This document shows, piece after piece, positions 1 to 64,000 of a DNA stretch of 64,000 nucleotides. Origin of the DNA: Candidatus Latescibacterota bacterium (lineage in GTDB: Bacteria > Latescibacterota > UBA2968 > UBA8231); assembly GCA_963422735.1 (NCBI GenBank), contig OY730476.1, positions 1 to 64,000 on the forward strand, given 5' to 3'. Within the stretch, counting starts at the first letter, position 1; the number at the start of each line of letters is the position of its first letter. The notes under the pieces are model-generated. The model had not been told where the DNA came from. It did not search any database and saw only the letters and a list, made by a program, of their open reading frames with translations. The position numbers and the translations under genes were made by a program.

Positions 1-372
1 ACAGCGAATTCACTCGGACAAGTATACACGGTGGGATCTCGCGATCAGCCAGCGGCTTCCTTGGTTTGGAATGCAGGCGTTTTTTAACCTAAATAATATT
101 ACAGGCGCGGATGATATTGATCTCAATCAGAAAACTAGCTTTCCGGCGTTGCAAGAACGTTATGGTATGACGGCGGATATTGGATTGAGAGTGATGCTCT
201 AGTGGCACGATGAGGGTCTTGGCAGATACCTTGCAGACAGTCCCACAAGATCGCGTCACCATCAAAAGAAATCGCTGCAGTTTGCAAAGTCTTCACCTCT
301 CCTCTCGGTTGTGCAATAGACAGAATTAGTGGCCGCCGCGACAAGGCCTCAAGTCTTCAGGCTTGGGAGGCA

Positions 373-2607
373 TCACCTATCTATATTTCGCACCAGTACT
401 CTCATTCTTTTGGCAGAGTAGCTCTGTGCATTGCCGGAAAAAGTCCAATCGGAGTGTTTATCAACCCGATTACCAATGCCAATATCGGCGCGCTCGCCCC
501 GACGCCAGTGGTTGATGGCAAATAGCGTCTGTTCTGTAGTGGCGTTGTGTATCTGCATACTGCCATAGCCGTCGGCGGGATCTATAGGCTGGTCGCCAAA
601 GTCGTAGCTATGCTGAGAGGCATTGGGGACATCGGCGGTGTTGGCAGAGGCGTAGTTGTTGGGCCAGAATTCGATGTAGCCTCCTTCCAGGCCGATGCCG
701 TTGTGTACTCCCGTGTTGGACCAGATGTTCATCCGGGCAACGGGTTGTTGGAAGTGGGATCCCGAGGCCAAGGTGGGTACGCCGATCATTTTGAGGTTAT
801 CGGTAAAGGCATCCAGTGAAACGTAGAGAAAGCGCGTTTCGCCATCACTGTGTTGCAATTCCACAAAATAGGCGATGCGGTCAAAAGGCGCGGTAATCGC
901 AGCGCTATTGTCGACATCGTAGTGAATATCCACACCGAGGTTGGCCAGATCGAGGTCGTACACGAGGCGATAGTCTTCCGCTTCAGGCACTTCCATTTCG
1001 AGTAGGTCGCGTTGGGGCACGCTACCAGCGCGGAATGGGGCGGCGGGTAGGCCGGCGGCGTTAACTAGATTGGGTTCGGCGAGCTTGTGCCAGGCAAAGC
1101 GCACCGCCACGGGATGTTCGACACCAGGTGCCGAAACTACGATCTCATCGCCTACTATCCTGGCATTTGCCCTGATAAATCCGCCGCGTTCTCGGTCGAT
1201 CACTGCAAAGTGATCTGGTGCTGCGCCGTCGCGTGTTTTCAGGCCGCCGTGATCAAAGCGCAAGTGAATTTTGTCGCCTTTGATCCGCATCGAATGATAG
1301 AGCGGACCTGAATAGCCCACCTCTTGGTTATAGGTTTTGGCCAGTGCCACCAGTGCCAAGCGCCGCCCGACCTCCTGCTTGTTTTTAGGGTGGATATCAT
1401 CGAGGTCGCCGACATCGTGGATGATGACCATGCCGGTGTGGGGAATTTCCAGCGCGGCCGTTTGCGCCTCCCAGAATTTGGGCAGTACATCAGACGCTTC
1501 GTCGCCGTAGGAATAAGGGGCGATCTGCACGTAGTAAAACGGAAACTCGCCGCTTGGCCAAAGGCGGCGCCAGCCTCCGATGAGTGCCTTCATTTTTTCG
1601 GTATAGAGCATGCCCTCGGTGTGGTTGGACTCGCCCTGGTACCAGATAGCGCCGCGCAAGGCAAAGGGGACGAGGGGGTGGATCATGGCGTTGTAGAGCA
1701 CTGTGGGTTGCTGCGGGTCGTTTGGCGGCAGGAGTTCGGGGGGATAGGTCGGCATTTCCGGTACCGGCTCTTCGCTTTGTCGCGCCGCCCGGGCGGCGTT
1801 AAGCCAAGTTTCGACTTCGTCTAATACGCCTCCTAAACGCTCTTTGTACAGATCGCTGCGCGGATTTTGCAATTGTAGTTGCTCGTAGATATCGCGCGTA
1901 GCAGGTACTGCGGCAAAACCGGCGGGCGGGATCCAGGGTTCGATGCGGGTGCCGCCCCAAGCTGCCTGAATCAGGCCGATGGGCACGTCGAGTTCGCGCT
2001 GCAAGTGGCGGCCGAAGTAGTAGGCGGCGGCTGAGAATCCACCCCAGCCGCCTTGGGCGATGGTCTCCGGGGTACAGAGGTGCCAATCGGCCTCGATGTC
2101 CGTTTGTGGTTCAGTGCTGAGTTTTTTGGGAATCTGGAAGAGACGGATTTGTGGATGATTGGCTGCGGCGATCTCCGCTTCTGGGTTGAGGCAGAGACTG
2201 ACTCCCATTTCCATATTTGATTGCCCCGAGCAGAGCCAGACTTCGCCGACGAGCACGTTTTGCAGTTCAATGCTATTGGTGCCTGTCACAGTCAGTGCAT
2301 GGGGTCCACCGGCTTCGAGCGGTAGCAGTTCCACCTTCCACTCGCCCTGTGCATTGGTGCTGGTGTGGTTGATTTGGCCGAGAAATTCGACGGTGATCTG
2401 CTCTCCAGGGTCAGCCCAACCCCAGATGGGCAGGGGCCTATCGCGCTGCAATACCATGTGATCGCCAAATATCTTGGGCAGGCGTACGTCGGCAAAGGTC
2501 GATGGAGCGAGAGCTGACGCGAGGACCAGGACGATCGGATACAGGGGATTGAGGGGAAGGAAATATAGAGGTTTTCGCATGAGTTCTGTGCAGTTATAGG
2601 AATACAT
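373..2607 (-). CDS. Sialate O-acetylesterase (SASA/SGNH) with signal peptide and extra C-terminal domain
   Basis: Motifs GEVWLCSGQSNM, WYQGESN, DIHPKNK; hydrophobic N-terminus; true start may be 2581. Confidence 0.88.
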   Translation of the reverse strand: MYSYNCTELMRKPLYFLPLNPLYPIVLVLASALAPSTFADVRLPKIFGDHMVLQRDRPLPIWGWADPGEQITVEFLGQINHTSTNAQGEWKVELLPLEAGGPHALTVTGTNSIELQNVLVGEVWLCSGQSNMEMGVSLCLNPEAEIAAANHPQIRLFQIPKKLSTEPQTDIEADWHLCTPETIAQGGWGGFSAAAYYFGRHLQRELDVPIGLIQAAWGGTRIEPWIPPAGFAAVPATRDIYEQLQLQNPRSDLYKERLGGVLDEVETWLNAARAARQSEEPVPEMPTYPPELLPPNDPQQPTVLYNAMIHPLVPFALRGAIWYQGESNHTEGMLYTEKMKALIGGWRRLWPSGEFPFYYVQIAPYSYGDEASDVLPKFWEAQTAALEIPHTGMVIIHDVGDLDDIHPKNKQEVGRRLALVALAKTYNQEVGYSGPLYHSMRIKGDKIHLRFDHGGLKTRDGAAPDHFAVIDRERGGFIRANARIVGDEIVVSAPGVEHPVAVRFAWHKLAEPNLVNAAGLPAAPFRAGSVPQRDLLEMEVPEAEDYRLVYDLDLANLGVDIHYDVDNSAAITAPFDRIAYFVELQHSDGETRFLYVSLDAFTDNLKMIGVPTLASGSHFQQPVARMNIWSNTGVHNGIGLEGGYIEFWPNNYASANTADVPNASQHSYDFGDQPIDPADGYGSMQIHNATTEQTLFAINHWRRGERADIGIGNRVDKHSDWTFSGNAQSYSAKRMRVLVRNIDR

Positions 2608-2625
2608 ATATTGCCGTTTTCTGGC

Positions 2626-3022
2626 TTACTCAGGGGTGTAGGTTATTTCGAGCTTGATACCGTCAGGGTCGAAGAAGAATGTCGCGTAGTATCCCTCGCC
2701 GTACTCTGGACAGTCGCTCGGCGGCTACATGCTCTAGATTCTTGATCCCCTCTTCGTAGAGTCTTCCGACCTCTGCCTGAGTCCACGGAAAAGGCGAGAT
2801 GGTGCAGTCCAGCTTTTCCCCTCTTGTGTCGGCCAGCTTCCGTAGTGTGTCCGATCAACAGGACCATCCCATCCTTCTCGAATCGCAACCTGTCGATCTC
2901 GCCATCCTCTGTCAGCCGCGGGGCAATTCTCGGAATCCAAGCCCTTCTAGCAAAGGCGAGTAGAATCTCGTTGCAATATCTAGATCGGAGACTGATAACC
3001 GGATGTGATGGATGGCCGTCAT
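2626..3022 (-). pseudogene. VOC/glyoxalase family protein, disrupted
   Basis: Fragments across frames: MTAIHHIRLSVSDLDIATRFY, GLHHLAFSVDS, YGEGYYATFFFDPDGIKLEI; internal stops and frameshifts. Confidence 0.8.
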
Positions 3023-3079
3023 CTATTTCTTGGTGTTCGTCGTTTGATAGTTTGTGCTACGTCGATACCGTGTGACGAC

Positions 3080-3557
3080 TTATTGGATAGATGCCTGTCT
3101 TCGTTGCAGATTACTCAGTTTATCATAGGTGTGCGAGCCAGAAAGTTTGCAGTGCCTCAGTTGAGGTGCTGAGGATAATATCGTCTTTGCCAAACTCCCC
3201 AGGATTCTTCTCAAGCAGTTCTTGCAACCGTCTGAATTAGGAAAACGTATCTGTAATGTTGGCTCAATTTGCTTGACAGATGCAAATGAATGCACGGGCA
3301 GGATATGAAGTTGGTAGAAAACGCCTGATTTCCAAAAGGTGGGCCTCAAGGATGCTCTGTTCTCCTTCATCCTCATAAACGACGCACTTATACCGTTGCT
3401 CGTCCTGTTTCGAGTCTTCCTCTGTCCACTGGCCAATAAGGCGTGTATCAAAGAGCACGTTTTCATCGGTATATAGTGGGTGCATAGATCGGACTATACA
3501 TCCAGATAGCAAGAGCAAAGCTCCGAACGGGAAGACCAATAGTTTCAAACGCTGCAT
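3080..3557 (-). pseudogene. Lipoprotein remnant (frameshifted)
   Basis: Lipobox LLLSGC then SMHPLYT..LIGQW; good RBS; coding signal continues in another frame. Confidence 0.5.
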
Positions 3558-3702
3558 GATTCATCCTCCTCCCGGTCGTTTGGTTTTTTAGCCCCTAAGT
3601 CTGCGAGTTTTGTCGCTGTGCGTTAAGAATAATCACATAACAGGCCGCAACTGGTGCCCAAGCAGGCGACCCACAGGCAGCGCACTAATGGTTGGAGGAG
3701 CA

Positions 3703-5304
3703 TCATTTCTTCTTCCCGCGGTGATCTTTTTGCAAAAAGGCGTTGGCCCAGGCGCTTGTCCCCTGTAAGGCCGCGTCCTTGATGACGGCTGTATCCCCGA
3801 GCATTTGTTCCTCTTCGCCATAGGCCTTGAGGCGGTCGTAGGCTCGCGCCCAGATGCAGTCCTTGTCGCCGACTTCGCACTTGCCTTGGCGCGTACCGCC
3901 GCAGGGACCGTTGCGCTGGTTTTTGACGCACTGAGACTCCGGGCACAAATAGGCGATGTCCGGCAGCGAGCAATCGCCGCAGTCGCGGCAGTCAAAAGCG
4001 GCGATCTTGAGTACGTGCTCGGCCGCGTGGAAGAGCTTAGCGGCCTTGGGGTGTTCGGTTAGGGCGCGTGCGAGCTGAGTGCCAGCGCGAAAACCTGTGC
4101 TCTCGGGCGCGAAAACTTGATCGTGGATGTGCCGGTTTAACTTGTAACTCAGGGGCAGGCGGGCGCGTGCTTGGCTGAGGGCGGCTTGCTCTTTGGAGGC
4201 GAGGTACGTGCGATTGACGGTCGTCGAGCTGAGGCTGGTGTCGCCATCGGGTTCAAAAAAGTAGAATTCGTCGGCAAAGGAGAAGCAAAGTTCCTTGGCG
4301 AAGTCGCGCCAGTCGTCTTCTGAGTATGCCGCCGCGAGGGCGAGGACCTTTTCGTAGTCGCCGTATTGCAGGTGCCCGCCGAGATAAGCCCCCCGATAGC
4401 CGAGGCCCTTGGCGATGGCACATTGCTTGGCGGCCAACTCCAAGAAGAAGGCTCGGCCCTTGTCGTTGGCTTGGGCCTGCTTTTCGACGATGGCCATCAG
4501 TTCATCGGTGACTTCGACCCCGGGAATGCGGCCCTTGTGGAAAAAGCGGGCCGCGGGCCGCGAGAGCACGTACACATTGGCGATGACCGGGACTTCTAGG
4601 CCGTACAGGGCCATGTATTTGAGCAGCTCGTCCTGCTTGCGTGCGTCGTAGCCGATCTGGCTGATGACAAAATCCGCGCCGGCGCGGATTTTTTTAGCCA
4701 GCTTGAAGTATTGGGGCATGGCCTCGCGCTCGTAGCGCTTGTGGTTGTTGACTACGGCCCCTAGGTAAAAATCCGTGGCCTCCATGCGCTGTGTCCGCTT
4801 GCCCTTTTTTGTTTCTAAGCCGGCGTTCATGGCGGCGAACATTTCGAGTAACCCGACCGAGTCGAGGTCAAAGACCCCCCCGGCCGTGCCCTGATAGCCG
4901 CTGATGGGATAATCACCAGACAGGGCGAGGATGTTGTTGAAGCCCTCGCTGGCGAGTTGCCAAGCGCGGCCTTGGAGCGCGTTGCGGTTCCAGTCCTTGC
5001 AGGAGAGGTGGATGATGACGTCTTGGCCGCGCGAGATCAGGTCTGTGCCGAGGGTGTCCGGGTTGATCATGGCGTTGCCCCCGGGGTTATCGGTTATGCT
5101 CAGGGCGTGGAATTGTGGGTGCTCGGCGAGGCGACGAGCAAGAGCGAGGACCTTGCGGCCGTCGCGCTCGGTGATTAAGCCCCGAGAGGTCACCAACTCG
5201 ACGATGTGGACGAAGGTGTCGGTGGCTTCGAGCAAGTGGCGCAGGGGTTTTTTTTGCCAAGCGCCCGAGTAGCGAGCGGGCGGATGGAGCGCGGTCAGGG
5301 ACAT
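3703..5304 (-). CDS. metF: Methylenetetrahydrofolate reductase with C-terminal Cys-rich MetV/MTHFR_C domain
   Basis: SITDNPGG, IIHLSCKDWN, LALSGDYP, GADFVISQ; C-terminal CRDCGDC..CPESQC.KNQRNGPCGG..CEV..CIW. Confidence 0.82.
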   Translation of the reverse strand: MSLTALHPPARYSGAWQKKPLRHLLEATDTFVHIVELVTSRGLITERDGRKVLALARRLAEHPQFHALSITDNPGGNAMINPDTLGTDLISRGQDVIIHLSCKDWNRNALQGRAWQLASEGFNNILALSGDYPISGYQGTAGGVFDLDSVGLLEMFAAMNAGLETKKGKRTQRMEATDFYLGAVVNNHKRYEREAMPQYFKLAKKIRAGADFVISQIGYDARKQDELLKYMALYGLEVPVIANVYVLSRPAARFFHKGRIPGVEVTDELMAIVEKQAQANDKGRAFFLELAAKQCAIAKGLGYRGAYLGGHLQYGDYEKVLALAAAYSEDDWRDFAKELCFSFADEFYFFEPDGDTSLSSTTVNRTYLASKEQAALSQARARLPLSYKLNRHIHDQVFAPESTGFRAGTQLARALTEHPKAAKLFHAAEHVLKIAAFDCRDCGDCSLPDIAYLCPESQCVKNQRNGPCGGTRQGKCEVGDKDCIWARAYDRLKAYGEEEQMLGDTAVIKDAALQGTSAWANAFLQKDHRGKKK

Positions 5305-5306
5305 GG

Positions 5307-7184
5307 CTAAAGTGCGGCGGGCATGGGTTTGAATTGGCAGCCCTCGACGAAGAGTTCAAAAAAGTCGGGGGTCGTCTCCAACTCGACGTGCTCAATGCGC
5401 TTGGCCAGTGCTTCGATGCGGGCGCGTTTGCCGGCGGAGAGCAGCACTTCGCGCGCGCCTTGGACGGCGGCGTTGCCCACCTTGGCGATGCGCGCTGTGG
5501 GCACGGGCGCCAAAAAACCGATGTCGATGGCGGATTGGACATCGACGTAGTTGGCAAAGCCACCGGCGAGGTATATCTGTTGCACATCGCCCGGATCTAG
5601 GCCCAAGGTCCGCAAGACGATGTACTGGCCGCAGAAATTGGCGGCTTTGGCTTGGGCTAGGTTGGAAGCGTCGAGGCGCGAGAAGGTGATGCCGCGCTCA
5701 GGGACTAGCTCAAACAGGCGCTTTTTGGCGGCGAAGACGCCCTTGGGGGTCATTAAATCGTGGCGGCGCAACTCAGCGAGGAGGTCGATTAGCCCGGAGC
5801 CACACAGCCCCGCCGGTGGGGCGTGGCCGATGGTTTCCCACTGCCAGCGCGTGCCGTCCCAGCGGATGGATTCAATGGCTCCATCGCAGCCGGGCATACC
5901 ATAGGTGATGCCGCCGCCCTCAAAAGCTGGCCCGGCCGGGCAAGAGGCCGCGACGAGGCGGCCTTGGTGCGCGACGACGACTTCGGTGTTGGTGCCCACA
6001 TCGACCAGCATCGCGCTCTCGCTAGCAAGGTCCATATTGACGGCGACTAAGTCAGCGGCTACATCCGCGCCGACGTGGCTGGCGATCAGCGGCAGCGAGT
6101 ACGCGCGCGCTTTGGGATTGGCTTTCAGACCGAGGCGGCGGGTCTTTTCGACTAGGCTGGTCGCGGTGCGTTCGCCGCTTAGATACTCGTGTTCGATGAG
6201 CGATTTATAGGGCTTTTGGCCGATGCTCTGGACGTCGAGGCGGAAGAGGATATCGCGCATCGTCGAGTTGCCAGCGACCGCGATTTCGTAAATCTCCTGC
6301 CGCACAAAGCAGCCGCGTCGGCAGAGGTTCTCGATTTCGTGGTTGAGCACCTTGACTAGGGCTTGGCGCAGTTCGCCGGGGTGTTGCCCGTCGTAGGAGA
6401 TGCGATGCATGATGTCGCTGCCGCCAAAGCGCTGTGGGTTTTCAAACGCGCTCAACTGTACACTCTCGCCCGTCTCCAAATCAACTAAGTCGAGGACGAT
6501 GGTGGTGGTGCCCAAGTCGATGGCTAGGCCGTAGAGGTGGCCGCGGTATTGGTCAACTTCCTCGTCGCCGTAGTAGATGGCTTGCCCTCGCCGCTGGACT
6601 ACCGGGTCGATCTCGGCGGACCGGTCCACGGTCTGGGTCAGTATCCGGGGCGTGCGAAAAAGTGGTGCGAACTCGATATCGACATCGGCGTCTTCGACTT
6701 TGGCTTGGCAGGCGAGCCGGAACTCGCCGCGGAGAAAGTCCTCGGCTGGCGTCGGCGCGTTGAGAGCCTGCGCCCCGCTTGTGACCTCGACGATGCACTC
6801 GTGGCAGTGGCCAGTGCGTCCGCAGGAGGTGGGCACTCGGGCGCCGAGCTGATCCGCGTAGTCGAAGAGGGTGCCGCCGGTGGATAGCGGATAGGAGGTG
6901 CCGTCGCAGCGGATTTGCCCGCGGCCGAGCGCGGGCGGGCGTTGGGCCAACTCCCAAGCTGAGCGGTAGTCGAGCTGGTCGTCGCCGCCGCACTGGAACA
7001 GCCCATCCGGCTTTTGCGGCTTGCGCTGATTGCGGCAGCCGAAGTGGGCGGTGCATTGGTCAGAGCGGTTCTTGTACGGGCAGCGGAAGGTAGCCTGTTC
7101 GTCGGCATGGGTGGCGATGCCCGAGAGGATGCCCGACAGGCGGTCGAGCCGCTTTTGGTACTCTTGGGGGTCAATTTGGGTCAT
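5307..7184 (-). CDS. ASKHA-family reductive activator of corrinoid proteins (RACo/RamA-like) with 2Fe-2S domain
   Basis: CGRTGHCHEC..RLACQ ferredoxin; AIDLGTTT, DVGTNTE, GPAFEGG, LCGSG, YLAGGF, GNAA; start placed at MTQIDPQEY (7184). Confidence 0.9.
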   Translation of the reverse strand: MTQIDPQEYQKRLDRLSGILSGIATHADEQATFRCPYKNRSDQCTAHFGCRNQRKPQKPDGLFQCGGDDQLDYRSAWELAQRPPALGRGQIRCDGTSYPLSTGGTLFDYADQLGARVPTSCGRTGHCHECIVEVTSGAQALNAPTPAEDFLRGEFRLACQAKVEDADVDIEFAPLFRTPRILTQTVDRSAEIDPVVQRRGQAIYYGDEEVDQYRGHLYGLAIDLGTTTIVLDLVDLETGESVQLSAFENPQRFGGSDIMHRISYDGQHPGELRQALVKVLNHEIENLCRRGCFVRQEIYEIAVAGNSTMRDILFRLDVQSIGQKPYKSLIEHEYLSGERTATSLVEKTRRLGLKANPKARAYSLPLIASHVGADVAADLVAVNMDLASESAMLVDVGTNTEVVVAHQGRLVAASCPAGPAFEGGGITYGMPGCDGAIESIRWDGTRWQWETIGHAPPAGLCGSGLIDLLAELRRHDLMTPKGVFAAKKRLFELVPERGITFSRLDASNLAQAKAANFCGQYIVLRTLGLDPGDVQQIYLAGGFANYVDVQSAIDIGFLAPVPTARIAKVGNAAVQGAREVLLSAGKRARIEALAKRIEHVELETTPDFFELFVEGCQFKPMPAAL

Positions 7185-7595
7185 AGGGAATAGTGTGAGT
7201 CTGGGTGTATGCGCGTTCCTTAATGATATCCGGTTCCATAAGGGCGAGGAATTCTTGGATGCGCTCTTTGTCGAGCTCTTCCCTGCCAACTATATCGATA
7301 AAGCTGAGAACTGAGCTGCCACTCGGTACTAGGTCCACGGATTCGGCGACGAGTTCTCCTAGATTCTTATAGGCTATCTGGTCAACAGTTCCTTCTTTAT
7401 CAAACCGCATATTTTTGGGCGGATCGCTCTCGTGGTGTCGATGCAGGAAGGCATTGATACCGACCTTGGCCTTGTTGCCTTTTCCATAGCGTCGAGAATA
7501 GGATCTTCTTCCTCGGATTCCAATCCTGCATATTGCCAACGGATGTAAATGAGCTCCGTTTATAGAGATTGGTATCGCTGGAGGGCATCACTCAT
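7171..7595 (-). pseudogene. Degraded small genes inserted in the operon (possible toxin-partner fragment plus an unassigned fragment)
   Basis: Lower GC; MSDALQRYQSL*TELIYIRWQYAGLESEEEDPILDAME begins overlapping the stop of the upstream remnant. Confidence 0.35.
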
Positions 7596-7885
7596 ATTTC
7601 ACCCACTTCTCTTTAGTGTCGTGTAAGTTCTATTCGAACTCCTCGAACAAACAGCACTGCGCTGGCTCAATAAGCGCGTGAGTCTGCTTATCTCTACGCA
7701 GGTTCAAAGCAGAAGACAAGTTCGGTAGCCGCATAGGGTCGTCCGGGGTTACGGACATTCTGCCCGTCTGGGGATGGACCTTTCCGGCGCGAATGGGGAT
7801 GTCGATTCGCGGCCCGCAGATGCTAACGCCCAATGTTCTCGCCGACCGTCCCGTTAGGGCCCTCTTTCATAGCTCGAAAGACAAT
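7588..7885 (-). pseudogene. Remnant resembling Tse2-like ADP-ribosyltransferase toxin
   Basis: Reconstructed FRAMKEG..SARTLGV..IDIPI..KVHPQTGRMSVTPDDP..LP..THALIEP..EEFE*; frameshift, stop and apparent deletion; family call from recalled motifs. Confidence 0.45.
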
Positions 7886-7893
7886 CCGCGCCG

Positions 7894-8649
7894 CTACTCG
7901 TCTGCGATCTCGCTCAGCAAGTCCTTGGCCAAGGCCACGCAAGCGAGGGCGTCCTTGCCGTAGCCGTCGGCGCCCATGTCATCGGCAAATTCTTGGGTCA
8001 CGGGCGCACCGCCAACCATGATTTTGACGTCGTCGCGCAAGTCGGCGTCGATGAATGCATCGATGGTCTTGCCCATGTTCGGCATGGTAGTGGTCAACAG
8101 GGCCGACATGCCCAAGAGCGGGGCTTCGTGCTCTTCGACTGCGTCGATGAACTCGTCTTCGGAGGTATCTACACCTAGGTCGTGGACGACGAAGCCGGCC
8201 CCGCGCAGCATCATAATGCACAAGTTCTTGCCGATGTCGTGGAGGTCGCCCTTGACCGTGCCCATAATGGCCGTGCCAACGGGGTCGATCCCAGAAGCCG
8301 AGAGGATGGGTTCGACATGGGTCATGCCGGCTTTCATAGCGCGGGCGCAGGCGAGGACCTCGGGAACGAAGATGAAGTTTTCGCGGAACTTGATGCCCAC
8401 AATAGCCATGCCGGCGATGAGGCCGTCGTCCATGACCTCTAGGGCTCCTACGCCTCCAGCAAGGGCGCGGCCGGTCAGCTCGTCTACGGTGAGGTGCTCG
8501 CCGTCGATGAGAGCGGCGGCAATGTCCTGCATGTCGGTGCTGGCTTGGGCGAACAGCGCGATGATGCGCTCGCGCTCGTCGTCGCGCTCGATGAACTCTT
8601 CGATCTCGTCGCGGATAAACTCGTTGGCAATGTCGGTGATGTCTGCCAT
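7894..8649 (-). CDS. Methyltransferase corrinoid (cobalamin-binding) protein
   Basis: GTVKGDLHDIGKN (DxHxxG), SALLTTT, VGGAP, cap-domain FVPEVL; start MADITDIA at 8649. Confidence 0.93.
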   Translation of the reverse strand: MADITDIANEFIRDEIEEFIERDDERERIIALFAQASTDMQDIAAALIDGEHLTVDELTGRALAGGVGALEVMDDGLIAGMAIVGIKFRENFIFVPEVLACARAMKAGMTHVEPILSASGIDPVGTAIMGTVKGDLHDIGKNLCIMMLRGAGFVVHDLGVDTSEDEFIDAVEEHEAPLLGMSALLTTTMPNMGKTIDAFIDADLRDDVKIMVGGAPVTQEFADDMGADGYGKDALACVALAKDLLSEIADE

Positions 8650-8662
8650 AAGATCTCTTCTC

Positions 8663-9697
8663 TTAGTTGCGAACTTGGTCCCGGTGCCACTCATGCACCG
8701 TGCGGGGGATGGCCTTGAGGTTTTCGATGGAGGTCTGCAAGGGGATGGCGCACTCCGGGCCGATGAGCTGGACGCCGGCTTCGAGATTGCGCACGACTTC
8801 GGCACCGACGGCTTCCGGCCCTTTGGCAAAGAGGGTCTCGGGGTTGTTGATGTTGCCTACTAACGAGATGCGGTCGCGCACGATTTGGGTGGATTCTTCG
8901 GGCGTGTTCTTGGAATCGTAGTGAAAGGCCGCCATGCCGGTTTGGGCGATGTACTCCATGCGGTCAACTGTGCGACCGCATATGTGGAGGATGATGGGCA
9001 CGGACAGCCGCTCGGCAAACTCGATGTGCAGGTCGCGCAGGTAGCGCTCGTAGTACTCGCCGCTGACGAGGTCGCCGGTGGCGTGGTCAGGCAGGGTCAG
9101 AGCGTCGGCACCGGCCTCGATCTGCGCTTGGCCGAACTCAATGGTGATCTCTTTCATGCGGTCGAGGCAGAGCTTGGTCTTGCCTGGGTCGTCGAGCGAC
9201 AGCAGCAGAAAAGGCTCGACCCCGAAGCAGTGGTAGCCCAGCGACCAAGGCCCCATGGTCTTGCCGACGATGGCGACTTCGTCGCCGTATTCCTTGCGCA
9301 GGATCTTGATCGCCTCGGTGACGCAGGCCGTGTCGGGGTGGGTACAGAGGTCAGAGGGTACGACAATATCGTCTGGCTCGTCCCAGATCGGCTCGCTCAT
9401 GCGGACGGTGGGCCAATTGTCCTTCTGCTCCCACTGGATCTTGCACCCGAGGGCCGAGGACTCTTGGATGATGGTGAAGACCGGCATGACGGTGTCAAAG
9501 CCCAGCTCGGTATAGCCGGTGGCAGCCAGCCGCGCCATCATCTCGGGCTCGCGGTTGGCCGCGGGGAAGGGGGCATCGACGAGGTCCATCAATTCGACGG
9601 TGGCCAACGAGGTCGGGTTGCAGAGCGGAGTGCGGTCCACAGGCTCGCGGGCAAGGGCGGCGAGGACGCGCTCGCGGCTGGTCATCGAAGAGGGCAT
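8663..9697 (-). CDS. MtaA/CmuA-family (UroD-fold) methylcobamide methyltransferase
   Basis: MTSRERVLAAL, Zn ligands LHICG and PECAIP, LVGNIN. Confidence 0.85.
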   Translation of the reverse strand: MPSSMTSRERVLAALAREPVDRTPLCNPTSLATVELMDLVDAPFPAANREPEMMARLAATGYTELGFDTVMPVFTIIQESSALGCKIQWEQKDNWPTVRMSEPIWDEPDDIVVPSDLCTHPDTACVTEAIKILRKEYGDEVAIVGKTMGPWSLGYHCFGVEPFLLLSLDDPGKTKLCLDRMKEITIEFGQAQIEAGADALTLPDHATGDLVSGEYYERYLRDLHIEFAERLSVPIILHICGRTVDRMEYIAQTGMAAFHYDSKNTPEESTQIVRDRISLVGNINNPETLFAKGPEAVGAEVVRNLEAGVQLIGPECAIPLQTSIENLKAIPRTVHEWHRDQVRN

Positions 9698-9708
9698 GAT
9701 TGACTCCT

Positions 9709-10344
9709 TTATTCTTGGGCGCTGGGGGCTGAGAGTACGCCGCGGCTGGCCATGGCTTCGGCCTCGCGCACGGCGGCTCGCACGTTGGGAGCACGGACGA
9801 GCAAGAGGCCGAGCAAGGCATCGTGCGTGAGGCCGCAGCCGAACTGGGCTTGGTTGGGTTGGTCGGCGACCTCGTCCATTTCACCGAGGCGGATTAAGCC
9901 GCGGGCGATGGTAGCAACGCGGCGTTCTATGCCTCGGACCTGTTCGGTGGCGCGGGCTTGATACAGACCCTGCCCGAGGCTGGCGACGGCAATGGTGGCG
10001 TTAGCCTTTTTGTCGAAGATGTGTAGCGGGCGCGGCTCTAGGGGCTGAGCTGGCGGCAGCTTGCAAGCCTCTAGGAAGAGCCGCTTGACCGCGAGCCTAT
10101 GGGCGTACCCGCAGGGAAAGCTGAGCGGGCCGGCACTCGTTTGTTCCATGCCCCCGAGCACCTGCATGGCGCGGGCGACCCCGGCGATGCGCTCGGCCGC
10201 CCCAAGGCGACGGCTGTAGGTGTGGACTTGGTAGCAGGGCCGTCCGGGGCCGTCCGGGCAATAGAGCGCGATGGAAATGTCGTCGAAGTGGGAATCCATG
10301 GAGACCAATTCGACGCGCGATCCAAGATCCAAAGTCATCTGCAT
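9709..10344 (-). CDS. Hypothetical protein with internal duplication, first gene of methyl-transfer operon
   Basis: Co-oriented, 11-bp gap to next gene; two CGxxH motifs. Confidence 0.7.
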   Translation of the reverse strand: MQMTLDLGSRVELVSMDSHFDDISIALYCPDGPGRPCYQVHTYSRRLGAAERIAGVARAMQVLGGMEQTSAGPLSFPCGYAHRLAVKRLFLEACKLPPAQPLEPRPLHIFDKKANATIAVASLGQGLYQARATEQVRGIERRVATIARGLIRLGEMDEVADQPNQAQFGCGLTHDALLGLLLVRAPNVRAAVREAEAMASRGVLSAPSAQE

Positions 10345-10350
10345 TTCCTC

Positions 10351-10414
10351 TTGACAGCAAAGCGCTAAGTTGAGTACTGTTAGACAAAATAGCTAATGGT
10401 CAGACCATCGGCAA
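10351..10414. promoter_or_regulatory. Divergent sigma70 promoters with FadR-type operator ATGGTCAGACCAT (10396-10408)
   Basis: Palindrome with 6-bp arms lies in the 17-bp spacer of minus-strand TTGCCG..TATTTT; plus-strand TTGACA(10351)-18-TACTGT; matches TGGTnnnACCA FadR-subfamily boxes. Confidence 0.7.
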
Positions 10415-10435
10415 ATATTTTTCTACTATCCGCGA

Positions 10436-11194
10436 TTGAATACTTTGGCCCACCCTGCTAAGAAAGCCGCAGCCGCGGCCATGCGCCCGGTGCAGCGCAC
10501 GTCCGTAAGCGACGCGATCATCGCGCAGATAACGGACTTAATCGAGCGCAACGTTCTCAAGCCCGGCGACCGGCTGCCGCCGGAGCGGGAGCTGTGCAAG
10601 CGCTTTCAGGTTGGGCGCTCCTCGCTGCGCGAGGCCCTGCGCTCGCTGTCCATGATGGGCCTACTCGACGGCCGCGTAGGCGAGGGTACTTTTGTCTGCG
10701 ACAAGGACCAATACGTGGAGCGGGCGTTGCAGTGGGGGTTTTTGCTCGATGGCAAGAAGCTGCAAGACCTGAGTGAGACGCGGATGATGCTCGAGTCGCA
10801 AAACGCCTATTTGGCGGCCGAGCGGGCCACGCCTGCTGATTTAGAGGCCATTGCCGACGCGCTGGCCGGCATGGCCGGGGGGCTGGCCGACGAGGGGCGC
10901 TTTCTCGCCAGCGATTTGCAATTCCACCTGCTTATTGCCCGGGCCACGCACAATTCCATTCTCTACAGCTTGCTCGAAACCACGCGCAATTATCTACAAG
11001 AATGGATCAAGGAGAGCTTAGCCGAGCCGGCGCTGGCTGGCCCCCGAGCCGAACTTTCGCTGGCGGAGCACCACCAGATCTTGGCGGCCTTGCAGCGGCG
11101 GGATGCGGATGCGGCGCGGCAGGCGATGGCAGCACATATTCGGTCTAGCAGCGGGGATTTGCAGTGTACTAGCCGTCGATCAGGGTCCGGTTGA
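10436..11194 (+). CDS. GntR/FadR family transcriptional regulator
   Basis: LKPGDRLPPERELCKRFQVGRSSLREAL; FCD domain DLQFH..HN..EHHQI; start may be 10481. Confidence 0.92.
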   Translation: MNTLAHPAKKAAAAAMRPVQRTSVSDAIIAQITDLIERNVLKPGDRLPPERELCKRFQVGRSSLREALRSLSMMGLLDGRVGEGTFVCDKDQYVERALQWGFLLDGKKLQDLSETRMMLESQNAYLAAERATPADLEAIADALAGMAGGLADEGRFLASDLQFHLLIARATHNSILYSLLETTRNYLQEWIKESLAEPALAGPRAELSLAEHHQILAALQRRDADAARQAMAAHIRSSSGDLQCTSRRSGSG

Positions 11195-12206
11195 CGAACT
11201 CGGTGACGTCCTCGATGCGCCCCAACCCCGTTAAAATCAGGCTCTGGGCAATGCGCCGCGAGAGGCCGATGATGCGCTCGTCGTCGAGCCCGACCGGCTG
11301 GCGGCCGTCAGTCGCGCTCAATAGAAGACAGCCGAGATCGCGCACGGCTTGATGTTTGACTTCCTCGACCTTCTTGTAACTCGCGCTCTGAAAATAGCTG
11401 TTCCAGAATACATTGACGGCCTCTAGATAAGCGGCTTTTTGGGCGGTGTTCTGCATGGCCTTGATGCACATATCAGCCGTATAGAAGGCGAGGTCAAAGG
11501 TGGGATAGCCGTAGTGGGCAGTAGCGAAATCGACCCAGTAGGGATGGCCGTTGGCGACCCATATATTGCGGGGTCGCAGGTCGCCTAAGACGAGGCAAAA
11601 CCCCTCGTTGAGCAGGCGGTTGGTGTGGACGGCAATGGCCTTTTTGAGGTCGGGATAGGCGTTGGTGATATAGTTGTAGTGCGGGTTGATGCGCAGTTGC
11701 TCAAATGGCTTAGTGGCTGCGAACTCGGCCGCGACCTCAGGCGAGTCGGCCGTCTCGTTGTGGACAGTGGCCAGCAGTTCGCCGCACTGGACGGCGATTT
11801 GCAGGTCGATGCGGCCGTTGACCAAGTCGCCCTCCCACGATAGGGCATTGTGCGGGGGTGGGGTCGTCACGAGGATGAAGTTCGTGCGGTCTTCGAGCAA
11901 GACTTCCGGGAGGATCTCGGGAGCGAAGAGTTGCGCCAAGATCTCGATGCAGCTTTTCTCGGCAAAGATGCGCCGCCGGTCGATCCACCAGCGCTCCTTA
12001 ATTTGGACGCGCGAGTGCGCCTGCTTGACGATCCAAGTCCGATTGGAAGACTCCACGTAGTACACCCGGTTTTTCAGCCCGTCGCTCAAGCTCTGGACGC
12101 GGACCGGTCCCTCGTCGGCGAGCAGTTTCTTGCGTTGCAGATACTTGGGTATAGCCTGTTTCTCTAGTTGCAGATACTTGGGTGTAGCCTGTTTCTCTAG
12201 GTTCAT
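11169..12206 (-). CDS. APH/methylthioribose-kinase-like phosphotransferase
   Basis: WIVKQA, FEQLRINP, LGDLRPRNIW, VDF..AHYG.P.FDLA. Confidence 0.75.
   Translation of the reverse strand: MNLEKQATPKYLQLEKQAIPKYLQRKKLLADEGPVRVQSLSDGLKNRVYYVESSNRTWIVKQAHSRVQIKERWWIDRRRIFAEKSCIEILAQLFAPEILPEVLLEDRTNFILVTTPPPHNALSWEGDLVNGRIDLQIAVQCGELLATVHNETADSPEVAAEFAATKPFEQLRINPHYNYITNAYPDLKKAIAVHTNRLLNEGFCLVLGDLRPRNIWVANGHPYWVDFATAHYGYPTFDLAFYTADMCIKAMQNTAQKAAYLEAVNVFWNSYFQSASYKKVEEVKHQAVRDLGCLLLSATDGRQPVGLDDERIIGLSRRIAQSLILTGLGRIEDVTEFVNRTLIDG
12134..12199. repeat. 33-bp tandem duplication in kinase 5' end
   Basis: GTTGCAGATACTTGGGT(A/G)TAGCCTGTTTCTCTA x2, one mismatch. Confidence 0.9.
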
Positions 12207-12215
12207 CGGTTTCTC

Positions 12216-13103
12216 TCAAGAAGTAGTGGCGGTGGCAGCCCGCACCTGTTCGACTTGGCTAGCGGCGTGGTATGAGCTGCGCACTAGCGGGCCGGCCTCG
12301 CAGTGGCGAAAGCCCAAGCCGAGGGCGAAGCGTCGCCACTGCGCGAATTCGTCTGGGTGGACGAAGCGCTCTACGGGCACGTGGTGGGCGGACGGGCTTA
12401 GGTATTGGCCCAAGGTCAGAATGGCGCAGCCGACATCCGCTAGGTCTTGGATGCTCTCGGCTATTTCTCTTTTCGTCTCGCCCGCCCCCAACATCATGCC
12501 GGACTTGGTGGGGGCAGGACTCATCTTGCGGGCCCGGTCGAGGAGCTCCAGCGAGCGGCCGTACTGGGCTTGGGGGCGCATGGTGGGGTAGAGGCGAGGC
12601 GGAGTCTCGATATTGTGATTGAGGATGTCTGGGCTGACCGCAAGGACGGTGGCTAGGGCCTGCCAGTCACCTTTGAAGTCCGGGATTAGGACTTCGACGC
12701 TCGTCTCGGGGCAAAGGTTATGTACTGCCGAGATCGTCCGGGCGAAGATACGCGCCCCGCCATCTGGCAGTTCGTCGCGATTAACCGAGGTAATCACCGC
12801 GTGGTCTAGCCCGAGGCGAGCAATGGCAGCGGCGACGCGCTCAGGCTCGCCTTCGTCGAGCCTGAGGGGGCGGCCCGTCTTGATCGCGCAGAACCCGCAA
12901 CTGCGGGTGCAGACATCGCCCAAAATCATAAAGGTCGCCGTGCGCTGGCTCCAGCACTCGCCGATGTTGGGGCACTGGGCACTCTCGCACACCGTGTTTA
13001 GCTGTAAATCGGCGAGCAGGTTTTTTAGGGCGATGTAATTGGGGTGGCCCGGGGCTTTAGCCTTGAGCCAGGGTGGGAGTCGACGCTTGGAGTCAGATGC
13101 CAT
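12216..13103 (-). CDS. lipA: Lipoyl synthase
   Basis: CESAQCPNIGEC, CTRSCGFC, LVRSSYHA. Confidence 0.97.
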   Translation of the reverse strand: MASDSKRRLPPWLKAKAPGHPNYIALKNLLADLQLNTVCESAQCPNIGECWSQRTATFMILGDVCTRSCGFCAIKTGRPLRLDEGEPERVAAAIARLGLDHAVITSVNRDELPDGGARIFARTISAVHNLCPETSVEVLIPDFKGDWQALATVLAVSPDILNHNIETPPRLYPTMRPQAQYGRSLELLDRARKMSPAPTKSGMMLGAGETKREIAESIQDLADVGCAILTLGQYLSPSAHHVPVERFVHPDEFAQWRRFALGLGFRHCEAGPLVRSSYHAASQVEQVRAATATTS

Positions 13104-13167
13104 AAGACGGACGGGGAAAAGCTGTTATAAAAAGGAAAAAATATAATACGGCTCCGGCACACCAATA

Positions 13168-14385
13168 TCAAGGCTTGGTGGGCCCAGAGGCCAAGCATGT
13201 GCGGCACAGCCCGTACCACAGGCAGCCGAGGGGAATGAGTTTAGTGCTGCGATAGGCGATGGAAATGAGCGGCCCCCACGTGCGCTCGGGATCGATCGGC
13301 CCATAGGCCCCAGGCTCGATGTCGAAGAAGACAAAGGGCGTCGGCAGAGCGATGAAAGCGAATATCCACAAGAGCTTGGGAGAGCCTGAATGCGCGTACA
13401 AGCCCACGAGTACGGGCTGGAGAAAGACATAGTGGTGCTCCCAAACGTCTTTGTAAACAAGAAAAAAGGTACACATCCATAGCGCGAGCAGCGGCAAGGC
13501 GGTGCGACCGCGCACGGTGGCCACCAGTGCCACGACGAGGATGGCGGCCTGCGAGCAGTAGATGACCGTGCGGCCAGCGAGAGGGAGGTCGGCGAGGGTC
13601 GTCAGCTCGCCTAGTGGCCGCCCGGCTAGCTGGGCCGCGACGCTGACTAGCCCGCCTTGCAGCCCGAGATTGCCCGCGTGGGTGAGGGCGCCTTGGACGG
13701 GAGCGCTGTGGACATTGGCGGCGAAAAAGGCCGCCAAGCTATCTGGATGCAGGAGAAAGTAAGGCAGCGCAGTAAGTAAGCCGGTCAGCAGCCCTAAGAC
13801 GAGGACGCACCGGGCGCGGAGTTTCAGGAGTGCGGGGACGAGGATTAAGGCGTTGGGTTTGACTAAGAGGGCACCTGCCCAACAGAAGCTGGCCGTCCAT
13901 TTCCGGTCGTTGTGGAGGCCGACGATGAGCCAAAAGAGCAGCGAGGCCGACCAGAAGCTGACCTGCCCCATGTAGATTTCGAGAAAATAAGGAGAGAACG
14001 CCAGCCACATAAATAAGGCTAGGCCTCGGCGCGGCTCCTCGACCCACCGCCAGGTCAGATAGAGATTGGCCGCGAGGAAGATCTCGGTGAAGCAGAGGTG
14101 CAGGAAGTATGCAGTAAGGGGCTGAAGGTGGGCGAAAAGGCTGGCGACTAAGGCAAAGGCCGGCAGATAGCGAAAGCCGAAGGCACCCGACACCAAGTAG
14201 ATGTCGCGGCCTTCGACTAGGGCTTGGCCCGCCAAATAGAAAACCCCGAAATCAAAGCCGCGACGGGTGTGGGAGGCGTCGTTGAAAAGGGGCCGGAGGA
14301 GGTCGGTGCCGAGCGCGGCGAGGAAAAAGGCGTGAATTAAAAGGCCCGCGGCGAGGTAGGGAACAGGTCCTCTAAAGCGATTCAT
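13168..14385 (-). CDS. GT87/DUF2029-like polytopic membrane glycosyltransferase
   Basis: DFGVFY, FRYLP, GQV, LVKP, WEHHY; many TM segments; start uncertain (14385 or 14403). Confidence 0.7.
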   Translation of the reverse strand: MNRFRGPVPYLAAGLLIHAFFLAALGTDLLRPLFNDASHTRRGFDFGVFYLAGQALVEGRDIYLVSGAFGFRYLPAFALVASLFAHLQPLTAYFLHLCFTEIFLAANLYLTWRWVEEPRRGLALFMWLAFSPYFLEIYMGQVSFWSASLLFWLIVGLHNDRKWTASFCWAGALLVKPNALILVPALLKLRARCVLVLGLLTGLLTALPYFLLHPDSLAAFFAANVHSAPVQGALTHAGNLGLQGGLVSVAAQLAGRPLGELTTLADLPLAGRTVIYCSQAAILVVALVATVRGRTALPLLALWMCTFFLVYKDVWEHHYVFLQPVLVGLYAHSGSPKLLWIFAFIALPTPFVFFDIEPGAYGPIDPERTWGPLISIAYRSTKLIPLGCLWYGLCRTCLASGPTKP

Positions 14386-14407
14386 GCCGCCGCAAGAGTA
14401 CAAGCTC

Positions 14408-16330
14408 CTACTGGATATCGCTGATGCCGTCTTCTTGGGCGATGGAGTCTTCTTCTGGTGCGCCTATTTCTCCTTTGTCGAACCACATCTGGTATTCGCT
14501 CGGGTCGTCGATGATGCGGCGCGCCTCCAGCACTTGGGGATCCACGGTGACATTGTATGCTTCGGCCACTTGCCCTCCAAATGCCTTCTCGAGGATGTCG
14601 AAGGTAAGCTGCCAAGCGATGAGCTCTCCGTTCTCCTGCCAGTGTTTTTCCTCGATTTTGTCGATTTCGTTGATCAGGCCGCTGAGCGGCTTGGCGAGCT
14701 GGTTGTACTCCTCGTCTTCGGCGACCTTGTCCAATTTCTCGACTTGGGCTTCGAGTTCACTGATGTAGTCGAACCCGCGGTTTTCGGCAAAGGCGCGGAA
14801 GGCCGCTAGATCCTCTGGGCCGACGACGAAGCCTGGAGTTAGGTCTGGGTAGTTGAGCCGATGCTCGCGGGCGTAGTAGAAGAATTGATTGTTGAGGCTG
14901 TAGAAGCCTTTGAGCTGTCCGTAGAGGCGGCTGCCGATGCGCCCGAGCATCTCGATGTCTGGAGTGATGCCGCCGCCGCCGCGGACGATGCGCTCGAGCA
15001 GGAGGGTTTTGAACGCCTTGTCGTACCCGCGAACGAGGGTGGAGTCCTTGCGCATGCGCTTGTCGATGGAGCGGCCCGAAGGCGTGTGCCAAGCGGCCAT
15101 GGTCAGCTTGAGTTCGGCGCGGTCGTTGATGGGGACGACCTGCTGAACAGATCCCTTGCCCACTGTCGTAGTCCCCAGCACCAGCCCGCGATCCCAGTCT
15201 TGGATGGCACCAGCGACGATCTCGGACGCCGAAGCGGACTGGCGATTGACTAAGACGATGAGAGGCGTGTCGTGCAGTAGGGCGTCCTCGCGGGTGAAGT
15301 ACTTAGTGGTATCTTTGAAAGCGCGACCCGCGGTAAAGACTATGAGGCGGTCGCGTGGCAGGAATAGATCGGCAATCTGCACGGCTTCTTCGAGGTATCC
15401 GCCGCCGTTGTCGCGCAGGTCGAAAATCAACCGCTTCATGCCTTGTTCCTCTAGTTCGACGATGGCGTTGAACAGTTCCCGGCTCGATCCCTTTTGGAAT
15501 CTTTTGAGCTTGATATAGCCGATGTCGTCTGGAAAGAGGGTGGCAAGGGGAACGCTGTTCATCTGCACTTCTTGGCGTTCGATCGTCAGGTCAAAAGGAG
15601 TGGGGCGGTCGGCGCGCTCTAGGGTTAGGGTCACGGGGGTGCTAGGCTCGCCGCGCATGCTGTCGGCGGCCGCGCCGGCAGACATGCCCTTGGTGGAAGT
15701 GTTGTTGATCGCGGTGATGAGATCGCCCGACTTGACGCCAGCTAGGGCCGCCGGAGTCTGGTCGTGCAGGAGGCTCCATACAGCAATCGCGCTGTCGGGA
15801 TAGACGACTTGGATGCGGAAGCCTAGCCCCCCGTATTTGCCTTGGGTCTGGATGTTGAAATTGTCGAGGTTGCGCCTTTCCAAAAACACCGAATAGGGGT
15901 CGAGAATTTCCATCATCCCGGCGATACCAAAGCGGATTAGCGTGTCCGCGGCAACGGGATAAAAGGCATTCTCGTCGATGGCTTGGGCCATCTGCATGAG
16001 GGTGTAGAGGCGGTGATTTAGTTGCCTTGCGGTGCCCTCGCCCTCGAACTGGGCGCGGCCGTTGAAGGTGTATTCCGAGGCTGGATCCAAGGAGTTGAAT
16101 ATCCCGCGCGCAGCCGCCTGCACGAGGGAATCGGGATGCGCTTCTTCAAAGTAGTACTGATGAATGGTCTGGGCTGTCTTCCACAACAGGGCTTTGTATT
16201 CGTCTTCAACGGAGCGCTCGGCCCGCAGGTTGGAAGCGGACGCGACGAGGGCGAGCAGCAGCGAAATGTGCAAAATGGACAAGCGACACTCCTTGGTCAG
16301 TGAGGCGTACTGAACTGCTATTAAGGACAT
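14408..16330 (-). CDS. S41 carboxy-terminal processing protease
   Basis: LDPYS, PDZ domain, DLRDNGGG, SASASEIVAGA, GKGSVQ; start approximate. Confidence 0.9.
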   Translation of the reverse strand: MSLIAVQYASLTKECRLSILHISLLLALVASASNLRAERSVEDEYKALLWKTAQTIHQYYFEEAHPDSLVQAAARGIFNSLDPASEYTFNGRAQFEGEGTARQLNHRLYTLMQMAQAIDENAFYPVAADTLIRFGIAGMMEILDPYSVFLERRNLDNFNIQTQGKYGGLGFRIQVVYPDSAIAVWSLLHDQTPAALAGVKSGDLITAINNTSTKGMSAGAAADSMRGEPSTPVTLTLERADRPTPFDLTIERQEVQMNSVPLATLFPDDIGYIKLKRFQKGSSRELFNAIVELEEQGMKRLIFDLRDNGGGYLEEAVQIADLFLPRDRLIVFTAGRAFKDTTKYFTREDALLHDTPLIVLVNRQSASASEIVAGAIQDWDRGLVLGTTTVGKGSVQQVVPINDRAELKLTMAAWHTPSGRSIDKRMRKDSTLVRGYDKAFKTLLLERIVRGGGGITPDIEMLGRIGSRLYGQLKGFYSLNNQFFYYAREHRLNYPDLTPGFVVGPEDLAAFRAFAENRGFDYISELEAQVEKLDKVAEDEEYNQLAKPLSGLINEIDKIEEKHWQENGELIAWQLTFDILEKAFGGQVAEAYNVTVDPQVLEARRIIDDPSEYQMWFDKGEIGAPEEDSIAQEDGISDIQ

Positions 16331-16353
16331 TCTATGGACGGGCCAGTACCGCG

Positions 16354-17103
16354 TCAAGCAGTGCGCCGCCTGTACGCGAGGGACAAGCCGCGGAGTACGA
16401 GGTCTGGATCGCAAGTGTGGACCGCGGCGATATGCGGCTGGAGCAGAGGGGCATCGCCGCCGGTGAGAAAGATTGCGACGGGGCTGTCTAAAGCCGTGGC
16501 CATGCGCGCACAGAGGCCCTCGACGAGCGCGGCCGACCCGTGCAGAGCCCCCGAGCACAGACCGTCCATGGTGTTTTTGCCTAGCAGGGGCGTTGTGGGT
16601 ACTAGCTCGACTTGGGGCAAGAAGCTGGTGCCTGAGCTGAGGGCGTTTAATCCGAGGCGCAGCCCTGGGGCAATGGTGCCGCCGCGGAAGGTGCCCTCGG
16701 CATCGATGGCATCGACCGTTAGTGCGGTGCCGGCATCGACGACCACAGCCGCTTGGCCGGCCGGGGTTGCGCGATGGGCGGCCGCGGCCGCGGCGAGGCG
16801 GTCAACGCCAATCCGAGCGGGGTCGTCGTAGTCGATGCACAAGCCCCAATCCCACGCGCTGCTCGCTTGGAGAACGGGGCCAGAGGAGAAGTCGCGACAC
16901 ACCCCTGCGTACGCGGCTCCCAATTCCGCGACGACCGACCCGATGACCACGCCGACTGGAGGTGTGGCAAGCGGTGCAAGCAGGCGTTGTAAGCCTCCAT
17001 TGGTCGGGGGGGCCGTGGGGCATTTGTGGTGAAAAACGGGCGCGTCGTCGGCCAAAAGACCGATGTCGATGCAGGTGTTGCCGATGTCGATGGCCAAGAG
17101 CAT
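16354..17103 (-). CDS. coaX: Type III pantothenate kinase
   Basis: AIDIGNT, GVDR, VDAGTA.T.D, GGTIAPG, LTGGDA, LVLRGL. Confidence 0.95.
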   Translation of the reverse strand: MLLAIDIGNTCIDIGLLADDAPVFHHKCPTAPPTNGGLQRLLAPLATPPVGVVIGSVVAELGAAYAGVCRDFSSGPVLQASSAWDWGLCIDYDDPARIGVDRLAAAAAAHRATPAGQAAVVVDAGTALTVDAIDAEGTFRGGTIAPGLRLGLNALSSGTSFLPQVELVPTTPLLGKNTMDGLCSGALHGSAALVEGLCARMATALDSPVAIFLTGGDAPLLQPHIAAVHTCDPDLVLRGLSLAYRRRTA

Positions 17104-17223
17104 AAGGGAATTTGGCGATTGACTTTCCGCCGCGGCGTCTATAATTTAGCTAAGTTTAACTCAAACAATATTCAATACCTACGTCTCAAAAGTTGCTAGC
17201 AGCCTAGAAGGATAATAGCGAAT

Positions 17224-18231
17224 ATGTTGGGTAGGTGCCGTACCTTTATCGTCATTTCCCCCCGCGATGGTCGGATTCGCGAGTATAGTTTTTTCCCTCG
17301 CATCTTATGTCTGATCCTGTTGGGAGGACTGGGTTTTGTGGGGGTGCTTGGTTACTACACCTATGCACAGGGTTTTTATCAGCCGGGCGATCAGAAGGCT
17401 CTGCTGGCCTTGCAGGACGAAAACAAAACCCTCCTGTACAGCTTAGGGCAGACCCACGAAGAAGTGCAGCAGCTCGGGGAGGCCATGGATCAGCTCAAGG
17501 CCACTGAAGACAGATTGCGCGCCCACCACGAGATGGAACCGCTCGCTGCGGATCGAGAACCGGGCGGCGTCGGGGGCGTGGAGGATTTGTCCAAGGAGTT
17601 CACGTCCCTGCCGCCCCAAAAGCAGCTCATGATGCGCGAGCTGAGCGTGCGCATCGACCACTTGAAGCGGATGGTCAATCTACAGGCCGAGAGCTTTGAG
17701 GAAATCGAGCGCAAATTTGAAGAGACCAACGTCCAATACCTGCCTACGATTTTACCGGTTCACGAGGGGAGGACATGGCGGTCGTCGCCCTTTGGGTGGC
17801 GCATTGACCCCTTTACCGGGCGTCGGGCCTTCCACAGCGGCGTCGATTTCGCCGGCCGCAAGGGTATGCCTATCTACGCGCCGGCCCATGGCTTTGTAAG
17901 CTATGTCGCGAAGGATAAATACCTCGGCAATACGATTATTATCGATCATCGGAAAAAGGAACTCGACGAGCAGGGCCAGCCCTACGTGCGCCAAGGCGGC
18001 TACCAGACCGAATACGGCCACTTGGAAAAAATCATGGTCAAGCAGGGGCAGCAGGTAAAGCGCGGGCAGCAGATTGGGACGATGGGTAGCACGGGCCGCT
18101 CGACCGGCCCCCACTTGCACTACGCGGTGCGCTTGCGGGACCACCAGTTGGGCAAGCACCGAGGATACCAGAATCCAGAAGACTTCATCTTCGACAACAA
18201 TGGGGACGATATGTGGGCCGCAGGCGAGTGA
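17224..18231 (+). CDS. M23 family metallopeptidase with TM and coiled coil
   Basis: FHSGVD, YGHL, GRSTGPHLHY. Confidence 0.92.
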   Translation: MLGRCRTFIVISPRDGRIREYSFFPRILCLILLGGLGFVGVLGYYTYAQGFYQPGDQKALLALQDENKTLLYSLGQTHEEVQQLGEAMDQLKATEDRLRAHHEMEPLAADREPGGVGGVEDLSKEFTSLPPQKQLMMRELSVRIDHLKRMVNLQAESFEEIERKFEETNVQYLPTILPVHEGRTWRSSPFGWRIDPFTGRRAFHSGVDFAGRKGMPIYAPAHGFVSYVAKDKYLGNTIIIDHRKKELDEQGQPYVRQGGYQTEYGHLEKIMVKQGQQVKRGQQIGTMGSTGRSTGPHLHYAVRLRDHQLGKHRGYQNPEDFIFDNNGDDMWAAGE

Positions 18232-18350
18232 GTCAAACGCCTCATTCTCCGATCGCACGGTAGGAGCCAACTTCTACCAATACCAAGCATATCGAGACCG
18301 GTCCGCAGCTAGCGAGCGCGGGCCGGTCTCTTTTTTAGGAGCACAGCCGC

Positions 18351-18800
18351 ATGAGCACACCTATTGAAGGCAAGGTAGCCGCCATTATCGACGACACAAC
18401 CCTGGTACTCAATGTCGGTAGCGAGCAGGGCGTCGAGGAGGGCATGGTCTTTGCCATTTTCGCCTTGCACGGGGAGATCGAGGACCCAGACAGCGGGCAG
18501 CCGCTGGGTCGCTGGGAAGTGGTCAAGGCGCGGGTGGTCGCCACCCACGTGCAGGCCCGCCTGTGTACAGTGCGCGCTCCGGTCGTCGGCGAGGCACCGG
18601 TGGTAGGCGATACCCGGCCGTTGAGCGCGATGATGGTCGAGCACTCGGTGGCCCGCGCCTCGGGCCAAGAGCAGCGGCAGCGGCTGGAGGTGCAGGGGGG
18701 CGATGTCCGGGGGCGGCCCCAGAACCAGCCCATTGCCGTGGGCGACGGAGCGCGGTCGCTGGTGCCGGCCGAGGACGATGCGAGCGAGTCAGACGATTAG
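18351..18800 (+). CDS. Hypothetical beta-barrel protein (FlgT C-terminal-like)
   Basis: RBS AGGAG; VLNVGSEQGVEEGM, IEDPDSGQPLG, IAVGD. Confidence 0.65.
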   Translation: MSTPIEGKVAAIIDDTTLVLNVGSEQGVEEGMVFAIFALHGEIEDPDSGQPLGRWEVVKARVVATHVQARLCTVRAPVVGEAPVVGDTRPLSAMMVEHSVARASGQEQRQRLEVQGGDVRGRPQNQPIAVGDGARSLVPAEDDASESDD

Positions 18801-19278
18801 AGCCGCGCTGGCCGCGCTCTGTATCGGGGGGTGCGTTTACTACTCGACCTCCGGCGGCCTGCTGGGCGGCATCCGCAGCATTGGCATCCCCGTGGCCGAC
18901 AACCAGACCTCGGAGTTTGCCGTGGCCGAGCGCCTGACTGAACGCGCCATTGAGGCCTACGCCGAGGACGGCCAGTTGCGGGTAGTTGACGAAGAGAGCG
19001 CCGATGCCCTCTTGCAGCTCAACGTGATCTCAATTGAGGACCGCCCCTTTACTTATACGACGGCCGAGCAGACCGAGCAGTACCGGTTTGCAGTCTTGGT
19101 GGCGGCCGAACTGGTGAGGGTGGAGGATGGGGAGGTGTTGTTGGCGTTGGCCGAGGAAGAGGGATGGGGAACCTATGATGCCGCGTTGGCCGAGGAAGAG
19201 GGACGGGATCCAGCGGTGGATCGGGCACTGGACATGGTGCTAGAGGATTTGGTGGATCGGACGACGGCGGGGTGGTAG
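18778..19278 (+). CDS. LptE-family lipoprotein
   Basis: Lipobox-like IGGC; SIGIPVADNQT; ADALL; C-terminal LVDRTTAGW. Confidence 0.7.
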   Translation: MRASQTIRAALAALCIGGCVYYSTSGGLLGGIRSIGIPVADNQTSEFAVAERLTERAIEAYAEDGQLRVVDEESADALLQLNVISIEDRPFTYTTAEQTEQYRFAVLVAAELVRVEDGEVLLALAEEEGWGTYDAALAEEEGRDPAVDRALDMVLEDLVDRTTAGW

Positions 19279-19294
19279 TCAGTCCACGGCAAAG

Positions 19295-20989
19295 TCAATC
19301 GGCGTCCGTTTTCCTTCCCACGGCAAAAATCACTGCGACAATCAAGCATAGCCCCACGGCCAAGCCAGTGGTCGGAGACCACAGCAGGGTGCTGCCCAAG
19401 TAGCCGCACAGCCCGGCGATCGTCATCGTAGTCAGGGCGTAGGGTATCTGGGTGCGAACGTGGGCTAAGTGGTCGCAGGCGGCGGCAATGCTGGAGAGGA
19501 CGGTGGTATCGCTGATAGGGGAGCAATGGTCGCCGAAGATCGCGCCGTCCAATACGGCAGCAGCGACGAGGACCGTCAGTTCCAGACCGCCCAAGTCGTA
19601 GGCTACTGGGATCATGGTCGGCAACAGTACGGCCATGGTCGTCCACGAGGTGCCGATGGAAAAGGCGACCACCGCGGCAAGTAGGAAGACGAGGAGGGGG
19701 AGGAAGTGCGGGTCGAGGAAGCCGGAGAGCGCACCGACGATATAGGCCGAAGTCTCGACGGCCTCGCAAGTTTCCTTGATCGCCCAGGCCAAGATCAATA
19801 TTACCAGAGCATAAGAAAAGCCCGCAATGCCGCTCGCCCAAGTCTTGCAGACTTCCACTAGGCCAAGCGGGCGTCTAGGGCTTGCTTCCTCTCGGCGGGT
19901 TAGGGCCAAGACCGCTGCTAATGCCGAGCCGGCTAAGGCGGATAGGAACATCACTTTGGCTGCGTCGGCGTGGGCGAAAACTTGGGTCCAGTAGAGCCGT
20001 GCGAAAAAGCCGTGCTCGGCGCGGGCAGCCGCCACGGCCGGTGCTTGGCTGGCGTCTAGGTGCATCCCGCCGAGTACGCTAACGACGACGAGGAGGACGG
20101 GACCTACGGCCACAGCCCAATGGGCGCGGAGGCCGGGGTGCTCGGGGAGCTGGGAGGCGTCGCCGGTCATCGGGCGGTCTCCCGGCGCGAGGACTTGGCC
20201 CGCTCGCCGGGCGCGGTGCTCGGCTTTGAGCATGGGGCCAAAATCGCGGCCGGCGACGGTAGAGCACAGCACGAAGGTCAGGGTTAGCAGGCAGTAGAAG
20301 CGGGCCGGTAGGGCGCGGAAGAACAGTTCGTAGCCGGAGATACCAGCACCGACTTGCTCCATCGCGCTGTCGAACAGACCCACCTCAAAACCGATCCAGG
20401 TACTGACGAAGGCGATGCCGGCCACGGGAGCAGCGGTGGAATCGACGAGAAAGGCCAGCTTTTCGCGCGAGATGCGAAAGCGATCGGCAATGGGGCGCAT
20501 GGTGGTGCCAACGACGAGCGTGTTGGCGTAATCGTCGAAGAAGACAGCTAGCCCCAAGAGCGCGGTGGCCAGCCGGGCCGAGCGCACACCCGCGGCCCGG
20601 GCGACTAACAGGTCGGCGATGCCGCGAGTGCCGCCGGCCAGCGAGATGACGCGGACCATGCCGATGAGGGAGGCGGTGAAGCCGAGGATGAAGAGTTGGA
20701 AGGAGTCGCGTAGCGGAGTCCAGACAAAATCTAGGAGGGCGCGCTCTAAGCCGCGGAACGGGATCGCGTAGAGTGGGACGTCTGCCGGTAGGGAAATGAG
20801 CGCACCGCTGACGATTGCCAACCCTAGTCCCAAGATCAGGCGACCAGTGGCGATGGCGACGAGGATGGCACAGGCGGGCGGAAAGAGACTCAGCCCGCTC
20901 GTTGCGCCTTGATCGGGCAGGAGCAGTGCGCCGAGCAGGGCCGCGCCGAGCGCTATCGGCAAGCGGAGAAAGGGAAAGGCGGAGCGCAC
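19295..20989 (-). CDS. Na+/H+ antiporter NhaC family
   Basis: FFDDYAN, SREKLAFLVDSTAAP, GTSWTT, FGDHCSPISDTT, HVRTQ.PY. Confidence 0.9.
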   Translation of the reverse strand: MRSAFPFLRLPIALGAALLGALLLPDQGATSGLSLFPPACAILVAIATGRLILGLGLAIVSGALISLPADVPLYAIPFRGLERALLDFVWTPLRDSFQLFILGFTASLIGMVRVISLAGGTRGIADLLVARAAGVRSARLATALLGLAVFFDDYANTLVVGTTMRPIADRFRISREKLAFLVDSTAAPVAGIAFVSTWIGFEVGLFDSAMEQVGAGISGYELFFRALPARFYCLLTLTFVLCSTVAGRDFGPMLKAEHRARRAGQVLAPGDRPMTGDASQLPEHPGLRAHWAVAVGPVLLVVVSVLGGMHLDASQAPAVAAARAEHGFFARLYWTQVFAHADAAKVMFLSALAGSALAAVLALTRREEASPRRPLGLVEVCKTWASGIAGFSYALVILILAWAIKETCEAVETSAYIVGALSGFLDPHFLPLLVFLLAAVVAFSIGTSWTTMAVLLPTMIPVAYDLGGLELTVLVAAAVLDGAIFGDHCSPISDTTVLSSIAAACDHLAHVRTQIPYALTTMTIAGLCGYLGSTLLWSPTTGLAVGLCLIVAVIFAVGRKTDAD

Positions 20990-20990
20990 C

Positions 20991-22865
20991 TTAGGCGTCT
21001 TGTGGCGGAGATTCGACCTCGCGGGCGGGGACGGTGGACATTTCCAGCTTAAAGGCCAGCAAATACATCATAAAACAGCCGATGATCCACCAAGCGATCT
21101 GCCATACCCACAGTGAGGGGATGCCCAAGGGCCAATGGGCGGGATCGGTCTGATTGCCGAGGACGGCAAAGGGGCCGATGGCGCAGAAGAACCAAACTAC
21201 CGTCAGAATCCAGACCGGCGTTTTCCATTTCTTTTTGGCCTCGGGCAGGGCCGTGTGCTCTTTGAGGAAGTGGTGATAGCGATCGCGGTGAGTCAGATGG
21301 CTGGCTTCCTTGGGCTGGGTGAAAAAACTGACGACAACGACAATACCCATATTAAAGAGGATGCCCCAACCGGCGCTGTGGAGTGTGAGCGGATAGCGGC
21401 CAATGCCGATGAGGCCGCCCAGTTCAGTTATATAGGTAAAGGTAACGGCGATGAGGCCGGCGATGAGGCCGGCGACGATGGCCTTGGGAGTGAAGAAGCG
21501 GATGTAGCAGATGCCCAGCAGTGCCGGCCACATCTGGAAGCCATAAGAAACGGCCAACCCCCCCAGCAAGACGAGCAGGTCGCCAGAAGCCAAGCCGACT
21601 AGTAGAGCTAGGCTGACGACGATGGCCACGCTCAAACGACCGACAAAGACCTGAGCCGAATGCGATGCCTGTTTGTTGAAGAAATGGCGGTAGAGGTCTC
21701 GGGTGATAATGCCGCTGGCCGTGGACATATAGGCGGCACCGGTCGATTGCATCGCGGCTAGTGCGCAAACGGCCAAAAGCCCCAAGAGAAAGGGAAAGCT
21801 GTCGGCTAAGGTGTCGATCAGGTAGGGAACCAAGTGGTCGGATGCTGGCAAGCCGAGGGGTTTAGTCTCCGGGACCAGTTCCATATCGAGGAGCCGGACG
21901 CCCAAGCCTTGGAAGGCGGTGAAGAAGAACAAGATGCCGCCGATGATTAGGGAAGAGGCGAAAACCTGTTGCCAGGGAAAAGGCCGAGGATCGCGGTTGG
22001 CAAAGGCCCACATCGAAAAGGCCGGTGCCGACTGGATGCCCATTAAGGCGAACATATAGGTCAGGATCATCAGGCCGGTCCAAGGGCCGCCGGTGCTATC
22101 GAAGAACAGGGTGCCGACCCGTTCGAGGAAGGAGTCCGACTCCGGTCGGGTTGGAATGGCGACCATATCGGGTTTTTGCTGGGCGAGGGCGACCAACCCC
22201 CCCTTGAAGGCCGTCCAGCCGCCGACCAAGTCAAGGGCAATAAAGCCGAGGACGACGATACCGAAAGCGAGGAGGATGCACTGGACGCAGTCCACATAGG
22301 CGACCGAGCGCAACCCGCCGGATGCTACGTAGATAAAGACGATGACCGAAAGCACAATCGCCCCGCCCTCGACAGAGCCAATGAAGCTGCCTTCGAGCGG
22401 AGTGCCGGTCGTCAGGCGGTTGAAAAGCAAGCCCGATGCCTTGAGCTGGATGCCGAGATAGGGTACGCTGAATACGAGAGCGACGATAACGGTGAGGAGG
22501 CGCATCGCATCCGTGCGATAGTAGTCGCTGAACATCTCGCCCGGCGTGATATAGCCGAAGCGCTGGCCCAAAAGCCACTGTCGCTTGAGGAACAACACCC
22601 CGGTGAAGGGGATGGTGATGGCGTAGAAGGAGGCAAAGGCGTAGGGCAGGCCGACGTTGTAGATGGTGCCGGGGTGGCCGACGAAGGTCCAGCCGCTAAA
22701 GGAGGTGGCGGTGGCGGCCAGCACAAAGACCCACAGGCCAATGCCGCGGCCGGCGATAAAGTAATCCGAGGCCGTCTTAGCCCGGCGGGCACCTTTGATT
22801 CCCCAGAAAACACAGTAAGACCAGTAGCCGACGGTAAAGACCAGTAGCCAGACCAGTTTTTCCAT
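20991..22865 (-). CDS. Sodium:solute symporter
   Basis: DYFIAGR, ATSFSGWTF, GGLRSVAYVD.VQ, AAMQST. Confidence 0.92.
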   Translation of the reverse strand: MEKLVWLLVFTVGYWSYCVFWGIKGARRAKTASDYFIAGRGIGLWVFVLAATATSFSGWTFVGHPGTIYNVGLPYAFASFYAITIPFTGVLFLKRQWLLGQRFGYITPGEMFSDYYRTDAMRLLTVIVALVFSVPYLGIQLKASGLLFNRLTTGTPLEGSFIGSVEGGAIVLSVIVFIYVASGGLRSVAYVDCVQCILLAFGIVVLGFIALDLVGGWTAFKGGLVALAQQKPDMVAIPTRPESDSFLERVGTLFFDSTGGPWTGLMILTYMFALMGIQSAPAFSMWAFANRDPRPFPWQQVFASSLIIGGILFFFTAFQGLGVRLLDMELVPETKPLGLPASDHLVPYLIDTLADSFPFLLGLLAVCALAAMQSTGAAYMSTASGIITRDLYRHFFNKQASHSAQVFVGRLSVAIVVSLALLVGLASGDLLVLLGGLAVSYGFQMWPALLGICYIRFFTPKAIVAGLIAGLIAVTFTYITELGGLIGIGRYPLTLHSAGWGILFNMGIVVVVSFFTQPKEASHLTHRDRYHHFLKEHTALPEAKKKWKTPVWILTVVWFFCAIGPFAVLGNQTDPAHWPLGIPSLWVWQIAWWIIGCFMMYLLAFKLEMSTVPAREVESPPQDA

Positions 22866-22880
22866 ATAATTGCGCCAGCG

Positions 22881-23786
22881 CTAGTCGGAAAGCCCCAAGT
22901 CGAAGACCACGTTGGTGATCTTCCACGAGCCGGAGCGGCGGCTCAGCGTCCAGAACACATAGCGTTCCTTGTGGTGTTTGGCCGGTCCTTTGACGTGCTC
23001 GACGGCCACTTTCTCGTGCGTGACGGCCAATGCTTCGTCGCCGGCAGGGCCTACGGCCGTGTGGAGTACTTTGCGGTCGAGGTCGTACTGCACGTAGGGC
23101 AGCCGCTTGTCGAGCCACTTTTCCAGTTCCTCGCTGCCGCTGAGGGCGATTTTGTAGGAGGCCGGTTTGAAAGTGCCCAAGGCGTTGTAGCCAGTGAAGT
23201 TTGCATCGAAGAAGCCGAGGATGCCGCTGCCTGCTTCCCACGCTTGGCTTTCGCGCTGCAACAGTTCGGCGATCTCGCCGTTGGCGGGTGAGCCAGCTGC
23301 GGGCAAGAGCGTGTCGCCCAAATCCGCGACCATGGCCGTGGCCCGCCAGTCCTCCTCCTTGAGAAAGGTCCAGAAGCGGTGGACGGTCACCAGCGTAGCC
23401 TCGCTAGTCTGGCGATCGACGACGCGCCCGGAGTCTAAGCTGGTGGCAATGGCGTGGGTTGCACGCACCGCGATAAAGGGAACCGTGCGCGTGATCTCGT
23501 AGCGCCGGGCGTTGAGATCCACAGCTAGCTGGTCGGCGAACGCATCGCGGTTTTCGTGCAGGACCGTCCAAGCGCGGGGATCGCCGTTGGCATGGCCCTG
23601 ATAGGCAACGAAGTTCGGGTGGTACGCCTTGAGGGCCAGCTCGGCATCGGCCCGGCGATACCCAGAGATGTCATTGGCGAGAGCTTGGCGGATGAGGAGG
23701 GTCTCGGGCGTTTCGCCGGCGCGGCTGGGCGCGGCAAACGGCGGCAGGGCCAAAAGGACGAACAATAGGCTGATTGCATTTTGCAT
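22881..23786 (-). CDS. Exported protein with two NTF2/SnoaL-like domains
   Basis: Signal peptide; two halves ending FWTFLKE..W and FWTLSRRSGSWKI. Confidence 0.65.
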   Translation of the reverse strand: MQNAISLLFVLLALPPFAAPSRAGETPETLLIRQALANDISGYRRADAELALKAYHPNFVAYQGHANGDPRAWTVLHENRDAFADQLAVDLNARRYEITRTVPFIAVRATHAIATSLDSGRVVDRQTSEATLVTVHRFWTFLKEEDWRATAMVADLGDTLLPAAGSPANGEIAELLQRESQAWEAGSGILGFFDANFTGYNALGTFKPASYKIALSGSEELEKWLDKRLPYVQYDLDRKVLHTAVGPAGDEALAVTHEKVAVEHVKGPAKHHKERYVFWTLSRRSGSWKITNVVFDLGLSD

Positions 23787-23806
23787 GGCGCAAGAAGGGG
23801 TTAGAG

Positions 23807-25021
23807 TCAACTCGATCCGAGTTGACCCAAGGCCCACTCGGCGTAGTAGGAAACAGTGGCGTCGCTGTCGCGGCGCAATTTTTCTAGCTGGGCGCGGCTT
23901 TGGTCGCCGCCGATTTGGCCAAGGGCAATGGCAGCATTGGTGCGCACATCGGCGACCTCGTCCATAGTGGCCGCCAGCAGGGCGCTGAGGGCAGACTGCA
24001 CTCGCGCTTGGCCCAAGACTTGGGCCGCGCCCGCGCGGGCGAGCGGATCCGCGGCCTTGAGGGCGGCTATGAGTTGGGCTTCGACCGCGCCGGATTGTTG
24101 CTGGACGCGGGTGAGGAACTTGACGGCATTGGCGCGGAGGATGGAGTCGGTATTGCGCAGGGCCTCAAAGAGGAACTCAATGCCTTGGCTGCGCCCCATG
24201 GTGGCCAGGGCGGCCGCCGTGCTAAAGCGCACTTGATTGCTGGGGTCTGTCAGCAGGTCGGCGAGGGCGGCTGCCGCGCCTTCGTCGCCGATGTAGCCGA
24301 GGGCTTGCGCGGCGCGCTGGCGGTGGACTGGCTCTTCGGCCTCTAGCTGGGCGATGAGCTGATCTTTGACCTTGGCTATCACCGAGCGTAGCTCGCCTTG
24401 GTAAGAGTCAGCGCGGCCACTCAGCTCCACGAGCAGCGAGACGCCGAAGTAGCCGGCTTCCTCTAGCCCTTGCAAGGCGGTTTGGGCTAATTCCGGGTCG
24501 CTGCCGGTTAGGGCCGCTTCGATTTCGCTGGTGCCGAGCTCTTCGTCCATCTTGACCAAGGCAATAGCCGCGTGGATGCGGACGATGGGGTCGGGGTCTT
24601 CAAGCTGGATTTTGGCCGCATCCACACCCTCTTGGATGTAGCCGACTTGGCCCATGGCCCACAGGCAAGCGATGCGCTCGCGGTCGGTGTAAGCGGTTGT
24701 GATCCGATCTTTGAGCGCCGCCGTGGCCCCGCGCGGCTTGATGCGGCCCAACGCTAGGGCGCAACCGATGCGGAGCTTTTCCTGTTCGTCTCGGAACTCG
24801 CGATAGTTCTCGCCGAAATACAGGTCGGGGTTGAGGCGGGCGATGAGCTGGCGGGCGGCCGGCCGGCCAATAGCGGCCAATTCGTCGATAGATTGCTGAT
24901 AGGCAGACGAATCCACCGGGTTAGCGGCCATCTGTTCTAGGAGCTCGACGACCTGCTCTTCGGTGGTGCTACAGGCGCTGAGACCCAATAGAAGGAGGCA
25001 AGTTAGGCGCTTGGCAGTCAT
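23807..25021 (-). CDS. HEAT-repeat lipoprotein
   Basis: Lipobox LSAC; repeated D.DP.VR..AA.ALG units. Confidence 0.85.
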   Translation of the reverse strand: MTAKRLTCLLLLGLSACSTTEEQVVELLEQMAANPVDSSAYQQSIDELAAIGRPAARQLIARLNPDLYFGENYREFRDEQEKLRIGCALALGRIKPRGATAALKDRITTAYTDRERIACLWAMGQVGYIQEGVDAAKIQLEDPDPIVRIHAAIALVKMDEELGTSEIEAALTGSDPELAQTALQGLEEAGYFGVSLLVELSGRADSYQGELRSVIAKVKDQLIAQLEAEEPVHRQRAAQALGYIGDEGAAAALADLLTDPSNQVRFSTAAALATMGRSQGIEFLFEALRNTDSILRANAVKFLTRVQQQSGAVEAQLIAALKAADPLARAGAAQVLGQARVQSALSALLAATMDEVADVRTNAAIALGQIGGDQSRAQLEKLRRDSDATVSYYAEWALGQLGSS

Positions 25022-25082
25022 GGTATATGGGGGGGTTAGAGGTGGCGGAATGCGGATAAGGTAAGCCGTGAGACGCCATAAA

Positions 25083-27332
25083 TCAATTCTTGGGTGCTGC
25101 GCCCGCATCGCTTTCTTGCCGCCCTTTCGCTACGACAAATACCTGAGGCGTCGTCCAAGTCACCGCGCGGTTGGCCAAGCTCTGCTCGAAGAATTTGCGC
25201 ACCTGCCGCAGTTCGCCGGCGTCGAGATGCTGGGTCAGATGCTGGGCGTACGTGTGCCGCTTCTCGCCGCCGGGATTGAACCAGTGCTCGATATAGCGCG
25301 GCTCGATGTGCCGCTGCGACTGGACTGCTTCCACCCGCACCTGCACCGCGCCAAAGCCCGCAGCCTGGAACATCTGTTCGAGATCCGCGGCATCCCAGTT
25401 GACGCGCGGGTTGTCGGGCGTGGCGTAGATGGTCTCTTCGGCGGCGACGAGGTGCTCGCCTAGGTCGCCAAGCCGCTGTAAGTCGAGTAGCTGGTACAGG
25501 CGTTGCGACCGGCGCGAGAGGGTCTCGACCAAGCTGACGCGGCCCTGTGGAGCAAGGTAGCGATGCAGGGCGGCGACGACTTCTTCTTTGTGCGCCAGTG
25601 CGCCGAGGGCATTGCGCCCCACGATGGCGTCAAAGAGGATGTCGGGGTCGCGGGCGGCGATCTGGGCGGCGAGGGTGGCGAGCGGGCCTTGCAGCACTTG
25701 GGGCCGCTCGATCTCGGCTAGGTGGGCGGTGGTTTCGTGCAGGGCCACGGCGGCGATCTTGTCGCTAGTGTGCGCCCAGACGCCGCCTTCGGGTACGCGC
25801 CGCAGGGCTTCCCAAGTGAGCAGACCCGTGCCGGCTTCCAAGTCGAGGACGAGGTGGTGGCGCGCGAGTGTGAACGGGGCGAAGAGGCGTTGGCGCGTGC
25901 GCTCTAGTTGGGTGCCAACGTCGCCGCTGGCGCGCTTGAGCCATTGGTCGCGCGTCTGGTCGGCCGGGGACAGAGACAGCACCTCGGCCGGGGCGGACTC
26001 CGCTTCGATCATGGCGGCGAGCTGTAGCTCGCGGCGTTGGCGGACGCGGTCGCCAATGTCTTTTTCGCGGCCTTGGTCCGAGGGCTGGTAGAAGATGCGG
26101 CCCTGAAGGCCGAAGGGCAGGTACTGCTGGGCAACCCAGTGCTCGCGATAGGCGTGGGGATATAGATAGCCGGCGCCGTGGCCAAAGCCCTCGCTGTCGC
26201 GGCTGGCGTCTTTGAGGTGAGTGGGGACCTCGCCTTCGCGCTCTTTTTCCACGGCCGCCAGCGCGTCGAAAAAGGCCATAGTCGAGTTGCTCTTGGGCGC
26301 GGTGGCCAAGTACAAGGCGGCGTGGGCCAGGGGAAAGCGCCCTTCTGGCAAGCCGATGCGGTCGAAGGATTCAGCAGCGGCTATGACGACTTGGAGGGCG
26401 CGCTCGTCGGCGAGGCCGATGTCCTCGCTGGCAAAGATGAGCATGCGGCGGAAGAGGAAGCGCGGGTCTTCGCCCGCGTACACCATCCGCGCCAGCCAAT
26501 AGAGGGTGGCGTCTGGGTCCGAGCCGCGCATGGACTTGATAAAGGCGCTGATGGTGTCGAAGTGGTAGTCGCCCTCCTTGTCGTAGAGCAGGGCGCGCCG
26601 CTGGATGGACTCCTCGGCCACCGCTAGGTCGATGGCGATCCGCCCTTGGGTGTCTGGATCGGTGGTTTCGACCGCCAACTCTAGGGCGTTGAGTAGGGCG
26701 CGGGCGTCGCCGTTGGCCACGTCGATCAGGTGCGCACGGGCGTCGGGGTGTAGGTTGACGCGGAGATGGCCGTAGCCACGCGAGTCGGTAAGTGCCTGTT
26801 GGGCGATGTGCGCGAGGGCTTCGGAACTAAGGCCCTGGAGTTGAAAGACTCGGCTGCGCGAGAGTAGGGGGCGGTTGACCGAGAAGTATGGATTCTCGGT
26901 GGTCGCGCCGATGAGGATGATGGTGCCGTTTTCAACCCAAGGCAGGAGCGCGTCTTGCTGGGCCTTGTTGAAGCGGTGGACCTCGTCGATGAAGAGGATG
27001 GTTTTACGGCTGTGCAGCTTGCACAACTGGCCGGCCTCATCGACGGCTTGGCGAATGTCGGAGACCCCGGCCAAAACGGCGTTGATGGAGATAAAATGCG
27101 CACGGGTGGTGTGGGCAATGACCGCGGCGAGCGTGGTTTTGCCTGTGCCGGGCGGCCCGTAGAAAATCAGCGAGGAGAGTTGGTCGGCCTCAATGGCGCG
27201 TCGCAGCAAGCGGCCCGGCCCGAGAATGTGGTCTTGGCCGACGTATTCGTCTAAGGTGCGTGGTCGCAGGCGAGCGGCTAGGGGTTGATCCGCCGCTTGG
27301 CGATCCCGCAGTCCGGCGTCGAAGAGATCCAT
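25083..27332 (-). CDS. rarA: Replication-associated recombination protein A with C-terminal SAM-methyltransferase-like extension
   Basis: [53 protein letters not shown]-terminal [11 protein letters not shown]. Confidence 0.92.
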
Positions 27333-27342
27333 GTTTGTACCT

Positions 27343-27706
27343 CAGTGGTCAGTGGTTAGTGGTCAGTGGTCAGTGGTTAGTGGTCAGTGGTTAGTGGTCA
27401 GTGGTTAGGGGTTAGTGGTCAGTGGTTAGTGGTTAGTGGTTAGTGGTTAGTGGTTAGTGGTTAGTGGTTAGTGGTTAGTGGTTAGTGGTTAGTGGTTAGT
27501 GGTCAGTGGTCAGTGGTTAGTGGTTAGTGGTTAGTGGTTAGTGGTTAGTGGTCAGTGGTCAGGGGTTAGGGGTTAGTGGTCAGTGGTTAGTGGTTAGTGG
27601 TCAGGGGTTAGTGGTTAGTGGTTAGTGGTCAGTGGTTAGTAGTCAGTGGTTAGTGGTTAGTTTCCGTACCGCGCCTGCTGGAGAGGGACCAACCACTGAC
27701 CACTGA
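27343..27706. repeat. ~45-unit heptamer array (GTGGTTA/GTGGTCA/GGGGTTA) plus short inverted arm
   Basis: Tandem array 27343-27661; complementary CCAACCACTGACCACTGA at ~27690-27706. Confidence 0.97.
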
Positions 27707-27841
27707 TACCGCACGGGAATTTGAGAACAATTCTTTAAGAACATAACGACTTAATTGAACCGCGTGGACTCCTTCGCACGTAGCGGCTAGGCCATCTCTT
27801 CTTTATGTTCTGAGGACGCAGTTTTACGCTGGAGAAGCCAT

Positions 27842-28963
27842 GTGAAAATTACCCATTTGGAACTGCATTCGGTGGTAGCGTCGCACCGAGGCAATTGGCT
27901 CTTCGTCCAAGTCCACACCGACGCCGGGTTGAGCGGGCTGGGCGAAGCGAGCCAGAGCGGCAACGACGGTTTAGTCGCGGCCGCGCTGGAACAATTGGGG
28001 CCTCGGTTGGTGGGCGCGGATCCGACCCAAGTAGAGGTAGTGTGGGAACAAATGGCGCGGGGCGCGGCCATTTTCTCGGGCGACACCGGTCGCGTTGGAG
28101 CCACGGCACGGAGCGCGATTGACCAAGCGTTGTGGGATTTGGCTGGCAAGGCGCTCGGGGTGCCGGCTTGGCGCTTGCTGGGCGGCAAGCGGCGCGACTC
28201 CGTGCGATTGTACGCCAATCTCAATCGCGGTACCCGCGACCGTAGCCCACAGGGGTTTGCCGATGCGGCGCGCCGAGCGGTCGACGCGGGCTTCAGCGCT
28301 GTCAAGAGCACGCCCTTTGACGAGGTGCATTGGCGGCGGATGGACCGCGGTGGGGTTGAACGCGACGCGGACAAAGGAATCGCGCGGCTCGTGGCCACGC
28401 GGGAGGCCATTGGCGGCGAAATCGAGCTGTTGGTCGATTGCCATCAGCGCTTTGACTTGGCCTTGGCTTTTAAGGTGGCCGAAAAGGTGCGCCCACTCGA
28501 TCTTTACTGGTTTGAGGAGCCGGTGCCGCGCGACCAAGTCGATGCGCTGCGCCAGTTGCGGCTGCACTCGGGCCAGACTATTGCCGGGGGAGAGTCGCTC
28601 ATAGGCCGCGAGGGCTTTTGGCCCTACATCGCCCAAGGAGCAGTGGATGTGCTGATGCCAGATGTCAAACACGCCGGTGGCATTACCGAATGCCGGCGCA
28701 TTGCCGCGCTGGCCGAGGTAGCGCAGATGCCGATTGCACCCCATAGCCCGGCCGGTCCGGTATCGACGATGGCCGGGGTGCATTTGGCGGCGACCATTGC
28801 CAACTTCACGGTGCTCGAATTCGCGTTTGGCGAGGTGGATTGGCGCGGCGAGTTGGTGCGTCCGGCAGAAACCATAATAGACGGCCACATCCGGGTGCCC
28901 AATGCGCCTGGCTTGGGAATTGAACTCGACGAAGCGGTGCTCATGGCGCACCGGGTGCCATAA
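27842..28963 (+). CDS. Mandelate racemase/enolase-superfamily acid-sugar dehydratase (DgoD-like)
   Basis: SAIDQALWDL.GKALG.P, VDCH, WFEEP, AGGE, MPD..HAGGI, APHSP. Confidence 0.88.
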   Translation: MKITHLELHSVVASHRGNWLFVQVHTDAGLSGLGEASQSGNDGLVAAALEQLGPRLVGADPTQVEVVWEQMARGAAIFSGDTGRVGATARSAIDQALWDLAGKALGVPAWRLLGGKRRDSVRLYANLNRGTRDRSPQGFADAARRAVDAGFSAVKSTPFDEVHWRRMDRGGVERDADKGIARLVATREAIGGEIELLVDCHQRFDLALAFKVAEKVRPLDLYWFEEPVPRDQVDALRQLRLHSGQTIAGGESLIGREGFWPYIAQGAVDVLMPDVKHAGGITECRRIAALAEVAQMPIAPHSPAGPVSTMAGVHLAATIANFTVLEFAFGEVDWRGELVRPAETIIDGHIRVPNAPGLGIELDEAVLMAHRVP

Positions 28964-29569
28964 ATGTTCTGTCGGCTCGAACAAGCAATCGCGGATTTCC
29001 GCGCTGGAAAATTCCTAGTCTTAGTGGATGCACGCGATCGGGAAGACGAAGGCGATCTGATCGTGGCCGCCGAATACGTTTCGGGTGCCGCGATCAATCA
29101 AATGCTCAAAGAGGCTCGTGGCATGCTGCACCTAGCCACGACCGAGGGCCATCTGGCGCGGCTCGGCGTCGGACTGATTGAGCCGCACAACGCCGACTGG
29201 ACGACTCCACGCTTTGGGCTGCCGTTTGACGCGCTAGAGGGGATTGGAACCGGCGTCTCGGCTGAAGACCGCGCCACGTCCATCCGGCGTGCGCTCCAGC
29301 CAGATACCGGCCCCGACGATATTGTTATCCCTGGGCACGTGTTGCCCTTAGCCGCTCGCCCAGAAGGGTTGCTCAGTCGCCAAGGGCACACCGAGGGCGC
29401 GGTAGAGTTGGCCCGTCAGGCCGAACTCTTTCCGGCGGCGGTGATGTCCGAAGTGATGGCCCCCGACGGTGCAATGGCCAAGGGCCAGCAGCTAGTGGAC
29501 TTTGCCCGCCGCTTGAGTTGCCGCTTAATCGACATCGAGCAAATCCACCAAGCCGTGCTGCACGGGTGA
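28964..29569 (+). CDS. ribB: 3,4-dihydroxy-2-butanone-4-phosphate synthase (divergent)
   Basis: DREDEGD, GVSAEDRA, PGHVLPL, RQGHTE. Confidence 0.8.
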   Translation: MFCRLEQAIADFRAGKFLVLVDARDREDEGDLIVAAEYVSGAAINQMLKEARGMLHLATTEGHLARLGVGLIEPHNADWTTPRFGLPFDALEGIGTGVSAEDRATSIRRALQPDTGPDDIVIPGHVLPLAARPEGLLSRQGHTEGAVELARQAELFPAAVMSEVMAPDGAMAKGQQLVDFARRLSCRLIDIEQIHQAVLHG

Positions 29570-29571
29570 TG

Positions 29572-29935
29572 TTGGGAATGTAAGAATTAGGAATTGACGT
29601 TAGGCAATCGGGACGAACCGGGAACGGTTGGGTCCATTCGCAATTCGCAACTGATGTTGTGCAATGTGTAAGGCCGTCGCGGCTCCGGTGTTATGCCTTA
29701 AAGATGCAGGGGCAGGCTCTGCGAAAGTAGGCATCCAGAACTGCCCGTTTGAGGCCCGGGCGTTAGGCTGGATTCCCGCTTTCGCGGGAATGACCGCGCG
29801 GGCAACGGGGCCACCGGTCGCAAGCGGCAGACGCGGCATCAGAGCCTGCCCCCTTGTTTACACAGGGCAAGCTCTGCGAAGGCAGGGGCTGCGTAACATC
29901 AGTTCGTAGTTCTCCATTCTCTACTCCTCCCAACC
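29572..29935. repeat. Cluster of REP-like palindromes and degenerate heptamers
   Basis: ATTCCCGC-TTTC-GCGGGAAT hairpin 29772-29791; GGGGCAGGCTCTG/CAGAGCCTGCCCC inverted pair; AATTAGG/AATTCGC-type units. Confidence 0.7.
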
Positions 29936-29962
29936 TCCCCTTATCTCTCCTTGGAGGTTTCC

Positions 29963-32077
29963 ATGTACAATTTCATTCTCCTCCTCCTCGTAGTGCTATG
30001 CGGGCGGCTCAACGCCGACGATCATCCGGTGCGGGCCAATTTTTTGGCCGATGTAGATGCCGTGGAGCCCGGCCAATCCTTTCGGCTGGGAGTCGAACTG
30101 AGGATGGAGGAGGGATGGCACACGTACTGGATTTTTAGCGGCGACGCTGGCTTGCCGATCGCAGTCGAGTGGCAGCTACCGGCCGACATTGTGACAGGAC
30201 TCCTGCAATGGCCCTTGCCGGATAAATTCGAGGAAGAAGGGGGGCTGGTGGTTTATGGGTATGCCGACGAAGTCCTGCTCATGGCCGAGGCTACCGCGCC
30301 GAACGAGTTGGCAGCGGGGGATACGCTGCGCCTTGCGGCTGAAGTCTCTTGGCTGGTATGCCGCGATCTGTGCATCCCCGGTAAGGCGTCGTTGGCGTTG
30401 GCACTGCCGGTGGCCGCTGTCGGCAAGCCGAGTGCCCAGCAGGCGCAATTTGACCATTATGCGGCACGAGTGCCGGGCGTGTTGGACGAGCGCGTTGCGG
30501 TAGAATTCGCCGTGCGGGGCGAGAAGGCCGTGGAGGTTGACGTGCGCCTTTCCCAAGAGGGCAAGGCTTTCGAACAGGGCGAGCAGATGCCCGACTTTTA
30601 TCCGCTGGCGGCCGACGGTTTTGCATTTTCCACCCGGCGTCTAGCTGCCGACCATCTCGTGCTTTCTATCGAACCCTACGGCGACGCCGAAGTCGATACT
30701 TTGCGCGGAGTGCTCGTCTATAGGCTAGACGGCGAGGTACGAGCCGGGACGTTGGCGCTAGATTTGCGCGCTGCGCCGCGCCAAGGAGGGGGGATCTTGG
30801 AGAGGGATTACCGCGCGGCTAGCGGGGAGGTCGCCCGGTCGCTGTGGGTCTATATCGCCTTTGCAGCGTTGGGCGGGTTGATCCTCAACCTGATGCCCTG
30901 CGTGTTGCCGGTCATCTCGCTTAAGGTGCTCGGCTTTGTCAATCAAGCCGGCGAGGAGACCAAGCGGGTGCGGCAACTGGGATGGGCGTTTTGCGCCGGT
31001 ATTGTGGCCACTTTTTTGGTGCTGGCGCTAGCAGTGCTTTTGGTCAAAAGCACTGGTGAGCAGATCGGTTGGGGCTTTCAATTTCAGTACCCGGGTTTTG
31101 TGGTGGCGATGAGTGCCTTGATTTTCGCGTTGGCCCTAAGTCTTTTCGGCGTCTATGAAATCCTACTTCCGGGGACTAGTGGCCTAGGGGGGCTAGGGGG
31201 ACGCGAGGGGTTGACGGGATCCTTTCTCAACGGCGTACTAGCGACGATTCTGGCCACGCCCTGTACCGCACCCTTTTTGGGGACCGCGCTTGGGTTTGCC
31301 TTCGCCCAGCCGGCCGTCGTCGTCGTCGCGGTTTTTTTGGCGATTGGTGCGGGTATGGCACTGCCGTATGTGGTGTTGGCACTTGAACCGGCGTGGATCG
31401 GGTGCTTGCCCAAGCCCGGCCCGTGGATGGTGTGGTTCAAGCAGCTAATGGGTTTTTTGCTGATGGCCACAGTGTTGTGGTTACTCTGGGTCTTGGGCAA
31501 GCAGGTCGGGGTCGAAGGCATGGTGTGGACGGGGGCCTTTTTGCTGGGTCTGGGGCTGGCCTGCTGGGTCTGGGGGCAGTGGGGTAGCTTCCAACATCCC
31601 AACCCTTCAAAGCGGTTGGCGCGAGTGGTGGCGCTGGTACTGGTTTTGGGCAGCTATGCGATCTTTGTCCATCCGTTGTTGGCTACCGAGCAAACTACCG
31701 CGCCTGCACTAGACGACTGGCAGCCGTTTAGTGCCGCCCGTGTCGAGGAGTTGATCACGAGCGGACAGATGGTCTTTATCGACTTTACGGCCGAGTGGTG
31801 CTGGACGTGCAAGGTCAACGAGCAGGCAGTGTTGGCGCAGCAAGTGGTGCGCGATCGGTTTGCCGCGCTCGATGTGGCCCTAGTCAAAGCCGATTGGACC
31901 AATCGTAATCCCGAGATCACGCAGCTCTTGCGCGCCTTTGGGCGCTCAGGGGTGCCCCTGTACGTGATCTTTCCCGCCGGTCTTATCGACCAGCCACTAG
32001 TGTTGCCCGAGGTTATTACTCCAGAAATGGTCGTCGAAAAACTAGACGCGGCCGCCGCGCTCGCCAGTGAGAACTGA
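29963..32077 (+). CDS. dsbD: Protein-disulfide reductase DsbD family
   Basis: WHTYW, LVCRDLC, NLMPCVLP, ATPCTAP, AEWCWTC. Confidence 0.9.
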   Translation: MYNFILLLLVVLCGRLNADDHPVRANFLADVDAVEPGQSFRLGVELRMEEGWHTYWIFSGDAGLPIAVEWQLPADIVTGLLQWPLPDKFEEEGGLVVYGYADEVLLMAEATAPNELAAGDTLRLAAEVSWLVCRDLCIPGKASLALALPVAAVGKPSAQQAQFDHYAARVPGVLDERVAVEFAVRGEKAVEVDVRLSQEGKAFEQGEQMPDFYPLAADGFAFSTRRLAADHLVLSIEPYGDAEVDTLRGVLVYRLDGEVRAGTLALDLRAAPRQGGGILERDYRAASGEVARSLWVYIAFAALGGLILNLMPCVLPVISLKVLGFVNQAGEETKRVRQLGWAFCAGIVATFLVLALAVLLVKSTGEQIGWGFQFQYPGFVVAMSALIFALALSLFGVYEILLPGTSGLGGLGGREGLTGSFLNGVLATILATPCTAPFLGTALGFAFAQPAVVVVAVFLAIGAGMALPYVVLALEPAWIGCLPKPGPWMVWFKQLMGFLLMATVLWLLWVLGKQVGVEGMVWTGAFLLGLGLACWVWGQWGSFQHPNPSKRLARVVALVLVLGSYAIFVHPLLATEQTTAPALDDWQPFSAARVEELITSGQMVFIDFTAEWCWTCKVNEQAVLAQQVVRDRFAALDVALVKADWTNRNPEITQLLRAFGRSGVPLYVIFPAGLIDQPLVLPEVITPEMVVEKLDAAAALASEN

Positions 32078-32906
32078 GGCCGCCGTGTTCTCGGTTGTCA
32101 TTCCCGTGTACAACCGCCGCGCGGTAGTCGGCCGGGCAATCCGTTCGGTACTGGCGCAGCAGGGGGCGGATTTTGAGGTGATCGTGGTTGACGACGCCTC
32201 CGACGACGGTACATCCGAGCGGGTGCGCGAGGAATTTGGCAATACAGTCAAAATAGTGATCTTAAAAGAAAACAGTGGTGTCTCGGCCGCACGCAATCGC
32301 GGGATCGCGGCGGCCGAGGGCGAGTGGATCGCCCTGCTCGACTCGGACGACGAGTGGCTGCCCAACAAACTCGCGCAACAAGCAGCAGCTCTGCGCGAGA
32401 GTGGAATGTTGGTCTGCCACACCGACGAGATTTGGATCCGCAATGGCGTGCGGGTCAACCCCCACAAACACCACCAGAAATTCGGCGGCGACATTTTCTA
32501 CAAAGCCTTGGCCTTGTGTGTTATGTCGCCTTCGTCGATTGCGATTCACCGCCGGGTCTTTGCGGACGTTGGCATGTTTGACGAATGCCTGCCAGCCTGC
32601 GAGGACTACGAGCTTTGGCTGCGGATTAGCTGTCGCTATGAGGTGGTCTATTTGGCGGAGAAACTCATCCGCAAATACGGCGGTCACGCCGATCAACTAT
32701 CGCAGGCTCACTATGCGATGGACCGCTTCCGGGTGTACGCGCTCGACAAGCTGCTGCGCGAGGAGCCACAACTCGCACCGGCGCGCGCCGCGGCCGCACG
32801 CACCATGCTGTTGTGCAAGGCGCGGATTGTCGAGCGAGGCGCTGTTAAGCGCGGCAACGTGGAATTGCAGCAGCAGATGAGCGACTACTTGGTGCGTTGG
32901 CAGTGA
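32067..32906 (+). CDS. Family 2 glycosyltransferase
   Basis: SVVIPVYN, VVDDASDD, GVSAARN.G, LDSDD, CEDYELW. Confidence 0.92.
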   Translation: MRTEAAVFSVVIPVYNRRAVVGRAIRSVLAQQGADFEVIVVDDASDDGTSERVREEFGNTVKIVILKENSGVSAARNRGIAAAEGEWIALLDSDDEWLPNKLAQQAAALRESGMLVCHTDEIWIRNGVRVNPHKHHQKFGGDIFYKALALCVMSPSSIAIHRRVFADVGMFDECLPACEDYELWLRISCRYEVVYLAEKLIRKYGGHADQLSQAHYAMDRFRVYALDKLLREEPQLAPARAAAARTMLLCKARIVERGAVKRGNVELQQQMSDYLVRWQ

Positions 32907-33042
32907 TAGGTCGGGTGAAGCAGCTTGGGTGGTTATACCGATACAGCCTAAGATCCCTTAGCAAAAGGTGGGTTCTCTCCCGCTAAGAGTGCCTGTGTTC
33001 CCAAGGAAGTGTGCTTGCAGGTTTTGCTAGTGACTGAAAAAT

Positions 33043-33076
33043 AAAAACCCCCTAGTCCGCGGACTAGGGGGTTTTT
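33043..33076. terminator. Bidirectional rho-independent terminator
   Basis: AAAAACCCCCTAGTCC-GC-GGACTAGGGGGTTTTT between convergent genes. Confidence 0.9.
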
Positions 33077-33096
33077 TGATTGTTCTGCAGAGCCTG

Positions 33097-33549
33097 TTAT
33101 TCGTCGCGTTGCTTCTTGACTTCCCGCATGCTTATGGAGCGGAGTTGGTCAAGTCTTGGAAGGTGCTTGCTACGCGGTTTGGATGTGCCCGCTTCCCAGC
33201 GCAGAACGGTGTTGGTACTAACGTTGAGCAGTTCGCCGAGTTCGGCTTGGGAGAGCTTGAGGCGCTTGCGATGCTTCTTAATTGTATCCGGGGCGATCCG
33301 AATTTGTTTCTTCTTAGCACCTTCGGGTGTTTTGCGGGCTTTGGCCGTGGCCGGTTTGGTGGCGGCCGGTTTGGCGGCGGCCGGTTTGGCGGCGGCCTTT
33401 GCCTTTACTGGGCCGATTTTCTTTTCTAAGCGAGCGAGCGCATCGCGCTGTTCGCGCACTGTTTTCTTGAGCTCGCGCACTTGGTCTTGCACTTCTTTGC
33501 GAGCGATCTTGCCGATCTCTTCTTTCAAAAGAGTTGCGAGGTTAGGCAT
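33097..33549 (-). CDS. XRE-family HTH protein with Lys/Ala/Pro-rich linker
   Basis: MPNLATLLKEEI..IARKE; KPAAA repeats; LSQAELGELLNVS.NTV.RWE.G. Confidence 0.85.
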   Translation of the reverse strand: MPNLATLLKEEIGKIARKEVQDQVRELKKTVREQRDALARLEKKIGPVKAKAAAKPAAAKPAATKPATAKARKTPEGAKKKQIRIAPDTIKKHRKRLKLSQAELGELLNVSTNTVLRWEAGTSKPRSKHLPRLDQLRSISMREVKKQRDE

Positions 33550-34087
33550 GAAAGATCCTTTCACCTTGAGTAAGTATATGCATAATACAAACCTAATTAA
33601 GAGAAAAATCTACTATTTAGCAAATGCGTTTGAAATGGTATTGCGCGTCTAGTGAAAAGGTAGCAAAAGAGAATGGAACAGACATTCGCGTCTGCTGTCC
33701 GTGAAATAGAGACGATGCCCTCGTGCTAGTTCAAACAAAGAACGATCGCAGGGGTGGTTGTTCTTACACCTAAATTGCTAGCGATTTTCTCGACGACATT
33801 TGACCCGATCAACTACGCAAAATTTGCGGAATTAGTGCGTTGGTTTGGCATGTCGTATAGGGAAATTTTGCTGTGGCAAAAGAGTCGTCGAGAAGCACGA
33901 ATCTATCTTATTTGCACTTTTATTTTCTGCGAATGCGCATGGGATAGGCAAGCGCGTTTTGCCCTATTTTATATAGAAACGACGCAAACGGGCGAGCGAT
34001 TGCATCGGCACTAGTGAGAAAGAATGGCGACTGTATGCGACAAGGTGCGTGCGTCAATACAGCTTTTGCCAAATGCTTTTTTGCGGA

Positions 34088-35542
34088 TTAGGCGTTGTAA
34101 GCCGTCGATGCTGTCGTTCCCCCGCGCCCGGTCCAGTTGATATGAAAAAAGATGCCGCGCGGCTTGTCGGTGCGCTCGTACGTGTGGGCACCAAAGTAGT
34201 CGCGCTGGGCTTGGAGCAGATTGGCGGGCAGGCGGGCGGAGCGATAGCCGTCGTAGTACGCGAGGGCACTGGCAAAGGTCGGCACGGGTATGCCAAGGGT
34301 CACAGCCGTGGCCACGACTCTGCGCCAAGACGCTTGGGTTTGCGCGAGTGCTTCGCTGAAGTAAGGCGCGAGTAAGAGATTGGCCAGCGTTGGATCCGCG
34401 TCAAAGGCTTCCTTGATGCGACCCAAAAACTGGGCGCGAATGATACAGCCACCGCGCCACAGCAGGGCGAGGCCTCCGTAGTTGAGGTTCCAGCCGTATT
34501 CGCGGGCGGCGAGGGCGAGCAGCTGATAGCCTTGGGCGTAGGAGCAAATTTTGGCCGCGTACAGTGCTCGGCGGATGTCTTCGACGAAAGCGTCTTTGTC
34601 CCCAGTAAACGAAGTGTCTGGGCCTCGGAGGACGCCGGCCGCAGCCACGCGCTCGTCCTTGAGGAAAGATAGGGCGCGGCTGAAGACCGCCTCGGTAATG
34701 GCGGTTACTGGAGCGCCCAATTGCAGGGCGTCGATACCGGTCCACTTGCCGGTGCCCTTTTGGCCAGCTGTGTCGAGTATTACATCGACCATCGGTTGGG
34801 CAGTCTCGTCGTCTGTCTTGGCGAGGATATCGCCGGTGATTTCGATGAGGTAGCTGTCGAGCTCGCCTTTGTTCCACTGCTTGAAAATTTTGCTCTGTGC
34901 CTGCGGCTCAATGCCGAGGGCCTCGCGCATCAGGGCGTATGCCTCGGCGATCATCTGCATGTCGCCGTACTCGATGCCGTTGTGGACCATTTTCACATAG
35001 TGGCCAGCGCCGTCGCGGCCCACCCAATCGCAACACGGGCTGCCATCTTCTACTTTGGCAGCAATGGCTTGGAAGAGGTCCTTGATGTGGGGCCAAGCAG
35101 CGGGGTTGCCGCCGGGCATGATGCTCGGGCCTTTGAGCGCGCCCTCCTCGCCACCGGAGACGCCAGTGCCCACATAGAGCAAGCCTTTGGCAGATAGCTC
35201 TTGGGTGCGGCGGACCGTGTCTTGATAGTTGGAGTTGCCGCCGTCGATGAGGATGTCGCCTTGGTCGAGTAGGGGCACGAGTTCGGCTATAACGCGGTCC
35301 ACAGCTTGGCCGGCTTGAACCATCAGCATCACGCGGCGCGGCTTTTTGAGTTGGGCAAGCAACTCGGCTGGCGAGTGGGTACCGATGATGGATTTGCCGC
35401 GGGCGCGACCGGCGATAAAGGTATCGACCTTGGTGGTTGTGCGGTTGTAAACGGCAACGGTGAAACCGTGGCTAGCCATGTTGAGGACGAGGTTTTCGCC
35501 CATCACGGCTAGACCGATTAGGCCGATGTCTGCTCGGCTCAT
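34088..35542 (-). CDS. gnd: NADP-dependent 6-phosphogluconate dehydrogenase
   Basis: [32 protein letters not shown]. Confidence 0.97.
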
Positions 35543-37233
35543 TGGACTTCTCCTGTGGGGTCGTTGTTCGGGTCTAGGGCGCGGCGCAATTGGGCAATAC
35601 CCTCGGCGATGTCTGCGCCTAGATGGATGCGGAGCACGGCCCGCCCTTGATTGACGAGGGCTTGGCGGTCGCCGAGGGCTTGGGCTTGGGCGAGGACGCC
35701 GAAGGTGATGCTAGAGGCTACGGCCCCGGCTTCGTCGGGAATCGGCGCGTCCTCGGCTGAGTCGGCCGTTAGCTGAATAAAAAGCCCGTGCCCGGCGTCG
35801 CCCTTGTGCAGCTGCCCGGTTGAGTGCAGGAAGCGCGGCCCAAAGCCGAGGGTCGTGGCTAGGCCGGTGTGTGCTAGTAGCTGGCGGCGCAGGTCCTGTA
35901 GGGCACTGGTGGTCTCCGGGGTCGGCGGGAGGTGGGCTTGCAGGGCAATGTACGTGCGCCCTCGCTCGCTGCTTGCCAGAAAGCGCACTAGGGCCTGTGA
36001 CAGGGTGGTGCCTTGCACCGGCCCGTATAGCGCGAGGCCATCGACGAGGTCGGGTGCCGGTGCGGGTAGCGCGCCGCGTTGTTGATAGGCGGCCACCATC
36101 TGGCGGGCTAGTTCCTTGGCTGCCTCGACATCGGGCTGGTCGAAGGGATGGATGCTGAGGAAGAATCCGGCTATGGTCGTGGCAATTTCCCAGTGAAAGA
36201 AGGCCGCGCTGAGATCGTAGGCGTCCGCTAGTTGGAGGCACAAGAGCGGATGCCCGGCTGCGGCAATAGCGTGGGTGCGGGCGTCGGCTGTGTCGTCCAA
36301 CCGCAGATGGACGAAGATCCGGTCGGCCCCGTAGGCATGGGCTGCACATTCAGGCTCTAGATCGACCGGCAGCAGGCCCTTGCCGTCTTTGCCCGTGCTC
36401 TCGGCGATGAGTTGCTCGATCCAAGCGCCAACTGCGCTGATGGCTGGCGAAGCAATGAGCGTTAGCTTGTCGCGGCCAGCGAGGGCACCTGCGCCGAGAA
36501 AGGCACCGAGTTGGATGCCCGGTTGCGGATCGGCAGTGGCTCGCGCAGCCCGGTCGAGCAGGCGGTCGATATCCGCGCCAATGGCACCGGCTGCGACCAA
36601 GCCATAGTGCGACAGGGCCGAGTAGCGCCCGCCGATGTTGGGATCGTTGCGGAAGATGTGGCGAAAGCCGAGGCGTTGCGCGAGGGCTTCGAGGCCGCTA
36701 CCCGGGTCGGTGATGGCGGCGAAGTGCCGTCCAGCCTCCTCTGGGCCGAGGGCGTTAGCTGTGCAGTTGTAAAAGTACTTGAGCAAGGATAGCGTCTCTA
36801 CTGTGCCGCCGGACTTGGTGGCCGGGAGAAATAGGGTGCGGGCGGGGTCGAGGGCACGCGCCTTGGCCAAGACGGCTTCGGGCTGGGTGCTGTCGAGCAC
36901 TGAGAAGTCGAGAAATCCATCGGCCACGCCAAAGATCGCGCGGAAGACTTCCGGCGCGAGGCTAGAGCCGCCCATGCCCAACAGCAGGGCGTGGGTGTAG
37001 CCATCGGCGCGGACCGCGTCGATGAATTGGCCAATGGGACCGATGGCGTCCCGCATGACATGCGGGTTGTCGAGCCATCCGAGCCGATTGGCAATCTCGG
37101 TTGGATCGGGCCGCCAGACCGTGTGATCGCGTGCGAGGATGCGCTCGTAGATGCGCTCGGCCGCTAGGTGCTCGGCCGCCTGCTGCACCTGTGTGCTAAA
37201 ATTGGCCGAGGCCCAAAGGGCGGAAACCTGCAT
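35539..37233 (-). CDS. pgi: Glucose-6-phosphate isomerase (Tal/Pgi-type PGI domain)
   Basis: [56 protein letters not shown]. Confidence 0.88.
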
Positions 37234-37248
37234 TGGAGGTCCTAAGAG

Positions 37249-37334
37249 TTAGTGGTTAGTGGACAGCGGACAGTGAATAGTGCCCCGTCGCCCCTAGCAT
37301 GGGGAGCAGACGGGAACTAACCACTAACCACTAA
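37249..37334. repeat. Heptamer hairpin element upstream of pgi
   Basis: Perfect 14-bp inverted repeat TTAGTGGTTAGTGG (37249-37262) / CCACTAACCACTAA (37321-37334). Confidence 0.88.
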
Positions 37335-37380
37335 GAATGTTAAGACAGCTTCTTAGGAAGCGGCCGGGGTGAGGTGATGG

Positions 37381-37600
37381 TTAGCCGGGTAGCTTGTTTA
37401 GGATGTTTAACAGCAAGCTGCCGATGGCTATCTGGATGCCGATAATCCACCGGGTCAACGTGTCGATGCGGCGGCCCAGCTCGCCCAACCGCTCGCTCAA
37501 TGCCGTCTAAGCGGCGGTCTAACTGCTCGGCAATCCCTTCTAAGCGTCCTATGCGCCGGCCGTGGTCTTGGGCTTGCGCGATGGGTTCGGCCCTGGTCTT
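37381..37600 (-). pseudogene. Small coiled-coil + C-terminal TM protein remnant
   Basis: RIGRLEGIAEQLDRRLDGIE / RLGELGRRIDTLTRWIIGIQIAIGSLLL across a frameshift; no clear start. Confidence 0.5.
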
Positions 37601-38663
37601 TTGTCTCCTCTTTTATGGTCAGGCCGGGGCTTCACCACCCAAAGGTGTCTCGATGATTTGTCCGATGCGTTGGGAGTGGTTGAAGAACCAATGGCGCTAG
37701 TAGATTGACCGTTGTACCACCTTTTGCGGCGTAGGAGCGTCCCCGGACCACGTCCGAGTTTATAATAGCCTTGTTCTATCGAATCGACAATTCCACTAGG
37801 ACCATTAGTATAGTTATGATGCTGATTAAGTTATTCGGCATAATCCACCACGCAAGGCAGTGGTACGATTTGGATTTTTACGCTAGTCCTAGACGCCGCG
37901 TAGGGCGTCGGTGTCGCTGCGGGCGACAATCCTATCGAGAGCGTAGTGCCGATCCGTCCCCCACTTCCCAGTGACCCACTAGGCGTTTTTCAAACTATAC
38001 CACTACCCGACGCGGAATAAGGTTGACTTTCAGCCATATAGCCCTGCTTTACCGGGCACTGAAAACCTCGTAGAATCGTCCGATTTTCCCGATGTTCGCG
38101 TTTAACCCAACAGCTTCTAGTCAGTTGATGAAAGAGATCACTATGCTCGTACAATTCAAAAAAAAGCTGTGGGATTGGTGGGCCATGTAGAACGCTTTTC
38201 TGGCCAAAATAGAGATCAATACGGCCTTTCAACGCGACGCATATCGCCTCCTTGTCTTTTTTCACGGCTATAGTTTAGCCCACACCATCCGCCCCCTCGT
38301 GATAGCACGGACGTTGCGCTAGCGCGGGGCGTGTACGACGCCCCGATGGAGCAGACCAGATGGTGTCCGAGGACGAATTCATCCGCCGTCTCTACCCCCT
38401 GAACGCCATTGCTTCCCGACCGGCCCTCCGCGCCCTACTCGCCGAGGCGCGTCAGCAGGGCATACCGCACGTGCAGAAGGGACGGCTGATGTGATACAAC
38501 AAGCGGACCGCGTAGAACTGGCTCTACGACCACGAGCCGCGCTTCTTCGAGCTGGATGTCATGTCGCAATCGGCGCGAGTATCAACATTGGTACGCCGAT
38601 TGCGATAATGCTTACAGAAACAACAAACCATATTCTCCACAGGGACAGAAAGGAGGGAATGCT

Positions 38664-39952
38664 TATGAAGCACATCGTCTTAACTGGCTTGGGGCTTGAG
38701 GCCCTAGTAGCCCGTGCTTCACCTTGGAGGGTGCCTCCGATAAAACTCACCCTACCTAAGTAAAGGATCTCGTCATAAAAAAATCATCATCCAAAGGGCC
38801 ATTGGCCTCACCACTTTGGTCACCAGTTTCCTGCCGCAGCAAGCCGAGGCTTGCGACTACCTCCACGGCTTAGAGATGATCAAGGTCGAGGCCGGGCCCG
38901 AGTTGCTACAGGCCGTTGAGACCATCTCCGTCGAGTCAAGTATTCCCATTACTCCCGAACAAGAAGCCGACTTGCGCGGGTGGCTCTACGACTTCTTAGT
39001 CGCTTTTTCTGTCTCCGGCAGTGACAGCCTCGCCGCTGAGTTTTATCTACGCGAAGGCGTCAATGACCCTGAAGCGATACAGCGGATGAAAGACGACTTC
39101 ATCAACCAAGCCCGCGCCTATCGCGGGCAGATCATCGCTTTTTTAGCAGACCGCGATGCGTTTGGTGCCCGTGAGTGGTTCAACGACGACGATGGCTGGT
39201 GCGCCGACTTGCGCGACTTGCCGAGGTTTCACGAGCGCGGCTAGGCTGTCGCCGACAGCTTGCGCCATGCCCTACCCGCCCTCACGGCCTCGTGCTGTAT
39301 GCGATGGTGCTCTTTGCATACTACGACGCTATATGAGTACCCCTAAGTACACGAACCTCCTTTGGGTACGCGTCTTTTCGAGTGTCCCTAAGAGGGTGGG
39401 CAAGACGTCCGCGCCCCCGGCTGAGTTTCCAGTGTCGTGTAGTAAATGAGCCCCCACCAGAAAGAAACCTCCTCCTGCGCTTCGGCTTGGCCCTCGTACT
39501 GACGGTGGGGCTAATGGTGCTCAACGCCCTCGGCTTTGTCGGCGGCTCCTACGAGTTCCGGCGCGATTACTATCTCCAGCAAGTCCAAGCCGAGCAGGAA
39601 GTGGGGCGCAGCAACGAACGCCCAACGGGGCCTGTGGAAGCTGATTCTCCATTCAGGGCAAAACTATATCTATAAAAAACCCAGCCCCCTCATGTTCTGC
39701 GCCACCGCTGCCAGAGACGCTCTGCCTGAGCGTCTCTGGACACCGAGTTGGGAAAGCACCTACACCACCACCAAATTCTACGCTCCCTTTGTACTGATCT
39801 ATTGGGACATCATAGACATCTGGGCACCCAAGGTCAGCCAACTGCTAGAGACCCAAGCCATCGACTGGGTCTTTATCATCGGCCTGTGCTTTTTTGCCAT
39901 ACTCGCCTACATGTTGGCCTATCGCTCGTGGCTGCGAACCAGTATTGTCTAG
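38664..39952 (+). pseudogene. Mosaic of truncated hypothetical gene fragments
   Basis: Several short protein-like ORF pieces with RBS/signal-like starts, broken by stops and frame changes. Confidence 0.35.
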
Positions 39953-40020
39953 AAAGCTGCTTTCGCCGGAATGGCATAAGCAGGGAAAGCAAACGACGCA
40001 ATTCAGCTAAGAGGGACTCT

Positions 40021-40233
40021 ATGCAGGCGACACTCTACACAGACGACGGGGCGTATTTTGTCCGCTTGGGCAATGGTTTGGTGCTCAGGTGGTGCCGGGC
40101 GGAAGATGAGTGGGACAAGAGCCGGGCCGAGTTGCCGAGCGGAGCTAGGCAGATCGACTTCGCGGCCCTGCCAGAAGCTCTGCGCGAGGAGGTGCTGGCG
40201 GTTTTGGCGCGCGCCGCGGCTGTGTCGCGCTAA
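40021..40233 (+). CDS. Small hypothetical protein (70 aa)
   Basis: RBS GAGGGA before ATG; MQATLYTDDGAYFVRLGNG..LPEALREEV. Confidence 0.6.
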   Translation: MQATLYTDDGAYFVRLGNGLVLRWCRAEDEWDKSRAELPSGARQIDFAALPEALREEVLAVLARAAAVSR

Positions 40234-43200
40234 CCACTGTTTTCTACGATTTGGGCGACGAGGTCGTCGAGGCGGGTGCGAGTCGCCGCTAGATCCGCTC
40301 GTGTGAAGCGCGTAAGGTGTGCCTCGTCTAAGTCGGCGAAGTACAGCGTCGTGCGGTATTCGTCTTGGTCCGGGTGGAGAGCCTGCAAGCAGAGGGCGTA
40401 GATTCCCAACTGAAGTCGGTAGTGCTGTACGGCCTCTGCTGTATTTGCGTGGTGGCCGGTCTTGTAATCGACTAATTCCCACAGTCCGTCGGCACCGCGT
40501 CCCATGTAATCTACCACTCCATGTACTAAACCGCGCTCTAGCGAGAGCGTAAAGCGCACTTCGGTACGGGCCTCCGCATGGGCGAGCCAGCGCGCGGCTA
40601 AGGGCGATTGGTGGCAGCGGCGCAACAGGGTAGCCAGCTCGCGCTCGAACGAGGCGCGATAGGAGGCTACGGGCAAAGTGGCGGCTGCGACGAGGTCGGC
40701 TGCGAGGGCTGCGGGGTCGGCATCTGGGCTGTTGCTCAGGGCCTCTAGGCCGGCGTGGGCGAGCTTACCAAAGAGTATGCTGCGGCGGCGGGGCGCATCT
40801 GCTTGGCCGAGGGGCCACGGCGGCAGGCCCAACACGTACTGGCGATGGTGCGCGGCCGGATCTGCGGCGAAGAGGACCAACTCGCTGACTGCAAGTTCGG
40901 GCCGGGCCTGTGGATCGTCGAGCGGCGATAGCAGATCCAATACCGGTTCTGCTGCTTGCGCGGGCGCGACGTCGAGGGCGAGAAAGGCCGGCTCGGCCCT
41001 GCGATCGGTGGTCGCGGAGGCCGGGAACGCACTGGGGTCAGTGTAGATGGGTAACGGGGACGGTACGCCTGCAACCGCCTTGGCACCTCGGGCGAGGTCG
41101 GCCTCTGTCAGGGCCAAGCTTCCACAAATCCAACTGAGACAGTCCGCAGCCGCGTCAAGGTCGGCGGCAAAGTGCTTGTCGGTCAGCGCACCGCCGAGCA
41201 GCAGGTGATCTCGGGCGCGGGTACAAGCCACGTACAACAGGCGCTTCTCTTCGGCGTGCTGGCGACGGCTCGCATTGCGATTGATGAGGCTGCGTATAAA
41301 GGAGGAGGTCTTTTTATAGCCCTGCTCGGGGTCGAGTGTGCGCAAGCCTATACCCTTTTCCGCGTCGATGAGTACGGGAGCACTGTTTTGCAAATTGAAT
41401 CTCGCGGCCAAGTCGGGCACTACGACGATGGGAAACTCCAAGCCTTTGGCCGCATGTACAGTCAGGATGTTTAAGGCGTCCGCGTCGAGGCGGGCTTCGC
41501 CCTCTTGTTGTTCTTCATTCGTCAACAAGTCGAGGCGGGCTGCGAAATCAGCGAGAGGGCCGCGGAATTCGCGGGCGAGGTCGAGGAGTTTATGCACGTT
41601 AGCTATGGCCTGCTCCCCGCGCTCGCCATAGCAGAGAAAGCCCCAAGCCCCAGTGTCTTCGAGGATGGTGTGCAGCAGCCTAACGAGGGGTACGCGGTCG
41701 CGCAGCTCTCTCCAGCACTGGAGCCGAGCGACCGCGTCCGCAGCGGCCTCTTGGTCCGCAGGGGCGAGCCGCTGCTGCCGACTAGCGTCGAAGAGGTGCT
41801 CTGCGAGCCGCCCGCCGTGGGGCGCGGCCAGCGCGTACAAGGCGTTGTCCGACAGGCCGAAGTACGGCGAGCGCAACGCGCCCATCAAGGCGATGTCGTC
41901 GCCGGAATTACACAGGGCGCGGAGGATATTGGCTAGGTCGTAGATTTCTTGGCGCTGGTAAAAGCCCCGGCCGCCGACCACTTGGAAGGGAATGCCACCG
42001 GCCCGCAGCGCGTCTTCGTACGCGAAGAGATTGCGGCGACGGCGCAGAAGCAAGGCAATGTCTCCGGGAACGGGCGGACGCAAGCCCTCTTCTTCGGTGA
42101 CCTGCAAGTCGCTGCCCGCCAGCAGGTGGCTCAGGCGGCGAGCCACGAACTCGGCTTCGCGCAGCGCGGCCTCTATCGCGTCGCGGCTGTCGTCCGGCGG
42201 CAAGAGCAAAAGCTCAACCGAACCCTCACTCACACTGGTAGAGCGGCACCCGACGAGCGGGTCGTAACCGACTTGGAAAGGCTCGTCCGGGACCGCCTGC
42301 ATAAACTTGGGAAAGAGCGCGTTGACAAAGGCAATGGGCTGGGCGAGGGTGCGGAAATTTTCGCCCATGACGAGCGCACCGAGCCGCTCTGTGGGGGAGG
42401 CGTCGAGGAGCTCGCCGTCGTCGCAAAAGGGGCGGGAGTCGCGCTTGTGCGCGGCATTGGCCTCGGCGATGGCGTCGCGAACGCGGGCGAAGACCGTGAC
42501 GTCGGCTGCGCGGAACGAGTAAATCGACTGCTTGGGATCGCCGACGATGAAGAGTTTGTCGCCGGCCATTTGCCCATCCGGCGACGCCAGCGAGCGGATG
42601 ATTTCCCACTGCAAGGGATCGGTGTCTTGGAATTCGTCGATCAGCGCGAAGCGATAGTGCTGGGCCAAGCGTTGGCGGATGTCTGCGTTGGCGGCGATGA
42701 GCTGATGGCTTTTCTCTAGAAGGTCGTCCATGTCCAGCATATTGCCGTTGCCTTTGCTGCTCTCACAGCGCGCATCGGCTCGGAGAAAGACGCGCGACAG
42801 GGCGGGCAGTACTGCGGCGGCGCGCTCGTCGGCCGCCCCGAGTTCGAGGCCGAGGCGATCGGCATGCGGGGCTAGGCAGCGCCCCAAGGCGGGCACGAGT
42901 TCGCGGACGCGAGCGAGCGCGGCTTCCTCCCAATTGGATTTCTTGCCCAGCCGGTTGCCGCTTAGAGGTTTGCCATTGGTCAAAAGTCCCTTGGCTAGGC
43001 GTGAGAGGATTTCTATAGCCTCGTCGGGCGGGGGCGTTTGGCTCAGCCGGCGCATGAAGTCGCAGAGGGGGTTTAGCCGCTCGACGGCCGAGTCTCTCGC
43101 GTCGGTTAAGGGTGCGAGCTCGGCAAGCTCGGCGAGCATTTCGGTGAAGTGGGCATCCGCGAGCAGGGCGCGGTACGCGGGGGCACCGGCCGTTTGCTGC

Positions 43201-43832
43201 GTCCTGCGCCAGTCGCTGAGGATTGGGTCGGGCGACTGCTCGGCGTAGCGGCGGCACCACGAGCGGGCGAGATGCTTTTTCTCGAGTAGGTATTCCAAGA
43301 TCTGTTCGAGATAGCGGCGCGGCCATTCGGCTAAGGTGCGCTGCAAAGCCCCTTTGTCCGGGTCGGAGTCGCGCAATCGGGCTAGGGACTCTAGAGTTTG
43401 GCGCACGGCTTGGTGCCGAAGCTGCACGGCATCTACTTCTTCCAAGACCGCAAAGGCCGGGTCCACATCCGCTTCAATGGGATACTCGCGCAACAGGGCT
43501 GTGCAGAAGGCGTGGATGGTGGAAATGCGCGCCGCGGGCAGGTCTGCGCGGATTTGCCGCAGGCGCTGCCGCTCTGGTTCGGGCAGATCCTGATCGAGGG
43601 CGTTGGACAGCCGCCGGGCGATGCGCTCGCGCATTTCCGCCGCGGCCTTTTGGGTAAACGTGATGGCCAGCACTTGGCGCACGCCGATTTCGGGATGCAG
43701 GCGCAACAGCTCGATGTAGCGCTCGACTAGCGTTGCGGTCTTGCCCGCGCCGGCGCTGGCGGTGACCGCGATATTGCGCTGGCTGTCGAGGGCCATGCGC
43801 TGGACTTCAGTTAGGGGGACGGTGCGCTTCAC
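40230..43832 (-). CDS. addA: AddA/UvrD-like helicase-nuclease
   Basis: ASAGAGKT, TFTQKAA, DEFQDT, VGDPKQSIYSFR, TVHAAKGLEF, YVACTRA; nuclease GVVD..VDYKTG. Confidence 0.88.
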   Translation of the reverse strand: MKRTVPLTEVQRMALDSQRNIAVTASAGAGKTATLVERYIELLRLHPEIGVRQVLAITFTQKAAAEMRERIARRLSNALDQDLPEPERQRLRQIRADLPAARISTIHAFCTALLREYPIEADVDPAFAVLEEVDAVQLRHQAVRQTLESLARLRDSDPDKGALQRTLAEWPRRYLEQILEYLLEKKHLARSWCRRYAEQSPDPILSDWRRTQQTAGAPAYRALLADAHFTEMLAELAELAPLTDARDSAVERLNPLCDFMRRLSQTPPPDEAIEILSRLAKGLLTNGKPLSGNRLGKKSNWEEAALARVRELVPALGRCLAPHADRLGLELGAADERAAAVLPALSRVFLRADARCESSKGNGNMLDMDDLLEKSHQLIAANADIRQRLAQHYRFALIDEFQDTDPLQWEIIRSLASPDGQMAGDKLFIVGDPKQSIYSFRAADVTVFARVRDAIAEANAAHKRDSRPFCDDGELLDASPTERLGALVMGENFRTLAQPIAFVNALFPKFMQAVPDEPFQVGYDPLVGCRSTSVSEGSVELLLLPPDDSRDAIEAALREAEFVARRLSHLLAGSDLQVTEEEGLRPPVPGDIALLLRRRRNLFAYEDALRAGGIPFQVVGGRGFYQRQEIYDLANILRALCNSGDDIALMGALRSPYFGLSDNALYALAAPHGGRLAEHLFDASRQQRLAPADQEAAADAVARLQCWRELRDRVPLVRLLHTILEDTGAWGFLCYGERGEQAIANVHKLLDLAREFRGPLADFAARLDLLTNEEQQEGEARLDADALNILTVHAAKGLEFPIVVVPDLAARFNLQNSAPVLIDAEKGIGLRTLDPEQGYKKTSSFIRSLINRNASRRQHAEEKRLLYVACTRARDHLLLGGALTDKHFAADLDAAADCLSWICGSLALTEADLARGAKAVAGVPSPLPIYTDPSAFPASATTDRRAEPAFLALDVAPAQAAEPVLDLLSPLDDPQARPELAVSELVLFAADPAAHHRQYVLGLPPWPLGQADAPRRRSILFGKLAHAGLEALSNSPDADPAALAADLVAAATLPVASYRASFERELATLLRRCHQSPLAARWLAHAEARTEVRFTLSLERGLVHGVVDYMGRGADGLWELVDYKTGHHANTAEAVQHYRLQLGIYALCLQALHPDQDEYRTTLYFADLDEAHLTRFTRADLAATRTRLDDLVAQIVENSG

Positions 43833-46800
43833 GACAAGTCCCTCATGCGTTGGGGATCGAGGCGGCAGCTTTGTTGATAAGGGCAGTGCGGGCAGATTTT
43901 GGCCGGGTCGTGGGCGGTGACGCGAAACACCCCACGGCGCATGGCTCGCGCATAGGAGAGGACGAAGCCGCGCACGGCGTCGAGGCGCTGGCGATACGCT
44001 TCGTGGTCGTACAGGCCGTAGCGACCGCTGGCGACATAGGCCGCATTGCGATGTGTGGCATCGGCAAATAGCCCGCTGCGGCCGCAGTCCTCTAGGTCGC
44101 GGAGCATCAGGTACGCCGCCCCGGCCCCTTCTCGCAGCCCGATTTCCTCGAACAGGGATTCAGCCGCTAGTAAGTAGAGCGGGAGCTGGAGGTTGAGACC
44201 GATGTCAATATCGGCTACGGAGGGCATGCGGCCGGTCTTGTAGTCGAAGACGACGAAGCGGCCATCGGCCGTGCGGTCGATGCGGTCGATCTTGCCGGAA
44301 AGCCGCACTTCGTCCCCGGTTTCTGGGTCGCCGATGGCATAGAGCGTGGTGGTCGATTGCTGGTCGCCCTCCCCCATGCCGGGGTAGCTGCCAAAGCTCA
44401 GCTCAAAATGGGTCGGCACGGCCGGATTAGCCGCGGCCGATTGCAGGCGGAGGAAGCAGGGCAAGATGCCCTCGCGCTCCCCGTCGTCAGAGCCGAGCAG
44501 ACGCTCTAATTCTCGATCCCAGAAAAAGCCCGTAAGCCTCATTCCCTCGGCGATTTGGCGGCCTCGGTGCCGCAGTTCCGCGATATTTGTGGCCAAGTTT
44601 TCCGTGCGTTCAGCCGCTTCGCCCCGGTCCGCATAGAAGTGGTAAAGAATACGGTGGACGAGGTTGCCGCGCTTGAGCGCCGAGTCGTCGGCTCCTGGGT
44701 CGTGGAGGGGCTGGAGGTTGAGCAGTTCTTGGGCAAAAAACCGGAAGGGACAGCGGCCGTACAGCTCTAGTTGAGTCGCGGAAAAAGAATGACCCGCGCC
44801 GAGGCGGGTGCGCAGCGCGTCGAGTAGCGGAGCCTCGTCGAGTACGCCTTCATAGTGGCCGAAACCCTCGGAACTCGTGCGCCGTTCAGCAATGTGCAAG
44901 CCGCGCACGAGATGTGCAGTGGCGCGGTCGTCGAGCCGCACGGCTTGGTTGTAGAGTGCGAGGGCGTCGTGTGCGCGCTCGGATTCGCGCACAGCGCACA
45001 GGCCGTGCCCCAATGCAAGGTGCAACTCGGCAAGGGTCCCCGGTGTGGATCCGACCTCGCACGGGGAAGGCTGCGGAGCGAGCAGGCCGTCTAACTCGGC
45101 GAAAAAGGGAGAGGGGGCAAGCATCTTGCTGCCCGACTGCTGGGGATAGAAGACGCCGAGGCCGCGGCGCGGTGTGCATACGGCGCGGTAGAACAGCAAG
45201 CGCTCGGCGGCGGTGGTGGCGTCCTCGTCTAAGTTCAGGGCGCGGCGCTGGGTTTCTTCGAGGAAAATATCGGCTGGCGGCAAGCGGGGAAATTCGCCTT
45301 GCACCAACCCGCCGAGGAAGAGGTAATCGCAGGGTGTGCTGCCCGCTGCGGCGAGGTCGGTCACCTGAATGCCAGCGCGCGTTGTGGTGGGGACATGCGC
45401 TTGAAAGATGGCGTCGCGCAGCAGGTCGGCGAACTGGCTCAGGGTGCGGGGTTGCAGGGCTGCGGCCGGCGCGCACAATTCGTCGAGTAGCTCCAAAAAG
45501 CACGCCACTGCCCGGCCGTCTTCTACCGTCCCATCTGCGAGCGCGTCTTCTACGCCGAGGGCGCCGAGGGCGTGGAGCAGATGGTGGCGGAAGGAGGGTA
45601 GGTCCTGTCGGCTCTCCAAGGGCTGGAGCAAGTCAAAGAGTGCGGTTAGGCTGGCTCGTAGGGGCTGGAGGGCCTCCCATTCGTCGCGCAGGGACTCGCG
45701 CCAAGTGGGGAAATCGTCGATTTCTTCGGAGACTGGCTCTCCTTCTCGTTCTAACTCGCGCTCTATGTAGGCGAAGGTGTCGTCAATGGCTGCGAGCCAT
45801 GCGCTGCGCCCGGTTGGCGGCGAAATGTTGCGGGTCCACGCAGCGAAGTCTGCGGCGGAAAGCGTGCTGGTCTGGCGCGCGAATGCGTAGCGCAGTCGCA
45901 CCAAGGGCAAGCTGAGCAAGCGGAAGAGCGCGGCGCGGCTGTAGCGCTCTAGCACCGCGTTGATGAGCGCGAAGATGGTGTTCATGGCGGGCGCCGTGGC
46001 AAGGGGCCGCCCACGCGCGAGATAAAAAGGCAGGCCGTGGCGCGGCAGCACTTCCTCCACCAGCGCGGCATAGTCGTCGAGGTTGCGGAAGCCAATGCGG
46101 ATCTGCGCTAGTGCTACCCCTTGCTCTTGATGCAACTGGCGGACGCGGCGGGCCATCGCTGCGACTTCACCGACCCGGTCTGGGCAGGCGACCCGCTCTA
46201 CGGGCGCATCGAGGGAGTCGCGGCTGTGGGTGAAGAGACGGCCGGCAAACGCGGCGGCTGGGTATTGCTCGGCGGTGCTGTATTCGACGCGGACAGCGCG
46301 GGCGCGGAGGAATTCGTACAGGGAGCGCGTGCGGGCAAAAAAACTTGGGGCCTCGGGAATGTAGTCGAGCAACGCGATGGATTCTGGAACGAGGGCTAGC
46401 AGCTTGTCCAGCACGGGCAAAAAAGGTGTGGGCACTTCTACAAAGCCGCAGAACACGAGCAGGCTAAGGCCGGGGAAGTGCCGGGCGAGAACCGAGCGGT
46501 CGAGGTAGGTATCCACGGCGGCAAAACGCTCGCGGCTCCCGCTCCAGCCAGCCGCAAGGCGCTCTAGGTAGGTTGCATAAAGAGCCTGCAATTCCGCGCT
46601 GCGCTGAGTTGTTCCCCGCAGGTCACTCGGCTGGGTGCCCGTTTCCTCCAACCGGCGGAACAACTGAGTTAGCCCCCGGCTCAGCCGCTCGGGTCGGCTG
46701 CTGTAATAGGGTGCGCTGGCTGCGAGGGCGTCTTCGACTAAGAGCCGGTGGGCGCTGAGGGGCAGGGTTGGTCGCTGGCCGGGGCAGAGGCTATAGAGGA

Positions 46801-47017
46801 TGTCGGTAAAACTGTTTAGGTCGAGGGCCAAGTGCCCGGTGAGCAGGTGGCCGGCGCGGATGAGCTGCCGCCGCATGAGCTGGGCTTGGAAGTGCGATGG
46901 AAAGAGCCAGAGAAAGGACTCGCTGTCGCTTGCGTCGAGACGCGCCAAACAGCGCTCGTACGCGGGCGATGCCTTGTCGGGATGGGCTGGGCCGTAGATG
47001 AGGGTCAGTTCGCCCAT
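43829..47017 (-). CDS. addB: AddB-like nuclease subunit with Fe-S staple
   Basis: SATQLELY..CPFRFF, GKIDRID, DYKTG, CPHCPYQQSC; overlaps addA start. Confidence 0.85.
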   Translation of the reverse strand: MGELTLIYGPAHPDKASPAYERCLARLDASDSESFLWLFPSHFQAQLMRRQLIRAGHLLTGHLALDLNSFTDILYSLCPGQRPTLPLSAHRLLVEDALAASAPYYSSRPERLSRGLTQLFRRLEETGTQPSDLRGTTQRSAELQALYATYLERLAAGWSGSRERFAAVDTYLDRSVLARHFPGLSLLVFCGFVEVPTPFLPVLDKLLALVPESIALLDYIPEAPSFFARTRSLYEFLRARAVRVEYSTAEQYPAAAFAGRLFTHSRDSLDAPVERVACPDRVGEVAAMARRVRQLHQEQGVALAQIRIGFRNLDDYAALVEEVLPRHGLPFYLARGRPLATAPAMNTIFALINAVLERYSRAALFRLLSLPLVRLRYAFARQTSTLSAADFAAWTRNISPPTGRSAWLAAIDDTFAYIERELEREGEPVSEEIDDFPTWRESLRDEWEALQPLRASLTALFDLLQPLESRQDLPSFRHHLLHALGALGVEDALADGTVEDGRAVACFLELLDELCAPAAALQPRTLSQFADLLRDAIFQAHVPTTTRAGIQVTDLAAAGSTPCDYLFLGGLVQGEFPRLPPADIFLEETQRRALNLDEDATTAAERLLFYRAVCTPRRGLGVFYPQQSGSKMLAPSPFFAELDGLLAPQPSPCEVGSTPGTLAELHLALGHGLCAVRESERAHDALALYNQAVRLDDRATAHLVRGLHIAERRTSSEGFGHYEGVLDEAPLLDALRTRLGAGHSFSATQLELYGRCPFRFFAQELLNLQPLHDPGADDSALKRGNLVHRILYHFYADRGEAAERTENLATNIAELRHRGRQIAEGMRLTGFFWDRELERLLGSDDGEREGILPCFLRLQSAAANPAVPTHFELSFGSYPGMGEGDQQSTTTLYAIGDPETGDEVRLSGKIDRIDRTADGRFVVFDYKTGRMPSVADIDIGLNLQLPLYLLAAESLFEEIGLREGAGAAYLMLRDLEDCGRSGLFADATHRNAAYVASGRYGLYDHEAYRQRLDAVRGFVLSYARAMRRGVFRVTAHDPAKICPHCPYQQSCRLDPQRMRDLS

Positions 47018-47023
47018 TAAGAG

Positions 47024-47170
47024 CAGTGGTTAGGGGTTAGTGATCAGTGGTTAGGGGTTAGTGATCAGTGGTTAGGGGTTAGTGATCAGTGGTTAGTGAT
47101 CAGTGATCAGGGGTTAGGGGTCGGTCCCAACTCGCCCTTGGGTGTGGTGCTGGGGCTGACCACAGCCCCT
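47024..47170. repeat. Heptamer array with 21-bp higher-order repeat upstream of addB
   Basis: (GTGGTTA GGGGTTA GTGATCA) x3 plus further units to ~47122; short complementary arm CTGACCACAGCCCCT at ~47156-47170. Confidence 0.92.
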
Positions 47171-47309
47171 ATTCAGGGGTGCGCTGCCAACGTATCGCCG
47201 AGGAAAAACACTGTCAAGACGCTCGACGCACCGTGCGTTGACATAGAACCGAGCAGGTCGCTTTTTATGCCACGCGGCAGAACCGCGCCTTTTCTTTGGG
47301 GAACTCGCG

Positions 47310-48320
47310 ATGAAAAAATGGGCTGTTGTATTCTTTCTGTGGTGTAGTTGCGCCCCCTTGACCTCTCCTGCGGGAGAGCCGGGGGAATGGCAGGCACCCG
47401 AGATGCCGGCCGAGCCGCCGAGTGCGCTAGAGCAGTACTTGAAGGTGCGCCAGCACTATGGTTTTGGCCCCCGGCCCGACTTTGTGGCCGTGGTGCCGTT
47501 TGTCGATGAATCGGGGTTTCGCGAGGGGGTGTGGAACGTCGAATACGAACTGGCCAACATGCTTAGCGCAGAATTGGCGACCCTTCGCAAATGGCAGGTC
47601 GTCCCTTTTGACGCGGTCGCCGAGTTGGCTCTGGAGTTTGGGGTTCCCGACCACGCGCAGGCCCTCGCGATCGGCCGCAAGCTGGAGGCTGATTTCGTCG
47701 TCGTGGGCCTTTTGCAGGACTACGACATGCGCCGCCTGTCGGTGGGGGATCCCTTGTTGGGCGGCTACAAATCCTATTCGGCCGTGGCGCAGATGAGGGT
47801 CGAGATCGCACAGGTTGACGACGGCGGCACGATCGGTCAGGCAGAGGTGCATCGCGAGCTCAACGACCGCGATTTGGGACTCGCCCTGTTGGGCAAGCCG
47901 CGCGAGCAGGACTTGCAATTTGCCGGATTGAAGGAGCTAGCGTTTGGCTCAGAGGCGTTCCGCCAAACCCTGTTGGGCGAGGCGACGGTAGAGGCCGTAG
48001 GCGAGCTGGTGCACAAGGTGGCTGCTGCTTTCGACCCAGAAGGCTTGGCGTTTGAGGGCGATGCACCCGAGGTCATCGCCGTGTACAGCGAGGACATTTA
48101 CGCCAATATCGGCAGCGCGCACGGCGTGCGGTCGCGGTTGCGCTTTTTCGTCTATCCGAGCAACGACCGGATAGAGGCTGAGGGGCTAGCACCCGAAGAG
48201 TCGGTTGCCCTCGTCGAGGTCGCTGAAATCATCAGCACCCGGCTCGCCAGCTTGCGGGTGCTCCGCGCAACCGGGGAGATCAAGCCGGGCGATCGACTCG
48301 AGTTAGCGGAAGGAGAATAG
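47310..48320 (+). CDS. Lipoprotein, CsgG/FlgT-like fold
   Basis: Signal peptide with Cys; VAVVPF.D, ALAIGRKLEADFVVVG; C-terminal IYANIGS..G..IKPGD. Confidence 0.65.
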   Translation: MKKWAVVFFLWCSCAPLTSPAGEPGEWQAPEMPAEPPSALEQYLKVRQHYGFGPRPDFVAVVPFVDESGFREGVWNVEYELANMLSAELATLRKWQVVPFDAVAELALEFGVPDHAQALAIGRKLEADFVVVGLLQDYDMRRLSVGDPLLGGYKSYSAVAQMRVEIAQVDDGGTIGQAEVHRELNDRDLGLALLGKPREQDLQFAGLKELAFGSEAFRQTLLGEATVEAVGELVHKVAAAFDPEGLAFEGDAPEVIAVYSEDIYANIGSAHGVRSRLRFFVYPSNDRIEAEGLAPEESVALVEVAEIISTRLASLRVLRATGEIKPGDRLELAEGE

Positions 48321-48322
48321 CG

Positions 48323-49357
48323 ATGCAGGGCGTGGTCAAATACCAGCGGGGCGACGGATTTGTCGAGTTGCGCGACGTAGCGGATGCGCCGCCCGGCCCC
48401 AAGCAGGTGAAGGTCGAGGTGCAGGCCACCGGGATTTGCGGATCGGATCTACACGTGTACCGCGATACTATCAACTACCATATCCAGACCCCGGTCGTCA
48501 TGGGGCACGAGTTCAGCGGCGTGGTAGTGGAAAAGGGCTCGGAAGTCGGCGATCAAGTCGAGGTGGGCGACCGCGTGACTGGCGAGCCGAGTGTGTACAT
48601 CTGCGGCGACTGCGAATACTGCTTGAGCGAGCACTACAACCTCTGTCCCGAGCGCAAGGTCATGGGCTACTGGCACCATGGCTGCTTTGCGCCCTACTGC
48701 AATGCGACCTTCGTCCACAAGCTGCCCGCTGGCGTGGGGTTTGAAGCCGGTGCCCTGACTGAGCTGTTAGCCTGCTGCGTGCATTCGGTCATCGAGCAGG
48801 CCGGCGTGACCGCCGGGGACTTCGTCGCCATCACCGGGCCTGGGCCGGTGGGGCTATTCTCGGCACTCGTGGCGCTGGCCGAGGGGGGGACGGTGATCCT
48901 CTGCGGCACCGAGCGGGATGCCGAGCGGCTGCAACTGGCCGCGGATCTGGGCGTACAACACACGGTCGATATTGCGGCCTGCGACCCAGTGGCGCGAGTG
49001 CGCGAGCTGACCGGCGGCTATGGTGCCGACGTGGTGGTCGAGTGCGCGGGCGTGGCACCGGCTATGCGGTTGGCCTTGGAACTTGTGCGCAAGCGGGGCC
49101 GCTACGCCCAGATGGGCCTGCCGGGCGCGCCCGTGGAGATCGACTTCGAGAAGATCGCCTACAACGAACTCAAGGTCTCCGGCGGCATTGGCCAGCGGCG
49201 ACCGGCTTGGAAGCGGGCACTGCGGCTGATGGAGCGGGGCTTTATTCCCAGCGAAAAGCTGATCACCCACCACTTTGCCCTGAGCCAATGGCAGCGAGCC
49301 TTTGACATGGCCGAGGAGCAGGAGGGAATCAAGCTGATGTTCATGCCGCAGGGCTAA
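48323..49357 (+). CDS. Zn-dependent MDR dehydrogenase (sorbitol/threonine DH-like)
   Basis: GICGSD, GHEFSG, CGDCEYC..LC, GPGPVG. Confidence 0.92.
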   Translation: MQGVVKYQRGDGFVELRDVADAPPGPKQVKVEVQATGICGSDLHVYRDTINYHIQTPVVMGHEFSGVVVEKGSEVGDQVEVGDRVTGEPSVYICGDCEYCLSEHYNLCPERKVMGYWHHGCFAPYCNATFVHKLPAGVGFEAGALTELLACCVHSVIEQAGVTAGDFVAITGPGPVGLFSALVALAEGGTVILCGTERDAERLQLAADLGVQHTVDIAACDPVARVRELTGGYGADVVVECAGVAPAMRLALELVRKRGRYAQMGLPGAPVEIDFEKIAYNELKVSGGIGQRRPAWKRALRLMERGFIPSEKLITHHFALSQWQRAFDMAEEQEGIKLMFMPQG

Positions 49358-49388
49358 GCGCAACCCGCGCTTGTGGCTTTGGCGAAAA

Positions 49389-49418
49389 TTGACAATCATC
49401 ATAAAAAAGTGATAAATT
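49389..49418 (+). promoter_or_regulatory. Sigma70 promoter of TA operon, probably leaderless
   Basis: TTGACA-18-TAAATT with extended TG; GTG start 4 nt after the -10 box. Confidence 0.55.
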
Positions 49419-49422
49419 GGGT

Positions 49423-49788
49423 GTGTGGGACTTCCGCGAATACCATAGTGCGGTAGGGAAGTGTCCTGTATCGGAATGGTATGGAGAGTTATCAGCGAAA
49501 AATAGAGCGAGAGCCGACCGGTTTTTGCGCATCGCTCGGCGGTTCAACCGGCTTGAACCGCCGCATTTCAAGAAATTTCGCGAGTTATGGGAAGCGCGTT
49601 GGTGGGGTGAAAATAAGGTTCCGCATCGGATATTTTGTTATGTCCCTTCCGATAGACAGTTGACATTGCTCTGTGGCTGCATACACAAGGACGATCGATA
49701 TAAGCCTACGAAAGCCTATAATACGGCGGTACAGCGCCGCAACGAAATAGAAAACGGGGAGGCAAGCACCCATGAGTTCGATTTATAA
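49423..49788 (+). CDS. RelE/HigB (Gp49-like) toxin
   Basis: GKCPVSEW, LWEAR, HRIF, LLCGCIHK, AVQRRNE. Confidence 0.8.
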   Translation: MWDFREYHSAVGKCPVSEWYGELSAKNRARADRFLRIARRFNRLEPPHFKKFRELWEARWWGENKVPHRIFCYVPSDRQLTLLCGCIHKDDRYKPTKAYNTAVQRRNEIENGEASTHEFDL

Positions 49789-50356
49789 GCTCTGGCGTAA
49801 ACTGCGCGACAAAGCGTACCGAGACGGCTATACGGAAGCTCAGCTTTCAATTGAGATGCCCTTTCAGATCCGAGCAATCCGCAAAGCACTCGGCTGGACG
49901 CAAGCCCAACTCGCGGAGCGGAGCGGCATTCCGCAAGCGCGGATATCCCACATTGAACAGCCCGGCCGGGATCCGCTGTCGTTGCGGACGCTGTACCGAT
50001 TGGCAACCGCCTTTGACGTGGGCTTGCTGGTACAGTTTGTGCCGTTTAGCGAGTTGGTACGGCGGGAAGCGGCCTTTGACCCCGAGACGTTTCGCGTCCC
50101 CAGCTATGCAGAGGATCATATAGAGAGAACCGCACAGACTACCGATACATTGGTGACAACGGAGCCTTACACGACCAACCTCAAACTTGAATTCAAGGTA
50201 CAGGTACCGTCCGCAGAGAGTTTGCAGGTTCGGGGCTTATTCTTCCAGTCGCTAGAAACTCAGACTCGCAACGTGATCCTAGCTAGCACAGAACCCGGCA
50301 CCGATTGGTCCACAGAAAGGACACCGTATGAATACAAAGCACAGGCCACAGGATGA
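49772..50356 (+). CDS. XRE HTH antitoxin with long C-terminal tail
   Basis: QIRAIRKALGWTQAQLAERSG..QARISHIE..TLYRLATAFDVGL.VQFVPFS. Confidence 0.85.
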   Translation: MSSIYKLWRKLRDKAYRDGYTEAQLSIEMPFQIRAIRKALGWTQAQLAERSGIPQARISHIEQPGRDPLSLRTLYRLATAFDVGLLVQFVPFSELVRREAAFDPETFRVPSYAEDHIERTAQTTDTLVTTEPYTTNLKLEFKVQVPSAESLQVRGLFFQSLETQTRNVILASTEPGTDWSTERTPYEYKAQATG

Positions 50357-50627
50357 GTCTGTAAACATCGATGAACTGCCACAGCAGCGGGCGGCAGGCT
50401 ATCTTTCGACGTACTCGAATCACGTTGAAATGGGATTCTCGCCGTGGGATTTCAGGGTTTTGTTCTTCGAGATCACGGAAGATGAAAACGGAGATATCAT
50501 ACGCGAAAAGAAGGCTCGCGTGGCGATGTCCCCTCAGCATGCGATGGCTTTTTCGCAGCTATTGAACAGCGCTATCGAGAAGTGGGCTAAGGAACACGCC
50601 TCCGATCAGCGGAATGAGCAAGCCTGA
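50328..50627 (+). CDS. DUF3467-like small protein
   Basis: YSNHV..GFSPWDFR..F..RVAMSPQHA..F. Confidence 0.75.
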   Translation: MNTKHRPQDESVNIDELPQQRAAGYLSTYSNHVEMGFSPWDFRVLFFEITEDENGDIIREKKARVAMSPQHAMAFSQLLNSAIEKWAKEHASDQRNEQA

Positions 50628-50759
50628 ATGAAATGGCCTGAAACTCGGCATTTGACCAAAGGCAACAGGACATCACAGTACTTGCCCCTTGAGAGCACAC
50701 CTGCTGCTCTAGTCGCAGCGGCTGTAGAATTTTTTGGTTTTTTATTAGTCCACGCCGAA

Positions 50760-51060
50760 TGAAATGCGGCCGCTAAAAGCACTTGAAATCGTCTCCCACC
50801 GCTTCTTTGCTTTTTGCTTTTACAAGGCGATAGGAGTAGCTGTATTTCGGTGCCACGATTCCGCCGCTCCACTTCGAGCGTGTAAATGAAGCCCGGCACA
50901 TGCGTAAATCCCTCTATTTCCTCATAGAAAAATTCCCACGCTCCAGTTTCCTCGTTTTTTGCCACCAGACACCCGCACTCGATGGAGCCTTGGCACGTCA
51001 TTCTTTCAGGCCCGATCACGAGCGTCTCGATGGAAGATGAAAGCGGGTTTGAGCCGCCGC
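50760..51060 (-). pseudogene. DUF4377-like domain remnant
   Basis: TLVIGPE..CQG..CLV..WEFFYEEIEGF..PGFIYTLEV; flanks are non-protein-like; boundaries approximate. Confidence 0.55.
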
Positions 51061-51370
51061 CGCGATAGCAAAGAGTTGGGCCGCATGATATAGCAGTCCT
51101 AAATGACTTGAAAATATAATATAGAACGTTCATTGGCTCTGTCTCTTCTGTCTATAAGAAGTCATCTCCCGCGAAGGCGGGCTTCACCGAGAGGCGTGAC
51201 ATATAGTATTGAATGACGTAGGATTGCTATATGCTTCCTTTTATTGAGCCTTGACACAGCACTCGTTTTAAGAGCGTGAATAGGTTTACCGCGTAAGCAC
51301 TAGGTAGTTAGGGAGATGGGTCGTTTGGGCACAACGAATAACGGACTTTCCTAGAATAAGGACTGTTTAA

Positions 51371-51393
51371 TTAGTGGTTAGTGGTTAGTGGTC
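51371..51393. repeat. Short heptamer run (TAGTGGT x3)
   Basis: TAGTGGTTAGTGGTTAGTGGTCC, about 230 nt upstream of res. Confidence 0.8.
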
Positions 51394-51618
51394 CGTCCCA
51401 TCCGCCCCCTTGGCGACGGGTACCCGGCGACGGGTCCCGGAACATTGACGCGGGGGACTGCGCTGGTCCGGACGAGGGCTACGGGCCAGCCGAGTGAAAC
51501 CGCCTAAATGAAACCGGAATCCCCAACCGTACACTAGGAAATTCCGACTAATAAACCTAAACTAGGTAGGAACTGCACGGCAATGTGTTTAGGTGTCATG
51601 TAGTTAGGGGGCATCGTT

Positions 51619-54600
51619 TTGACTGAATTCTTTGAACAGCCCATTCTCAACTCGCCTTACGAGCGCCCGAACCGGCATTGGGAACTGGACGAGACCGGGC
51701 AGCCGACCCAGCAGATCGTCGAACACCGCCGGCAGGCCGAGTTTATCACGCCGATCCCACAGCCTAAGAAGCGCAAGGGAAAAGAGCAACAAGCCGCGCT
51801 GGTATTCGACGCGGCGGCGCAGAAGCTCGAAACCGCCGGCCAGCAATACGACCTGACGGCCATCATCAACGGGGTTCGTCAGCAGGTTGATCGCTGGCGC
51901 GACCTACCGAATCCGAGCCAATGGCAGGTGACCCCGGAGACCGCTCGGCTGCTCCGGCACTGGCGGGACCACCGCTTCAGTGGGACTCGGCCCTTCTTCT
52001 GCCAAGTCGAAGCGGTAGAGACCGCTATATGGCTCACTGAAGTTGCGCCTAGAACGCGATCCGGCAAGAGCTTCCTCGACCACCTAGCGAACGCCAACAA
52101 CGACGCCAATCCAGACCTGCCCCTGCCGCGGTTGGCACTCAAGTTGGCGACCGGCACCGGCAAGACCACGGTTATGGCCATGTTGATTGCTTGGCAGACC
52201 GTCAACGCGGTGCGCCGGCCTCAGAGCCGCGGCTTCACGCGCGGTTTCCTCGTAGTCACGCCCGGGATCACCATCAAGGACCGCCTGCGGGTGCTGCAAC
52301 CAAACGATCCGGACAGTTACTACCAGAGCCGCGAGTTGGTTCCAAGCGACATGCTCCCCGACTTGGAAAAGGCCAAGATCGTCATTACCAACTACCACGC
52401 CTTCAAGCGGCGCGAACGCATGGAGCTTTCCAAAGGCGGGCGATCTTTGCTTCAGGGACGGGGCGAGACGCTCTCGACCTTGGAGACCGAGGGGCAAATG
52501 CTGCAACGGGTGATGCCCGAACTCATGGGCGTAAAGAACGTCTTGATCCTCAACGACGAAGCGCACCACTGCTACCGCGAGAAGCCGGGCGAGGGGGAGG
52601 AAGGTGCGCTCAAGGGCGATGACAGAAAGGAAGCCGAAAAGAACAGGGAGGCGGCGCGGCTGTGGATTTCCGGGCTGGAAATCGTCGGCAGCAAGCTCGG
52701 CATCAACCGGGTGATGGACCTCTCGGCAACGCCGTTCTTTTTGCGCGGGTCGGGCTACGCCGAAGGTACGTTGTTCCCCTGGACGATGTGCGACTTCTCG
52801 CTCATGGACGCCATTGAATGCGGCATCGTCAAACTGCCCCGCGTGCCGGTGGCCGACAACATCCCCGGCAGCGACATGCCCAAGTTTCGCAATCTTTGGG
52901 AACACATCCGCACCAACATGCCGAAGAAGGGGCGGGGCAAGGCCAAGGAACTCGATCCTCTCAGTTTGCCCGTGGAGCTACAGACCGCACTGGAAGCCCT
53001 GTATGGGCATTATCGGAAGACCTTCGCGCTTATGCAGGAGGCGGGCATTGGCGTGCCGCCGTGCTTCATTGTGGTCTGCAACAACACCTCGACCTCCAAG
53101 TTGGTGTACGACTACATCTCCGGCTTCCACCGCGAGAACGAGGATGGTTCAAAGAAACTTGAGAATGGTCGCCTAGCGCTGTTTCGCAACTTTGACGAAC
53201 AGGGCAACCAGTACCCACGGCCTCGCACCCTGCTAATCGACAGCGAACAATTGGAGTCTGGCGACGCGCTCGACAAGAACTTCCGCAACATGGCGGCAGA
53301 TGAGATCGAGCGTTTCCGCCGCGAGATTATCGAACGTACCGGCGACCGTCGTCAGGCCGGAAATATCACCGACCAAGACTTGCTGCGGGAAGTGATGAAT
53401 ACAGTCGGCAAACCGGGGCGGCTAGGGGATTCGATTCGCTGTGTGGTGTCGGTCTCTATGCTCACGGAAGGGTGGGATGCGAACACCGTCAGCCATGTGT
53501 TGGGCGTGCGGGCCTTTGGGACGCAGTTGCTTTGCGAGCAGGTCGTTGGCCGTGCGTTGCGCCGGCAGTCCTACGATCTCAACGAAAAAGGTTTGTTCGA
53601 TGTCGAGTACGCCGATGTCTTGGGCATTCCATTCGACTTTACGGCCAAGCCCGTTGTGGCCCCGACGAGACCGCCGCGAGAGACCGTTCAGGTGCGGGCC
53701 ATGCGACCTGAACGGGATGCGCTGGAGATTTGTTTTCCTCGGGTAGCCGGGTATCGAGTGGAATTGCCGGAAGAGCGGCTCAAAGCCGAGTTCAACGAGG
53801 ACTCGGTGCTGGAACTCACGCCCGATCTGGTTGGTCCGTCGAGAACGAGGAACCAGGGGATTATCGGCGAGGGCGTGGATCTCAATCTGGTTCACACCAA
53901 CGACCTGCGGCGCTCGACCCTACTTTTTCATCTGACCCATCGGTTGCTCTACACCAAGTACCGCGATCCGGGCGAAGAGCCCAAGCTCTATCTTTTCGGC
54001 CAGCTCAAGCGCATCGCCAAGCAGTGGCTCGATGGCTGCCTCGTCTGCAAGGGCAGCACCTATCCGGCCCAACTCATGTACCAGGGACTAGCCGACACAG
54101 CCTGCGGGCGCATCGCCGCCGCCATCACGCAAGCGAAAATCGACCATCATCCGGTCAAAGCGGTGCTCGATCCGTACAACTCCGTTGGTTCAACAGCCCA
54201 CGTGAATTTCAACACGACCAAGGCCAGCCGCTGGCAGACCGACGCCCGCCGTTGCCACATCAACTGGATCATCCTCGACAGCGACTGGGAAGCGGAGTTT
54301 TGCCGCGTCGCCGAATCCCATCCGCACGTCAAAGCCTACGTCAAAAACCACAATCTCGGCTTGGAAGTGCCCTACCGTTGCGGGTCGGAAACGCGGACGT
54401 ATATCCCGGACTTTATCGTCCGCATTGATGATGGCGGTGGCGATGAGGATCTGCTGCATCTGATCGTCGAGATCAAGGGCTATCGGGGGGAAGACGCCAA
54501 GGACAAGAAGACGACCATGGACACCTATTGGGTGCCTGGCGTGAATCATCGCGGGGACTACGGGCGCTGGGCTTTTGCCGAGCTTACCGATGTGTTCGAG

Positions 54601-54654
54601 GTGGAAGCTGCGTTCAATCGTTTGGTTGAGCGGTTCCGGTTGAGGACCGGGTAG
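51619..54654 (+). CDS. Type III restriction-like endonuclease/helicase (Res)
   Basis: LATGTGKT, NDEAHH, SATP, MLTEGWD, EQVVGR.LR; C-terminal YIPDF..VEIKG nuclease. Confidence 0.92.
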   Translation: MTEFFEQPILNSPYERPNRHWELDETGQPTQQIVEHRRQAEFITPIPQPKKRKGKEQQAALVFDAAAQKLETAGQQYDLTAIINGVRQQVDRWRDLPNPSQWQVTPETARLLRHWRDHRFSGTRPFFCQVEAVETAIWLTEVAPRTRSGKSFLDHLANANNDANPDLPLPRLALKLATGTGKTTVMAMLIAWQTVNAVRRPQSRGFTRGFLVVTPGITIKDRLRVLQPNDPDSYYQSRELVPSDMLPDLEKAKIVITNYHAFKRRERMELSKGGRSLLQGRGETLSTLETEGQMLQRVMPELMGVKNVLILNDEAHHCYREKPGEGEEGALKGDDRKEAEKNREAARLWISGLEIVGSKLGINRVMDLSATPFFLRGSGYAEGTLFPWTMCDFSLMDAIECGIVKLPRVPVADNIPGSDMPKFRNLWEHIRTNMPKKGRGKAKELDPLSLPVELQTALEALYGHYRKTFALMQEAGIGVPPCFIVVCNNTSTSKLVYDYISGFHRENEDGSKKLENGRLALFRNFDEQGNQYPRPRTLLIDSEQLESGDALDKNFRNMAADEIERFRREIIERTGDRRQAGNITDQDLLREVMNTVGKPGRLGDSIRCVVSVSMLTEGWDANTVSHVLGVRAFGTQLLCEQVVGRALRRQSYDLNEKGLFDVEYADVLGIPFDFTAKPVVAPTRPPRETVQVRAMRPERDALEICFPRVAGYRVELPEERLKAEFNEDSVLELTPDLVGPSRTRNQGIIGEGVDLNLVHTNDLRRSTLLFHLTHRLLYTKYRDPGEEPKLYLFGQLKRIAKQWLDGCLVCKGSTYPAQLMYQGLADTACGRIAAAITQAKIDHHPVKAVLDPYNSVGSTAHVNFNTTKASRWQTDARRCHINWIILDSDWEAEFCRVAESHPHVKAYVKNHNLGLEVPYRCGSETRTYIPDFIVRIDDGGGDEDLLHLIVEIKGYRGEDAKDKKTTMDTYWVPGVNHRGDYGRWAFAELTDVFEVEAAFNRLVERFRLRTG

Positions 54655-54695
54655 AGGAGCGGCAATGCGCCGAAGGGTACAAAAGGAGAGCGATC

Positions 54696-56438
54696 ATGCC
54701 TTGGGATAGCGATAGCTTGTTGCAGCAACTCAAGCTTGGCGAGGACAGCCGCGTTGAGTTCAAAGAAGCCGGGTTCACCGGCGACCGCGTCCGTGCGCCT
54801 CATCGGGACGCTATCGCCGACGAGTTGGCCGCTTTGGGCAACACCATCGGCGGCACCTTGATCTTCAGCGCGTCCGACGCTGGTGAGGTGCGGTCGATGA
54901 ACCGCGAACAGATGGATGCGTTGGAAGCCTTCGTCAGCGAGATTTGTGCAGACAGCATCCGTCCTCCGTTGGCGTTTGTCACCCAACGGTTGGCTCTGCC
55001 GGACGGTTCGTTTGTGCTGGTTGTCGAAGTCGAACAAAGTGCGCTGGTCCACAAGAGTCCCGGGGGATACCTTTCCCGACAAGGCAGTGCCAAGCGAGAG
55101 ATGTCGTCGGAGGCATTGAACCGTCTGTTTCAGCAACGGGGGCGTTCTGGCCTGCTCGGCCCTGACGAAGCGATCGTTGCCGGAACCGGATCCAACACGC
55201 TCGATGAAACCCTAACAGATCGTTTCATGAGTTCGCGCGCCACCGAGCCCACAATCGTCCAACTCACAAAGCTGGGGTTGGTGCGGGAGGATGACAGCGG
55301 TGCGATCCGCGCAACGGTCGCCGGGGTGTTGCTTTGCTCCGGACGCCCGGATGAGCACATACGCGGCGCGATGATCGAAGCAGTTCGCTATCGCGGCACG
55401 GTGCTTGGCCGAGCGAGTCAGCACGACGCGGCGTCCATCACCGGCCCGTTGGACCAGCAGATCCGCGATGCGGTCAACTTCGCTAGACTCAACACGCGGG
55501 TAGCGGCGCGCAAGGCCCCGGGGCGAGTAGAGACCCCGCAATTTAGTCCGCGAGCAGTATTTGAGGCCATCGTCAACGCGGTGGTCCACCGCGACTACTC
55601 AGTGGAGAACGCAAAGATACGGCTCTTCATCTTCGACGACCGCCTTGAGTTGTACTCGCCGGGTGCTCTGCCCAACACGCTGCCCATCGAAGCCATGCGC
55701 AATCGACAAGCCACCCGCAATGAAACGCTCGCGTCCATCCTCCGTATGCTCGCGGTAGGGGATATTGCCGGTGCGGGTGACCGGCAGTATTTCTTGGAGC
55801 AACGCGGTGAAGGGGTTCCGATCATCTACGAGCAGACCCGGGAGCTGACAGGACGCGATCCAGAGTACGAACTGCTCGGCGGCGCGGAACTGCGGCTGAC
55901 GATACCTTCTGCCCGTCCGCCGGTAACGGGCATCGAAGGGGAAGTGTTGGTGTCTGCCGCCGGTCAGCCGCTTGCAAGTGCAAAGGTCGTTGCGCTGTAC
56001 CCCAACAAGACTTGGATGGAGGGGGAAACCAATGCGTTTGGTCGGGTCCATTTCGGGTTTCACTCGAAACTTCCCATCACCGTTTTCTGCGCGGCACCGG
56101 GACACACTGCCCACGTGGAGCGGGATTGGCACCCGCCGGAATCGCTCTCGGTGCAGCTTGAACCGCTGCCAATGGGTGGATCAACGGTGTTCACGGAGGG
56201 GACAGGTCACTTGCCCAATTTGACCGGGCGGCTAGATCCGATCCTCGACGATCTCGACCGCATGTACCTGTACGCGACAAACGTCGCCATTGACGAAGGC
56301 AAGCAGCAACCCGTGCGTTTCAAACTGAATCAGCCCTTGCAGCTTACAGATGTCAACGGGTTTGAATGGATCGTGCGGTTCATTGAGATGATCGGAAAGT
56401 CGGCACTGTTGGAATACGAATCCCCGTCCCCCGATTAA
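54696..56438 (+). CDS. Schlafen/AlbA_2 + HATPase_c_4 protein with atypical C-terminal domain
   Basis: GEDSRVEFKE, ALGNTIGG, EAIVNAVVHRDY, DRLELYSPG.LP, RN, EQRGEG. Confidence 0.85.
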   Translation: MPWDSDSLLQQLKLGEDSRVEFKEAGFTGDRVRAPHRDAIADELAALGNTIGGTLIFSASDAGEVRSMNREQMDALEAFVSEICADSIRPPLAFVTQRLALPDGSFVLVVEVEQSALVHKSPGGYLSRQGSAKREMSSEALNRLFQQRGRSGLLGPDEAIVAGTGSNTLDETLTDRFMSSRATEPTIVQLTKLGLVREDDSGAIRATVAGVLLCSGRPDEHIRGAMIEAVRYRGTVLGRASQHDAASITGPLDQQIRDAVNFARLNTRVAARKAPGRVETPQFSPRAVFEAIVNAVVHRDYSVENAKIRLFIFDDRLELYSPGALPNTLPIEAMRNRQATRNETLASILRMLAVGDIAGAGDRQYFLEQRGEGVPIIYEQTRELTGRDPEYELLGGAELRLTIPSARPPVTGIEGEVLVSAAGQPLASAKVVALYPNKTWMEGETNAFGRVHFGFHSKLPITVFCAAPGHTAHVERDWHPPESLSVQLEPLPMGGSTVFTEGTGHLPNLTGRLDPILDDLDRMYLYATNVAIDEGKQQPVRFKLNQPLQLTDVNGFEWIVRFIEMIGKSALLEYESPSPD

Positions 56439-56450
56439 AATGAGGAATCC

Positions 56451-56672
56451 ATGAGAGAGAAAGTTTATCTCGAAACGATCGTGATTAGCTATCTGACTGC
56501 TTGGCGAAGTCCACAACTCTTGATGGCAGCACATCAAGAAGCAACGCGAATTTGGTGGGACGAACAAAAAATAACTTCGATATATTTACGTCAGAGGCCG
56601 TCATTGAAGAAACGTCAGTAGGTGATCCCGAAGCCGCGCAACGGCGACCCTCTCGAATTAATGGAGGAATAA
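56451..56672 (+). pseudogene. PIN-domain toxin, frameshifted and internally deleted
   Basis: MREKVYLETIVISYL..HQEATRIWW / FDIFTSEAVIEE..GDPEAAQRR / PLELMEE*. Confidence 0.75.
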
Positions 56673-56676
56673 GCTC

Positions 56677-56850
56677 ATGCAACCAGACCCAATCGTCGAA
56701 GAAGTCCGTAAGATACGCGATGAGTATGCTAAGAGATTCAATTATGACCTAGATGCGATTTGCCGAGATTTACAAGAGAAGCAGAGGCAGGGCGAAAAAA
56801 GAGTGATTTCTTTGCCGCCCAAACGCCCAAGAAAGATGAACGACACTTGA
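56677..56850 (+). CDS. Small putative antitoxin (57 aa)
   Basis: MQPDPIVEEVRKIRDEYAKRFNYDLDAICRDL; RBS GGAGG; follows the PIN remnant. Confidence 0.75.
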   Translation: MQPDPIVEEVRKIRDEYAKRFNYDLDAICRDLQEKQRQGEKRVISLPPKRPRKMNDT

Positions 56851-56923
56851 TGGAATTGGCGAGTATCGCTGAATCCGACCTGTAACTGAACCCATTTGTG
56901 ATACGGTAGAAAGACTGCAATCC

Positions 56924-59900
56924 ATGGCAAAACGAAAATCACCTAAGACGGTCGCAACTCTGCGGCACGAGGACGCAGCGCGTAAGAATATCCCCACGGC
57001 CGAGTATCAGGCGGTGATGGAGGAGGACGACCGGAATCCCATTGAGGTCGCGTACGAGCGGCGCAACCGGGACCTCGACCCGCAGCTTGTTTGGCGCGGC
57101 AAGGACGAGCAGAACGAGTCGGACCTCGTGGTGCAAGCACCGCCGCTGTTCATTCAGGAGAAGGTGCATCCGCAGGTGCTGATTGACGATCTGCGGCAGC
57201 GGAGCAAGGAGACGGAGAAGGAGGATGGCGAATCGGGCTTCCAGACGGATCTGTTCGCGGATTTCAACGGCCTGCCGAGTGCAGACGCCCAGACTGAGTT
57301 CTACCAGCACGACGCCAACTGGTCGAATCGGATGATTCTTGGGGACAGCTTGCAGGTGATGGCGTCTTTGGCCGAACGCGAGGGCCTGCGCGGCAAGGTG
57401 CAGTGCATCTATCTCGACCCGCCCTACGGCATCAAGTTCAACTCGAACTTCCAGTGGTCAACCACCAGCCGCGATGTGAAGGACGGCAAGGCCGAGCACA
57501 TCACCCGCGAGCCGGAGCAGGTCAAGGCGTTTCGGGATACGTGGCGGGACGGGATTCATTCGTACCTGACGTACTTGCGGGATCGGCTGACGGTGGCGCG
57601 GGATCTGTTGACGGAGAGTGGATCGATCTTTGTGCAGATTGGGGATGAGAATGTGCATCGGGTAAGGGCGGTGATGGATGAGGTGTTTGGGGAGGGGAAT
57701 TTTGTTGGGTTGATTACTTTTATGAAGGCAACAGCACAGACTTCCAAGCTGCTATCAACAGCATCAGATTACTTGATTTGGTACGCTCGGTTGAAGCCAC
57801 AGGCAAAATATCGCGCACCATTGCTAAAAAAAGTAATTGGTCGGGCCGGAGCTACGGGCTACTCGAACATAGAAGCGTCTGATGGAACTATCTCTCGTCG
57901 TATAAGCCAAGAGGAACGGGAAAATCCTGCTCTTATTTCTACAGATGAGAGAGTGTTCGCATTAGACCATATACGTGGCACAAGGACTCCGAATCCTGCT
58001 GACCTTAAAGGTTATACATTTCAAGGCACAACCTTTAATTCCGACGGACGCTATTGCTGGAAAACCGACAAAAAGGGTCTCGACAACCTTGACAAGAGCT
58101 GGCCGGTTGTAAAAGCAGGAAACCAATTATCGTACAAGCGATATTTCCACGATGATTGCCTATCCCGTTCGACAAACTGGGCGATACCGCTGGTATTGCT
58201 ACGGATAAAGTCGATACGTCGTGGAGACGAAACCAAAGTCATCCAACGCTGCATCCTCATGACCACAGACCCTGGCGACCTCGTCCTCGACCCCACCTGC
58301 GGCTCCGGCACCACCGCCTACGTCGCCGAGCAGTGGGGCCGCCGCTGGATCACCATCGACACCTCCCGCGTCGCCCTCGCACTCGCCCGCGCCCGCATCA
58401 TGGGCGCACGCTATCCCTGGTATCTGCTCGCCGACAGCCCCGAAGGCCGGCGCAAGGAAGCGGAAATCAGTGGCCAGGCGTCAGTGACCGGTGGTCAGTT
58501 TAACGACAACTCGCCGACCACTGGTCACTCTCACTCCATCCGCCAAGGCTTTGTCTATCAGCGCGTCCCCCACATTACGCTCAAGTCCATCGCCAACAAC
58601 GCCGAGATCGACGTAATCTGGGAGAAGTACGAGGAGCGGCTTGCGCCGCTCCGTGAACAGTTGTCAGCCCACCGGCCACAGACCACTGACCACCGGCCAC
58701 TCGAAGAATGGGAGATACCGCGTGAGCGTCCAGAAGACTGGCCACCGGCCACTGAACCACTGATCACTGCTTTCTGGAAGCAGCGCATCGCCCGACAAAA
58801 GGAAATCGACGCTTCCATCGCCGCCAAAGCCGACTATGAATACCTCTACGACAAGCCCTACGAAGACAACAAGAAAGTCCGCGTGGCTGGCCCGTTTACG
58901 GTGGAAAGCCTGTCGCCGCACCGCCTGTTGGGCGTGGACGAGAACGACGAACTCATCATTGATAAAGCTGCCGAAGACAAACCCGACTACGGCGAAAAGC
59001 AGGACTTTGCCGAGATGATCCTCGATAATCTCAAAACCTCTGGCGTCCAGCAGGCGCACAAAGACGACAAAATCAACTTCAGCTCACTCGTCCCCTGGCC
59101 CGGCCACCTCGTCTGCGCCGAAGGCCGGTTTGATAGTGGTCAGTGGCCAGTGGTCAGTGGCCAGAAGAAGAACGCACAAGCCACTGGTCACAGACCACGG
59201 GCTACTGAACACCGCGCCGGCATTTTCATTGGCCCGGAATTCGGCACCGTCTCCCGTCCCGACCTCGTGGAAGCAGTCCGCGAGGCCGCCGACGCCGGCT
59301 TCGACGTTTTAATCGCCTGCGCCTTCAACTATGACGCCCACGCCTCGGAGTTCAACAAACTTGGCCGCGTCCCCATCCTCAAGGCGCGCATGAACGCCGA
59401 CCTGCATATGGCCGACGATCTCAAAAACACCGGCAAAGGCAACCTCTTCGTCATCTTCGGCGAGCCGGATATTACAGTGACCAGTGGTCAGTGGCTGGTG
59501 GCCAGTAACGGGAGAATGATTGCGAATTATGAGCACGTTAAAGAGTTATCAGGACTTGGAAGTCTGGAAGAAATCAATCGAACTGGCAGAGATGGTCTAT
59601 CGAATCTCTGCCAAGTTTCAGCCGGAAGAAAAATTCGGCATAACCAGCCAAGTGCGGAGGGCGGCGGTATCCGTGGCAGCGAATATCGCAGAGGGAGCAG
59701 AGCGTCACGGGACCAAGGAATTTCTCCAATTTCTGGGGATAGCCAGCGGTTCTCTAGCAGAGACGGAGACCTTTCTGATTCTGGCGCAGAAGCTGGGAAT
59801 GGCCCCAGCCGAGCAGATCAACCCCCTGCTATCGCAGGCGGCGGACGTTGGACGGATGCTCAATGGGCTCAAGCGCTCGCTGCGGTCCAGGAACTGACTC

Positions 59901-60262
59901 ACGCGGACTTCCCGCTGTCCCTGACCACAGGCCACTGGTCACAGGCCACTGTCCACGGCGTGGACGTATTTCATCCGAACACCGGCGAAATCCGCAGCGA
60001 CAGCGCCGACGGCATCGCCTGCTGGTTCGTCGATACCGACTACAACGAGGAAAGCTTCTTCGTGCGCCACGCCTACTTCCTCGGCGCCAACGATCCGTAC
60101 AAGACGCTCAAGACGACGCTCAAAGCCGAGATCAATCGAGAAGCTTGGGAAACCCTCAAAAGCGACACCTCCCGGCCTTTCGCCAAGCCGCAGTCGGGCC
60201 GCATCGCGGTGAAGGTGATCAATCACTTAGGGGACGAGGTGATGAAGGTGTTTCGGGTGTGA
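56924..60262 (+). CDS. Type III-like N6/N4 DNA methyltransferase (Mod, beta order) with repeat-derived insertions
   Basis: YLDPPYGI (motif IV), variable TRD, LDPTCGSGTT (motif I), C-terminal GRIAVKVINHLGDE. Confidence 0.92.
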   Translation: MAKRKSPKTVATLRHEDAARKNIPTAEYQAVMEEDDRNPIEVAYERRNRDLDPQLVWRGKDEQNESDLVVQAPPLFIQEKVHPQVLIDDLRQRSKETEKEDGESGFQTDLFADFNGLPSADAQTEFYQHDANWSNRMILGDSLQVMASLAEREGLRGKVQCIYLDPPYGIKFNSNFQWSTTSRDVKDGKAEHITREPEQVKAFRDTWRDGIHSYLTYLRDRLTVARDLLTESGSIFVQIGDENVHRVRAVMDEVFGEGNFVGLITFMKATAQTSKLLSTASDYLIWYARLKPQAKYRAPLLKKVIGRAGATGYSNIEASDGTISRRISQEERENPALISTDERVFALDHIRGTRTPNPADLKGYTFQGTTFNSDGRYCWKTDKKGLDNLDKSWPVVKAGNQLSYKRYFHDDCLSRSTNWAIPLVLLRIKSIRRGDETKVIQRCILMTTDPGDLVLDPTCGSGTTAYVAEQWGRRWITIDTSRVALALARARIMGARYPWYLLADSPEGRRKEAEISGQASVTGGQFNDNSPTTGHSHSIRQGFVYQRVPHITLKSIANNAEIDVIWEKYEERLAPLREQLSAHRPQTTDHRPLEEWEIPRERPEDWPPATEPLITAFWKQRIARQKEIDASIAAKADYEYLYDKPYEDNKKVRVAGPFTVESLSPHRLLGVDENDELIIDKAAEDKPDYGEKQDFAEMILDNLKTSGVQQAHKDDKINFSSLVPWPGHLVCAEGRFDSGQWPVVSGQKKNAQATGHRPRATEHRAGIFIGPEFGTVSRPDLVEAVREAADAGFDVLIACAFNYDAHASEFNKLGRVPILKARMNADLHMADDLKNTGKGNLFVIFGEPDITVTSGQWLVASNGRMIANYEHVKELSGLGSLEEINRTGRDGLSNLCQVSAGRKIRHNQPSAEGGGIRGSEYRRGSRASRDQGISPISGDSQRFSSRDGDLSDSGAEAGNGPSRADQPPAIAGGGRWTDAQWAQALAAVQELTHADFPLSLTTGHWSQATVHGVDVFHPNTGEIRSDSADGIACWFVDTDYNEESFFVRHAYFLGANDPYKTLKTTLKAEINREAWETLKSDTSRPFAKPQSGRIAVKVINHLGDEVMKVFRV
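58468..59215. repeat. In-frame heptamer clusters inside mod
   Basis: Hairpin 58483-58496/58516-58529; CCACYGR-like runs 58669-58703 and 58736-58770; inverted runs 59134-59164/59181-59215. Confidence 0.88.
59475..59959. repeat. Inverted heptamer arms bracketing the nested gene
   Basis: Left five units 59475-59509; right five units 59925-59959; perfect 11-bp IR GTGACCAGTGG (59477-59487) / CCACTGGTCAC (59932-59942). Confidence 0.88.
59529..59897 (+). CDS. Four-helix-bundle protein (23S rRNA IVS protein / bAvd-like), nested in mod
   Basis: SYQDLEVWKKS, F..EEKFG.TSQ.RRAAVSV.ANIAEG, EF.QFL.IA.GSL.E.ET, ML.GL; upstream GGAGA; +1 frame relative to mod. Confidence 0.93.
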   Translation: MSTLKSYQDLEVWKKSIELAEMVYRISAKFQPEEKFGITSQVRRAAVSVAANIAEGAERHGTKEFLQFLGIASGSLAETETFLILAQKLGMAPAEQINPLLSQAADVGRMLNGLKRSLRSRN

Positions 60263-60305
60263 GGATCGGATAAAGACGAATCGCCCATCTCTAACTGACT
60301 ACCCC

Positions 60306-60490
60306 ATGAAAAAACAAACCATCCAATACACTTCGCCCATAGTGCGGTTAAATACCTACGAAAATCAGCAACAGATGAATTCGGAAGAGATCTTTGACTA
60401 GTACAACCGGGGCCAACTATCCGACGATTGGGCCAATGACTACCGCCACTATTTGCAACTCCGCGCCGTTCCAACGCATACAATAAGGGC
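60306..60490 (+). pseudogene. TumA-like antitoxin remnant
   Basis: MKKQTIQYTSP..RLNTYENQQQMNSEEIFD*YNRGQLSDD..WANDYRHYL; in-frame stop; family call from recalled motifs. Confidence 0.55.
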
Positions 60491-60573
60491 ACCCACAAGG
60501 GCATCTGTTCCAAGCCAAATAGTTGGAACAAATGACACAAGGGGTGCCCGATAGCGTCGCGTATTAACGCGCC

Positions 60574-62493
60574 CTACTTCTTATCTTCGTCAACGACCTT
60601 AAAGTCGGCGTCCACTACGCCCGAATCCCCGCCTCCTTGCGGCTGACCGGCGGCACCTTCCGGCGCTGGCTCGCCCTGCGCCTGTTGGGCTTGGGCGTCC
60701 TTGTACATTTCCTCCGCCAGCTTGTGCGACGCCTGTTGCATCGCGGCCATGGCCTGAGTGATGGCCTCGTCGTCCGTGCCTTCGAGTGCTTCCTTTAGCG
60801 CAGCGACCGCGTCCTCAACGCCTTTCTTGTCGGCATCGGCTAGCTTGTCGCCGTGTTCGGCGAGCGATTTTTCCGCCGCGTAAATGAGCTGGTCGGCCTC
60901 GTTGCGGCGATCGACGGACTCGCGGCGCTTTTTGTCCTCATCGGCATGGGCCTCGGCGTCCTTCTGCATGGTGTCAATTTCCTCTTGGCTCAGGCCCGAG
61001 GACGACTCAATGCGGATGGATTGCTCCTTGTTGGTGCCCTTGTCCTTGGCCGCGACGTTGAGGATGCCGTTGGCGTCGATGTCGAAGGTCACCTCAATTT
61101 GGGGCATGCCACGTGGAGCTGCGGGGATGCCGTCGAGGTGGAAGCGGCCGAGGGTGCGGTTGTCGTTGGAGAATTCCCGCTCGCCTTGCAGCACGTGGAC
61201 TTCCACCGAGGGCTGGCTGTCCGAGGCCGTGGAAAAGATCTGGCTCTTCTTGGTGGGGATGGTGGTGTTGCGATCGATTAGCCGCGTCATCACCCCGCCC
61301 ATGGTTTCGATCCCGAGCGACAAGGGCGTTACGTCGAGCAGCAGGACGTCGTCGACATCGCCAGCGAGCACGCCGGCTTGGATGGCCGCGCCCAAGGCCA
61401 CGACCTCGTCGGGGTTGACGCCGCGATTCGGCTCTTTGGCGAATAGGGCTTGGATGGTCTCTTGGATTTTCGGGATGCGCGTCGAGCCGCCGACCAAAAT
61501 CACTTGGTCAATGTCGCTAACTTGCAATTCGGCGTCTGCGAGGGCCTGCTGACAGGGGGCCTTGGTGCGCTCGACTAGGTCGTCAACCAAGTGCTCAAAC
61601 TGGGCGCGAGACAGGCTGGTTTGCAAGTGTTTCGGCCCCGTTTGATCGGCGGTGATAAACGGCAGATTGATTTCGGTCGAAGTGGAGGAAGACAGCTCGA
61701 TCTTGGCCTTTTCGGCCGCTTCTTTGAGCCGTTGCAGGGCCATGGGGTCGCGGCGCAGGTCAATGCCCTCCTTCTGTTGGAAGTCCTCGGCGAGCCAGTT
61801 GATGATCTTCTGGTCGAAATCGTCGCCGCCAAGGTGGGTGTCGCCGTTGGTGGATTTGACCTCGAAGACGCCGTCGCCCAGTTCGAGGATGGAAATGTCG
61901 AAGGTGCCGCCGCCGAGGTCGTACACGGCGATCTGCTCGTTGGTGCCGCCCTTGTCCAAGCCGTAAGCCAGCGCCGCGGCGGTCGGCTCGTTGACGATGC
62001 GCAAAACCTCCAGGCCGGCGATGGTGCCCGCGTCCTTGGTGGCTTGGCGTTGGGCGTCGTTGAAGTACGCCGGGACGGTGACGACGGCTTGTTTCACTTC
62101 CTCGCCCAGATAGTCTTCGGCTGTCTGCTTCATCTTTTGCAAGATCATGGCCGAGATTTCCGGCGGCGTGTATTCGTTGCCGTCGATTTTGGCCACGGCT
62201 AAGTCGCGGCTATCGTGGGCCACTTCGTAGGGAACTTCGCTGATTTCGTTGGCGACTTCGCTGTAGCGGCGGCCCATGAAGCGCTTGATCGAATAGATCG
62301 TGTTCTGCGGGTTGGTGACGGCCTGGCGCTTGGCGGTCTGGCCGACGAGGCGCTCGCCGTCTTTGGTGAAACCGACCATGGAGGGCGTGGTGCGGCCCCC
62401 TTCAGAGTTGGCGATTATCTCCGAGTCTTGGCCCTCGATGACGGCGACGCACGAGTTCGTGGTGCCTAAGTCGATGCCGATGGTTTTAGCCAT
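60574..62493 (-). CDS. dnaK: Chaperone DnaK
   Basis: [35 protein letters not shown]. Confidence 0.99.
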
Positions 62494-62580
62494 TGTTTTT
62501 TCTCCAGGATTTTAGATTGAGGTGGTGTGTTGAGGCGCACATGGCCGGACTGTTTACGGCTGCGACGCCCAAGCGAATAA

Positions 62581-62628
62581 AGCAATATACATGCCGCGAT
62601 CTAATAACTATAATATAACATATTGTTT
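62581..62628 (-). promoter_or_regulatory. Sigma54 (-24/-12) promoter of dnaK with IHF-like site
   Basis: Minus strand CGGCATGTATATTGCT (GG-N10-GC, 62581-62596); TAACATATTGTTT (62616-62628) is one mismatch from the IHF consensus. Confidence 0.6.
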
Positions 62629-62729
62629 TGAAATAAAATACGGCAATAAATGAGCAATTTGCAAATCGGTTTATGGCGACATGGTGGCAGCGATTTGTGT
62701 TATCGTGTCATTGATATGGAAGCGGCACA

Positions 62730-62758
62730 TTGACAGGGTGCTGCCATCCGGCTAGATT
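62730..62758 (+). promoter_or_regulatory. Sigma70 promoter of uvrB
   Basis: TTGACA-17-TAGATT; RBS AAGGAGG follows. Confidence 0.7.
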
Positions 62759-62780
62759 GGCCGCCTAGTAAGGAGGGTTC

Positions 62781-64000
<1,220 letters not shown>

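Follow-up and report, generated by a model that had tools for sequence, protein, structure and literature searches.

How can a complete gene be lodged inside another gene whose own reading frame runs on without a stop, and what becomes of the inserted stretch when the outer gene is expressed? These questions are raised by a 64,000-nucleotide stretch of DNA from a Candidatus Latescibacterota bacterium (contig OY730476.1; the whole stretch is hereafter the window), in which a small four-helix-bundle (4HB) gene lies between inverted heptamer repeats within a DNA methyltransferase gene, mod. An earlier note, made from the sequence alone, had proposed that this cassette is either translated as a loop of the host protein or removed or bypassed at the RNA level. 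Bacterial examples of long overlapping genes on one strand that show signs of selection in both frames are few and contested. The mod/4HB overlap comprises 122 shared codons in dozens of species, and clean controls are at hand in the free-standing 4HB copies, the empty-site mod alleles and one decayed copy. Moreover, gene finders give the long Mod ORF only, and the inner 4HB gene is therefore missed while about 146 Mod residues stay unexplained in annotation.

A 4HB gene nested in a type III-like mod gene

The genes considered are the following:

51619..54654, + strand, probable partner restriction subunit gene res, with helicase and putative endonuclease domains (context, outside the cassette)
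56924..60262, + strand, mod, 1112 aa, one uninterrupted ORF across the cassette (ORF list, PF01555, PADLOC and fold match)
59510..59515, + strand, Shine-Dalgarno (SD)-like GGGAGA of the 4HB gene, 13 nt from the ATG on its upstream side and within the inner portion of the proposed long-range stem
59529..59897, + strand, nested 4HB gene, 122 aa from ATG, in the +1 frame of mod
59547..59576, + strand, 30-nt stretch conserved at every codon position (YQDLEVWKKS in 4HB, LSGLGSLEEI in Mod)

Mod is a type III-like beta-class N6/N4 DNA methyltransferase: PF01555 matches residues 159-486 in a profile search (E 2e-28), PADLOC MTase_III PDLC03632 scores 1282 bits, and the top fold match is EcoP15I Mod (4zcf, E 5e-17). 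In the homolog alignment DPPY (165-168) precedes PTCGSGTT (457-464), both invariant, with a variable stretch in between. A type III Mod subunit would be expected to have just such a PF01555 core, in which DPPY comes ahead of the SAM-binding motif and the two are separated by a variable region. The ORF at 51619-54654 matches PF04851 ResIII (E 1.2e-8), shows weak matches to REase_III of PADLOC (E 1e-5), and reaches 22.1 bits with the PF19778 endonuclease, just below the cut-off of 23.4. The interval from res to mod holds one Schlafen/AlbA_2 gene and two small ORFs, and in plasmid homologs the mod neighbour is annotated as 'BPTD_3080 family restriction endonuclease'.

The 4HB ORF can also be read from an alternative TTG start (59520..59897, + strand, 125 aa), and it falls in the +1 frame because 59520-56924 = 2596 = 3x865+1. 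Its position wholly inside a stop-free mod, as well as the purine run upstream of its ATG, had been pointed out in the earlier note, and both are confirmed by the ORF list and the coordinates above. The note had also called the product IVS-protein or bAvd-like, of which the first half stands. The 4HB protein matches PF05635 23S_rRNA_IVP over the full profile (positions 1-106 of 106), with E 1.5e-38 and 131.7 bits against a cut-off of 33.8. It also matches TIGR02436 'four helix bundle protein' (E 1.3e-36, 125.2 bits, cut-off 24), and residues 5-121 match the solved pentameric XCC0516 (2gsc_A, E 1.6e-24; the 2gsc entry has 5 chains). The family consensus is quoted as GxxRxxxSxxxNxxE in PMC3936711; in the translation, RRAAVSVAANIAEG, the R, S, N and E of RxxxSxxxNxxE are correctly spaced and the leading G is at another distance. 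Against the bAvd profile (PF22296) the score is 25 bits, below the cut-off of 40, and against NF033474 it is 24 bits versus a cut-off of 80. Reverse transcriptase PF00078 has no match anywhere in the 95%-complete genome, which extends the note's remark that the window lacks one. Identity with Avd, the accessory protein of diversity-generating retroelements (DGRs), is rejected on both counts, and the likeness is one of a distantly related four-helix-bundle fold family, as described in part of PMC10053308. The nested 4HB gene is the single PF05635 gene of the genome. Among aligned loci its GGGAGA is nearly invariant and its start codon is kept in 20/20 (19 ATG, 1 TTG).

Heptamer arms and other repeats in mod

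The repeats and pairing segments in and around the cassette are as follows:

58468..58768, + strand, additional heptamer patches within the mod frame, at 58468-58529 and at 58665-58768, varying among homologs (alignment columns 570-700)
59127..59206, + strand, cargo-less in-frame heptamer hairpin in mod, SGQWPVVSGQ..ATGHRPRATEH (inverted-repeat search and alignment columns 846-970)
59475..59506, + strand, left arm of some 4.5 CAGTGRY heptamers in tandem, giving TSGQWLVAS in the Mod frame
59906..59912, + strand, GACTTCC right after the 4HB stop, complementary to the SD region (59510-59514) and to GGAAGTC at 59558-59564
59917..59956, + strand, right arm of inverted heptamers (RYCACTG-type), giving LTTGHWSQATVH in the Mod frame

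The arms form an inverted repeat of 32 nt (59474-59505 with 59921-59952) that is 78% complementary. The perfect 11-bp core seen at the outset is indeed present (59477-59487 with 59932-59942) and sits one heptamer off the best-conserved family register, and the description of a repeat-armed cassette with an IVS-family 4HB gene is upheld. The heptamer motif occurs 68 times in the window versus 0.05 expected from shuffles, and 76 cargo-less arrays of the unit are found in the genome. The hairpin at 59127-59206 is present in some homologs, absent from others and multiplied in one.

Filled and empty sites among Mod homologs

The insert is found in 19/19 aligned Mod homologs (66-84% identity) and in 120/120 best protein matches, and 25 of the 80 loci retrieved with the 4HB protein lie inside Mod genes. 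By record titles the nested loci span about ten phyla. Both in the window and in 19 other loci the span from FGEPD to GVDVF measures exactly 172 aa, at the same Mod beta-turn and without a stop; two distant loci have 170 and 171 aa, also stop-free. A recent or local insertion is ruled out by this invariant length and by the spread over some ten phyla with the Mod family. On these comparisons the arrangement is old, passed on by inheritance or transfer together with Mod.

The same constancy bears on whether the arms serve as a phase-variation switch, in which a 7-nt unit change in the left arm would yield a Mod(1-855)-4HB fusion or turn Mod off. The arithmetic fits such a switch (7 = 1 mod 3, with the 4HB gene in the +1 frame relative to Mod), and heptamer copy number differs between strains in the Coxiella burnetii IVS, according to passages of PMC4990558. 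However, no unit has been gained or lost between FGEPD and GVDVF in the window and the 19 loci, and metagenome contigs, which drop rare variants, show no 7-nt indel in the arms, so that a switch of this kind is very improbable.

Alignment of Mod homologs, which the earlier note had recommended for defining the empty site, places the insert bounds exactly at FGEPDI(xx) and (xVx)GVDVF, where 162 residues stand for a 15-16-residue hairpin of empty-site homologs, so that Mod is longer by some 146 aa. Of the 150 best 50%-identity Mod representatives listed, 50 are empty and 7 filled. In the Mod tree the empties are nested within the filled clade, and at least five gains or losses are needed. A search for empty alleles in metagenome-run contigs, also recommended in the note, turned up joints that skip the insert; these joints carry their own hairpin-coding letters, which marks them as empty alleles from relatives and not as spliced RNA. 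In eight loci (L004, L006, L007, L013, L023, L026, L035 and L045) mod has frame changes or is truncated, upstream or downstream of the cassette, which could reflect assembly errors or pseudogenes. In L045 a net 96-nt deletion has left the 4HB frame full of stops, and the Mod frame is still open (140 aa).

Selection on both reading frames

To follow the switch of coding phase, mean pairwise differences at Mod codon positions 1/2/3 were computed over 16 sequences. They are 0.098/0.057/0.393 upstream of the cassette and 0.112/0.064/0.401 downstream, but 0.445/0.194/0.135 within 59529-59894, where the wobble is in 4HB phase. The arm segments show the Mod pattern (0.178/0.115/0.351 and 0.176/0.131/0.399), and by this measure the arms evolve as Mod-coding sequence. 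In 59547-59576 the differences by codon position are 0.10/0.00/0.05; synonymous sites of this stretch are frozen in nested copies (0.14), whereas those of free-standing copies vary (0.57).

The Mod frame is open in 24/24 nested genes versus 6/48 free-standing relatives. At 4HB third positions before AA/AG/GA, where T would give a Mod-frame stop, T is found in 0/704 cases versus 347/2251 (15%) elsewhere, and at the fourfold sites of 18 thinned sequences in 0/307 versus 105/850 elsewhere (p 2.4e-15). Free-standing 4HB genes are likewise poorer in T before AA/AG/GA (162/1297 versus 989/4590 elsewhere), and part of the avoidance is therefore a general context bias. Under synonymous shuffling the probability of an open frame ranges from 0.02 to 0.56 per gene, and the product over the 18 thinned sequences is 8e-21; since the loci are related, the counts and this product overstate independence.

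Could the open Mod frame be a by-product of G+C-rich sequence, with the inner ORF a relic free of two-frame selection? For the window's gene alone, 22.6% of synonymous shuffles also leave the frame open (P 0.226), which is not beyond chance. The nested versus free-standing contrast, the complete lack of T before AA/AG/GA, the shuffle product (overstated as it is) and the clear 4HB-phase wobble pattern nevertheless speak against a by-product, which has next to no plausibility left. The survey of nested copies against shuffled controls thus bears out the suspicion that the host frame is held open by selection, with the openness significant in these comparisons at the family level and not from the window alone. 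Comparison across the loci shows that within the cassette the 4HB protein is under selection and in the arms and flanks the Mod protein is, and that synonymous changes giving a Mod-frame stop are selected against.

The insert in the Mod protein and a possible long-range stem

An earlier structure model of Mod built with 19 sequences was unusable (pLDDT 40.8). With 96 sequences, the AlphaFold2 model reaches a pLDDT of 82 and a pTM of 0.83, with values of 88-93 for insert residues 851-900 and 981-1010 and below 50 for residues 899-974. In this confident model the Mod-frame insert is predicted to have structured ends and a disordered middle. The note's some 150 low-complexity residues between FGEPDI and GVDVFHP are thus right as to site and approximate length, but the insert is not of low complexity throughout.

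At the RNA level, arm pairing holds in 83.1% of alignment cells versus 26-50% for slid partners, and of 43 registers compared, register 0 pairs best; the arms also pair out of register, shifted by one or two heptamers (73-74% and 65.5%). Double-change cells in the stem number 26 versus 15.1 ± 4.0 in shuffles (2/500 as high), and the pairs changed on both sides, 7 versus 6.0, are not above shuffles (191/500 as high). The covariation tool cautions of false positives with related sequences, and covariation of the stem among loci is modest. The SD region may pair as well, alignment columns 55-59 being complementary to 453-457 in 94.6% of cells, and a general test of SD sequestration lends it weak support (duplex energy -10.8 versus -8.4 kcal/mol, p 0.012). 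Pairing of GACTTCC shows no covariation in the aligned loci and is for that reason rated as possible only.

These data bear on the proposal that the cassette is removed or skipped at the RNA level, by RNase III excision and rejoining or by ribosomal bypass, leaving Mod without the insert. A conserved stem of about 30-35 bp brackets the 4HB gene, the genome encodes RNase III, and the homologous Coxiella IVS is cut out by RNase III in vitro (passages of PMC4990558). However, excision or bypass would need no stop-free Mod frame over 122 codons, and stops are avoided in all 24 nested genes and even in the decayed L045; the arms and part of the insert are under Mod-frame constraint; and rRNA IVS excision leaves the fragments unjoined, again by passages of PMC4990558, which would sever an mRNA. 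A Rfam scan of 58300-60400 at E <= 1 gave three chance-level miRNA/sRNA matches and no intron or rRNA family, and a group I or group II intron or other self-splicing RNA is rejected on the lack of an intron covariance-model match there. The insert-skipping contig joints, being empty alleles, do not help the proposal. Removal or bypass, for which the data create no need, is therefore improbable, and of the two mechanisms proposed the comparative data favour loop translation.

Probably, then, the cassette is translated through as a loop of Mod, with a start site of its own serving for separate synthesis of the 4HB protein. An IVS-type cassette, a 4HB gene between inverted tandem-heptamer arrays as in ORF-bearing 23S rRNA IVSs, would lie at the tip of a beta-hairpin on the surface of Mod's C-terminal part and would long have been a companion of the family. 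As the comparative data suggest, ribosomes on mod would pass straight through, adding about 146 residues, and then make the conserved C-terminal 100 residues, and production of the 4HB protein would begin at an SD and ATG belonging to the +1 frame. More tentatively, the arms may pair at long range into a stem of some 30-35 bp in which the SD is enclosed too, and 4HB synthesis may therefore hinge on mod-translating ribosomes opening it; stem cleavage by RNase III is a possible competing fate that could sever the mod mRNA. The locus would make a simple test case for the interplay of ribosomes, a long stem and an internal start site on one mRNA.

Relationship to known elements

Rickettsia palindromic elements are hairpin-forming repeats inserted in frame in protein genes and translated, adding a loop; they carry no gene of their own and hence no second reading frame. 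The mod cassette resembles them as a hairpin-forming repeat within an unbroken ORF, the closest counterpart being the cargo-less hairpins in mod (59127-59206), but has its own gene in a second frame. Inteins with nested homing endonucleases lie in the host frame and remove themselves by protein splicing. The cassette shares with them a selfish insert of gene size whose site in the host's protein gene is fixed and occurs in filled as well as empty alleles; unlike inteins, its guest is in the other frame and there are no splicing motifs and no endonuclease.

The closest likeness in design is to the ORF-bearing 23S rRNA IVS. As described in passages of PMC4990558, which also cites a Leptospira IVS, the Coxiella burnetii element is 428 nt long and carries an S23p ORF. 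Going by the same passages, both have a PF05635/S23p ORF in the loop of a long terminal-inverted-repeat stem, adjoined by tandem heptamers and with an SD in the stem region, a size of about 430-480 nt, and a place in the transcript of another gene. In mod, however, the host is a protein-coding gene and not an rRNA helix, its frame stays open and is apparently translated through the cassette, and the arms double as coding sequence. The nested 4HB ORF is under purifying selection, unlike the Coxiella S23p ORF, whose decay is reported in PMC4990558 as far as its passages go. We found no account of such a nested arrangement in the published literature; it would extend the rRNA 'intervening sequence' element to protein-coding hosts and join three poorly understood things, the PF05635 family, bacterial heptamer repeats and defence-gene inserts.

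Free-standing PF05635 genes with heptamer arms also occur in operon spacers (L027-L081), of the same gene family and with the same inverted arrays as the nested copies. Arrays flank non-Mod 4HB genes on at least one side in 37/52 and on both sides in 21/52, versus 4/262 and 0/262 in displaced controls; since most free-standing genes carry these arrays, the element is an rRNA-IVS-type cassette. Unlike nested copies, free-standing genes mostly have stops in the Mod-used frame (42/48).

Whether the cassette is a domesticated regulator of the restriction-modification genes and not a tolerated passenger, with the 4HB protein or stem cleavage tuning Mod/Res levels, for example in a new host, can be weighed against this background. 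Purifying selection on the 4HB frame over about ten phyla while Mod-linked, the 30-nt stretch frozen at all codon positions in nested copies only, the SD within the stem and the single PF05635 gene in the window's genome are all consistent with such a role. Yet many close Mod homologs do without the cassette, as the 50 empty and 7 filled among the 150 best representatives listed and the empties inside the filled clade indicate; the same cassette type sits at unrelated intergenic sites, Mod-lineage copies have left Mod, and the L045 copy has decayed. Regulation of this kind seems unlikely, though less so than RNA-level removal.

A broader and still speculative reading, which we hold to be doubtful, is that heptamer-armed 4HB cassettes are a distinct class of mobile element without transposase, built for translation-through, in which a ring-forming 4HB protein recognises the arms, each of some five heptamers, in either RNA or DNA form and through them controls its own spread or copy number, possibly also the 76 cargo-less arrays. 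Arms and gene being stop-free in one extra frame, such a cassette could be taken up into loop-coding parts of protein genes that nevertheless stay functional. Three observations fit a mobile element. The same Mod beta-turn has been entered or left at least five times. Mod-lineage 4HB copies are found free-standing (L016-L018), having left Mod, moved elsewhere and doubled there. Among intergenic copies, the frame used by Mod is open from arm to arm in 6/48, versus 0.56 expected.

A four-helix-bundle gene nested within mod

The earlier note had described a full-length four-helix-bundle gene in the +1 frame of an uninterrupted DNA methyltransferase gene, bracketed by complementary heptamer arms. 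Both parts of this description stand: ORF analysis and family searches agree on the nested gene, and the heptamer motif of the arms has 68 matches in the window against 0.05 expected by chance.

Features of the mod locus
51619-54654: res, the putative partner restriction subunit, of helicase/endonuclease type, upstream of mod
54696-56438: Schlafen/AlbA_2 plus HATPase_c_4 gene, upstream of mod, between res and mod
56924-60262, + strand: mod ORF, 1112 aa, uninterrupted
59475-59506 and 59917-59956, + strand: cassette arms, tandem heptamers, mutually complementary
59520-59897, + strand: four-helix-bundle (4HB) ORF, one base out of phase with mod; ATG at 59529, 122 aa

In profile searches the 4HB protein is a full-length member of PF05635/TIGR02436, and by sequence it is a relative of the solved pentameric XCC0516. 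Genes of PF05635 are known in cas loci (available part of PMC3936711), and the family has been compared to Avd (available part of PMC10053308). The nested gene is the only PF05635 gene in the window's 4.95-Mb genome, and no PF00078 reverse transcriptase was found in that whole genome, which rules the gene out as the Avd of a DGR. Its start codon is retained in 20/20 loci. A Mod-frame ATG directly 3' of its Shine-Dalgarno-like GGGAGA (SD) (59516-59518; GGGAGAATG) corresponds to Met865 of Mod, conserved as GRM, and is probably too near the SD to act as a start.

Mod is a beta-class N6/N4 DNA methyltransferase (PF01555 match); the PADLOC type III MTase model PDLC03632 matches it with 1282 bits, and a fold comparison of the confident Mod model gave EcoP15I Mod as the closest structural likeness. 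The Schlafen/AlbA_2 protein shows weak PADLOC matches to pAgo-associated models. Two small ORFs of no family also lie between res and mod (56451-56850), and plasmid homologs carry different small genes at this position. The partner gene beside plasmid Mod homologs is annotated as 'BPTD_3080 family restriction endonuclease'.

Conservation of the nested arrangement

We searched for Mod homologs with residues 620-1112 as the query and obtained at least 8000 protein matches, the best 120 of which all scored as filled, that is, as bearing the cassette (120/120). The insert is present, with the Mod frame open, in 19/19 aligned homologs of 66-84% identity, including named records from Thioflavicoccus and Desulfobacterium. 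A DNA search with the 4HB protein yielded 80 loci, 25 of which have the 4HB gene within a Mod gene. By record title these belong to Pseudomonadota (gamma, alpha), Chloroflexota, Thermodesulfobacteriota, Methylomirabilota, Nitrospirota, Verrucomicrobiota, Acidobacteriota, Planctomycetota, Bacteroidota and Poribacteria. Between the bracketing motifs FGEPD and GVDVF the Mod frame measures exactly 172 codons in 19 loci and in the window; two distant loci have 170 and 171 codons, and one locus with a deletion has 140. None of the loci compared has a Mod-frame stop between these motifs. Mod is a single frame of more than 1000 codons in 14 loci; in the remaining ones it is broken by contig ends or, at other places in the gene, by frame changes or truncations that may be assembly errors or decay. 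As judged from these alignments, the nested arrangement is conserved across loci and is no local accident. A plasmid tblastn search with the 4HB protein as query gave 26 records, each annotated as a stand-alone gene, and no additional nested host. Among the papers searched in full text, none describes a methyltransferase gene with a 4HB gene nested inside it.

The Thioflavicoccus Mod carries a cargo-less in-frame hairpin about five times in tandem (GDQWPV..TGHQPPT units; P0108, alignment columns 850-970). This hairpin is the counterpart of window 59127-59206 and is missing in several other homologs.

Selection on the two reading frames

Codon positions were compared across 16 loci aligned without gaps. 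Variation is greatest at the third Mod position in both arm segments and in the flanks that encode only Mod (0.35-0.40 vs 0.06-0.18), and at the third 4HB position within 59529-59894 (0.445 vs 0.194 and 0.135). The variable position thus switches, so that evolution follows the Mod protein in the arms and beyond the 4HB stop, and the 4HB protein in the interior.

Only a T-ending 4HB codon followed by a codon beginning AA, AG or GA can give a Mod-frame stop. Among 24 nested genes, T precedes such codons in 0/704 cases and other codons in 15.4%. Some of this depletion is general, because 48 free-standing relatives also have T in 12.5% of AA/AG/GA contexts and in 21.5% elsewhere. At fourfold-degenerate sites of 18 thinned sequences, T occurs in 0/307 stop-making contexts vs 105/850 elsewhere, with A, C and G all in use. 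The Mod-type frame is open in 24/24 nested genes vs 6/48 free genes. The chance of an open frame in a single gene under synonymous shuffling ranges from 0.02 to 0.56 (0.226 for the window), and the case for a kept-open Mod frame is that of the family, whose members are related, and not of single genes. A decayed cassette in a Poribacteria Mod (L045, 3937-4356) has a net loss of 96 nt within the 4HB gene; its 4HB frame is filled with stops and its Mod frame is intact, and therefore the host frame is kept for its own sake. The earlier proposal that selection keeps the host gene readable is borne out by these three lines, the absence of T in stop-making contexts, the open frame of every nested gene, and L045. 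Comparison among these genes shows that the 4HB protein is under selection, that Mod is under selection in the arms and downstream, and that stops in the Mod frame are selected against.

All three codon positions are frozen at 59547-59576. Synonymous 4HB differences there are 0.14 vs 0.51 in the rest of the gene for nested copies, and 0.57 vs 0.68 for free-standing copies. This pattern points to an extra constraint from the Mod frame or from RNA; the Mod reading of the segment, LSGLGSLEEI, falls within the confidently modelled part of the protein.

A predicted long-range stem between the arms

In the RNAalifold consensus the two arms pair with each other, and the SD (GGGAG, 59510-59514) with CUUCC (59908-59912) just 3' of the 4HB stop. 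Over 20 sequences, 83.1% of cells in the stem pair; sliding the partners by 1-3 columns lowers this to 26-50%. Double changes number 26 vs 15.1 +/- 4.0 in shuffles, with 2/500 shuffles as high, in a set whose related sequences inflate covariation scores according to the tool's warning; pairs with a double change (7) are not above the shuffled value of 6.0. Wobble positions face wobble positions; at columns 21:495, for example, 7 sequences have AU and another 7 have GC. As arrays of heptamers, the arms pair out of register too: register 0 is best (81.3%), followed by 73-74% one unit off and 65.5% two units off. In the minimum-energy fold of the window sequence itself (-207.2 kcal/mol, z -2.83), the arms pair in the -7 register, which contains the perfect 11-bp core reported in the earlier note. 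An alternative helix, GGAAGUC (59558-59564) with GACUUCC (59906-59912), is 97.7% paired with no covariation and is uninformative. In 52 non-Mod cassettes the support for SD sequestration is weak (p 0.012). An Rfam search of 58300-60400 gave chance-level matches only.

As the comparison suggests, mod is probably translated through the cassette, and the 4HB protein from an SD and ATG of its own, both conserved. The stem might hide the SD, and ribosomes on mod might open it, coupling 4HB synthesis to mod translation. The stem could perhaps instead be cut by RNase III, which is encoded in the window's genome.

The empty site and movement of the cassette

An empty site, which the earlier note had proposed to define from homolog alignments, is evident in plasmid-borne and metagenomic Mod homologs of 43-65% identity. 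These lack the insert and read FGEPDI-x-x, then 15-16 residues with a DG-type turn, then x-V-x-V-x-GVDVF; the cassette therefore takes the place of a beta-hairpin tip. Of the best 150 representatives at 50% identity, 92 are fragments that lack the junction; the rest comprise 50 empty, 7 filled and 1 intermediate. Empty alleles, for which the earlier note had proposed a read search, were found in metagenomes, where contigs within the same runs, both DNA-type and RNA-type, hold filled and empty alleles of related organisms' Mods side by side. Stretches of the 4HB region are uncovered in the RNA-type runs, to which no significance attaches.

An AlphaFold2 model of Mod from a 96-sequence alignment (pLDDT 82, pTM 0.83; a 19-sequence alignment gave pLDDT 40.8 and was not usable) has strands flanking the insert (849-855 and 1005-1016) and insert helices at 869-876, 881-897 and 978-989. 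Block means are 88-93 over the initial ~50 and the final ~30 residues of the insert, and residues 899-974 are predicted to be disordered.

Trees were built with FastTree and midpoint-rooted. The Mod tree was computed without the insert and has 57 rows, 26 of them filled and 31 empty; explaining the filled/empty label takes 6 changes, and well-supported branches alone require at least 5. The main filled clade includes four empties, and for one of these a filled gene is the sister, with 100% local support. In the other half, which is otherwise empty, L042 and P0153 are filled, and each has an empty sister. This pattern may reflect repeated entry at one site, repeated loss, or recombination between alleles. 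The 4HB tree has a 97%-supported clade of 22 Mod-nested and 5 free-standing copies, and gives the Bacteroidota copy L042 a tentative place (82% local support over 126 columns), compatible with independent capture as well as with old co-inheritance. The free copies are L018 and two tandem pairs, each pair with identical protein sequences:

L016, 3943-4946: free-standing tandem pair of the Mod-lineage cassette
L017, 3922-5021: free-standing tandem pair of the Mod-lineage cassette

Since these free copies share a clade with the nested ones, the cassette left Mod at least twice. Both tandem pairs retain the GACTTCCC element after the stop.

Heptamer-armed cassettes outside mod

Nearly all other fetched PF05635 genes sit between inverted tandem-heptamer arrays whose unit varies by lineage. 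In a strict automatic test, 37/52 loci had an array on one side or both, 21/52 on both, and 28/52 had the inverted unit on the opposite side; the corresponding values for displaced controls were 4/262, 0/262 and 0/262. The 23S rRNA IVS of Coxiella has its parts as in the cassette: the available part of PMC4990558 describes a 28-bp terminal stem with the SD within it, tandem heptamers before the S23p ORF whose copy number differs among strains, and RNase III cleavage in vitro. Among the papers searched in full text, none describes the general heptamer-arm design beyond Coxiella.

In 6/48 free-standing cassettes the Mod-type frame is open from arm to arm, vs 0.56 expected from synonymous shuffles:

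L059, L069, L073, L077, L081 and L046: open-frame free-standing cassettes, 4HB gene at ~4000-4400 of each locus

Five of the six are Rhizobiales-type, with one neighbouring gene ending ...GDEKAK and the other starting MTEHNVRNF, and because of this shared site these five are not independent.

The window's genome has 76 strict period-7 arrays, yet one PF05635 gene. Almost all belong to the YAGTGGT/ACCACTR unit family, as in the cassette arms. Heptamer pattern counts in five other Mod-cassette genomes are 2, 11, 0, 172 and 1; a link between the Mod cassette and genome-wide arrays was rejected as inconsistent (0-11 in four genomes vs 172 in one). Arrays within the window lie at 27342-27662, 47024-47105 and 51372-51390. 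About 46 heptamer units lie directly upstream of a minus-strand gene (25083-27332, start 27332), in its 5' leader (27342-27705), with a short inverted arm beside them at 27687-27705.

Follow-up and report, generated by a model that had tools for sequence, protein, structure and literature searches.

To our knowledge, the very large protein family PF05635 has no known function, and we know of no accepted explanation for the heptamer repeats that lie dispersed in bacterial genomes. Repeats of other kinds are known next to or inside genes: phasevarions involve a type III mod gene with one long, perfect simple-sequence tract, and TRAP-type ring proteins are wrapped by repeated RNA triplets. One close parallel to the element reported here is the intervening sequence (IVS) of 23S rRNA, which in Coxiella, according to the accessible portion of the source, is 428 nt long, carries an S23p open reading frame (ORF) in the loop of a 28-bp terminal stem, and is cut by RNase III (PMC4990558). 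For Geobacter metallireducens, the accessible text of Aklujkar et al. 2009 (PMC2700814) describes sites made of four or five tandem units, each 7 or 8 nt long, that occur as opposite-strand pairs, both within and between genes. The locus described here, contained in a 64,000-nt stretch of DNA (the window, i.e., the whole stretch analyzed), brings PF05635 and heptamer repeats together in an unusually informative place. A cassette lies within a defence methylase gene, in a part that is essential, and none of its pieces could be allowed to disturb the reading frame; what selection retains is therefore directly readable: the host frame is open, the small gene is intact, and the arms are complementary.

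A PF05635 cassette nested within a type III methyltransferase gene

The host gene is a type III mod with a ResIII (res) gene upstream of it, at positions 51619 to 54654 (its own features are collected in Table 1). An ORF map shows the mod frame to be open across every heptamer run and across the nested gene, and the runs encode the peptides that a preliminary description of this DNA had named; the heptamer features that it had listed are likewise where it had placed them. With three consecutive YAGTGRY units as the pattern and up to 2 mismatches, the window contains 70 matches, versus 0.01 expected (100 shuffles), and 12 of the 70 fall at 58468 to 59951. Runs are about 55 times as dense in mod as in the genome. 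Self-similarity within the mod ORF takes the form of four runs at period 7 and one at period 6, with zero runs at periods 5, 8, 9, and 10. Heptamer clusters lie inside open frames of at least 200 codons 14 times in the genome, and five of these 14 are in mod, which is the sole clear intragenic host.

Table 1. Features of the mod locus (positions are those of the window)
Feature	Position	Strand	Basis or remark
mod, type III methyltransferase, 1112 codons	56924..60262	+	ORF; PF01555 2e-28; PADLOC MTase_III PDLC03632 E = 0
Site 1, G-type run	58468..58502	+	Encodes ISGQASVTGGQ; 5' half of hairpin 1
Hairpin 1	58483..58529	+	14-bp stem, one G-U
Site 2, C-type run	58669..58703	+	Encodes AHRPQTTDHRP
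Second C-type run	58736..58770	+	Direct repeat of 58669..58703; encodes DWPPATEPLIT
Hairpin 3, G-type arm	59134..59168	+	Encodes DSGQWPVVSGQ
Hairpin 3, C-type arm	59181..59215	+	Encodes ATGHRPRATEHR
Whole IVS-type cassette, 485 nt	59475..59959	+	Junction comparison over 67 loci; whole-element fold
Cassette 5' arm, five units	59475..59509	+	Encodes TVTSGQWLVASN
Nested four-helix-bundle gene (PF05635 / TIGR02436)	59529..59897	+	Frame +1 of mod
Cassette 3' arm, five units	59925..59959	+	Encodes TTGHWSQATVHG

The cassette takes the place of a 39-nt β-hairpin loop of cassette-free Mods. This site is 39 nt long in 47 of 67 Mod loci (EPDI-DILDAEDGQIQVKVN-GV), and the cassette alleles measure 216, 435, 450, 477 (three loci), and 484 nt. 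The nested gene begins at an ATG (59529; the longest ORF runs from a TTG at 59520), and its 122-residue product matches PF05635 at 1.5e-38, over profile positions 1 to 106 of 106, and TIGR02436 at 1.2e-36. No second PF05635 gene is present in the genome. Characterized members of the family had been stated to be pentamers; consistent with this, PDB entries 2GSC and 2RLD contain five chains each, assemblies that we take to be pentameric. The product was also compared with the DGR accessory protein Avd, an identity that we reject: the match to PF22296 (bAvd) reaches 25 bits, below the cut-off of 40, and a search of the whole genome (95% complete) for a reverse transcriptase partner yielded zero RVT_1 matches. 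A scan of the window against Rfam found nothing above threshold, for rRNA or for any other family.

The two arms of the cassette are 78% complementary over 32 nt. The 503-nt element as a whole is closed by them in both the minimum-energy and the centroid folds (−203.1 kcal/mol, z = −3.7, 0/100 as good); its outer stem comprises 17 pairs in the minimum-energy fold and is paired in the centroid, too. The host frame has been under selection to stay open: the mod frame is stop-free across the PF05635 gene in 11 of 11 nested copies, versus 1 of 23 free-standing copies (mean of 6.4 stops), and none of the 11 nested copies leaves the third frame open. Sorted by codon position of the small gene, substitutions number 176 at the third position and 67 and 50 at the others. 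One stretch of DNA here encodes two proteins in different frames, and as an instance of such overlap the locus is clean and widely conserved. In an AlphaFold model (mean pLDDT of 69), the arm-encoded peptides are predicted to form two long strands (segment residues 83 to 96 and 238 to 254, in a block with pLDDT values of 80 to 92).

Heptamer runs in further loops of mod

At site 1, the loop is 34 aa long here, versus 24 aa in 52 of the 54 rows of the Mod alignment that lack the nested gene. The stem of hairpin 1 is present as the preliminary description had drawn it, but the fold of its surroundings (58462 to 58535, 74 nt; −26.5 kcal/mol) exceeds shuffles only modestly (z = −2.2, with 7/200 shuffles equaling it). 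At site 2, the alignment of relatives has a G-type arm preceding the C-type run. The PPATEPL form that belongs to the second C-type run is found in rows with heptamer inserts at site 2 (including L016, a locus without the nested gene), and the baseline for this segment in the Mod alignment is WPEEVKRIH-like. Folding of the interval 58660 to 58775, which holds both direct C-type runs, is no better than that of shuffles (z = +0.7). The inverted pair reported at 59134 to 59215 is confirmed as a strong hairpin (hairpin 3), with −48.0 kcal/mol, a z score of −6.0, and 0/200 shuffles as good. A close relative, represented by a contig of public run X5, lacks 21 nt at 59183 and keeps the frame.

The preliminary description listed five runs of five heptamers each. 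These five 35-nt stretches match a degenerate consensus at 29, 31, 29, 33, and 30 of 35 positions (we estimate that chance would match about 12.5 positions per stretch); three to four units in each are good, and one or two are degenerate. At most two adjoining units within the runs of the window are near-identical. G-type and C-type runs are cross-complementary, and the preliminary description had suggested that alternative pairings between them could act as an RNA switch.

Association of the runs with the nested gene among Mod relatives

Six of the seven Mod loci that carry the nested gene have YAGTGRY runs, versus two of the 73 loci that lack it. The proposed link between repeats and nested gene is borne out, and the repeats are not equally common in homologs lacking the protein. 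Period-7 runs number nine in the seven loci with the nested gene and four in the 73 loci without it; three of these four are on one contig that ends before the cassette site, and the other consists of N. Beyond the cassette-bearing alleles, mod loops contain almost no stray runs. Furthermore, in one relative (G001), all five of the 4-unit pattern matches of the genome fall in the mod locus, and Mod alleles of other phyla carry the runs in genomes that are without such repeats elsewhere. The data point to the presence of the runs being tied to the nested gene rather than to the host genome.

As variants of +7 nt and −21 nt show, the repeats vary in steps of whole units: one locus (L005) has an extra unit in its 5' arm (484 versus 477 nt) and a mod frame that is broken there. 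In another (L086), an in-frame TAG lies within an arm. A Mod phylogeny implies at least 8 gains or losses of the nested gene, which we do not take as proof of repeated insertion: this is a FastTree of a recombining gene, with part of the variable recognition domain included.

Four public sequencing runs, two RNA runs among them, were consulted at the level of contigs, and the RNA runs had little coverage and contained a cassette-free relative. Where X17 contigs end loosely at the borders of the cassette, they continue into the cassette-free form of the loop, and at least those ends are therefore from a relative without the cassette. In the public runs, a 20-letter bridge also joins a G-type to a C-type arm; this bridge and two joints probably derive from repeat copies elsewhere.

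Repeat arms of PF05635 genes in three phyla

PF05635 genes usually lie between inverted arms of 7- or 8-nt tandem repeats in all three phyla sampled. Flanks were scored for an inverted repeat above the 95th percentile of displaced windows and for a period-7 signal. In the phylum of the source genome, 20 of 28 loci have inverted flanks and 19 of 28 have period 7 (controls, 3/50); in Verrucomicrobiota, the counts are 24 and 20 of 28 (period-7 controls, 3/54); and in Cyanobacteria, 25 of 27 loci have inverted flanks, 13 have period 7, and 10 have period 8 (period-7 controls, 1/51). Arm units are lineage-specific, with CAGGGGT and AGTGCCA types among those of other lineages, and track the protein clade, yet both arms of one cassette stay complementary (about 78% Watson-Crick over 20 clear cassettes). 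The same arm design recurs between the genes of ordinary operons. TTGGTCA-like units, which we presume to resemble STRR unit sequences, flank the PF05635 genes of three sampled cyanobacterial loci. By a strict chain measure applied to 56 loci, the number of units per arm has a mode of 4 and is mostly 3 to 5; arms have at most 6 units in 104 of 112 cases, versus up to 46 units in free arrays.

RNA-specific pairing was sought in the arm mismatches of the 20 clear cassettes, where 55 G:U-type and 46 A:C-type mismatches (p = 0.43) amount to no asymmetry. Sense and antisense duplex energies, compared over 34 cassettes, split 16 versus 18; RNA.duplexfold on flanks of 170 to 200 nt failed to separate real from displaced flanks and is a poor measure. 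A search of the outer stem within the nested clade returned no double compensatory change, in a stem that is conserved, with too little variation and two rows out of register.

Heptamer arrays beyond the cassette

The genome contains 161 heptamer runs, versus 0 in a random genome of equal composition, and 127 heptamer clusters, versus one PF05635 gene. There are 38, 40, 27, and 8 runs of 3, 4, 5, and 6 units, respectively: lengths fall from three to four units onward and, as in the cassette arms, there is no enrichment at five, contrary to the five-unit rule that had been proposed. The heptamer unit also forms an array inside a MITE of about 54 copies. This MITE was considered and rejected as the source of the arrays in PF05635-free genomes, its conserved flank having 54 matches here and 0 to 1 in four such genomes. 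In one genome without a PF05635 match (G057), each of five regions has a one-sided perfect array, and three of the five share a short MITE-like flank motif.

Across the phylum, the unit occurs in 12 of 54 genomes with a PF05635 gene and in 15 of 97 without one, which gives no clear association among genomes that are, as kin, non-independent. The 15 (of 27 unit-bearing genomes) with zero PF05635 match include three of those richest in the unit, with 225, 113, and 76 pattern matches.

Origin and possible roles of the runs

We favor, with a probability of roughly 0.55, a reading in which the runs are the stem-forming arms of an IVS-type cassette together with its collapsed copies, i.e., structural parts of a small insertable element. 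The heptamer runs would then be neither native mod sequence nor an array made for one regulator. The cassette sits in a surface β-hairpin loop of Mod, with its PF05635 gene between two inverted arms, each of about five CAGTGGY units. The other runs in mod would be copies of the repeat family of the cassette that have colonized three more loops of this Mod lineage (as a strong hairpin, a weak hairpin, and a pair of direct C-type runs). Most simply, these solo runs would descend from such cassettes as collapsed or solo-arm derivatives. Pairing of the arms, presumably the property under selection, would occur either in the transcript or in single-stranded DNA and would create a stem, long and imperfect, that holds the small gene in its loop, which is the layout of the ORF-bearing 23S rRNA intervening sequences, the stem of which is cut by RNase III. 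The peptides encoded by the arms would lengthen the native hairpin of Mod as two long strands, and translation of the small gene would begin at its own start, in frame +1. Such an element could persist in mod because every piece is in frame and stop-free, and mod is therefore read straight through. Several observations count against stem-forming arms: the 7-nt period is left unexplained, a stem needing none; the arms are only some 78% Watson-Crick; cutting the stem within an mRNA would divide mod in two, a poor fit to the selection seen for read-through; arrays of the unit are common outside cassettes and in genomes without a PF05635 match; and there is neither a strand-specific sign of RNA pairing nor a double compensatory change in the nested clade.

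The interpretation put forward in the preliminary description, which is partly supported, is that the units are binding sites: a ring-forming four-helix-bundle protein would recognize them on RNA or DNA, at about one unit per subunit, and arms and solo runs would be putative operators for control of mod. Extended beyond that description, the operators could also serve autoregulation or propagation of the cassette. The near restriction of the runs in mod to alleles with the nested gene, the bounded length of the arms relative to free arrays, and the five chains in the entries of solved relatives all agree with this idea, and the near-constant 7-nt period of lineage-specific units in three phyla suggests a common ruler; five-unit heptanucleotide inverted pairs in G. 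metallireducens have, in the accessible text, been read as regulator sites (PMC2700814). Units also track the protein clade, but shared ancestry alone would lead to the same expectation. The five-unit peak is absent from both genome runs and cassette arms, 10 of 27 cyanobacterial cassettes use 8-nt units, a single PF05635 gene faces 127 clusters, and more than half of the unit-bearing genomes of the phylum, including three of the richest, lack a PF05635 match; as such, we regard dedicated binding sites as possible but, on the whole, unlikely. Rather doubtful, too, although it would have wide consequences, is the proposal that the four-helix-bundle protein and its heptamer arms make up a self-recognizing module, in which the ring reads its own units and drives copying or collapse of the cassette nearby. 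Such a module would seed solo hairpins in cis (the mod loops) and, over time, the heptamers dispersed throughout the genome. The limitation of extra runs to cassette-bearing alleles gives a handle on whether the protein acts on its own repeats. If such a module exists, one mechanism could apply to ribosomal IVSs, to operon and intragenic cassettes, and to the 7-base repeats of cyanobacteria, Geobacter, and other bacteria.

Neither of two other accounts seems probable to us. Functionless debris of an expanding microsatellite or MITE family, tolerated in loops of mod and untied to the nested gene, would suit a unit that is dispersed genome-wide, is housed in a MITE, and occurs in genomes without a PF05635 match. 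Such debris is improbable given that no gene other than mod clearly hosts the runs (5 of 14 clusters in frames of at least 200 codons), that Mod alleles of other phyla carry runs in genomes otherwise without them, and that runs are nearly absent from the 73 cassette-free Mods. Alternatively, the repeats could be contingency loci, like the SSRs of phase-variable type III mod genes, in which mod would turn off or on with each unit gained or lost because 7 is not a multiple of 3. The gene is of the appropriate type, and its relatives include one frame broken by a single added unit (L005), one loss of exactly three units with the frame kept, and one arm with an in-frame TAG (L086). We nevertheless consider a switch very improbable: the runs of the window are imperfect, with no more than two near-identical neighboring units, so slippage should be rare; complementary pairs surrounding a gene are needless for a switch; and the identical design recurs between operon genes, where frame is irrelevant.

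Comparison with known systems

Several known systems resemble this cassette in part. REP elements and MITEs in operon spacers are likewise small palindromic repeats between co-oriented genes, and the solo hairpins without a gene resemble non-autonomous derivatives of that kind, but no transposase or RAYT is associated with the present element. TRAP is similar in pairing a small ring-forming protein with evenly spaced repeats and differs in that the number of sites here is not fixed at the number of subunits (arms have a mode of 4, mostly 3 to 5). Phasevarion mod genes share the type III Mod host and repeats whose length is not a multiple of three, with one relative frameshifted by one unit; instead of one long perfect tract, however, this locus has tracts that are short and imperfect and that flank a nested gene as complementary pairs. 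The STRR heptamers of cyanobacteria are alike in being dispersed tandem 7-nt units. The runs of the window also fit the description of the paired sites of Geobacter metallireducens, which are read as binding sites of global regulators and are, within the accessible text, not tied to four-helix-bundle genes (PMC2700814).

A further close counterpart is the 23S rRNA IVS of Coxiella burnetii (helix 45) and Leptospira. The cassette differs from it by lying inside a protein-coding gene, in frame and with the host frame open, and not in a 23S helix; RNase III excision would here cut an mRNA. The arms of the cassette are tandem heptamers of 78% complementarity, whereas the 28-bp stem of Coxiella has, in the portion of the account that was accessible, one mismatch and one bulge. 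The cassette shares with these elements an ORF of S23p type, borne in the loop, and inverted repeats at its ends that close it as a stem. The accessible portion of the source describes for the 23S rRNA elements the same combination of a PF05635/S23p-type ORF, terminal inverted repeats, and a length of about 430 to 490 nt, as well as a sporadic distribution that, here as there, suggests horizontal spread (PMC4990558).

A PF05635 gene in a second reading frame of mod

The type III methyltransferase gene mod contains, in its +1 frame, a smaller gene lying between inverted arms of heptamers (unit CAGTGGY, degenerate form YAGTGRY), together termed the cassette. The product of the nested gene is a four-helix-bundle protein that matches the PF05635 / TIGR02436 profile over its full length and is encoded by the only PF05635 copy in the genome (4.95 Mb, one contig); the PDB entries of its solved relatives, 2GSC and 2RLD, contain five chains apiece. 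mod matches the PADLOC type III methyltransferase model PDLC03632 (E = 0), and the gene order across 51619-60262 is res, a cargo gene, two small ORFs (56-57 codons), and mod.

Coordinates of the mod locus and of heptamer-bearing features in the window
Feature	Position	Size	Remarks
Heptamer array	27343-27664	tract of ~46 units	family of the mod runs; GGTYAGT with GGGGTTA variants
Heptamer match	37313-37333	three units	family of the mod runs; single; minus strand
Heptamer array	47024-47121		family of the mod runs; just past the upstream end of minus-strand ORF 43829-47017 (PD-(D/E)XK nuclease)
MITE copy	51343-51547	~205 nt	terminal inverted repeats and internal array; ~70 nt upstream of the res ORF
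res	51619-54654		ResIII/endonuclease gene, upstream of mod
Cargo gene	54696-56438		between res and mod; Schlafen AlbA_2 and HATPase_c_4 domains
mod	56924-60262	1112 codons	PF01555 methylase domain
Cassette	59475-59959		arms 59475-59509 and 59925-59959
Nested ORF	59520-59897	125 codons	+1 frame of mod; likely ATG 59529

The mod frame is stop-free across the nested gene in all 11 nested copies, even at protein identities down to 49%, and none of them has an open third frame; by comparison, the frame corresponding to mod is open in only 1 of 23 free-standing PF05635 copies (mean, 6.4 stops). Among nested copies, third codon positions of the small gene have 176 substitutions versus 67 and 50 at the other two, so the small gene encodes the constrained protein, with the host frame mainly held open; judged from these patterns, both frames appear to be used. 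In an AlphaFold model of the Mod C terminus (mean pLDDT, 69), the arm-encoded peptides form two long strands, and residues 147-209 of the modeled segment are of low confidence. Some relatives' alleles are disrupted: one has an extra unit and a broken mod frame (L005), another has a TAG within an arm (L086), and a third is truncated (L088). A close relative is missing exactly 21 nt from the C-type arm at 59183.

Elsewhere in Mod, ~30 residues encoded at 58150-58250 diverge from every relative, at the border between the conserved C-terminal part and the recognition domain, whose GC content is low (0.46-0.48 across 57600-58200). YVVQT, a conserved motif, is readable here only in another frame, and the family sequence can be restored by three single-base shifts, all of the same sign; the divergence could be either a scar impairing Mod or the product of assembly homopolymer errors.

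Heptamer runs and their association with the nested gene

Three tandem YAGTGRY units (≤2 mismatches) match the window 70 times versus 0.01 expected, with 12 matches within 58468-59951, and a period scan of mod returns four runs of period 7, one of period 6, and none of periods 5, 8, 9, or 10. The preliminary description had named five 35-nt heptamer windows (58468-58502, 58669-58703, 59181-59215, 59475-59509, and 59925-59959), and these are borne out, the degenerate consensus being met at 29-33 of 35 positions. The inverted pair at 59134-59215 folds as a hairpin (-48.0 kcal/mol, z = -6.0); the hairpin described at 58483-58529 is present but weakly folded (z = -2.2). The runs at 58669-58703 and 58736-58770 repeat each other in direct orientation, and the stretch containing them folds no better than shuffles. 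The cassette arms close the entire 503-nt element in both minimum-energy and centroid folds (z = -3.7).

Among the best 120 protein hits, a ranking biased toward look-alikes of the query, many lineages are represented, and in 119 the cassette site spans 100 residues or more. A one-genome-per-species scan of 582 relatives yielded 80 retained Mod loci, seven with the nested gene (one a remnant). By the test that the preliminary description set, the repeats go with this gene: CAGTGGY-type runs occur in 6/7 loci with it versus 2/73 without. Period-7 runs number nine versus four, and of those four, three lie on one contig that ends before the cassette site and the other is an N run. For a near-identical Mod from another phylum, 5/5 of the genome's 4-unit pattern matches sit in the mod locus.

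In 47/67 loci the cassette junction is 39 nt long and codes for a short beta-hairpin loop, and in cassette alleles it measures 216, 435, 450, 477 (three loci), or 484 nt; by alignment, the other run sites in mod are loops as well. Site 1 (58468-58502) is 24 residues long in 52 of the 54 rows that lack the nested gene; among the 19 rows that have it, six show 31-35 residues. Site 3 (59134-59215) reaches at least 30 residues in 12/19 rows with the gene versus 6/54 without. SGQ/TDH-type peptides, scored by eye at any site, occur in 14-15/19 rows with the gene and as relics in 4-5/54 without.

In the Thioflavicoccus mobilis Mod (P0036), the site 3 loop is 141 residues long, with alternating G-arm and C-arm peptides resembling tandem hairpins. 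An Arenicellales record from a different phylum (L014) has a Mod 94% identical over residues 480-1112 and a nested gene 98-99% identical, a near-identity across phyla that suggests the entire mod-plus-cassette unit was recently transferred horizontally.

Genome-wide distribution

The heptamer unit is found outside mod as well. Genome-wide counts are 66-79 for period-7 arrays versus 0-11 for every other period tested (4-12). A detector requiring three units gives 161 runs, grouped in 127 clusters that include 26 G-arm/C-arm hairpins; a random genome matched in composition gives none. A MITE with an internal heptamer array is present in ~54 copies, its conserved flank matching 54 times here versus 0-1 times in each of four related genomes. 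Despite this spread, mod is a hot spot, with 1.8 runs/kb versus 0.033/kb genome-wide and 5/14 of the clusters that lie within open frames of at least 200 codons.

Paired arms around other PF05635 genes

Flanks of 150 nt on both sides of PF05635 genes were scored for inverted repeats against the 95th percentile of control windows shifted by 500 and 900 nt. This level was exceeded in 20/28 loci of the same phylum, 24/28 of Verrucomicrobiota, and 25/27 of Cyanobacteria, counts that are not of independent loci because kin have cassettes in common. Period 7 was detected in 19/28 (controls, 3/50), 20/28 (3/54), and 13/27 (1/51), respectively, with period 8 in 10/27 cyanobacterial loci. In these three sets, the paired-arm design around PF05635 genes is general. 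The unit varies with lineage (GGCATAA, CAGGGGT, AGCTGAN, AGTGCCA, GGCAAAY, ATTCCAG, and others), yet the arms of one cassette stay mutually complementary. Free-standing cassettes lie between co-oriented operon genes, e.g., HlyD / ABC ATPase and galT / galK. PF05635 matches within open frames, at G003:C1:60753-61067 (409 codons), G217:C2:195369-195680 (550), and G231:C15:62575-62871 (430), may represent additional host genes with a nested or fused copy.

Arm pairing or protein recognition

Two readings of the arms were weighed: that they pair with each other as in an intervening sequence, or, as the preliminary description proposed, that the four-helix-bundle protein recognizes the heptamers, typically in runs of five units. 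The five-unit rule fails, as run lengths fall from 3-4 units genome-wide and the modal cassette arm has four. Across 151 genomes of the phylum, the unit occurs in 27 and PF05635 in 54, with both in only 12 by tally; genomes with 225, 113, and 76 hits to the unit have no PF05635 match. We sought a strand-specific sign of arm pairing acting in RNA, and compensatory change in the stem within the nested clade, and found neither. Of the two readings, both still candidates, pairing of the arms is ranked first because complementarity is the sole property found everywhere.

Genome G057 has no PF05635 match at E ≤ 1e-5. Each of five G057 regions (L171-L175) bears a perfect, one-sided array, (CAGTGGT)n with 4-19 units, and three of them have in common a short flank motif resembling the MITE flank.

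Relation to known elements

A literature search covering few subscription journals returned no paper linking heptamer or octamer repeats to PF05635 or reporting nesting in mod. Related published observations are these: PF05635 genes are found within cas loci (PMC3936711); in Geobacter metallireducens, inverted pairs of sites made of four or five hepta- or octanucleotide repeats were interpreted as regulator sites (PMC2700814); and rRNA intervening sequences with an ORF have a terminal stem that is cut by RNase III (PMC4990558).
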